NCBI GenBank assembly: GCA_943789275.1
Contig: CALSTM010000002.1
Span: forward strand, 510,001 to 542,000
Direction: 5' to 3'
DNA length: 32,000 nt
From: Candidatus Poseidoniaceae archaeon
GTDB lineage: Archaea > Thermoplasmatota > Poseidoniia > Poseidoniales > Poseidoniaceae
The notes under the pieces are model-generated. The model ran no database searches. It was given only the letters and a program-made list of their open reading frames with translations, and had not been told where the DNA came from. This document shows positions 1 through 32,000 of the stretch, piece after piece. The translations under genes were made by a program, and so were the position numbers. Every line of letters starts with the position of its first letter. Position 1 is the stretch's first letter.

Positions 1-2223
1 GGCAATGGTTTGATGAATGAAATCGGTTAAAACATCACCCAAACGATCGACAAATGCCGTAATGCCTTCGCTGGAGAATACAAAAGTAATGTTTTCTGCA
101 CAGACCGGCATGTATTCTTTCATTTCATCGGTGCAGTAGTCGGAAAAGTTCAGCGTTCGAGTTAACGGAGAGGCCAACCGGCTGGAAATATCGACACCAA
201 GCCGTATCAAATCCGAAGGGATTGCTTCCATTCCAATACTGTGATTTTCAAACGTTGGAATACGGTCTTGAGGAATGCCGATACGGTGCAAAGCCACACT
301 GGCATCGAGGGCAAATTCCACCGAAACAGAACGGTCCCATTCATTGAAATCAAATTCCATAGCATCCAAGCCGCCAACGTTAGCGATACACGTTGATTGA
401 TTGGAATAACAAGCCACATCACCGTTTTCATTTTTGATAACATTGCGCCAATCGTATTGATTAACACCTGAAAAAGAAATACTGAGTTCGTCGTCGCCAT
501 TGAGGGATTCCTTCAATGTAATTCGATCCGAACCATCCATTGTTTGAATCCAGTCGGGGAGAATAATTTCCAATGTAAGTTCTGATGGAGGCAGATTGTC
601 AGGGATTATACCAGCAAGGAAGCCGCTGTCAAGTGAAGTTTGAAACTCGATACCTGAATTCATAACTCGCCGGAAATCCTCAGTAGAAAGTACATCCAGA
701 ACCTCTGCCACTTCCTCATTTTCATTGTTTTCTTTCATGATATCAAGCAAACGCATAGAGAACGGTTGGCTCGTTGTACGCAGGTAAACCGGATGTTCAT
801 AGGACATGGCTTTCGGGCCTTCGACACAATAGTACAACGGCTTGTTGGGTGGAACGATTTCTGTACATCCCGTTGAATGTGTGAAATTGAGACCGCCATC
901 TGGGCCAGAAATGCCTTCACCGGACGTCGTGTCAACCCATGTCATCGGGTTCATTTGAATCGTTTCCATTCCAGCCACCGTCGAGGAGATGCCTTCAGCA
1001 ATCGTATTTACCGGGAATTGAGTGGTGATGTTGGAAAGGTCCACGATATCGTTGTGATACGCAAGACGGATACCGTCGGATGTTACTTGATTCATCGTTG
1101 CGCGCTCGGCCACACTCATCATCGAGATGCCCCAATCGCTCATGGTCTCTTGATCCAAGTAGTGTAAAGCGACTATGAAGTCCAAGGATGCTGCCTCTTC
1201 AACTCTCAAATCAAGACGAATCTGTAAATCCAGTGCTTTTTCACCGTCCGGTATCACGACGGTGGAGGTGTCTGTTCTGTTCCGATGCACCATTTCGACT
1301 TCGATGGGTAAAGCGAGGTTGTCGTCGTTTTCTCCAGCGTTCCTGTGGTCAATCTCCCATTCACCCGCAAAATATGCTGGCGGTCCTGGGCGTGCTGCGC
1401 GAGTTCCGTTGGCATCAACGCTCTTGATGGTCGCGTAATCAGGAGGGTTAAACGAATACGAGGACTTGTGACCAGGAAGGCCGACCAGGTCGAACATTGT
1501 AGTCACTTCAGTACCCATCACAAGAAGTCCCTGGTATGCTCTCTCAAGGTCCAAATTAGAATTCGATGCGAGGTTGAAAGTGTCTGGGGAAAGAGTGATG
1601 TCGACGCTGCTTTGAATGCAGATGGGCGGTTCAAAGGCGTTGTTGGTTGTCGCTCCTTCATCAGAAGCATCGGTTAATTCATCGATAGAGCACTGAACAG
1701 TAACTCCGTCGTTGGTGAATGAGCTGACGTAATCGGTCATGGGTGAAGAGGCTGAACCAAAGCCTGATTCGACCGAATCTTCGATGGATTTATCGATTTC
1801 CGTAATCAGTTGGTCTTGCACTCGAACACCAGGTGAATTGGGCAGTGGAGTATTGAATTGATCTCGAATCAAGTCGGCTGGAGCACCATCTTTTGCATCG
1901 AGGCCGTCGTTTGCCAGTGCCAATTGAACCGCAGGTATACTGTCAAGTCCGAGTGCTGTGCGGTTAAACTCACGTATGGCCCAAACCAAATCGAGTCGGA
2001 TGGTTGAAGTGTCTTGAAGCGTGAAATCGTAAGTACCTTCAATCCAATCTTGACGATGAGGTGTTAAGTCTTCGTTGCTGTCGTATTCGTCGCATGCTGT
2101 TAGGCATGAGGTCATGTTGGCAGCTGAAACGAGAGGCGCATAAAGGTGCAAGGTCAAAACCAAAACAAGGAAGACGGGTACCGAAAAACTGAGACGGGCA
2201 GGTCGTTCGCCTGTGCGGGACAT
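1..2223 (-). CDS. Large secreted or membrane-anchored acidic protein, partial (C-terminus lies beyond the left edge)
   Basis: Absent from the supplied ORF track because it has no stop inside the window. Manual reverse-complement translation from ATG at 2223-2221 stays open for 741 codons down to position 1. The N-terminus MSRTGERPARLSFSVPVFLVLVLTLHLYAPLVSAAN looks like a signal peptide or anchor. The remainder is D/E/N/S/T-rich with scattered Cys. No family motif recognised. Plus-strand ORFs at 877-1677 are antisense to it. Confidence 0.7.
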   Translation of the reverse strand, partial: MSRTGERPARLSFSVPVFLVLVLTLHLYAPLVSAANMTSCLTACDEYDSNEDLTPHRQDWIEGTYDFTLQDTSTIRLDLVWAIREFNRTALGLDSIPAVQLALANDGLDAKDGAPADLIRDQFNTPLPNSPGVRVQDQLITEIDKSIEDSVESGFGSASSPMTDYVSSFTNDGVTVQCSIDELTDASDEGATTNNAFEPPICIQSSVDITLSPDTFNLASNSNLDLERAYQGLLVMGTEVTTMFDLVGLPGHKSSYSFNPPDYATIKSVDANGTRAARPGPPAYFAGEWEIDHRNAGENDDNLALPIEVEMVHRNRTDTSTVVIPDGEKALDLQIRLDLRVEEAASLDFIVALHYLDQETMSDWGISMMSVAERATMNQVTSDGIRLAYHNDIVDLSNITTQFPVNTIAEGISSTVAGMETIQMNPMTWVDTTSGEGISGPDGGLNFTHSTGCTEIVPPNKPLYYCVEGPKAMSYEHPVYLRTTSQPFSMRLLDIMKENNENEEVAEVLDVLSTEDFRRVMNSGIEFQTSLDSGFLAGIIPDNLPPSELTLEIILPDWIQTMDGSDRITLKESLNGDDELSISFSGVNQYDWRNVIKNENGDVACYSNQSTCIANVGGLDAMEFDFNEWDRSVSVEFALDASVALHRIGIPQDRIPTFENHSIGMEAIPSDLIRLGVDISSRLASPLTRTLNFSDYCTDEMKEYMPVCAENITFVFSSEGITAFVDRLGDVLTDFIHQTIA

Positions 2224-2274
2224 GGTACAGTCTTACCACGCCATGTTCAAAGTCGTTGCTCTCTTGGGGCAACC

Positions 2275-3447
2275 ATGTCTGGTTCAGATTCGATATCCGC
2301 CAGCTACAATGCTTTAGCATGCCCTTTGGAAAAAGGTGAGACGCTTCATCTGCTTCTTGATGAACATGATTTACTCGACTCGGGGTGGAGGCCAATGCGT
2401 AGGGGTGAGACGCTGTTGCTCCCTCTTAGGCTCGGAGTAGTGCCGGAACAATTCGAGGTCTTGGAAAACCTGTCTTTCGAAGTCATTTTTTCCCAAGAAG
2501 AATTCGAAAAAGCAGAACCATCAAATAACCCTCATGCTGCACTTCAACGGGGCATTGAGCGGTGGCTTCATGTCAATTTTGCCTCCGAAGAATTGGGTGC
2601 GCTCATCTCTCAACGTCCTCACAAGTGGGAGCGATTAGGAGATCTCATCGTCCTACCTGAGCAAGCGTTTGCAAGCTCCGAATGGGCAAAACTTCTGAAC
2701 CAATGTTCAGAGACGCAACTCGAATCCTTGTGGAGGTGCGTGACTGAAGCGCTTTCTGGAGGACGCTTAGCGCGCCAGCATTCCATCGCCAAAGATACCT
2801 TCCGTAGTTCACAAACAGAACTTCTGCTGGGAGACAACGGCTGGGTTGAATTTCTTGACCACGGCGTTCGGTTTGGTTTTGATGCAACCCAAGTGATGTT
2901 CTCTTCAGGCAACAATACCGAACGGCGACGAATTGGAAATATCTCAATGAACGGAGAAGTCGTCGTCGATGCTTATGCTGGCGTGGGGTATTACGCATTG
3001 CATATGGCGCATCGCAGTCAAGCGATGCTGGTGCATGCGTTTGAGATGAACCCGCATTCCATTGAAGGGCTTCAATGGGCGATAGAAGCCAACGGTTTGA
3101 AGGACAAAATCATCGTACATCAAGGCGATAATCAGCAACTGCTACCGCTGATTTACGGTCAAGCAGACCGATGTCACCTCGGACTTCTGCCTTCTACTGA
3201 GCGCGTCTGGGGACACGCCATTCAGTGCCTAAAGCCAAGTGGAGGTTGGTTGCATATCCACATGAATGTTCAAGAGAAAGACATCGAGAATTGGAAGGAA
3301 GAAACGCTCGAAGAATTGAGGAATTTGGCCGAGGCGCACGAGAGGAATTGGTCGATTGAATCTCAGCACTTGGAGAAAGTAAAGTGGTTCTCTCCAAGAG
3401 TTCGTCATGTGGTGCTCGATGTGTATTGCCAAAGCAGAGACGCTTGA
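2275..3447 (+). CDS. taw2: TYW2/Taw2-like tRNA wyosine-derivative aminocarboxypropyltransferase (Trm5/TYW2 superfamily)
   Basis: SAM-binding VVDAYAGVGYYALHMA, FEMNPHS, then HLGLLPSTERVWGHAIQCLKPSGGWLHIHMNV and C-terminal KVKWFSPRVRHVVLDVYC. As I recall, these match the TYW2/TRMT12 signature (LGLIPSSE..W....GG.LHIH.NV ... VKSYAPHV.H.VLDLEC). Start moved from GTG 2146, which overlaps the divergent gene, to ATG 2275. Confidence 0.72.
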   Translation: MSGSDSISASYNALACPLEKGETLHLLLDEHDLLDSGWRPMRRGETLLLPLRLGVVPEQFEVLENLSFEVIFSQEEFEKAEPSNNPHAALQRGIERWLHVNFASEELGALISQRPHKWERLGDLIVLPEQAFASSEWAKLLNQCSETQLESLWRCVTEALSGGRLARQHSIAKDTFRSSQTELLLGDNGWVEFLDHGVRFGFDATQVMFSSGNNTERRRIGNISMNGEVVVDAYAGVGYYALHMAHRSQAMLVHAFEMNPHSIEGLQWAIEANGLKDKIIVHQGDNQQLLPLIYGQADRCHLGLLPSTERVWGHAIQCLKPSGGWLHIHMNVQEKDIENWKEETLEELRNLAEAHERNWSIESQHLEKVKWFSPRVRHVVLDVYCQSRDA

Positions 3448-3448
3448 T

Positions 3449-4522
3449 TCACGAAATCGCGTCGTCGAGGAGGAAAGCGTCCAAACTAACGTTGGCATCC
3501 TGTCCCTCCAACATCAACGGCTGTTCGATTCGTGCAATATACAACCCAAGAACAGCGATAAGGAACAGAGCAACGAGTGTCAATTTGAAAAATGTACCCG
3601 ATACGTCAACAGAGAAAACAAAGAAGCCCTTGCTGTCACTCGAATCCTTGACAACACCTCGCAAAGTTCCGTCAGGGTCCGAAACACCAACCAAATCGAC
3701 GGTGATGATGAGCACTTCATTGATCGGACGGCCAAGTAAATCGGGTCCAGGGTTTTGGAAACCTTGAGCACTTGCTGGATTTGTGACGGTTGGTGAAGTT
3801 GCAATCCCTCGAACATGAACCATGCCGTCTCTTACAATTCCAAATACAGCATAACCTCCGTCATCACGGTTCTCAGGGTCGAGTCCATGTTGTTCGGAAT
3901 GTGCGATGTACCACTGGGAGTCCGCTGAATCTTCTTCTGCACCTCGAGCCATCCCCATTGCACCATCAACATGGGACAACTCTTCATGGTGTTCCAAAGG
4001 AATTGTGGTCCCGGTCCCACCGCTTCCACAGGTGGGCTCCAAAGGGTTTGTTGCCGGATAAACTCCGAACTTTTTGCAAGTGGGGTCGCCTGACTGAGCA
4101 ACAAAATCCTCTACCACTCGGTGAAAAAAGATGCCATTGTACACATCAGAATCAATATTTTTAATCATATTAGCAGTGGTTATGGGAGCCCTTTGTTCAA
4201 ACAATTCAAGTGTGATTCTGCCGGAAATACGTTCAGCACCCAGAGCCGGTACATACGACACTTGAATTTCAAAAATGGCGTTCCCTTGATACGTTTCTTT
4301 CATCGGAGTATCTTCTTCGACCGGCCCATCGTTCCACAAAGCCGGGTCGATACCGATTGAACGCCAAGCTGGCTGGTCGTCATCAGCGCTCGCAAATCCG
4401 ATTCCCCCGGAACTCATGAGCAGTAAGTTGAGAACGAGAACTACTGCAAGACGCCCTTTCATGCTACGCCGAGAGAGTACCCCCCCATGAATCGCTCGCT
4501 TCAATGGTCGAATCATCGGCAT
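3449..4522 (-). CDS. Cyclophilin-type peptidyl-prolyl cis-trans isomerase with N-terminal signal peptide and C-terminal transmembrane anchor
   Basis: Cyclophilin core motifs FFHRVVEDFVAQSGDP and AMGMARG....DSADSQWYI. N-terminal MKGRLAVVLVLNLLLMSSGG signal-like segment and C-terminal hydrophobic LTLVALFLIAVLGLYIA. Start ambiguous: TTG 4528, ATG 4522 or ATG 4462. Confidence 0.85.
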   Translation of the reverse strand: MPMIRPLKRAIHGGVLSRRSMKGRLAVVLVLNLLLMSSGGIGFASADDDQPAWRSIGIDPALWNDGPVEEDTPMKETYQGNAIFEIQVSYVPALGAERISGRITLELFEQRAPITTANMIKNIDSDVYNGIFFHRVVEDFVAQSGDPTCKKFGVYPATNPLEPTCGSGGTGTTIPLEHHEELSHVDGAMGMARGAEEDSADSQWYIAHSEQHGLDPENRDDGGYAVFGIVRDGMVHVRGIATSPTVTNPASAQGFQNPGPDLLGRPINEVLIITVDLVGVSDPDGTLRGVVKDSSDSKGFFVFSVDVSGTFFKLTLVALFLIAVLGLYIARIEQPLMLEGQDANVSLDAFLLDDAIS

Positions 4523-4553
4523 TGTCAAAAGTCAAGCCCGTTTTACTCGGTCC

Positions 4554-4952
4554 ATGAGTGATTTCACATTCCTTGGACAGACTGTTCCCCGATTGACCAT
4601 GCTGGTTGGAGGGGCCTTGGTGTTGGAAGGTGTTGGGTTTTACCTCGGTACCGGCATGACCAGTTTCACCTCAATGATTCCTGCCTTTTTCGGATTGCCA
4701 TTGATTGCAATGAGCATCATGGCAACCCGTCAACCTGAGCGTTCACATTTTTGGATGCACATCGCTGTTGTGTTTGGACTCTTGACCTTCCTTGGTGGAG
4801 GGATGGGGCTTCAAGGTCTGGTCACTGGAGACCTCTCTGCATCGACCGTAGCACAGTTGCTCATGTTGGTGATGGGTGGAGTCTACACTTTTGCTTGCAT
4901 TCGCTCCTTTACCCATGCTCGAAAAGCCCGTGAAGCAGCAAACGCAGCATGA
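4554..4952 (+). CDS. Small integral membrane protein (about 4 TM), unknown function
   Basis: 132-aa ORF with four hydrophobic segments. It sits in a consistent coding frame between flanking genes. No motif recognised. Confidence 0.6.
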   Translation: MSDFTFLGQTVPRLTMLVGGALVLEGVGFYLGTGMTSFTSMIPAFFGLPLIAMSIMATRQPERSHFWMHIAVVFGLLTFLGGGMGLQGLVTGDLSASTVAQLLMLVMGGVYTFACIRSFTHARKAREAANAA

Positions 4953-4997
4953 ACGCCGAAGCGTCATGCTCTTGATGGTTAATGCACTGGCAACATC

Positions 4998-6929
4998 ATG
5001 GCAGGTGACGCTGACGATGATGTGGAGGTCGTTTTAGACGCCATCATCGCTGATGCTCCGCAACAGAAAATCATTGCCGGTGGTATTGAAGAATTGAATC
5101 ATGGACGCCGACAACTGAACTTCTCAGCGGTTTCAACAATCGCTGTTTCTGTCGTGTTTTTGCTGCTGGCAATGACCTTTGGCGATGCGTTGGTGAAGTC
5201 ATCAAACGAGGAAAGTTTCAGCAGCGATTGGTGGGATACACCGCTTCAACTTCGCCATACTATGGACTTACCAATGGATACACTGCGAGCTCAATTGCCC
5301 GTAAACGGAACCTATGAAGCCTTACCATACACCGAACACTTCATCGAAGTAGAACTTCCAGCCAGTGAACAAGACGTTGGATTCCCTGGCCCAGCGCTGA
5401 TGCACATTGCTCTGTGGCTACCGAACGTCCCTGAAAGCGAAAAGATTCCAGTGATTATGACGATTCACCCCTACTACGACTTTGGAGGCGAAGGAATGCC
5501 CGGAGTCGGTGAAGATTCATCTCCAAATACCGTTCCTGACGGAGGCGTTGGTAAGTGGGTCTACGACACCTTCCTTCCACACGGCTACGCTTTTGCCCAA
5601 GCATCAACCTTTGGCACCGGTCAATCCACTCACTGCCAAGATGTCAAAGGTCTTGGCGAGCAAACCGGGATTCAAGCCGCAACCGATTGGCTGGGCCAAC
5701 AAAACTGGTCGAACGGTAACGTCGGACTCATGGGCAAATCCTATGCTGGAACGACAAATTGGGAGGCTGCCCAAAATCCATCGGAACATTTGAAGACAAT
5801 TGTACCTATTTCTGGCTCCATCGGCGTTCAAGAAATGTTCTATCGAAACGGCTCATCAGAAGCACGTGCTATGGGTTACGATGCTGCTTATCAAGCAGCA
5901 ACGACTGACCTCACCACCGATGATGTGCGCATGTGCAGTGACGACTTGGTTGGGCCGCTGAACCCTTGGAGTACATGGGGTTGGGCTGAGTTCGGTGGAG
6001 CAGACTGGTCCGATTACTGGGATGAACGCCGACATTTGCCGGATGTGCTCGAAAATTACAAGGGCAGCGTCTACATTGTTTGGGGGCTTCAGGATTGGAA
6101 CGTAGACCCATACCATGCTTTCCCAACCTATCAATTGCTGCGCGATGCTGGAATCAATACTCGAGCAATATCCGGTCAATGGGCCCACAACTACCCAGAC
6201 CAACCTGACCGACACAGCGAATTATCTTCCGGATACGGGTCTGAAGCATACCCGAACATGAGCAGAATGGATTGGGCTGTGGAACTGTTTGGATGGTTCA
6301 ACTATTATCTCAAAGACATTGGGGAAGAACCTGAACCTATGGTCCAAATCCAAACGAACGATGGACGATGGCACGTTGAAGAAACTTGGCCTCCCGAAGA
6401 CGTATCGCTGATGGTTCACGACCTCTCGAGTGATTGGAGCGGTGCATCCGGAACGGTCAACGGCGTAGGCTCATCCGTAACGATGACCAGTCCTGTATTT
6501 GACAATCAAACGCACATATCAGGACTTCCAACATTGCACCTTGAAGTGACAACACAAGTCTGCAACGGTGGACAAATCTTCGCTACGATGTATGACGACA
6601 CATCCAATTTACGTCTCGGTCATGCAACCATGGATATTCGATACCGCGATGGAGGATATGAAGCCAAAGCGACAGCACCTGGAACCGGCTATACGATGTT
6701 GATGGAGTTCAATCCCTTGGATGTGATCGTTCCTGCCGGCCATTCCCTACGTGTCGAATTAACAGAAACTGGAGAAGATTACCTCCCAGGGCCTTGCGCT
6801 GGAAACCCTCTTGGTGGATTGAGTATTGATGGAGGAACTATCGGTTTACCTCTTATTGACCGCCCGGTTGATGATGACCGTTGGTTCCTTTCCCCCCCAT
6901 GGTGGGACCAACAACCAATCCCGTCCTAA
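4998..6929 (+). CDS. CocE/NonD-family (peptidase S15, X-Pro dipeptidyl-peptidase-like) serine hydrolase, N-terminally anchored
   Basis: 643 aa. Nucleophile elbow GLMGKSYAGTT (GxSYxG, typical of S15/CocE). N-terminal TM VSTIAVSVVFLLLAMTF. Large C-terminal beta-rich domain typical of the family. Confidence 0.78.
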   Translation: MAGDADDDVEVVLDAIIADAPQQKIIAGGIEELNHGRRQLNFSAVSTIAVSVVFLLLAMTFGDALVKSSNEESFSSDWWDTPLQLRHTMDLPMDTLRAQLPVNGTYEALPYTEHFIEVELPASEQDVGFPGPALMHIALWLPNVPESEKIPVIMTIHPYYDFGGEGMPGVGEDSSPNTVPDGGVGKWVYDTFLPHGYAFAQASTFGTGQSTHCQDVKGLGEQTGIQAATDWLGQQNWSNGNVGLMGKSYAGTTNWEAAQNPSEHLKTIVPISGSIGVQEMFYRNGSSEARAMGYDAAYQAATTDLTTDDVRMCSDDLVGPLNPWSTWGWAEFGGADWSDYWDERRHLPDVLENYKGSVYIVWGLQDWNVDPYHAFPTYQLLRDAGINTRAISGQWAHNYPDQPDRHSELSSGYGSEAYPNMSRMDWAVELFGWFNYYLKDIGEEPEPMVQIQTNDGRWHVEETWPPEDVSLMVHDLSSDWSGASGTVNGVGSSVTMTSPVFDNQTHISGLPTLHLEVTTQVCNGGQIFATMYDDTSNLRLGHATMDIRYRDGGYEAKATAPGTGYTMLMEFNPLDVIVPAGHSLRVELTETGEDYLPGPCAGNPLGGLSIDGGTIGLPLIDRPVDDDRWFLSPPWWDQQPIPS

Positions 6930-6952
6930 TCCGTTGAATTTCTTCGATTTCT

Positions 6953-6964
6953 CCCTTTTTTGGG
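6953..6964 (+). terminator. Oligo-T tract (CCC-TTTTTT-GGG) downstream of the peptidase gene
   Basis: T6 run at 6956-6961, 27 nt after the stop at 6929. Archaeal termination typically uses oligo-T. A TATA-like CTAAAT at 6973-6978 follows, about 25 nt before ATG 7001. Confidence 0.35.
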
Positions 6965-7000
6965 TGAAAGGGCTAAATCAACCTGCACCATCGCTTTGAC

Positions 7001-7735
7001 ATGGCAAGTCCTACTGTAGACGATGCAGGTACAGTCTTGTTGACTGAAATCGCCAGCATTGGCCCGTATCTTGGGCCGATTATGCTTGCCATATCCCTGT
7101 TTTTAATGTTCAAAGGTCATGAAAAACTGCAACTTGTTGCTGGAATGACGGGTGCTGGAATTGGCTTCCTCATCACGCCGCTAACACATACGCTGGCCAC
7201 AGAATTCGGTGTTGAAATTCGACAACTGTACATCATGATCACGCTGATTGTCGTTTGCGGCGCATTCATGGCGGCAACCATACAATTGAGTATTCGATTG
7301 ATGGCTGGATTTTTGATTTACGTGAGCTTTGCCGGTGTCTTCGAGTTTCTCCAAGGAAAAGGAATCGAAGTTGTGGAAAGCGACATGATTCAAGGCGTGA
7401 TGGCTATTTTGGCCTTCTTCTCAGTTCGCTGGATGAGAAACGTGCTCCCAGTGTTGGTCTCTGGTCTGTTGGGCTCGATAGGGACAATGGGTGCTATGTT
7501 GCTGCTCACTGGAAATTCACTCACTTTGATGAGTCCTTCGAACAATTCAACGCTTGGAATGCTCTCTGTCTTATTCATTCTCAGTTTCTCATGGCAATAC
7601 AGCCAAATTCGTTCAAAGAAACTCAAATCAAATCAAGACCCAGACATGCCACAAATGCAACAAGTCAGTGGACAACAAATTCAAACTCGACAACGCAGAG
7701 CCGGCGACTTACCAGATTTGAGAGATTTTTCTTAG
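7001..7735 (+). CDS. Polytopic membrane protein with Q-rich C-terminal tail, unknown function
   Basis: 244-aa ORF with about 6 hydrophobic segments and the tail PQMQQVSGQQIQTRQRR. The alternative-frame ORF 7255-7836 lacks such features. Confidence 0.6.
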   Translation: MASPTVDDAGTVLLTEIASIGPYLGPIMLAISLFLMFKGHEKLQLVAGMTGAGIGFLITPLTHTLATEFGVEIRQLYIMITLIVVCGAFMAATIQLSIRLMAGFLIYVSFAGVFEFLQGKGIEVVESDMIQGVMAILAFFSVRWMRNVLPVLVSGLLGSIGTMGAMLLLTGNSLTLMSPSNNSTLGMLSVLFILSFSWQYSQIRSKKLKSNQDPDMPQMQQVSGQQIQTRQRRAGDLPDLRDFS

Positions 7736-7737
7736 AA

Positions 7738-8466
7738 TCAATCGTCGTAAGGCTGCCAGTCTTCTTGGCCTTCTTCTCGATACCACCAGTATCCATCTTC
7801 ATCTTCAAACCATTCGACGCCGTCTTCATCAACTGAATAGCCTTCCAATTCTTCATCCTCTTCGCTCTGTTCGAAGGCTTCCTCGTCCTCAGCGTTGGGG
7901 TCAACTAAACCCGTTTCTTGCGAAATCTGTTGTTTAAGGCGTTCTAATTCTTCAGTTTCGTCACCGAAAACTCTGTTCTCAGTCCGAATCTCTGCTTGAT
8001 GGTCACCTTTTCGAATGGCGTCATCGGATTCGGCCAAGAAATCGTCGCTCATTCGAGCTTTGAATTCTTCAAACTCGTCACGGCCATAACTGCCGACAAA
8101 CTCATTTCCCTTCGCTTGCATTAGATCATCGAGATTTTTTCGCTTTCCGAGTTTCAATTCAGGGGCGTCAGGAACTGCGCCAGCGTAGAAAGAATCCTCG
8201 TCTTCGGACAACTTGCCGAATGTTCGGTTCTCCGGGTCGGCCTCCTCGATGGCTTCAATGATGAGGTCGTGTTCTTCTTCATCGATGTTTTCTTGCTCAT
8301 AGTTTTCACCAACGATATTGACGAGTTTGTTGAGTGTTCGAGCAAGTTTTCGGTCGTCGTCTTCGTGCTCGGTAACAAGTTTGTCAACTTGTTTCAAGAG
8401 ACGTTCGTACGGCGTTCCGGTGAGAGCGCCAATGAATCGGCCAAACCCTCCCTTCTTCCTCGCCAT
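7738..8466 (-). CDS. Hyper-acidic protein with basic N-terminus and C-terminal Trp-rich WW-like motif
   Basis: Start set at ATG 8466 (MARKKGGFGRFIGALTG). The body is D/E-rich. C-terminus is GVEWFEDEDGYWWYREEGQEDWQPYDD (7741-7821). The track's longer version (to 8643) would overlap the divergent JAMM gene. Confidence 0.62.
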   Translation of the reverse strand: MARKKGGFGRFIGALTGTPYERLLKQVDKLVTEHEDDDRKLARTLNKLVNIVGENYEQENIDEEEHDLIIEAIEEADPENRTFGKLSEDEDSFYAGAVPDAPELKLGKRKNLDDLMQAKGNEFVGSYGRDEFEEFKARMSDDFLAESDDAIRKGDHQAEIRTENRVFGDETEELERLKQQISQETGLVDPNAEDEEAFEQSEEDEELEGYSVDEDGVEWFEDEDGYWWYREEGQEDWQPYDD

Positions 8467-8508
8467 GATGCTGCTTGGTTCGACCCTCTTCAAAGGTTTT
8501 ATCCCGCC

Positions 8509-9303
8509 ATGACCGTTGACTTCATTCATAAAGAACAACTGGAAGAAACGATTGCGATGGTCGAAGCGTGGCTGGAGGAGCTCATGGAGACCTACAACCG
8601 TGAATCCTATGATGGCCGAGAATCCTATACCGCGCAAATCCATCTCCCAGGGCGTATTTTCGAAGAATTGGTCTGGTGGGCCCTACAAGCGTTACCCGAT
8701 GAAATACTCGTTGGCATGGACATCGATTCTAAAACTCCACACCATCCTGAAGTGGAGTCGAAGTTCAAGGGTCCTGAGCACACTGATGGCCTGTTTCAGG
8801 GCCAGGGCTTCATCATCGGTGAAGCCCACATTGTCAACCGTGGAGATTCCTATTCTGTTCACCATCTGCCCGAAGACTGGACCGATGATATGTTCTCGAC
8901 ATCCCGTGGTTCTCGTGCGGGTCGATTCACCCATTGGCTTCACACGCACCCCAACGCACCTGCAATTCCGAGTAATGCTGATGCTGATGCCGCTCAGGAA
9001 ACGCCTGGTGTCGACATGATTCTCGGGCTGCGTTTCTCTCCCGAAGGCCCTCTTCCTTGGTTCGACGATGTCGATGGAGTGCGAAGACGGGTGGGGGTAG
9101 AGGCTCAGCCTGTTGAGACCAAAAGCCGAAAGCGCTCGTTTTTTTTCCGACAGAATTTGAAGGTACTCGGGGTGGCACCAAGTGGTCACAAAATACACGA
9201 AATCCAATTGATTGCGTTTCGTAAGAATGGGTTGGGAATCAACGTCGTGATGGTTGATGACGATGGTTTTCCCTACGGTTGGAAAGCGTTGCCTGCTTCA
9301 TAG
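8509..9303 (+). CDS. JAMM/MPN+ (JAB) metalloprotease-domain protein, atypically long (264 aa)
   Basis: Complete JAMM motif HTHPNAPAIPSNAD (HxHx7Sx2D) plus upstream ALQALPDEILVGM (conserved Glu context). Start set at ATG 8509; the track's start at 8269 overlaps the opposite-strand acidic gene. Confidence 0.75.
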   Translation: MTVDFIHKEQLEETIAMVEAWLEELMETYNRESYDGRESYTAQIHLPGRIFEELVWWALQALPDEILVGMDIDSKTPHHPEVESKFKGPEHTDGLFQGQGFIIGEAHIVNRGDSYSVHHLPEDWTDDMFSTSRGSRAGRFTHWLHTHPNAPAIPSNADADAAQETPGVDMILGLRFSPEGPLPWFDDVDGVRRRVGVEAQPVETKSRKRSFFFRQNLKVLGVAPSGHKIHEIQLIAFRKNGLGINVVMVDDDGFPYGWKALPAS

Positions 9304-9795
9304 ACCTGCAACGATTTCTTGGTAAATACTGTCCAAACGGTTTGGATTCACGCCAAGGTCACCTTGCCCCAGTCGAGACTGTGAATGCATTTCTAATTGA
9401 CACGATGAGCCATCTCCAATAGGTGTGGCAGAAATAGAGATGTCGTCTGGAAATCGCCAGAATGTGGTTCGCTCGACAAAGTGAACGTATCGTTCTCCAT
9501 CGACTGCTGCGTCTTCAAACAACACATCGGAACCCGATTCATCGATGTATTGCTCGACTTGAGACCACACTTCCTCAATCGTTGCATTGAGCGTTAGAGC
9601 GTATTCTCCATCCATACGATAGGTCTCCCCACCGCCCAAATGAGCGCAGTTTGAACTGGTATCTGGACAAGAGGGCATAGCAGTGAACACTTCATCCGGC
9701 GCACCAACTGCAATCCATGCTTGACACAAGAGCCACGGTGAACTGATGAGGAGAACCAGAAGAATTCCTCGTTTTTGGAGGGTAGAACGGTCCAT
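9298..9795 (-). CDS. DUF1499-like exported protein
   Basis: Start at ATG 9795 (MDRSTLQKRGILLVLLISSPWLLCQA, signal-like). C-terminal FPDDISI....HSQSRLGQGDLGVNPNRL matches my recollection of the DUF1499 pattern (S.SR.G..D.G.N..R). The track's longer version overlaps gpmA. Confidence 0.62.
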   Translation of the reverse strand: MDRSTLQKRGILLVLLISSPWLLCQAWIAVGAPDEVFTAMPSCPDTSSNCAHLGGGETYRMDGEYALTLNATIEEVWSQVEQYIDESGSDVLFEDAAVDGERYVHFVERTTFWRFPDDISISATPIGDGSSCQLEMHSQSRLGQGDLGVNPNRLDSIYQEIVAGL

Positions 9796-9805
9796 AGTGA
9801 ACACC

Positions 9806-10507
9806 TCAAAACTCGGAAAGTCGAGCCCAGTTACCTTCTTGTCGCTGGTAAACGATGGGGACTCCTGTTGGGACTTCAAGGGACAGCACTTCCCTGCGAG
9901 AGAGCCCTTCAAGATCCATGATGATGCTTCGTAAGGAATTACCGTGCGCAGCAACAAACACATTCTTCCCAGCATCTATCGAAGGGAGAATGGACGAAGA
10001 GAAGTAAGGAAGGGTGCGTTGTGCCGTTAATTCAAGGCTTTCTCCATTCGGTGGAGGCACATCGTAAGAACGTCGCCAGATTTTCACTTGCTCATCTCCA
10101 AACTTGTCTCGAGTTTCTTGTTTATTCAATCCTTGCAGGTCACCGTACATTCGTTCGTTGAGATTCCACGAAGCATAAACAGGTAGAATTTGGGAAGTGT
10201 CGGCTTGCTCATTCATCTGCGCCCATGCAGCCATTTTACCTTCATTGGAATTCGATGAATCCCCCGAATTCTCGTAGTGAAATATTGGCGTTTTGCCCGA
10301 TTGATGTTGGCTTAGGGCCAACATAGCCGTCATTTGAGCACGAATAAGCGCTGAAGTGTGGACTTCGTCAATGGGCAAATGAGCAATTCTCCTTCCCCCA
10401 TCGAGGGCTTCCTCGATACCTTTCTGTGTGAGTGGAACGTCCACCCATCCGGTAAACAAGTTTGCAGCATTCCACATTGATTGTCCATGGCGCATGAGAA
10501 TTAGCAT
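9806..10507 (-). CDS. gpmA: 2,3-bisphosphoglycerate-dependent phosphoglycerate mutase
   Basis: LILMRHGQSMWNAANLFTGWVDVPLT (RHGxxxWN histidine-phosphatase motif), GKTPI, and VAAHGNSLR near the C-terminus. ATG 10507 preferred over GTG 10513. Confidence 0.9.
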   Translation of the reverse strand: MLILMRHGQSMWNAANLFTGWVDVPLTQKGIEEALDGGRRIAHLPIDEVHTSALIRAQMTAMLALSQHQSGKTPIFHYENSGDSSNSNEGKMAAWAQMNEQADTSQILPVYASWNLNERMYGDLQGLNKQETRDKFGDEQVKIWRRSYDVPPPNGESLELTAQRTLPYFSSSILPSIDAGKNVFVAAHGNSLRSIIMDLEGLSRREVLSLEVPTGVPIVYQRQEGNWARLSEF

Positions 10508-10567
10508 TGACACGGTCGTCCCTCATGTTGGTGGCTGCGACGCTTCTCAATGAACATGGCGGAGAAA

Positions 10568-11389
10568 TCATCCCAGAAGCATTGGCAGATAAGCCAAAAG
10601 AATCAATGGGAAAATTCCCATGACGAGGTCTCGGATAAGCAATTTCAGCAGTGTTGTCGTATTGACTTGAGCAATCTTATCAAACTCGACTTGCATCTTT
10701 TTATCTACGGAATCGGTAATTTTCCCTGCACCGACTTTGGCGACTTCTACAGCAGCACCAATCGCAAGTCCTGTGAGAAGTACCTGGGGAGACAATTTTC
10801 GCACTGCTAATACACGTGCACCCCAAACAGCAAGTGAGCTTTTGGCAACACTCTTGCTTGTTTCCTTGAGAGTTGCTTCATCTTCTTTCTCTGATTTATT
10901 CTCCTTACCAGAGAATTTCGTCAACCATCGACGAATCCCCAATCCTGCATCAGCGACTTTTCGGAGTTTCGTAATGTCTCTTTTTTCAACTGCTTTCATC
11001 ATCCTTCGGACTCGGCTGATGCGCAGCAAATCAAAGAAAATCCAAACGAACAAAAAGAGTGTCAACATTGCCAAACCCGTATCTGACACTTCACTCCATT
11101 CCTGCCAACCGAGCGGGTCGCTTGTTAAACGTACTAAATAAACCAGCAATGGGGGGATACTAAACGCTAAAATCTCATTTATCGCTAAAATTCCAAAACC
11201 TTTGACAGGTAATTCACGCATTTGTTTGAATGCCCAACCGGAATGCGGTGCAAGTTGAGCGATGGCACGACGGAATGGCACCACTAAGAACAACAACCGC
11301 AACACCATGGGAAGCCAAATTACGACCAATACGTATCCATCCCAAGGTCCGGCAGGAGGGATTTCAGGAAAATGCAGCGGGGTCGCCAT
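10568..11389 (-). CDS. Membrane protein, unknown function
   Basis: About 273-aa ORF with several hydrophobic helices and a central charged segment (KENKSEKEDEATLKE). ATG 11389 preferred over GTG 11398. No motif recognised. Confidence 0.58.
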   Translation of the reverse strand: MATPLHFPEIPPAGPWDGYVLVVIWLPMVLRLLFLVVPFRRAIAQLAPHSGWAFKQMRELPVKGFGILAINEILAFSIPPLLVYLVRLTSDPLGWQEWSEVSDTGLAMLTLFLFVWIFFDLLRISRVRRMMKAVEKRDITKLRKVADAGLGIRRWLTKFSGKENKSEKEDEATLKETSKSVAKSSLAVWGARVLAVRKLSPQVLLTGLAIGAAVEVAKVGAGKITDSVDKKMQVEFDKIAQVNTTTLLKLLIRDLVMGIFPLILLAYLPMLLG

Positions 11390-11487
11390 AAAGGACACAT
11401 AGAATCCCCCGTATTCAAATCAATCCCCGTTGCTCTTCAACAACTCTTCATCCGAATACTCATGTGGTAAGGCCACTTCGGCGATAC

Positions 11488-11850
11488 ATGACCTTCACCC
11501 ACAACATGGCGGATTGGCTCGGATTTAACATCGACAAAGCTTGGCTCGAAGAAAACATTCGCTGGAAAGACTTCGGCACCGGTGTTCGACTTGGACGCTT
11601 GTACCGTGAAGATGCTTGCTCTTTGGTGCTGTATGAAGCGGACTCTGAAGTCACCGTTGATGCTTTCATGCCGCACAGCCATCCCGGTGGAGAAGCCTAC
11701 ATCGTGCTCGAAGGTGAAGTCTGGGATGAAGATGGAACTTATCCAACTGGCTCTTTGGTTTGGATGAACCGAGAGACAACACACACGCCAAAGACACGTG
11801 GCAAGACGTTGATACTCGTGCTGTGGCCCGAAGGCGTCAAATCCGTCTGA
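11488..11850 (+). CDS. Cupin-domain protein (ChrR-like cupin)
   Basis: Cupin motif FMPHSHPGGEAYIVLEGEVWDEDG (HxH...E...G). ATG 11488 preferred over GTG 11464. The minus-strand 196-aa ORF 11437-12027 is antisense and motif-free. Confidence 0.65.
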   Translation: MTFTHNMADWLGFNIDKAWLEENIRWKDFGTGVRLGRLYREDACSLVLYEADSEVTVDAFMPHSHPGGEAYIVLEGEVWDEDGTYPTGSLVWMNRETTHTPKTRGKTLILVLWPEGVKSV

Positions 11851-11861
11851 GTTGATTGGAG

Positions 11862-12179
11862 ATGAAAAAGGAAATTCTCGTTCTGAAAATAAGCCAATCG
11901 TGGCGCAGCGGTATGACGCCAAGTGAACTCTATGACGCAACTCGGCGTTCATGGAGACTTTCAGCATCACGAATTGAAAAAGTAGACCTCGTCCTCTGTG
12001 TTGCAAAAAAAGAAGTTCGAGAAGCATACACCGTGGAACAATGGATTCTATCCACCGATGAGGGAAGAAAGGAGTTCATCGGCCGTATCGCTGATCAAAA
12101 CATACGAGAACAGTGGGTTGGAATGGATTCAACTGAAATCGAGCCACCGTACGGTGTGGCACGTTACATTACCGCTTGA
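11862..12179 (+). CDS. Conserved hypothetical small protein
   Basis: 105-aa ORF starting 12 nt after the cupin stop, with TGGAG immediately upstream of ATG 11862. The pattern SELYDATRRSWRLS ... EAYTVEQW ... VARYI resembles an uncharacterised family I recall from other prokaryotes. No function assignable. Confidence 0.5.
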   Translation: MKKEILVLKISQSWRSGMTPSELYDATRRSWRLSASRIEKVDLVLCVAKKEVREAYTVEQWILSTDEGRKEFIGRIADQNIREQWVGMDSTEIEPPYGVARYITA

Positions 12180-12470
12180 TTACTCATCAAGGTCGTATTC
12201 ACCCGAGATGAGCAGTCCTTCAAACAAGAAGGGGCCTGCTGGTACAACTGCAGCAATGAAACCATGAATCAAAGCCGTAAAGTTCCAGTGTTTACCGACC
12301 CCAAGGAACAACAATCCAAGATAGGCGACGAATAATCCGCCGTGGAGCGAACCAAAGAGACTGACCCAACTTGGGTCACCTGCAATGTATTTCATCGGCA
12401 TAGCAAAGCCCATCAAGATGAGAAACGAAAATCCTTCAAGGTAACCGATGAGCGAGACGACACTCTTCAT
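12180..12470 (-). CDS. DUF3817-like small integral membrane protein
   Basis: 96 aa, 3-4 TM. GYLEGFSFLILMGFAMPMKY and HGGLFVAYL resemble the DUF3817 family. Start overlaps the upstream ATPase stop (ATGA at 12467-12470), which suggests co-translation. Confidence 0.6.
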   Translation of the reverse strand: MKSVVSLIGYLEGFSFLILMGFAMPMKYIAGDPSWVSLFGSLHGGLFVAYLGLLFLGVGKHWNFTALIHGFIAAVVPAGPFLFEGLLISGEYDLDE

Positions 12471-13447
12471 GCCTTGACCTCAACCATCGGTCTACTTGAA
12501 CCGCACGAAGGGCAGAGTTGCTCCTCATTTCCGACGTATTGATGCTTGCAAGCAGGACAAACTGATGCGAGTTCCATCTTACCCATGGCTTCCACTGCTT
12601 CACCCTGAAGCGACAGATAACCGCTGTCTGCGTTGCCAACCGTATAGCGGCCCGCACCTCCGATTCGTACCAACAAATCGGGAGGTAGCGTCACCGTTCC
12701 AGTCTCATCAATGATGAGTTCACGGTCTTTGCCGAGGTTTTCAACATCCACATTCTCACCGTGTTCTGCAACGAAACGTCCATCACGTAGTTCCAGTGAA
12801 CGGTTAGCGAACGCTGCGACTTCTTTCGAGTGGGTTACAATCAAAAACGAAACGCCGTCGTTTTGGTGCAGGTCCTTGAACAAAGCCAGTACTTCCCGGC
12901 TTGTCACCGGGTCAAGAGCACCCGTCGGTTCATCAGCCAAAATCAGACGTGGATTGGTAATCAATGCGCGTGCAATAGCAACACGTTGTTGTTCTCCTCC
13001 ACTGAGCATCATTGGTAAAGCATGGGCTCGATGAACCATTCCAAGGCGGTCAAGCATAGCGTCGGCAAGTTTCAGTGCTTTTCGTGAAGAAACGCCCTGG
13101 TGTCGGAGCGGTTGAGCAACGTTATCACGGGCGTTCAAATTCGGAAGGAGGTTACCTTCTTGGAAAATGAACGATACCGTCTTCTGTCTCAATTCAACCA
13201 ATTCCTGTCCAGTGAGGCGAGTCATGTTGTTCCCTGCAAGGGATACGGACCCAGCACTGGCCTTCATCAGGCCACCAAGGCACTTCATCAATGTCGATTT
13301 GCCCGAGCCCGAAGGACCAACGACTGCTATTGCTTCTCCTTCTTTCATGTCGAGGTGAAGACCTCGAAGAGCGACAACGTTTCCGTCTTCTGCTTTCGAT
13401 TCGTACACGTGGTAAAGTCCATCTGATCTCAAAATACTTTCTTTCAT
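12467..13447 (-). CDS. ABC transporter ATP-binding protein with C-terminal extension ending in a zinc ribbon
   Basis: Walker [10 protein letters not shown], signature [14 protein letters not shown], Walker B LILADEPTGALD, H-loop VTHS. A roughly 100-aa extension includes CPACKHQYVGNEEQLCPSC (CPxC-x11-CPxC). Confidence 0.86.
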   Translation of the reverse strand: MKESILRSDGLYHVYESKAEDGNVVALRGLHLDMKEGEAIAVVGPSGSGKSTLMKCLGGLMKASAGSVSLAGNNMTRLTGQELVELRQKTVSFIFQEGNLLPNLNARDNVAQPLRHQGVSSRKALKLADAMLDRLGMVHRAHALPMMLSGGEQQRVAIARALITNPRLILADEPTGALDPVTSREVLALFKDLHQNDGVSFLIVTHSKEVAAFANRSLELRDGRFVAEHGENVDVENLGKDRELIIDETGTVTLPPDLLVRIGGAGRYTVGNADSGYLSLQGEAVEAMGKMELASVCPACKHQYVGNEEQLCPSCGSSRPMVEVKA

Positions 13448-13450
13448 ACT

Positions 13451-16400
13451 TCACTCCCCCTTGAGTACACTGGCTAAGTCCGACTTCAATGCACGACGAG
13501 TGGTCACCAACAAAGCGATGACAACCGCAGTGAACACCGATAAGGACACCAGTAACAGCTGTGTCCACGGATAAACCAACGTTCGTTCTATCGTGGTCGA
13601 TGAACCTCCAAAGATTTGGAAGATGAATCCGAAGATATCAAAGAATCCATTAAACGAGAGAGCGACGCCGATTCCAAGAACAATTCCTAAGGCCATGGAA
13701 ACCATGACAATGGAAAGAATCTCGAACAACACCAGCCGTATGATTTGGTTTGGTGATGCGCCGATTGCTTGCAGAACTGCGAGTTCTTTTTGACGTTGAC
13801 TGAGAACCAACGAAAGGAAAACGAAACTTGACGCAACGGCAGCTACGCTGGCCACAACGAACTGCAGAGAGAGAAGACCGGGTGTTCCGAAAATCAATCC
13901 GCCGTTACGTTCTACACTCTTGTGTGAACTGGACCAGTCAAGGACACTGGAGACTCTGAAGTCTGCAGACAGCGTTGATGCGAGCGCTTCGAGTTTATCG
14001 CCACCTACACCGTCAACTTCAACAATCCAGGTTGTAGAGGAATAATTGGCAACTTCATCTGCCCCAACCAGAGCAACCCACGATGATTCACCGATAATCA
14101 GTGAAGAACCCATGGTCGCTGCACTCACGCCTGGAATGTATTGATGAACGCCAATGTAATCCATCGGTGTGGTGAACGGTGTAATGACAATTTGTACGGT
14201 GGTGTCTGCTAAGAACAGCGGTGCTGCAAGCGGCGGCGGTACTTGCGAAAGACCGGAAGCACACGATGTTTCGTTGGCGGAAGTTCCGTCCGGACAGGTT
14301 GCGTTTCCAAGCGTTGCAGTGGATAAGTCTGCGAATCCAAATACTCCGGTCAAGTCAGCGCCGATGAAGTTGGCACCTTCCATTGAGCCACCCATGAAGT
14401 TCACGATTACTGCCTCTTTGAGATTGGCATCTGAAAGGTCAGCACCGTCAAGGTTGGTATCAAAGAGGAGCGCTTGTTCTAAGTTTGCGCCGGCAAGATT
14501 GGCATTCGATAGGTCGGTTCCAGTGAGGTCAACTGCGCCGAAGTCTCGCCCGCTGAGGTCTTGTCCTGAGAGGTTCAGTCCAGACCAGTCCCCTTCCATC
14601 AAAGAGGAATAGGCAACAAACAAAGCGTTCGGGTCGGCTTGGTCGGTCCCTCCGCTGCTGAAATTGAATTCGAGTTTCTCCCACAGGAAAGTGATTTCTT
14701 CACTCTGACGGTCGGATGGTTTCAACAATTTATCGTTCAGTTGGTTTTCATCACCACGGCCTGAACCGGCAATGTCCAACGAATAGGCTGCATCTTCACC
14801 TGCGGAGAATCCACCGTTTCGGTAAGCAGCCATGGCTTTGTCTGTGTCTTCACCTGGAATCGCTTGTTCACTCCAGCGAAGGACATCTTCGTTGTCATCC
14901 AACAGAATCCATGTCAGTAACTTGTCTCCACCGTTCACGTCGTTCAAGAACAGACTTGGGACCGTCGTTGCAGTCGCAGTAACGTCCGCTTCGGTGAAAT
15001 TGGAAACCAATCCGAGAACTTGAGCCTCAGAATATTGTTGCTCGAGTGTGATCTGGAGATCCGCACCAACCGTAGCATCGACGGTTTTCTCGTCCACCAG
15101 TGTACCGGTGTATCCTTGTACCGCTGCAAGCGTTACGATGGAAAGAGTGAGCAGCATAATGACTGCGAGGCGATTCACGGACTCGGCAGAGCCAGAGCCC
15201 TTGAGGCCGCGCTTGACATCGTTCAATAGAGGTGTTCTTCCGAGGATGAGTTGCATGATTTGTGGACCACGAGCCCCGATTCGGCCGAGCAGTAAAGCAC
15301 CGCCAATCCAAAGCGCAAACGGTCCAATGATTCCGAGTAAGCCGTTGATGAAGAAGTTGAGGTTGAGACCGTCTTCACTGCCGTTAAGTTTGAGCCAGGC
15401 ATCGGTAACTGCGAGCATTCCAAACAAGAAAGAAAGCCAGTGAAGCCATCGCTTCGGTTCAGATTTGGCAGTCGTCTTACGTACACCTTCTTCAATTTCA
15501 AGAGCGATGAAATCCCGAGCTCTGCTCCTGCCGAACAGGAGCGCTAGACCGAGGGTCGTTACCGCAGTGAAAATCGTTGAGGCAATACCCAAGGTTGGAT
15601 TGACATCGAAATCTCCAGTCCTAAACTCCATGAATCCGACGGCAGACAGAACGATCGGAACAGCGAAAAGGGCCAGTAAATATCCGGCTAACCACGCCAC
15701 TGATGACATGACGAAAAGTTCCAACAGCACCATACTTTGCAGCCGTGGGCCGTCGGCACCTATTACGCGATGTATACTTACTTCCCTACGCCGTTGTTCA
15801 AGTGAAAGAACCAATCCGTAGATGAGAACTGCAATCGAGAGAATGACAATTGGTATCATAATGATGTAATCGAAAATCTGAATCAGGCCAAGGAAGATGT
15901 TCAAGAACGTGATTGTACCGCTCACAATGTCGGTATAGTACAGTTCTACGCCTTCGTCGGTGTAACTTCCGTCTTGGACGCGGGTTCCAAGGTCTTCAAG
16001 CCATTCTGCTGCATCAGCCGTTGAACTGGTTGGCAGTTGTCCTCGGTCAATGGTAACCCCGAGATACATGTGGTCGTTGTCCATCAACGCAGCACGCTGT
16101 GTCTCTTCTAACACTTCCCAAGTCGTGAAAATTGGGTTCGGTCCAAGGGTCGGATTTCCTAAATCCCACGGCTCATAGATACCAAGAACGGTGAGGTTTG
16201 TCGCAGTCATTGGCATACGGCAGTAGACCATTTCGTTCTGTTCAGGAGTGACTTCTCCATCGCAGTTTTCGTTGTTCACCGTCGCTTCCAACAGTGTTGA
16301 TTCATCGACAACATAAGCGAAGGTAAGTGAATCAAGCACGTCGCCTACATTGGCCTTGGCTTCGGAAGCCACCGTCGAAGGAAGAATCACGCCGCGCTGC

Positions 16401-17074
16401 GCGCTGACGTTCTCTGGACTGGGCCATTCACCAAGGCCTGCGATGATGTTTTCACCGAGTCGGTCAGCAAATTCGCCGTCGAACGCTTCAGGCCCGAGGA
16501 AGCGTACAGCGCGGCTCGAAGAAATTGGTGGCCCTGCGTCGGCTAACTCGGGATAATCGAACGTCACATTGCCCCAATATGGATTGGCATCGTCGGTAAT
16601 TGCTAACATTTCAAGTGGTTGAGCAACAATGAAATCTTGATTGAAGAATCCTCCGCTGTGTATGCCTTGACGGCCTAGAACCAGCGTACAGTCGCTGAAC
16701 TCACTGAACTCCTCCATCAATTCATCACAAACACCGGTCATCGTTGTCGTGTTGTTTGACCAACCGCTGCTGTTTTCGACTGGAGTCCGGGCGTACTCGA
16801 TTTTTGCATCGAAAGGCTCGCCCGAGAGAGATTCCTCGAAGAAGAGTTGCGAGAGGCCAACACCATAGGCAAGAACAGTCGTGATCACGAGCGATGCGAG
16901 GAAAACTCCAGCAATGACCGCAAGGCCACGCTCTTTACCGCGCCAAGCACTCAGACCAGCGAGGCGGAGTTGCGATGGCGTTTCGGCCAACTTGTGAACG
17001 ATTCTTTGACCAATGTTTCGAGACGTAGCAAAATCATTGGTTTCGAGTTCGAGAGATTCGTCTCCCTTGGTCAT
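13451..17074 (-). CDS. Giant (1207 aa) MacB/FtsX-type ABC permease with two FtsX modules and an embedded pentapeptide-repeat domain
   Basis: Two FtsX-like modules (LEQRRREVSIHRVIGADGPRL... and LSQRQKELAVLQAIGASPNQI...). Each is preceded by a TM helix and a 300-400-aa loop. Start overlaps the upstream ATPase stop (ATGA 17071-17074). Confidence 0.85.
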   Translation of the reverse strand: MTKGDESLELETNDFATSRNIGQRIVHKLAETPSQLRLAGLSAWRGKERGLAVIAGVFLASLVITTVLAYGVGLSQLFFEESLSGEPFDAKIEYARTPVENSSGWSNNTTTMTGVCDELMEEFSEFSDCTLVLGRQGIHSGGFFNQDFIVAQPLEMLAITDDANPYWGNVTFDYPELADAGPPISSSRAVRFLGPEAFDGEFADRLGENIIAGLGEWPSPENVSAQRGVILPSTVASEAKANVGDVLDSLTFAYVVDESTLLEATVNNENCDGEVTPEQNEMVYCRMPMTATNLTVLGIYEPWDLGNPTLGPNPIFTTWEVLEETQRAALMDNDHMYLGVTIDRGQLPTSSTADAAEWLEDLGTRVQDGSYTDEGVELYYTDIVSGTITFLNIFLGLIQIFDYIIMIPIVILSIAVLIYGLVLSLEQRRREVSIHRVIGADGPRLQSMVLLELFVMSSVAWLAGYLLALFAVPIVLSAVGFMEFRTGDFDVNPTLGIASTIFTAVTTLGLALLFGRSRARDFIALEIEEGVRKTTAKSEPKRWLHWLSFLFGMLAVTDAWLKLNGSEDGLNLNFFINGLLGIIGPFALWIGGALLLGRIGARGPQIMQLILGRTPLLNDVKRGLKGSGSAESVNRLAVIMLLTLSIVTLAAVQGYTGTLVDEKTVDATVGADLQITLEQQYSEAQVLGLVSNFTEADVTATATTVPSLFLNDVNGGDKLLTWILLDDNEDVLRWSEQAIPGEDTDKAMAAYRNGGFSAGEDAAYSLDIAGSGRGDENQLNDKLLKPSDRQSEEITFLWEKLEFNFSSGGTDQADPNALFVAYSSLMEGDWSGLNLSGQDLSGRDFGAVDLTGTDLSNANLAGANLEQALLFDTNLDGADLSDANLKEAVIVNFMGGSMEGANFIGADLTGVFGFADLSTATLGNATCPDGTSANETSCASGLSQVPPPLAAPLFLADTTVQIVITPFTTPMDYIGVHQYIPGVSAATMGSSLIIGESSWVALVGADEVANYSSTTWIVEVDGVGGDKLEALASTLSADFRVSSVLDWSSSHKSVERNGGLIFGTPGLLSLQFVVASVAAVASSFVFLSLVLSQRQKELAVLQAIGASPNQIIRLVLFEILSIVMVSMALGIVLGIGVALSFNGFFDIFGFIFQIFGGSSTTIERTLVYPWTQLLLVSLSVFTAVVIALLVTTRRALKSDLASVLKGE
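14300..14590 (-). repeat. Pentapeptide-repeat (A[D/N]LXX) coding tract inside the permease gene
   Basis: Translation reads NLSGQ DLSGR DFGAV DLTGT DLSNA NLAGA NLEQA LLFDT NLDGA DLSDA NLKEA ... FADLS TATLG, about 18-20 consecutive pentads. The periodicity also creates the spurious antisense ORF 14169-14612. Confidence 0.72.
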
Positions 17075-17805
17075 TCTTCTTCACCTCCAACTTCTTCTTC
17101 ATCCAAGCCCCATGCAGAGCGGATGTCCGACGCTTCGGTCCTTCCATCGTTCAACAGCAACATACGGTCAGCGTTTGAAGCCAAATCCGGATCGTGAGTC
17201 ACCATGAGGATTGAAATCGGATTTTCCTCATCGTGACAGAGGTCTTTGAACAATTGTAAAACTTCCCTGCCGCTGGCAATATCGAGGTTACCTGTTGGCT
17301 CATCCGCCAATAACAACGGACGATTTCCCGCAATCGCACGAGCGATGGCTACCCGTTGCTGTTGTCCACCTGACAACTGGTCCGGAACGTGATTCATACG
17401 GTCTTCAAGACCGACTTTAGCGAGGGCAACCTTGGCAGCAGCTTCTGCGTCCTTGGCTTGCATCCCAGATAATTCGAGAGCCATTGCGACATTGTCAACT
17501 GCAGTGAGGTTATCCAAAAGATGGAAGTCTTGGAAAATCCATCCCACATGCTCTCTGCGGATGTGAACAACGCTGGAAGGATTTTTCTTACCGTAAATCT
17601 GGTCGTTGAGATGGATTTCTCCACTGTCTCCAGCAAGCAAGCCGCCAATGATATTGAGAAGGGTCGATTTACCGGAGCCCGATGGGCCCATGAGAGCAAC
17701 CATCTCGCCTTGTTTGAGTTTCATATCAACGCCCTTGAGCACTTGCAGTTTGTTCGAGCCAGACCCGAAAGCCTTCGTGAGTTTAGTTACTTCTAGCATT
17801 TTCAT
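17071..17805 (-). CDS. ABC transporter ATP-binding protein (MacB/LolD-type)
   Basis: Walker [11 protein letters not shown]-loop, signature [14 protein letters not shown], Walker [13 protein letters not shown], and an acidic tail [14 protein letters not shown] (17808-17812, minus strand) is spaced better for the second ATG at 17799, so the true start may be 17799. Confidence 0.9.
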
Positions 17806-17834
17806 TTCCTCCTAATCTTTGATTTCCCTAAGTC

Positions 17835-17841
17835 AATATAT
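17835..17841 (-). promoter_or_regulatory. TATA-like box upstream of the ABC operon
   Basis: The minus strand reads ATATATT about 30-40 nt upstream of the ATPase start codons. It is embedded in TCAATATATCAATA. Confidence 0.3.
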
Positions 17842-17858
17842 CAATACCTGTTTTACAT

Positions 17859-18509
17859 TCAATTCATCGCATCTTCGTCGACAGGTTGTAGAATCAAACG
17901 AAGTGTTCGCCCAAGCAAGTCATGAAGCAACAGGGTTTCCTCCGTAGGTGGCTTGCCTTTGGTGTAGGTTTGGAGCATCGGTTCGTAAAATACATCACCT
18001 ATACCGTCGGTCAATTTTTGAAGAATCTCAATAGAAAGGTCAGTGCGCACCAGCCCCCATTCTTGGCCCAATCTGAGACCCTCCCGGAAATGGCTTTGAA
18101 GCGGCGCGCTGCACACGGCAAGCCGTTCGTAAATCGGGTGATTTGGTGGAATTTGTTGGGAGACCATTTGTCCATTCTCAACAAAACCATTGTCGTCCCA
18201 AAACCGCTCTGTGATGAGCCTGGACTCGCGCATGTGACTCCAATATTCGGTGGCCGAGGTCGGATGGCCATGTTCATCCAAGCGCAAACGAAGCGCATCC
18301 AGTCCTTCTTGCATGACGGTGAAAAACAAATCAGCCTTGTCTTCGAACCAATAGTAGAATTGCCCTTTTGAGATTTCCAGTTCCTTTAAGAGAAGGTTGA
18401 GTGATGTAGCATCATAGCCATTGATTGCGAACTGAGCTTTGGAAATTCTGAGCACCCGTTCCTTTTCTTCCTGCGGAATATTAAGGAACCGTTTCAGGGG
18501 CATGAGCAC
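17859..18509 (-). CDS. TetR/AcrR-family transcriptional regulator
   Basis: N-terminal HTH pattern RVLRISKAQFAINGYDATSLNLLLKELEISKGQFYYWFEDKADLF, typical of TetR. Start is GTG 18509 or ATG 18503. Confidence 0.85.
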   Translation of the reverse strand: MLMPLKRFLNIPQEEKERVLRISKAQFAINGYDATSLNLLLKELEISKGQFYYWFEDKADLFFTVMQEGLDALRLRLDEHGHPTSATEYWSHMRESRLITERFWDDNGFVENGQMVSQQIPPNHPIYERLAVCSAPLQSHFREGLRLGQEWGLVRTDLSIEILQKLTDGIGDVFYEPMLQTYTKGKPPTEETLLLHDLLGRTLRLILQPVDEDAMN

Positions 18510-18536
18510 ACTTCAAACCGCCGGTCTGACCTTCGG

Positions 18537-18544
18537 TATAAATA
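18537..18544 (-). promoter_or_regulatory. TATA-like box upstream of the TetR gene
   Basis: The minus strand reads TATTTATA about 30-40 nt upstream of the TetR start codons. This implies a short or absent 5' leader and an independent promoter. Confidence 0.3.
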
Positions 18545-18593
18545 AGTTTGTTCAGTATGAATAACGCTCTGCTCCCGCTTGGGGGGGGACTCA

Positions 18594-19557
18594 TCATGCA
18601 GATATGTCGTGTTGTTTCTGCATCATCCTACCGAATATGGGCGGCAAGAGAGCCAGCCAAAACATACCGTAGTACCCTGCAGGAAGTTGGGGTGCTTCAT
18701 CATGAACGGTTAATCGATGGTACGGTGTGCTGGATTTGAGGTGATGCGACGGATGCAACGGCAACTCGAGCAGCGTCCAACGTGAAAGGCGATGCCGGCT
18801 TTCCCAAGCATGAGATGCGTTTGCACGCTCATCCATACCACGGTTCAAACCGTGGTGTTGGATGTAATTAACGAATTCAAGAAGGAAAATGGCTACGGCC
18901 GCTTGCCCCAGGAACACCACCAGCAGCGGCCAAGCAGCGATGAGGAGGCCAGTAAGCAAGACTGCTTCCACAAGAAGGGCGTTGCGTGTATCAACAGGTC
19001 GGGCCTTGTAAGCGCCCTTCAACTGGCGAGGAACTGTTTGCAGGACATGGAAGTAAATGCCTCTCCCCCATGGGGATGAAGTCGGGTCGACAGGTCGCGC
19101 CCAGTGTTTGTGATGCGTGTGATTGTGCTCAGTGGTAAAATGGAGGTAAAGAACGGAAAAAAGCGACAGACCTCGCACACCACCAACTGAACGACCGAGG
19201 TCGACGATGGCCTAATTCATGTGCTGCAACAACCCCAGAGGCGCCGTTGGAGAGACCCACGGACAATACTGCGAGTAGAGTGAGAGAACTGAGTCCATCT
19301 ACCGAAACACGCCACAAAAGAGCAGCAACCAGGAGGATCGGGAAAAGGGCGTGCAAATGTGCAAGAACACTGTGAGCTCGTCCGTCTTGGAGAGGGTCAG
19401 TTGATGAAGAGCGCCCAAGTATGATTTCCAAGAAAGGGTAGACTCCAAGAAGAAGTACCGCAGTCGATGCCATCCAGAGGCCTCCGAGATACAAGGAAAC
19501 GAACGTAATCAGCGGTGTGGCGAGGCCCCATAAGTGAGGTATCCAACGCTGATTCAT
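18594..19557 (-). pseudogene. AlkB-like membrane di-iron alkane hydroxylase / fatty-acid desaturase family gene, split by a frameshift
   Basis: ORF 19129-19557 ends shortly after His box 1 (AAHELGHRRPRSFSWWCARSVAFF). ORF 18594-19178 carries His box 2 (EHNHTHHKHWARPVDP), NYIQHHGL and His box 3 (HPSHHL). The frames join if one base is removed from the A6 run at 19157-19162 (T6 on the coding strand). Tandem stops TGATGA at 18591-18596. Confidence 0.72.
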
Positions 19558-19594
19558 GCCCTAAGGACACACTGCCCCCATGTAAAGGCTGCCT

Positions 19595-19714
19595 TCACTC
19601 TTTGGAGAATCGGCGCATAAGACGCTGGATGAAGGAACCTTTGCGGAATATTCCACTTTGGTATTCTTGCGAATCAAGTACCTGGTCAACGTAACTCGAG
19701 AGATAGTCGTCCAT
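19595..19714 (-). CDS. Micro-ORF A (39 aa), paralogue of micro-ORF B
   Basis: MDDYLSSYVDQVLDSQEYQSGIFRKGSFIQRLMRRFSKE. GAGGTG lies 7 nt upstream of the ATG. The start overlaps the stop of micro-ORF B (TGATG). Below the 60-aa cut-off of the ORF track. Confidence 0.4.
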   Translation of the reverse strand: MDDYLSSYVDQVLDSQEYQSGIFRKGSFIQRLMRRFSKE

Positions 19715-19878
19715 CAAAGAACACCTCGGCGGGACGAGTATGCGCCTCGAGCGTCAGCTCCACATCGGTAATCAGAGATTGCCCCGACGACGACATCGAA
19801 GACGTTGGTAAAAATACCACTTCGATGTTCTTGTTCATTCATTATTTGGTCTACGTATGTTTCTAGGTTTTTGTCCAT
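19714..19878 (-). CDS. Micro-ORF B (54 aa), paralogue of micro-ORF A
   Basis: MDKNLETYVDQIMNEQEHRSGIFTNVFDVVVGAISDYRCGADARGAYSSRRGVL. It shares 13 of the first 23 residues with micro-ORF A (MD..L..YVDQ....QE..SGIF). TATA-like AAATATAC lies about 40 nt upstream on the minus strand. Confidence 0.4.
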   Translation of the reverse strand: MDKNLETYVDQIMNEQEHRSGIFTNVFDVVVGAISDYRCGADARGAYSSRRGVL

Positions 19879-19982
19879 AGTGCTTCCGCCTGTAGTTGTT
19901 GTTTGCTACAGTGTATATTTGGAACCGGCACTATATCAAGCCGTGGTAAATTTGCCAACACATAGGTGCTTTAAGTAAATCA

Positions 19983-20000
19983 AGTGTTTTTAACAACACT
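19983..20000 (-). terminator. Short hairpin immediately after the PhoU-like stop codon
   Basis: AGTGTT (19983-19988) and AACACT (19995-20000) form a 6-bp stem with a 6-nt loop, 1 nt downstream of the stop at 20002-20004. There is no long T run, so the terminator role is uncertain. Confidence 0.22.
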
Positions 20001-20001
20001 C

Positions 20002-21042
20002 TCAAGCATTGCGTCGAATTTCGCTAAAAACCTTCATGTTGAGGAGTATTTCTCCGAAATCTCGAGAATATGCGCAGAGCCTTCGAACCGACTCAGAAAG
20101 GCTCAAATCAAAAGCCATCCATTCGTTCTGTCGGTGGTTTGCGAGCAAGTCTTGTTCGTGGAGAACCAGTACTTGTTGAACGTCTTTGAGTGTTTTTCGA
20201 GCCTCTTCAATTCGGAATGAGTCCCTTGTCCGTATGTTGATCATCAGTTCCTTGAGCGAAGCATGCCAATCCGGTATTTTTTCTAAAGCGGTCGTGCCTG
20301 AAAGGGCTCTGGTAATTTGTGGATTTTCAAGAATCAGTTGCGACATGGTGTACGCGTGATCCATCATTCTTTCAAGAGATCTGGCAAGATTTGTGTATTC
20401 CAAAGCTTGCGTTCGTGAAAGATTCAATTTTGTTGCCACGAGGTGTGAATCCAGTAAGATTCGTACTTGTCTTTCAATCAAGTACAGGATTGCGTCGACT
20501 TCACTTTCTCTTTCTTCAGCATCGGAAAGGTATGCTCTGTCTTCGCCGTCGAATACGCTACCAATGTCACGGATGAGGGACGTCACTTGCAAGTACATCC
20601 TGTTGAGGCTCGCATGCAACGGCATGTCTCCTGCATTCATCAAGCATTTGAGGTCAATCTGCTCATCACTTTCTTCAAAGATTTCGAAACCACGGGTGCT
20701 CCGAAGAAAACGGCGGATTTGCATTGAAGTTGTCTTTTTAAGGCTCTTATTGAGGCGGACTGAAATGTTATCTGCCCCAGATATATAGGCGCCCATGAGA
20801 TGGTCATGAAGACTGTTTTCGGGCAGTAATTCTGCATCAAATGAAACGTTGTTCTCTTGAGCACCGCTCAAAAGGAGTGGAGTAATTCGAAGTGCTCCGC
20901 TGGGCCTCCAATCGACGCGCAATGAATCGCGAGCCTTGAGTTGCTGCTCAAGAATCCACGGCTTTGGAAGACTGACTGTGAAGGTGCTACCACCCGTGCT
21001 CTGTAGTTTCCTTACTTCATGTTCCCCCGGTCCGAACGCCAT
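20002..21042 (-). CDS. Archaeal-type phosphate uptake regulator: N-terminal AbrB/SpoVT-like domain fused to PhoU repeats
   Basis: N-terminus VRKLQSTGGSTFTVSLPKPWILEQQLKARDSLRV (SpoVT/AbrB swapped-hairpin pattern). It is followed by about 230 aa of helical PhoU-like repeats (DAEERESEVDAILYLIERQ...; ERMMDHAYTM). Divergent from a Pit transporter. Confidence 0.78.
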   Translation of the reverse strand: MAFGPGEHEVRKLQSTGGSTFTVSLPKPWILEQQLKARDSLRVDWRPSGALRITPLLLSGAQENNVSFDAELLPENSLHDHLMGAYISGADNISVRLNKSLKKTTSMQIRRFLRSTRGFEIFEESDEQIDLKCLMNAGDMPLHASLNRMYLQVTSLIRDIGSVFDGEDRAYLSDAEERESEVDAILYLIERQVRILLDSHLVATKLNLSRTQALEYTNLARSLERMMDHAYTMSQLILENPQITRALSGTTALEKIPDWHASLKELMINIRTRDSFRIEEARKTLKDVQQVLVLHEQDLLANHRQNEWMAFDLSLSESVRRLCAYSRDFGEILLNMKVFSEIRRNA

Positions 21043-21068
21043 AATATCATCACCGCCGTCTAAATTGA

Positions 21069-21102
21069 CCTATATAGAATATACATAGTTTTGAATATAT
21101 AC
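21069..21102. promoter_or_regulatory. Bidirectional TATA-rich promoter region between the phoU-like and pit genes, with a repeated GAATATA(T)AC motif
   Basis: TATATAG (21071-21077) lies about 30 nt from the minus-strand ATG at 21042. ATATATA (21095-21101) lies about 25 nt before ATG 21124. The direct repeat is GAATATAC (21077-21084) and GAATATATAC (21093-21102). Confidence 0.45.
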
Positions 21103-21123
21103 TGAATTGCGGTGAGTAGAACC

Positions 21124-23268
21124 ATGGAACCCATAACAATGGTATTGATTGGATTAGCATTGATCGTATGCGCTTACATGGCATGGAACATCGGAGCGAA
21201 TGACGTAGCAAACGCAATGGGCACATCCGTTGGCTCAAGAGCACTGACGCTCAAGCAAGCGGTAATCATAGCAGCAATCTTCGAATTCAGCGGTGCTTTC
21301 TTTGCTGGAGATGCAGTCACTGATACAGTCCGAAAGGGTATTCTTTCGGTAGATTTCTCAGATCCAATGGTTGATGCTGCATTCTCCCAGGACATTGCCT
21401 TTGGCTTCATTGCCGCTATGATGGCTGCAGCGACATGGCTTACTATTGCCACTCGTTACGGCCTACCCGTATCTACGACTCACTCCATTATTGGAGGAAT
21501 TATTGGCGTTGGTTTGATTCTTGAAGTCAAGCACGACACGTCTCTTATTGACTGGGAAGTTGTCCAGAAAGTCGTTATGTCTTGGGTTGCAAGCCCATTG
21601 ATGGGGGCTTTACTCGCCTTCTTTTCCTATTACATCATCAAGAAAACAATTCTTGACTCCGAGAATCCGGTTGACCGGTCGCAATGGTTGGCCCCAATAC
21701 TCGCTTTCCCAACTTTCTTCGTACTTGGGCTCGCACTTCAATTCAAGGCTCTGAAAGGGTTCTTCTCAAAAGCCGACAATGAAGGGTGGATTGAAAATAA
21801 ATACGACTGGTTACCTGTCAAAGAAAACGGTGTGTTCAATCCATTTGCCGACAACGCATGGTTCCCAATTAACTCACTGATTCTCGCAGCCATTATTGGT
21901 GTCATAGCCAGCCTTGGGTTGTATCTTGTTCTTCGACGAATCGATATCAATGAAGAAAAGCGCGGCTTCCGTGGCGTCGAGCGTATCTTCGTTTGGTTGC
22001 AGATTATTACCGCTGCTTACGTCGCTTTCGCACACGGTGCAAACGACCGTTCAAACGCTATCGGCCCTATGGCTGCTGTTTGGCAAGTCCTCAGCAGCGA
22101 TGGTGGTCAACTGATGGAAAAAGCACCTATTCCTGTCTGGCTGATTCTCTTGGGATCTGCTGGAATCGCTATTGGTGTGATGACCTGGGGATGGAGAGTT
22201 ATGGAAACGATTGGTAAGAAAATCACTGACATCACACCCACCCGGGGCTTTGCTGCTGAATTCGGTGCAGCTACCACCATCCTCATCTTCTCTATGCCGT
22301 TCTTGGCAGTACCTGTCTCAACAACACACACGCTTGTCGGTGCTGTTGTAGGCGTAGGATTGGCCGGTGGTGCGAAGGCTGTTGACTTCCGAGTGTTCGG
22401 AAAAATTGCCGCCTCATGGGTGGCCAGCGTTCCTGCTGCCGCCTTTGGAGCAATCGTACTGTTTGTCGCCTCTGGAGGAGATTCGCTAAACATGATCGTC
22501 TTACTCCCTCTATCCTTCATCGCAGTTGGATTTGCTATCTGGAAGAGCAGTGGTGAAATCCATGTGGAAGATGCTCTGTCTGACGCAGGTGCTAGCGGTG
22601 AAGGAACAGGCCATATAAACAGCGACACAACACCGTTTGAGTTGTTCCACGAACACGCGAAGGCTGTCGAAAAGACCGTTGAACACATGCTTGAAGCAGT
22701 GAACACCGCTTGCGACGGCGAGGATGCATCCGAAGCCATTGGTGCGACAATTGCTGCTGAACTCGAGGCTGATAACGTCAAGACTGAAGTTCGACGCCTA
22801 GCAGGTGAAGACATTCGATTTGGTGTCCATGTGAGTTACGATGACTTCCTCTACATGGTCACTCGGCAAGACCGAATCGCAGATTATGCGCAAAATGTGG
22901 CGGAGCAGTTAGCATTCAGACCCCTGTTTGATGATAAGGAAGCAAAAGAAAATCTCAAGGACATGGCGAACGCAGTAGCAAATACTGTCGCCAAGTACGA
23001 AGATGCTGTCGAAGCATTACGCGACTACACCATCAGCGGAGAGACCAAAGCAGCGAAGGCCAAACTCGCTGAACTCATCCGAGAAGTGAACCTTAAGGAA
23101 CACGAAGCGGATGTCGTCGAAGCAAAGGCTGCAGGCTATGTCTTCACGTATGGAGACGATGAACCCCTGGCTGCCATGCACATGTACCGTGTCTTACAGC
23201 GACTTGACGATGTCGCTAACGCCTGCGAGAAGGCTGCTAATGCCTTCCTACCAATCCTCAAGCGCTGA
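21124..23268 (+). CDS. Inorganic phosphate transporter (PiT/PHO4 family) fused to a C-terminal DUF47/PhoU-like (PitR-type) cytoplasmic domain
   Basis: PiT signatures GANDVANAMGTSVGS and HGANDRSNAIGP, with STTHSIIGGIIGVG and STTHTLVGAVVGVG. The last roughly 200 aa are soluble, helical and acidic (AVEKTVEHMLEA...EADNVKTEVRR...HEADVVEA), resembling DUF47. An alternative GTG start lies at 21112. Confidence 0.85.
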   Translation: MEPITMVLIGLALIVCAYMAWNIGANDVANAMGTSVGSRALTLKQAVIIAAIFEFSGAFFAGDAVTDTVRKGILSVDFSDPMVDAAFSQDIAFGFIAAMMAAATWLTIATRYGLPVSTTHSIIGGIIGVGLILEVKHDTSLIDWEVVQKVVMSWVASPLMGALLAFFSYYIIKKTILDSENPVDRSQWLAPILAFPTFFVLGLALQFKALKGFFSKADNEGWIENKYDWLPVKENGVFNPFADNAWFPINSLILAAIIGVIASLGLYLVLRRIDINEEKRGFRGVERIFVWLQIITAAYVAFAHGANDRSNAIGPMAAVWQVLSSDGGQLMEKAPIPVWLILLGSAGIAIGVMTWGWRVMETIGKKITDITPTRGFAAEFGAATTILIFSMPFLAVPVSTTHTLVGAVVGVGLAGGAKAVDFRVFGKIAASWVASVPAAAFGAIVLFVASGGDSLNMIVLLPLSFIAVGFAIWKSSGEIHVEDALSDAGASGEGTGHINSDTTPFELFHEHAKAVEKTVEHMLEAVNTACDGEDASEAIGATIAAELEADNVKTEVRRLAGEDIRFGVHVSYDDFLYMVTRQDRIADYAQNVAEQLAFRPLFDDKEAKENLKDMANAVANTVAKYEDAVEALRDYTISGETKAAKAKLAELIREVNLKEHEADVVEAKAAGYVFTYGDDEPLAAMHMYRVLQRLDDVANACEKAANAFLPILKR

Positions 23269-23367
23269 GCGAGGCATTGATAGCGAAGAAGGTCGACGAC
23301 CGCTTATCAGAGCCCCTTCCCGACCGTGCCCGGCACAACAGTGGAAATCGGACTAGGAGTGAGCCTC

Positions 23368-24378
23368 ATGGCTGGAATGGACCTCGCGTTAAAAGCAAAA
23401 CTGCAGAAGCAACGTTACCACATTGTTGGTGAACACGGCGGCGTCAAAACATGCCACTGGACCAAAGAATCTCTTCTCCGTGACCGCCAGTGCTACAAGG
23501 GCAAATTCTACGGCGTTAAAAGTCATAATTGCATGCAAATGTCACCGGTTGTCGACCAGTGCAATCTTGCCTGCACATACTGCTGGCGTGAACCGCATAT
23601 GGACACGTTGGAGCTCACCGACCAAGACCCACTCGAACTTCTCTACGAATCCGTTCGCGCTCAGCGCCGACTGTTGTCTGGGTTTGGAGGAAATCCAAAA
23701 GTGCCTCGGGAAAAGTGGCTGGACGCTCAAAATCCTAAGCACGTTGCCATCTCACTGAACGGTGAACCAACCCTCTACACTCGCCTTTCTGAATACATGG
23801 ACCTGTGCCATAAGCACGGCATGACAACCATGCTTGTAACCAACGGCACGCTTCCAAAGGTTATCGAAAAATTGGATACCTTGCCAACACAACTCTATGT
23901 TTCGGTCGATGCACCAAACAAGAAGGTCTTTGATGAAGTCTGTAAGCCAAAATGGAACGACAACGCTTGGGACAAGTTCTCAGAAACTCTCGACCTCTTG
24001 CCGTCCCTTGATACTCGAATTGTGTGCAGACATACGCTGATGAAGGGCATCAACATGTCCGATGAACACATCAAGCAATTCGCTGCCCTCGACATGCGAG
24101 CAGACCCCGATTATATCGAAAACAAGGGCTATGTATTCGTTGGACACAGCCGTGAAAACCTCGGAGTTGAAAACATGCCAAGCCATGAAGACATCATGGA
24201 TTTCTCTGCCAAAATTGCACCCTTGACTGGGCGGAAGATTTTGTCGGATTCACGTCCGAGTCGAGTGGCACTGGTCGGGCAAGAAATCTCTCCGATTCCA
24301 ATACCCGAACCGACGATGTTCTTCCCTGATGATTTAGGAATCGCCCCCTCTGTCAAGCATTTGCAGATGGCGAATTAG
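23368..24378 (+). CDS. taw1: 4-demethylwyosine synthase, radical SAM (TYW1/Taw1)
   Basis: Radical-SAM CNLACTYCW, upstream CHW...C and CMQMSP, then ISLNGEPTLY. AGGAGTGA (23355-23362) lies 5 nt before ATG 23368; the track's GTG 23326 lacks such a site. Confidence 0.85.
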   Translation: MAGMDLALKAKLQKQRYHIVGEHGGVKTCHWTKESLLRDRQCYKGKFYGVKSHNCMQMSPVVDQCNLACTYCWREPHMDTLELTDQDPLELLYESVRAQRRLLSGFGGNPKVPREKWLDAQNPKHVAISLNGEPTLYTRLSEYMDLCHKHGMTTMLVTNGTLPKVIEKLDTLPTQLYVSVDAPNKKVFDEVCKPKWNDNAWDKFSETLDLLPSLDTRIVCRHTLMKGINMSDEHIKQFAALDMRADPDYIENKGYVFVGHSRENLGVENMPSHEDIMDFSAKIAPLTGRKILSDSRPSRVALVGQEISPIPIPEPTMFFPDDLGIAPSVKHLQMAN

Positions 24379-24534
24379 AGTGAGGCGCTCGATACTGAAG
24401 ACCAAGCGCTCATGTACCGGCTTTAGCAATACAGCGGGAACAGAATGGGCTTCACTGATTCATTCTAAACGTATGAAACCACGCGCGTTCAACCACGTCA
24501 AAATATAGATTTATGTTCAAACAAGTTCAGAACA

Positions 24535-25461
24535 CTATGACTTTTTATTGAGCCGAGGAAAAAGAGCGGGCGTGTTCTCTCTGTATTTTTGATATTCAGG
24601 ATGGTCTTCCCACTTCTTCAAGGCTCGTCTATCGAGCAGAGGTATTCCACTGATTTTCGTTAAGAGGAGATAGATGAACACGGGGGATATCCAAGCCACT
24701 CTTTCCAGACCTGTAAAACAGGAAATACCGAAGAAGGCGATTCCAGTCCATAGAAGGATTTCTCCGAAGTAGTTCGGGTGCCTCGAGTAAGCCCACAAAC
24801 CAGTGTCGATCCATTTACCCTGATTCTCAGGGTCTGAATTGAATACCTTTTTTTGGTTATCAGCTACGACTTCAATGCCGAATCCGAGCAACCACATGGA
24901 CAATCCAATACTGTCCCATATTCCGAATCCAGAGGCTGAATCAGCTTGACTGTTGATTACAATGACGACAATCATTGTTAGGAAAACCCACAGACCTTGG
25001 ATAGTCCATGGTACGAGAAATCGGACCGGCGAAGTTTTGAGTCGATCAAAGCGTCCGTCTTTTCCAGTTCGATGAATACGAAGATAAAGAAAACTGGACA
25101 GGCGTATCGACCAGATAACGACAAGTAAACTGACGAGGATTTCTCTCAAACTCGGAGGTTCGGACTGCGACCCTGCCCAAAGGCTGAATCCAACTACTGC
25201 AAGATAGGTTAAGCCTCCCGTCAAGTCATAGAAGCGTTCAGTTTTCGCTATGGATGCAGGTATCCATGCTACCCATTGTATGCCAATACACATGACTGCA
25301 CAATAGAGTACAGCAGAGTATCCATTCAAGAGGATTGAGTTATGCTCAACAGCACGAACCGTCAGAAAAACAATGAGAAAAACAGAAGTTACAACGGTTG
25401 TTGTTAATCTCAAATCTTGACGAGTTGAACCCATTGCTTCCAGTTGTTCGAGTATCATCAT
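24535..25461 (-). CDS. DUF1295 / steroid 5-alpha-reductase-like polytopic membrane protein
   Basis: 308 aa, about 8 TM, with C-terminal GLWAYSRHPNYFGEILLWTGIAF (the RHPNYFGE signature of DUF1295/ICMT-like enzymes). Confidence 0.75.
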   Translation of the reverse strand: MMILEQLEAMGSTRQDLRLTTTVVTSVFLIVFLTVRAVEHNSILLNGYSAVLYCAVMCIGIQWVAWIPASIAKTERFYDLTGGLTYLAVVGFSLWAGSQSEPPSLREILVSLLVVIWSIRLSSFLYLRIHRTGKDGRFDRLKTSPVRFLVPWTIQGLWVFLTMIVVIVINSQADSASGFGIWDSIGLSMWLLGFGIEVVADNQKKVFNSDPENQGKWIDTGLWAYSRHPNYFGEILLWTGIAFFGISCFTGLERVAWISPVFIYLLLTKISGIPLLDRRALKKWEDHPEYQKYRENTPALFPRLNKKS

Positions 25462-25663
25462 CTTGTTAACAATTCTGCTTACCTTACATTCGAATCATGA
25501 GAACTGGAAATGATTTATGCAGTGCTGCCAACAGAGCAAACTTCAACAAAAGGATGCTATAGAAATCAGGGTTAAAGTAAGATTTTTGGACAAGAAAAGC
25601 TAAACTCAACGACACGGAGAGGCAATGCACACCCTATAACAGTTCGATTACATCGTAAAAGGG

Positions 25664-26344
25664 TCACTCAGCACTTGAAGGAAGAGATGTACCGAGAATC
25701 AACAAGTTGAGTGCTGCTGCTATTGCATCGGATTCCTCTCTCGTTTGAGAACGAATATCGGTCACGCAATTGCTGAGTTCAGTATCTGTTCTCGATTCAG
25801 GTTCATCTGGATTGTACACCAGTATACTTGTGACTTGACTCACGGATATTTCGGTACTTCCATCTTCGTCAGTGCTTTCTGAGATGCGTTCGTGGCTAAT
25901 AATTTTGACAACATCTGAGAGAGGAATATGCTTGTAGGCCTCTGGAATTCCTTTCTCACTTTTCTCATGACGTAATTCAAGATGAGTTTCATGGATGAAA
26001 AGCCATTTATCGCCACGGAAATGTCGACTAAGCAAAAAGAGACCAACCCCGCAAAAGGCGAGCGGCACCACGATCATAAAAATCAAAATAGAGCCCTCCA
26101 TAGGTTCTTGAGATGCTATGAAGAAAGGTACAAGAATTCCAATTGCAATGGAAATGATTCCTCCAAAGAGCGGCGGTGCTCTTTCAGCAACCATGCCGAC
26201 TGAATCATCCAACATAGTCATACGAGGGTTCGCATAAGTAGAACGTTCCAAGGTTGTGAAACGTTCTCTTAAAGTTCCGATGTCTCTCTTATCTGCTGCA
26301 TCCCAGACGCTATCGCCATTCATAAAGAGAAAATCTACCGACAT
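25664..26344 (-). CDS. Hypothetical membrane protein (two central TM helices, acidic C-terminal domain)
   Basis: 226-aa ORF with a TM pair (PLFGGIISIAIGILVPFFIA / ILIFMIVVPLAFCGVGLFLL). AT-richer than its surroundings. No motif recognised. Confidence 0.55.
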   Translation of the reverse strand: MSVDFLFMNGDSVWDAADKRDIGTLRERFTTLERSTYANPRMTMLDDSVGMVAERAPPLFGGIISIAIGILVPFFIASQEPMEGSILIFMIVVPLAFCGVGLFLLSRHFRGDKWLFIHETHLELRHEKSEKGIPEAYKHIPLSDVVKIISHERISESTDEDGSTEISVSQVTSILVYNPDEPESRTDTELSNCVTDIRSQTREESDAIAAALNLLILGTSLPSSAE

Positions 26345-26615
26345 GCGTTATGAAGATGATGCCGTTAATAAATGAAGACAACGTACTCATGGTCCTCTAA
26401 CATCTTCAGAATCTGTTATCTTTAAGCAAAAGCAGTTCCCCTGATGGAAGGTTTTCCTTTATTGAGCAAATCCCAATTTGTGCATCAACCTCTTTCGCTT
26501 TATGCTTAGTCGATGTATTCAATCGACTTCTGCGAATCGTTCAAGCTCGATGGTTGGAATGGAACTTTGATGTGTTGGCATTGAAGCAGTAAGAGGATTT
26601 TGATTCGCTCCAACT

Positions 26616-27233
26616 CTACGATTCGTTCCAAGTGGTTTCGAAAATTACGGGTTCGTGGCCCTCTACCCATTGTTTGAATTTCTTCATACAGGTCGTGAAT
26701 GCCTCACTGTTCAAATTGTTTGAGAGCCATGAATGGACATTGCTCCAGGACTGAACATCAAACCATTCTCGGTCGTGATTTGCAAATTGACGAACAAAAG
26801 GAAACAATGCATCACTCAGTGGTTCACTGATGGCAGGAGCCTCGCCGAGACGTGTGTCCAAATCCGAGAGGTAAGACGAGGCTGCAGTTCGTTGTTCGAG
26901 TTCATCCACATTCTCGTACCGATTCGGATATTTGTACCGGTCTAAATGGAATTTGAACTCCTCATCGTTGCGTGAAATCCAATGCTGCTCCTCATCAGAA
27001 AGCGTCCAATCAAGTACATGCTGCATAATTTCAAGGCTCTCCTCAATGACCGTACCGTTCCCCAGAAGGAGTATTGGAACCGTGCCCTTAGGCGATATCT
27101 CCATCATGTGAGCCGGCCTATCTCTCAATACAACCTCACGAAGTTCAACCGGGAATTCCTTTCGAACGATGGACATGCGAGCACGCATGGCGTAGGGGCA
27201 TCTTCGGAACGAATACAAAAGAGGATATGCCAT
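26616..27233 (-). CDS. Glutathione S-transferase-like protein (thioredoxin-fold N-domain with CPY site)
   Basis: LYSFRRCPYAMRARMSI ... RDRPAHMMEISPKGTVPILL...VIEESLEIM matches GST N-terminal domain patterns. GGAGG (27241-27245, minus strand) lies 7 nt before ATG 27233, so the track's start at 27281 is rejected. Confidence 0.7.
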   Translation of the reverse strand: MAYPLLYSFRRCPYAMRARMSIVRKEFPVELREVVLRDRPAHMMEISPKGTVPILLLGNGTVIEESLEIMQHVLDWTLSDEEQHWISRNDEEFKFHLDRYKYPNRYENVDELEQRTAASSYLSDLDTRLGEAPAISEPLSDALFPFVRQFANHDREWFDVQSWSNVHSWLSNNLNSEAFTTCMKKFKQWVEGHEPVIFETTWNES

Positions 27234-27249
27234 CCTGTGGCCTCCTTCA

Positions 27250-28314
27250 TCACTCAGGTGGAATCGGTGGAGCGTAACCACCGTTCACGGCTTCTTGGAC
27301 AAGACTCATGTCCGAATCGACCATCATTTGGACCAATTCCTCAAACGAGGTTCCTGGAACCCAACCGAGTTCTTTCTCTGCAAGAGCAGGATCTCCAATC
27401 AGTAAATCGACTTCTGCTGGCCGGAAGAACTTGGGGTTGGTGCGAACCCGGACGTTATCGTTTTGATCGGTTGCGATGGTGTCAACACCTTCGCCGGACC
27501 AAACAAGGTTCATGCCGACGTGAGAGAAAGCAAGCGTAATCATATCACGAACACTGTGTGTTCGACCGGTTGCAACGACATAATCGCCTGGGGTATCTTG
27601 TTGCAGCATTCTCCATTGCATCTCGACGTAGTCTCCTGCGAATCCCCAATCGCGCTTTGCATCGACGTTTCCAATCCACAAGCACTCATCAAATCCTTGA
27701 GAGATTCGAGCAGCCGTCATCGTCACCTTACGTGTAACAAATTCAAGTCCACGTCGAGGGCTTTCGTGGTTGAAAAGAATGCCAGTACAAGCAAACATAT
27801 CATAGGATTCTCGGTAATTACGTGTGATTTCGAAGGCAAATACTTTGGCACAACCGTAAGGTGAGCGAGGGTGGAATGGAGTCGCTTCAGTTTGAGGAAC
27901 ATCTCGAACTTTACCGTATTGTTCGGATGAACCTGCTTGGTAGAAACGACACTCGGGGGCATGCTTGCGAATTGCTTCAAGGCATCGCAAAGCACCGAGG
28001 CCAGTAATGTCTGCAGTCATCATTGGAGAGCGCCATGATTCAGGAACAAAGGACATTGCTCCGAGATTGTAAAACTCATCAGGCTGAGCTCGAGAAACAG
28101 CGTTGTCAATGGAATTTTGATCGGCGAGGTCACCGTTGAGAAGGTGGAAGTTCTCGTTCTCCATCAAGTGGTTGATGAGGCTACGGCCGGAGGTTGGTTG
28201 GGAAACTCTTCGAACCAAACCGTATACTGAGTATCCCTTTTCGAGAAGTAATTCAGCAAGATAGGAACCGTCCTGACCTGTAACGCCGGTAATCATCGCT
28301 GTCTTGCCGTTCAT
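27250..28314 (-). CDS. gmd: GDP-mannose 4,6-dehydratase
   Basis: AMITGVTGQDGSYLAELLLEKGYSVYGLVRR, the YxxxK context SPYGCAKVFA, and GILFNHESPRRG. These are the classic Gmd short-chain dehydrogenase motifs. Confidence 0.92.
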   Translation of the reverse strand: MNGKTAMITGVTGQDGSYLAELLLEKGYSVYGLVRRVSQPTSGRSLINHLMENENFHLLNGDLADQNSIDNAVSRAQPDEFYNLGAMSFVPESWRSPMMTADITGLGALRCLEAIRKHAPECRFYQAGSSEQYGKVRDVPQTEATPFHPRSPYGCAKVFAFEITRNYRESYDMFACTGILFNHESPRRGLEFVTRKVTMTAARISQGFDECLWIGNVDAKRDWGFAGDYVEMQWRMLQQDTPGDYVVATGRTHSVRDMITLAFSHVGMNLVWSGEGVDTIATDQNDNVRVRTNPKFFRPAEVDLLIGDPALAEKELGWVPGTSFEELVQMMVDSDMSLVQEAVNGGYAPPIPPE

Positions 28315-28510
28315 GTAACTCCGTTAGCGCCTCCCTTTTTCAATCGTCGCGTAGGATTGTGTGTGTAATAGAGAACATGCCTTGAGAGATATAGGTGTTT
28401 TTGAAGGGGAGTGGATGGTTCAGAACATCATGCCAACGAAGGATGATGAGGAAGACTTCCATCTCGATGTGCAAATTGGTGCATTGCAACGCATGTTCTC
28501 AGCATGAGAG

Positions 28511-28539
28511 TATATATCCAGTAGAATACTTGATTCTAC
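28511..28539 (+). promoter_or_regulatory. TATA box plus perfect 7-bp inverted repeat (candidate operator) abutting the E1-like start codon
   Basis: TATATAT at 28511-28517. GTAGAAT-ACTTG-ATTCTAC at 28521-28539 ends 1 nt before ATG 28540. The spacing implies a leaderless transcript that starts within or at the edge of the palindrome. Confidence 0.45.
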
Positions 28540-29193
28540 ATGGATGAAGACTTGCCGCAAAAATCGCTGTTAATAATTGGTGCCGGAGGCATCGGAACAA
28601 CCGTTGTTGACCTACTGGTTCCCGCACTTGAACGAATACAACTCGGTGCCAAAATCACTCTGATGGATGGCGATACCGTTGAAGCCTCAAACCTCGGTCA
28701 TCAAAATTACAGTACTGCGGATATCGGAAAAAAGAAAGTCGATGCTCTTGCGGATAAATGGTCCAAAGCTCATGGCTTACAAGTGCGCTCTGTTGCAGAA
28801 AACCTGAGGGATTTTGAACAACTTGAGGGATATGATTTGGTCGTGGTTTGCGTTGATAGGCCGGAACCTCGAAGATTGGTTCATTCCCTTGATGTGCCTT
28901 GGATTGACTTGAGATGCTCCGGTGATGGCTGGATGGTATTCACTTCTGATTCCGATTCAAACTTAGTGGCTCAGATGACACCCGACCACGAACCGATGAG
29001 TTGCCAAGTGGAGGGAGCGCTCGACGCAGGAAACCTCGAATTTGGATTTTCCATCGCTGGGACGTTCGGCGCCCAGTGGATTCTGCAACAGCTGAGAGGA
29101 AGACGTGCGCCGTTGCAATCGATTGGAAGCCTGACGTATGGGAGTTTCGAATTCCCGAAGGTCAGCAGTCCATCAATGGAGGTGAAGGCGTGA
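28540..29193 (+). CDS. Minimal ThiF/MoeB/E1-like adenylyltransferase-fold protein (217 aa)
   Basis: Rossmann LLIIGAGGIGT. E1 adenylation motif MDGDTVEASNLGHQ...IGKKKVDAL, with His in place of the usual Arg of SNLxRQ. VVVCVDRPEPRR (D...R motif), and C-terminal CQVEGALD...GTFGAQWILQQL. No CxxC pairs and no rhodanese domain. Confidence 0.8.
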   Translation: MDEDLPQKSLLIIGAGGIGTTVVDLLVPALERIQLGAKITLMDGDTVEASNLGHQNYSTADIGKKKVDALADKWSKAHGLQVRSVAENLRDFEQLEGYDLVVVCVDRPEPRRLVHSLDVPWIDLRCSGDGWMVFTSDSDSNLVAQMTPDHEPMSCQVEGALDAGNLEFGFSIAGTFGAQWILQQLRGRRAPLQSIGSLTYGSFEFPKVSSPSMEVKA

Positions 29194-29741
29194 TTTTCAT
29201 TCCTGGACTTGAACAACTCAATGTCGATGAAGAGATGTGGTCGCATGTGACTGAAATGGCTCAACAACGCCAGATTGATGACGAAGTCCTGCTCGATGTG
29301 CAACAGCGTGCAGCACAGAACGGCCGATGGGATGTTGTCTATGCAATATCCGTTCTCGCAGGTCTTGAGACATCGGTGCTTATCGACGCTGAGAACGTTA
29401 TATCAATCGATTGGGGCACTTCTGGATTCGTCCAACTTTCACCCCCCGTTGGGTGTGTCGCACCGTTCAAACTCTGGGTACACACCCACCCTGGATTTAG
29501 CGCATACTGGTCTGGTACAGACACTCGAAGCCTTTCCATTGGAGTAGGTATCGTTGAGAAAGCAATGGTTCTCGGTTCACCAGGAGTCAAGTGTGCTCAC
29601 AACGCTACCATGCTTCCGTTGACTGAAGACACCTTGCGAATTGCAGCCAACGGCCCGTTGAGCGACTGGTCAGATGAAGAAATTATTCCATGGGCCGATT
29701 GGTATGAAAGCAACCTCAACACCGAAGAGGTGAGCGCATGA
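29190..29741 (+). CDS. JAMM/MPN (JAB) domain protein (183 aa)
   Basis: HTHPGFSAYWSGTD is a full HxHx7Sx2D motif. GTG 29190 overlaps the upstream stop (GTGA) and follows GGAGGTGA (29178-29185). The track's ATG 29001 would overlap the E1-like gene by 190 nt in another frame. An alternative ATG lies at 29235. Confidence 0.75.
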   Translation: MIFIPGLEQLNVDEEMWSHVTEMAQQRQIDDEVLLDVQQRAAQNGRWDVVYAISVLAGLETSVLIDAENVISIDWGTSGFVQLSPPVGCVAPFKLWVHTHPGFSAYWSGTDTRSLSIGVGIVEKAMVLGSPGVKCAHNATMLPLTEDTLRIAANGPLSDWSDEEIIPWADWYESNLNTEEVSA

Positions 29742-29977
29742 GCGGTATCCGAAAACCAAAGGACGACGCTGAGAAAATCAAAGCTCGTATGGCGATTGCT
29801 CAAGGAAAAGGGACTTCATTGGAAGATTTCATCGAAAACATCACCGGTGAAAAGCCCGAAGAAGAATTCGTTCAAGCCATCAAAAACCGGATTGAACTTG
29901 CTCACGAGCAGGAAGAAACTCTGGACATCGTGGCGCTCATCAAACAAATGGAGGAGCTGCAAAACCAATGGGCTTAA
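29738..29977 (+). CDS. 79-aa K/E-rich helical protein, unknown function, translationally coupled to the JAMM gene
   Basis: ATGA start/stop overlap at 29738-29741, with GAGGTGA (29727-29733) 4 nt upstream. The sequence MSGIRKPKDDAEKIKARMAIAQGKG...EELQNQWA has no GG terminus and no recognisable motif. Confidence 0.55.
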   Translation: MSGIRKPKDDAEKIKARMAIAQGKGTSLEDFIENITGEKPEEEFVQAIKNRIELAHEQEETLDIVALIKQMEELQNQWA

Positions 29978-32000
29978 TCACACGTTTGAGTACGACGGTT
30001 TTCGACCTTCGATGAGTGCAGACAAACCTTCGAGCGAATCAGCAGTTGAGAAAATATCAGTCAACTGGTCGAGTTCCATCTGCAATCCAGCAGACAATTC
30101 GGTAGCCGAAGTAGCGTCAATCAAATCACTGGCCATCTTCAAGGCAATTGGTGCGGTTCGAGAGAGAGATTTCAATTGACGTGAAACGATCTTATCCTCG
30201 GAGTCAAAACCTTCTGGACATGCTCCGTTCATGATGGATGCCATGTTCTCATCGCTGTAAAACGAGGCAGCAAAAGCGGCTGCTGGACTGGAAGGATTCG
30301 TAGGTGCACCGGGGTATTTGTTGTCCGGTTTACCGGCCGAGGCTAATTCTGCAACGCAGGAATCAACCGAAGCCACATCAACCAAGTGGGTGAGAAGACC
30401 AAGGTCGTATCCAGTTTGTGCATCCATGAAATTACCAGCGAGAACAGACCAGCGTGCAGCGGGAATGCCGCAAATTCGAGCAGGCCGTTGTGTACCGCCC
30501 AATCCAGGGTAAATGCCGATGGAGGTCTCTGGGAAACGGAACTGTGTACGTCGGGTGCCGATTCGATAGTCGCAAGCAAGAGCCAATTCCAAACCACCGC
30601 CAAGAGCAAGACCTGTCGTCAAAGCTACAGTAGTCTTCTCTGATGATTCCAATTTGTTGAGCATGGTGTGACCATCAGCGGTAAACGTGACAATGTCCGG
30701 AATTGATTCCGCTCTGATTTTATCAACGAAAAACTTGACATCTGCACCTGCAACAAACGCTTTGCCAGCTCCGTCGAGCACAATGGTGTGAACTTCTGCA
30801 TCTGCATTGACCAGGTCAAGAGCATCGTTCAGTTGTCCAACGACCGTTTCATTGAGCGCATTCATGGCTTCGGGTCGATTGATGGTGAGCGTAGCCACTC
30901 CAGATTCGATGCTTACATCGACGTACGAGAAGTTCCATCCTTGATTCGCTTGCGCTTGCTTGGAAAAGTATTCAGGAACGGTCCATGAACGCTCAGGGTC
31001 GCTTTCAGCACTCAAATCAGCGTAGGCTTGTGCCATACGATGTGCTTCTTGAATCCCAACACGGTTCATCATTTCGAAAGGTCCTCGCGCCCAGCGTAGT
31101 CCAACTTTCGCCCCGCGGTCCACATCTTCCATCGAACAAACGCCTTCTTCGACAATTTGTGCTGCCACGCCAAAGACGACGCCGTAGAGTCGCTCTGCGA
31201 CTGCAGCGTACTGTTCAGGAGTGTATGCTTGATCGCCAGATACATCCCAGTGCTCATTCGCTTCAATGAGGTTCCGTAGGTTTTGAGCACCGGTGTAGCG
31301 AGGGGTGTGGAGTTGCTCAGCAAGATAATCTGTAGAATGCAGAGCAATCGGTGGGCCTGTGAGGTTCATGAGGCCAAACGGCCCTAGGCCTATCCGGAAC
31401 GCCTTGCATGCTGCAGCATCAATTTGTGCGGCAGTGGCAACGCCTTCTTCGAGCAATAAACATGCTTCATTGAGCCACGGAACAAAGAATCGATTGACTA
31501 CAAATCCCGGTCGGTCTCCACAAACAATGACGACTTTACCCAGCATCTTACAGTATTGAACGACCTTTTCAACGGTTTCAGCGCTTGATGCCTGAGCTGG
31601 AATCACTTCTACCAATCGGTTCTTTGCCGGGTGATAAAAGAAGTGCAATCCAACGAATCGGTCCGCTCGACCCGTTGCTTCAGCAAGGGCATTCACGGAA
31701 AGCGAAGACGTGTTGGAGGCAAGGATTGTTTCAGGACCGCAAGCGGAGTCCAATGTGTTGAAGACTGCAGTTTTGATGTCAAAGTCTTCGAACACTGCCT
31801 CGATAACGAGGTCGGTGTTTGCGGCTGTGTTTTCTACGCCAACAACTCCCGTAATTCGACCTTGGATCGCCTCGACTTGAGCCGGCGAAAAAATGCGCCG
31901 TTCTACAGCCTCAGAGAGGAAATCACGAATGATGCCTTGCCCGCGGTCGACCCACTGTTGCTCTCTGTCAACCATCTGGACGTCGAATTCTTCCTGAGCC
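29978..32000 (-). CDS. Fused 3-hydroxyacyl-CoA dehydrogenase / enoyl-CoA hydratase (FadB-like, HCDH-to-ECH order), N-terminus beyond the right edge
   Basis: HCDH region (DLVIEAVFEDFDIKTAVF, ASNTSSLS, GLHFFYHPAKNRLVEVI). A crotonase region follows (VATLTINRPEAMNALN...GAGKAFVAGADVKFF...GGGLELALACD). The frame stays open upstream of the track's ATG 31975 to position 32000 (...AQEEFDVQMVDRE). Confidence 0.88.
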   Translation of the reverse strand, partial: AQEEFDVQMVDREQQWVDRGQGIIRDFLSEAVERRIFSPAQVEAIQGRITGVVGVENTAANTDLVIEAVFEDFDIKTAVFNTLDSACGPETILASNTSSLSVNALAEATGRADRFVGLHFFYHPAKNRLVEVIPAQASSAETVEKVVQYCKMLGKVVIVCGDRPGFVVNRFFVPWLNEACLLLEEGVATAAQIDAAACKAFRIGLGPFGLMNLTGPPIALHSTDYLAEQLHTPRYTGAQNLRNLIEANEHWDVSGDQAYTPEQYAAVAERLYGVVFGVAAQIVEEGVCSMEDVDRGAKVGLRWARGPFEMMNRVGIQEAHRMAQAYADLSAESDPERSWTVPEYFSKQAQANQGWNFSYVDVSIESGVATLTINRPEAMNALNETVVGQLNDALDLVNADAEVHTIVLDGAGKAFVAGADVKFFVDKIRAESIPDIVTFTADGHTMLNKLESSEKTTVALTTGLALGGGLELALACDYRIGTRRTQFRFPETSIGIYPGLGGTQRPARICGIPAARWSVLAGNFMDAQTGYDLGLLTHLVDVASVDSCVAELASAGKPDNKYPGAPTNPSSPAAAFAASFYSDENMASIMNGACPEGFDSEDKIVSRQLKSLSRTAPIALKMASDLIDATSATELSAGLQMELDQLTDIFSTADSLEGLSALIEGRKPSYSNV

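What the first reader, a model, noticed from the sequence alone, without database searches (positions are those of the whole stretch)
28511..29977. Orphan E1-like / JAMM / 79-aa helical protein operon, leaderless and translationally coupled, with no ubiquitin-like or E2 gene in cis
Seen in sequence: a TATA-like box (28511-28517) sits about 25 nt before ATG 28540. The E1-like stop (TGA 29191-29193) overlaps the JAMM GTG start (29190). The JAMM stop overlaps the next ATG (ATGA 29738-29741). Both internal starts have near-perfect Shine-Dalgarno boxes (GGAGGTGA 29178-29185; GAGGTGA 29727-29733). The 217-aa E1-like protein keeps the Rossmann GAGGIG, DGDTVEASNLGHQ and VCVDRPEPRR motifs. It has His where ThiF/MoeB/UbaA have the Arg of SNLxRQ, and it lacks CxxC zinc pairs, a rhodanese domain and any obvious catalytic-Cys domain. 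The JAMM protein has an intact HxHx7Sx2D (HTHPGFSAYWSGTD), but the usual upstream E..G.L.G glutamate context is not evident (RWDVVYAISVLAGLE). The third protein is 79 aa, K/E-rich, apparently all-helical and has no GG end. Established knowledge: E1+JAB pairs underlie archaeal SAMPylation (UbaA/JAMM1), sulfur-carrier maturation (CysO/Mec, PdtFGH-type) and bacterial anti-phage Ubl systems (CBASS Cap2/Cap3, Bil). All of these involve a beta-grasp protein and often an E2. Inference: this stripped-down trio lies between unrelated housekeeping genes (gmd, fadB-like) and has its own promoter and operator. It may be an undescribed adenylation/conjugation-deconjugation module acting on a trans-encoded target, with the 79-aa protein as adaptor, substrate or inhibitor.
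Basis: partly seen in the sequence, partly recalled or inferred. Interest (0 to 1): 0.8.

Follow-up and report, generated by a model that had tools for sequence, protein, structure and literature searches.

The report
Ubiquitin-like activation module of marine archaea
These three genes encode the activating enzyme, the protease and a small helper protein of an apparently undescribed ubiquitin-like tagging system, found across Marine Group II archaea and their viruses, whose small tag protein is encoded next door in sister lineages but not in this genome's neighbourhood.

Summary
Three translationally coupled genes sit at 28540-29977: a 217-aa ThiF/E1-like protein, a 183-aa JAMM protein and a 79-aa protein. 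They lie behind a conserved TATA box in a Marine Group II (Poseidoniaceae, MGIIa) genome.

- **Conservation:** the trio keeps the same order in every MGIIa locus with enough flanking sequence.
- **Not housekeeping:** the E1 is not an orthologue of UbaA, MoeB, ThiF or TcdA.
- **First-reader corrections:** the JAMM glutamate is present (E60, invariant). The E1 has an invariant Cys155 that aligns to ThiF Cys184. The system is not Ubl-less as a family.
- **Relatives:** homologous E1+JAMM pairs occur in all 52 magrovirus-like contigs with enough upstream sequence, in natural E1::JAMM fusion proteins, and in MGIIb chromosomes.
- **A tag protein in relatives:** in those relatives a ~66-75-aa ThiS-like protein sits nearby. 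It ends in (V/I/Q)GG plus 0-8 extra residues. None lies in the 32-kb window or in 88 MGIIa loci.

Most likely the trio is the E1, JAMM and accessory core of a Poseidoniales/magrovirus-specific Ubl system. In MGIIa it would act on a Ubl encoded elsewhere in the genome, without an E2. Whether the output is protein conjugation or sulfur transfer is untested. I rate it a new variant of a known kind.

The parts
28511..28517 (+). TATA-like box of the operon promoter. The first gene is probably leaderless.
   Evidence: Read directly. An equivalent (g)TATATAT or TTTATA element at about -29 to -23 from the E1 start is conserved in most MGIIa relatives. The transcription start has not been mapped.
28521..28539 (+). 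Perfect 7-bp inverted repeat GTAGAAT-N5-ATTCTAC between the TATA box and the ATG. It is not conserved as a palindrome.
   Evidence: It is present only in the window and L010. Other relatives keep only a GAATnCTT-like stretch.
28540..29193 (+). Minimal E1-like (ThiF-family) adenylating enzyme, 217 aa. The nucleotide-binding residues are kept (GxGGIG 14-19, D43, D45, N51, Q55, K66, D106). H54 replaces the Arg of SNLxRQ. There is no CxxC zinc site. The S154-C155-Q156 motif is invariant.
   Evidence: Pfam ThiF 3.9e-19. NCBIfam hits all fall far below their cut-offs. hhalign to E. coli ThiF gives 95.9% probability with C155 aligned to ThiF C184 (ThiF sequence verified). Family-wide invariants in 82 sequences.
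29178..29185 (+). Shine-Dalgarno GGAGGTGA for the JAMM gene, lying inside the E1 coding region. It also explains the conserved E-V-x-A C-terminus of the E1.
   Evidence: C-terminal EVKA/EVSA in homologues.
29190..29741 (+). JAMM/MPN+ metalloprotease, 183 aa, GTG start overlapping the E1 stop. The active site E60, H98, H100, S108, D111 is complete.
   Evidence: Alignment A1. The five catalytic residues are invariant in 101/101 sequences. AF2 model pLDDT 89.7, pTM 0.86. Foldseek best PDB hits are CSN5, Rpn11 and AMSH (E 2e-3 to 5e-2, TM 0.35-0.4). Best BFVD hits are viral JAB/MPN proteins (E 4e-9). Pfam Prok-JAB is only weak (0.0074).
29727..29733 (+). Shine-Dalgarno GAGGTGA for the third gene, inside the JAMM coding region.
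29738..29977 (+). Accessory protein of 79 aa, with no Pfam, NCBIfam, PADLOC or PHROGs match. It lies directly after JAMM in all cellular lineages and in the fusion loci. It has a conserved N-terminal R-x-P-(K/E/Q)-D-D motif, a central G-x-S-(I/L) motif and a Trp near the C-terminus.
   Evidence: Alignments A2 and A5. hhalign A2 against the MGIIb/fusion-locus set A6 gives 97.8% probability. PDB profile hits are only designed helical bundles. A helical fold is inferred from composition, not modelled.

Best explanation
The three genes are the enzyme core and an accessory subunit of a lineage-specific ubiquitin-like (Ubl) system. The system is shared by Marine Group II archaea (Poseidoniales) and their viruses.

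**Shown**
- The E1-like protein keeps the ThiF-type nucleotide-binding residues and an invariant Cys at the ThiF Cys184 position.
- The JAMM protein keeps a complete metalloprotease site.
- The two are functionally linked. They are always adjacent, they are translationally coupled, and in some relatives they are fused into one polypeptide.
- In MGIIb chromosomes, fusion loci and magrovirus-like contigs the same pair is accompanied by a small ThiS-like protein. That protein ends in (V/I/Q)GG followed by 0-8 extra residues.

**Inferred mechanism**
1. The JAMM protease trims the extension to expose the Gly-Gly end.
2. The E1 adenylates that carboxylate with ATP.
3. Cys155 takes over the activated Ubl as a thioester or acyl persulfide.
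4. The Ubl is then passed on without an E2. Most probably it goes to lysines of target proteins, as in archaeal SAMPylation and in urmylation. JAMM would also reverse the conjugates.

In this MGIIa genome the Ubl gene is not nearby, so the trio would act on a Ubl encoded elsewhere in the genome. The 79-aa protein is a conserved third subunit, possibly an adaptor or regulator. It is not the tag.
For: **Identity of the parts**
- E1.
- JAMM.

**Linkage of E1 and JAMM**
- The order E1-JAMM-small holds in all MGIIa loci with enough flank and in metagenome contigs.
- Natural E1::JAMM fusions exist: P0330 and P0341, 405-407 aa.
- E1 is present in 52/52 viral loci that have at least 7.5 kb upstream of JAMM.

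**Ubl in relatives**
- Fusion loci L170-L173 read Ubl(...SLQGG-H/Q)-E1::JAMM-86-aa-TFB-like.
- Viral family 14 ends ...PAIVGG plus 0-2 aa. It occurs in 29/52 loci and matches the fusion-locus Ubl HMM at E 1e-13.
- The Ca. Thalassarchaeum chromosome reads Ubl(...PGLVGG-L)-E1-JAMM-79-aa-TFB-like, on a contig of 294 kb.
- MGIIb L179 (...PGLIGG-WL), L176 (...PGLVGG-LG) and virus-like L180 (...PGLVGG-MNDNESQR) also carry it.
- The GG is not a Shine-Dalgarno artefact. Its codons vary, and the next gene lies 43-483 nt away in most loci.

**No E2**
- No E2/UBC family was seen in any Pfam table of the neighbourhoods.

**Vertical inheritance**
- Synteny is conserved with the convergent fadB-like gene.
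- MGIIa and the viral clades are each monophyletic for both E1 and JAMM.
Against: - No Ubl of this family was found in the window or in 88 MGIIa loci. I could not search whole MGIIa genomes, so the trans-encoded Ubl is an inference.
- The Ubl fold is not demonstrated. Pfam and PDB profile searches found nothing. hhalign to ThiF's partner ThiS aligns in register to the GG but is not significant (probability 7.8%).
- The E1 lacks the Arg of SNLxRQ in the whole family: His in cells, Tyr or Asn in viruses. Adenylation activity is therefore assumed, not shown.
- Nothing distinguishes conjugation from sulfur transfer except context.
- The role of the 79-aa protein is unknown.
- No complex or E1 structure could be modelled. 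The single-sequence model of the fusion protein failed (pLDDT 34).
Confidence: 0.55

Rival explanations
1. Housekeeping sulfur-carrier activation. The E1 would be the MGII equivalent of MoeB, ThiF or UbaA. It would adenylate and thiocarboxylate a MoaD/ThiS/SAMP-type protein for molybdopterin, thiamine or tRNA thiolation. JAMM would mature the carrier, as Mec+ does for CysO and QbsD does for QbsE.
For: - The protein is a ThiF-family member.
- Its Cys aligns with ThiF C184, the residue that forms the acyl disulfide with ThiS (the role of C184 is from established knowledge).
- The Ubl ends in GG plus an extension, as in JAMM-processed sulfur carriers.
- The module is core, syntenic and lineage-wide.
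- A tungsten or molybdopterin enzyme (AFOR) lies a few genes away in some relatives.
Against: - Scores are far below the equivalog cut-offs for ThiF, MoeB and UbaA.
- There is no rhodanese domain or partner, and no MoaE, ThiG, CysM or Ncs6 in any neighbourhood.
- The same set is a near-universal gene pair of magrovirus-like genomes. There it sits beside a TFIIB-like protein and a chaperonin, where sulfur-cofactor synthesis has no obvious use.
- The Arg of SNLxRQ and the zinc site are missing.
Confidence: 0.15
2. A virus-host conflict module. The Ubl-less MGIIa trio would act on the Ubl system of infecting magroviruses, for example by stripping or mis-activating the viral Ubl. Alternatively it would be a Bil/CBASS-like defence that tags viral proteins.
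For: - Homologous E1, JAMM and Ubl genes occur in magrovirus-like contigs.
- MGIIa has the enzymes but no Ubl in cis.
- There are partial PADLOC hits to Cap2-type E1-E2 and to BilD.
Against: - The PADLOC hits cover only the Rossmann half, and no E2 domain is present. JAMM and the small protein give no PADLOC hit.
- The trio holds a fixed chromosomal position between housekeeping genes in every MGIIa locus examined. GC content is ordinary and there are no mobile-element or effector genes.
- The host and viral clades are reciprocally monophyletic, which argues against recent exchange.
- MGIIb hosts carry their own Ubl.
Confidence: 0.1
3. The 79-aa protein is itself the substrate or modifier. The E1 would adenylate its C-terminus, and JAMM would process or release it (one of the first reader's options).
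For: - It is always encoded with the two enzymes and is translationally coupled to JAMM.
- Within MGIIa the C-terminus is almost always W followed by one small residue, A, T or V.
- Non-beta-grasp E1 substrates are known, for example the cGAS C-terminus in CBASS and MccA (established knowledge).
Against: - It co-occurs with a dedicated GG-Ubl in Thalassarchaeum, MGIIb and the fusion loci.
- Outside MGIIa the tail after the Trp has 5 residues of varying sequence, and one MGIIa genome ends in H-V. E1 substrates normally keep a fixed tail.
- It has no detectable counterpart in the viral loci, although E1 and JAMM are there.
Confidence: 0.07

Closest known systems
Archaeal SAMPylation (UbaA E1, SAMP1-3, HvJAMM1 of Haloferax volcanii)
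   Same: An archaeal system with a single E1-like enzyme, no E2 or E3, small GG-terminal Ubls and a JAMM/MPN+ protease that removes or processes the Ubl. The E1, JAMM and Ubl genes need not be adjacent. This is the best functional analogue.
   Different: - The E1 here is 217 aa. It has no CxxC zinc site, and His replaces the Arg of SNLxRQ.
- It scores 34.9 bits against the UbaA cut-off of 450.
- The JAMM is barely seen by Pfam Prok-JAB.
- The Ubl family is not recognised by the ThiS or MoaD models.
- An extra 79-aa subunit is present.
- The system is also carried by viruses.
JAMM-matured sulfur carriers (CysO/MoeZ/Mec+ of Mycobacterium; QbsE/QbsC/QbsD of Pseudomonas)
   Same: A ThiS/MoaD-like protein made with residues after the GG. 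A neighbouring JAMM removes them before an E1-like enzyme adenylates the carrier.
   Different: There is no rhodanese domain and no sulfur-acceptor enzyme in any neighbourhood. The system is present in viral genomes. The E1 is much reduced.
Bacterial antiphage Ubl systems (type II CBASS Cap2/Cap3, Bil, Bub)
   Same: E1-like and JAB proteins are encoded together. PADLOC E1-E2 models hit the Rossmann half at 3e-11, and BilD hits at 2e-5. BubCD and Cap3 appear among the weak fold matches of the JAMM model.
   Different: There is no E2 domain or gene and no effector. The trio is not in a defence island. It is vertically inherited and core to a whole archaeal order.
PRTRC (ParB-related, ThiF-related cassette) of plasmids and ICEs
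   Same: This is the best NCBIfam hit of the E1 (PRTRC_ThiF, 1.4e-16). It is also a short ThiF-like protein carried on mobile elements.
   Different: The score is 60.6 bits against a cut-off of 144.75, and it covers only profile positions 13-125. No PRTRC protein A-F or ParB gene is present.
ThiF + JAB pairs of tailed viruses (crAss001 gp76/gp77) and the 'MoeB/ThiF' auxiliary gene noted in archaeal viruses
   Same: - crAss001 gp76 (ThiF) matches the viral E1 over its full length.
- It lies next to gp77, which carries an HSHx7SGTD JAMM motif, in the replication module.
- PMC8276007 remarks that a ThiF/MoeB gene is among the most prevalent auxiliary genes of predicted archaeal viruses.
   Different: - Identity to the crAss proteins is only about 26%, the gene order is reversed and the proteins are much larger.
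- The published remark on archaeal viruses mentions neither the JAMM partner, nor the Ubl, nor the host homologues.

Membership tests
ThiF/E1-like superfamily (PF00899) | Rossmann-type nucleotide-binding fold with GxGxxG, the DxD...N..Q segment, a conserved Lys and a Mg-binding Asp | tested here: met
   Pfam ThiF 3.9e-19, 69.2 bits against a cut-off of 28.1. G14-G19, D43, D45, N51, Q55, K66 and D106 are invariant in 82/82 sequences.
ThiF/E1-like superfamily (PF00899) | Arg of the SNLxRQ motif (ATP phosphate contact) | tested here: not met
   The position is His in all 23 cellular and fusion sequences, and Tyr (56) or Asn (3) in the viral sequences.
UbaA / MoeB / ThiF equivalogs (housekeeping E1-like enzymes) | Score above the curated NCBIfam equivalog cut-off | tested here: not met
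   UbaA 34.9 against 450. MoeB 36.8 against 376.55. ThiF 49.8 against 275.25 and 52.3 against 159. thiF_fam2 36.8 against 152.2.
UbaA / MoeB / ThiF equivalogs (housekeeping E1-like enzymes) | Two CxxC pairs forming the structural zinc site | tested here: not met
   ThiF C169xxC172 aligns to SDSDSNLV in the window protein. The protein ends before the second pair.
UbaA / MoeB / ThiF equivalogs (housekeeping E1-like enzymes) | Conserved Cys in the crossover loop (ThiF C184, MoeB C187, UbaA C188) | tested here: met
   hhalign aligns window C155 to ThiF C184 at 95.9% probability. C155 is invariant in 82/82 sequences.
JAMM/MPN+ metalloproteases | E...HxHx7Sx2D metal and catalytic motif | tested here: met
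   E60, H98, H100, S108 and D111 are invariant in 101/101 sequences.
JAMM/MPN+ metalloproteases | MPN fold | tested here: met
   The AF2 model has pLDDT 89.7. The top Foldseek PDB hits are CSN5, Rpn11 and AMSH (probability up to 0.99 but E only 2e-3 to 5e-2, TM 0.35-0.4). BFVD JAB/MPN proteins hit at E 4e-9. The metal-site geometry of the model was not inspected.
JAMM/MPN+ metalloproteases | Pfam Prok-JAB (PF14464) above its gathering score | tested here: not met
   16.6 bits against a cut-off of 25, over only 20 residues.
Prokaryotic Ubl conjugation or sulfur-carrier systems (E1 + JAB + beta-grasp protein) | A small GG-terminal beta-grasp protein encoded with the enzymes | tested here: not met
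   This holds for the window and MGIIa only. There is no such ORF in 32 kb, and the Ubl HMM's best E is 0.52 across the window plus 88 MGII host loci, nearly all MGIIa. The feature is met in relatives: MGIIb, fusion loci and viral contigs. The beta-grasp fold of that protein was not tested.
Type II CBASS (Cap2/Cap3), Bil, Bub | E2 (UBC-like) domain or gene | tested here: not met
   PADLOC E1-E2 models match only their E1 half, for example profile positions 369-472 of 607. No E2 family appears in the Pfam tables of any neighbourhood.
Type II CBASS (Cap2/Cap3), Bil, Bub | CD-NTase and effector, or location in a defence island | tested here: not met
   The neighbours are gmd, a GST-like gene, Taw1, a phosphate transporter and a fadB-like gene. 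The same synteny holds across MGIIa.
PRTRC system | PRTRC_ThiF above cut-off, together with PRTRC proteins A-F and a ParB-like gene | tested here: not met
   60.6 bits against 144.75. No NCBIfam PRTRC hit for the JAMM or the small protein. No ParB among the neighbours tested.

The most novel reading that the evidence does not exclude
Poseidoniales, among the most abundant archaea of the surface ocean, and their magroviruses would share a previously unrecognised, E2-independent protein-tagging system. It is built from a minimal 185-230-aa E1, a divergent JAMM and a new Ubl family.

Both sides of the infection would use the system. The viral copy lies beside a TFIIB-like factor, and the same type of factor flanks the module in several cellular lineages and in the fusion loci. 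This points to control of transcription initiation or of replisome proteins by Ubl tagging.

In MGIIa the host would have lost the cis Ubl. Its enzymes might then also act on the viral Ubl, which would make the trio part of an archaeal virus-host arms race fought with ubiquitin-like tags.
Probability: 0.2. Interest if true: 0.85.

Novelty: new variant of a known kind. Interest (0 to 1): 0.62.

Why it matters
E1/JAB/Ubl systems are the prokaryotic roots of ubiquitin signalling. They have recently become important in antiviral immunity.

**Why this one stands out**
- It is restricted, as far as sampled, to a globally abundant but uncultured archaeal order and its viruses.
- It is core in the hosts. 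The JAMM scan matched 143 GTDB species genomes, and all 80 loci listed are MGII.
- The E1-JAMM pair is present in every adequately sampled magrovirus-like contig.
- It uses the smallest E1 I know of (my own knowledge, not tested here). That E1 lacks two features usually thought important, the Arg of SNLxRQ and the zinc site.

**What it offers**
- A compact, testable archaeal model for E2-independent Ubl activation.
- A case of a virus carrying a complete Ubl system homologous to its host's.
- A new conserved 80-aa partner protein.

The papers I could search mention only a 'ThiF/MoeB' auxiliary gene in archaeal viruses (PMC8276007). None of the magrovirus papers read mentions ThiF, JAB or ubiquitin.

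Tried and rejected
1. **Viral family 12.** This 70-90-aa CxxC...HxxxH protein lies between the viral E1 and JAMM and ends in (M/L)GG plus one residue. It looked like a second GG modifier. I rejected it as evidence because the GG codons are GGAGG-type Shine-Dalgarno sequences, 5-10 nt before the next start codon. The same effect explains the GGDE ends in L178 and L179 and the EVxA ends of the host E1 and JAMM.
2. **Fusion-protein model.** An AlphaFold model of the natural fusion P0341 without an alignment failed (pLDDT 33.8).
4. **Annotation libraries.** Searches of the 79-aa protein and the JAMM against PADLOC, NCBIfam and PHROGs gave nothing useful.
5. **Host small protein in viruses.** An HMM of the host small protein against the viral ORFs found no counterpart.
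6. **Ubl against known families.** Pfam, a PDB profile search and hhalign to E. coli ThiS gave no significant match.
7. **Best PDB hit of the E1.** The best sequence hit is 9egb/9egc/9egd, an unnamed ThiF-type protein. No paper on it could be found.
8. **Extra gene after the small gene.** The fourth genes of L032 and L007 are not homologous to each other.
9. **IMG/VR scan with the fusion protein.** It found nothing.
10. **Neighbouring tRNA gene.** I considered a tRNA-modification role, because Taw1 is adjacent in some relatives and TcdA is a ThiF-family enzyme. I dropped it. Taw1 adjacency is not conserved, and TcdA is only a weak Rossmann-region hit (1.3e-6).


Full report
**1. What is in the window**

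The region 28540-29977 holds three same-strand ORFs:
- a 217-aa ThiF-family protein (28540-29193);
- a 183-aa protein starting at GTG 29190, which overlaps the TGA of the first gene;
- a 79-aa protein whose ATG (29738) overlaps the stop of the second (ATGA).

Near-consensus Shine-Dalgarno boxes lie 4 nt upstream of each internal start (GGAGGTGA 29178-29185; GAGGTGA 29727-29733). A TATATAT box (28511-28517) ends 22 nt before the first ATG.

The operon lies between a divergent GDP-mannose dehydratase gene and a convergent 3-hydroxyacyl-CoA dehydrogenase/enoyl-CoA hydratase gene. GC content is unremarkable and there are no tRNA genes. Best hits of all three proteins are from Candidatus Poseidoniaceae, that is Marine Group II (MGIIa) archaea.

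**2. The parts**

*E1-like protein.*
- Pfam ThiF scores 3.9e-19.
- Every curated NCBIfam model is far below its cut-off. The best is PRTRC_ThiF at 60.6 against 144.75. UbaA scores 34.9 against 450, MoeB 36.8 against 376.55 and ThiF 49.8 against 275.25.
- PADLOC Cap2-type 'E1-E2' and BilD models match only the Rossmann half.
- Against the PDB, only residues ~5-118 align to Uba1, MccB, Uba4, MoeB, Cap2, ThiF and TcdA.
- Profile alignment to E. coli ThiF gives 95.9% probability. I recalled that sequence from memory and one search showed it identical to 1zud. The alignment places window Cys155 on ThiF Cys184. The ThiF CxxC has no counterpart.
- In an alignment of 82 cellular, fused and viral family members the invariant residues are G14, G16-G19, D43, D45, N51, Q55, K66, D106, R111, D123, R125, S154-C155-Q156 and W180. 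The Arg of SNLxRQ is never Arg. It is His in all cellular and fused proteins, and Tyr or Asn in viral ones.

*JAMM protein.*
- Pfam sees it only weakly (Prok-JAB 0.0074).
- E60, H98, H100, S108 and D111 form a textbook E...HxHx7Sx2D motif. They are invariant in 101/101 sequences.
- An AlphaFold model built on 23 homologues has pLDDT 89.7.
- Its best PDB matches are CSN5, Rpn11 and AMSH. These are weak (E 2e-3 to 5e-2, TM 0.35-0.4).
- In BFVD the best matches are viral JAB/MPN proteins, the best at E 4e-9.

*79-aa protein.*
- It matches nothing in Pfam, NCBIfam, PADLOC or PHROGs.
- In the PDB it matches only designed helical bundles.

**3. Conservation in hosts**

- A scan of one genome per GTDB species with the JAMM alignment found 143 genomes. 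All 80 loci listed are Poseidoniales or MGII.
- tblastn of the window's proteins against those loci shows E1-JAMM-small in that order in every locus with enough sequence. The convergent fadB-like gene nearly always follows. Metagenome contigs show the same.
- The upstream neighbour varies (gmd, a GT1 glycosyltransferase, Taw1, an MFS transporter).
- Twelve MGIIa species carry an extra ~320-aa gene after the small gene.
- A TATA-like element is conserved about 23-29 nt upstream of the E1 start. The perfect inverted repeat is not.
- The trio is therefore an old, vertically inherited core operon, not an island.

**4. Relatives outside MGIIa**

An exhaustive profile search with the JAMM alignment found 147 cluster representatives.

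*(i) Natural fusions.*
- P0330 and P0341 (405-407 aa) are E1::JAMM fusions that keep NL(H/S)HQ and ...ASCQ.
- Their metagenome loci (L170-L173) read: 250-aa protein, then a ~71-aa protein ending ...VQIVPSLQGG-H/Q, then E1::JAMM, then an 86-aa acidic protein, then a TFIIB-zinc-ribbon-like protein.

*(ii) Viral pairs.*
- A viral JAMM type (WIHTHPFGxAYFSGTD) occurs in 177 IMG/VR loci.
- In the 80 loci fetched, an E1-like gene is 30-37% identical to the window E1 over residues 8-190. It lies 0.5-2.3 kb upstream on the same strand.
- It is present in all 52 loci that have at least 7.5 kb of upstream sequence.
- These contigs are 15-100 kb with about 37% GC. They carry a TFIIB-like zinc-ribbon protein immediately before the E1 and a Cpn60-family chaperonin a few genes after the JAMM.
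- Magroviruses are described as carrying chaperonin genes in their replicative cluster (PMC5434244). I therefore treat these contigs as magrovirus-like. This is an inference from content, not a classification.

*(iii) MGIIb and other cellular lineages.*
- Ca. Thalassarchaeum (contig of 294 kb, neighbours IMPDH, PMSR and Dus) has a 72-aa protein (...RIVPGLVGG-L), then E1, JAMM, a 79-aa protein and a TFIIB-like protein.
- Another MGIIb locus (L179) has a Ubl (...LTPGLIGG-WL), then a 385-aa zinc-ribbon protein, then E1, JAMM and an 80-aa protein.
- L176/L177 has E1-JAMM-82-aa, with the Ubl (...VLPGLVGG-LG) 6 kb away beside a TFIIB-ribbon protein.
- A virus-like contig with a phage-type RNA polymerase (L180) has a Ubl (...LPGLVGG-MNDNESQR) followed by E1, JAMM and a 74-aa protein.

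**5. The Ubl family**

- An HMM of the fusion-locus protein hits a 66-aa viral family at E 1e-13. That family reads MKLRILNETGHTE...HPTHWVFVDGEMVSRE...PAIVGG plus 0-2 residues. It occurs in 29 of the 52 well-sampled viral loci, 3.2-7.9 kb upstream of the JAMM.
- All members share GH(T/S/Q), a Trp in the middle and a C-terminal (V/I/Q)GG followed by 0-8 residues.
- Because GG can be encoded by a GGAGG ribosome-binding site, I checked the DNA. For this family the Gly codons vary, and the next gene is 43-483 nt away in most loci. The GG is therefore a protein feature.
- For another viral family (family 12, between E1 and JAMM) the GG is an SD artefact, and I discarded it.
- The length, the register of the alignment with E. 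coli ThiS (not significant) and the company it keeps suggest a ThiS-like beta-grasp. No tool result proves the fold.
- No member occurs in the window or in the 88 MGIIa loci. tblastn at E up to 10 gives only a spurious hit containing stop codons, and the HMM's best E is 0.52.

**6. The small protein**

- The MGIIa family (A2) aligns with the proteins that follow JAMM in MGIIb, L176, Thalassarchaeum and the fusion loci. hhalign gives 97.8% probability. The target alignment includes the closer MGIIb and L176 members, so the link to the most distant ones is weaker.
- The C-terminus has a conserved Trp, but the number and identity of the residues after it differ between lineages.
- Because it co-occurs with the GG protein, it is a separate subunit rather than the tag.
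- It has no detectable viral counterpart.

**7. Evolution**

Neighbour-joining trees of both E1 and JAMM place all viral sequences in one clade and all MGIIa sequences in another. The fusions group with MGIIb. The trees are rough: BLOSUM distances, midpoint rooting, no support values. They suggest an old, probably single transfer between virus and host, not ongoing exchange.

**8. Interpretation**

The simplest reading is a Poseidoniales/magrovirus-specific Ubl system.
1. JAMM exposes the GG.
2. The E1 adenylates it.
3. Cys155 carries the activated Ubl.
4. The Ubl is transferred without an E2.

No E2-like family appears in any neighbourhood table. In MGIIa the Ubl gene has moved away from the operon.

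I favour protein tagging over sulfur transfer for three reasons. Viruses keep the system. A TFIIB-like protein is the most constant neighbour outside MGIIa. No sulfur-related gene is ever nearby. This preference rests on context only. The rivals are set out with their tests in the Rival explanations section.

**9. Prior knowledge**

- Full-text searches found no description of this trio or of a magrovirus Ubl system.
- Three magrovirus/Poseidoniales-virus papers and a survey of archaeal tailed viruses do not mention ThiF, JAB or ubiquitin in their main text.
- PMC8276007 notes in passing that a 'MoeB (ThiF family)' gene is among the most prevalent auxiliary genes of predicted archaeal viruses, and speculates about ubiquitination.
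- Iyer et al. 2006 (PMC1779556) catalogued bacterial E1/JAB/Ubl operons, which are the conceptual frame.
- The library does not cover subscription journals, so a prior description cannot be excluded.

**10. Limits**

- I could not search whole MGIIa genomes.
- I could not model the E1, the Ubl, the small protein or any complex.
- Viral gene calls in my scripts are simple longest-ORF calls.

Noticed in passing
window 28395-28508: The stretch just upstream of the E1 promoter encodes ...EDFHLDVQIGALQRMFSA*. This matches the C-terminal end of a 429-aa GT1 glycosyltransferase that sits intact between gmd and the E1 gene in relatives such as L001. The gene appears to have been deleted in this lineage, leaving a 3' remnant that abuts the TATA box.
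   Followed up: partly
P0016, P0047 (E1 homologues); P0022, P0080; P0217, P0221-P0223 (JAMM homologues): Some MGIIa E1 proteins carry an HRDC domain (PF00570) inserted in the variable region after the conserved Lys. Others have a ~140-aa N-terminal extension. Some JAMM proteins carry 70-110-aa inserts after N138. The HRDC insert may hint at a nucleic-acid link.
   Followed up: no
L032 6778-7743, L041 ~6801-7748 and 10 other MGIIa loci; L179 749-1906; L183 8015-11456; L170 4510-7280: A ~320-aa protein with no Pfam match follows the small gene in 12 MGIIa species. It is weakly related to larger proteins, some with an N-terminal zinc ribbon, that flank the module in MGIIb, Thalassarchaeum and the fusion loci. 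It may be a fourth, optional component. It is absent from the window.
   Followed up: partly
L137 6462-7307; L170 3524-4513; L183 6965-8014; L176 785-1972: Proteins with a TFIIB-type zinc ribbon recur next to the E1/JAMM module in viral, fusion-locus and MGIIb contexts. L183 hits the fusion loci at E 1e-17 to 1e-19 and viral family 6 at 6e-5. They may be a target or partner. None lies near the trio in the window.
   Followed up: partly
L100 7757-7999 and 37 other viral loci (family 12): A small CxxC...HxxxH protein lies between the viral E1 and JAMM and ends in (M/L)GG plus one residue. The GG coincides with the Shine-Dalgarno sequence of the next gene, so it is probably not a Ubl-type tail. 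The protein itself remains unexplained.
   Followed up: yes
L137 5290-6477, 7854-8384; viral families 37 and 41: Many ORFs of the magrovirus-like contigs, including the viral JAMM, end in short acidic tails such as WEEE, GEEE or EEEE. This could be a shared docking motif.
   Followed up: no
L178 4954-5175: One MGIIb contig has a 73-aa Myb/SANT-like ORF inserted between E1 and JAMM. The insert duplicates the GGDE/Shine-Dalgarno coupling signal. The otherwise identical locus L179 lacks it.
   Followed up: partly
L169 (Bacteroides phage crAss001, MH675552.1 81394-83792): crAss001 gp77 ('metalloprotease') carries an HSHx7SGTD JAMM motif. It lies directly before gp76 (ThiF) in the replication module. 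The gp76 N-terminal region contains ...IIIQTAIVGGS..., which is reminiscent of the Ubl C-terminus. ThiF+JAB pairs may be a wider feature of viral replication modules.
   Followed up: partly
window 13451-17074 (- strand): This is a 1207-aa protein with pentapeptide repeats and a C-terminal FtsX-like permease domain. It lies next to an ABC ATPase (17071-17805) and a TetR-family regulator (17859-18509).
   Followed up: no
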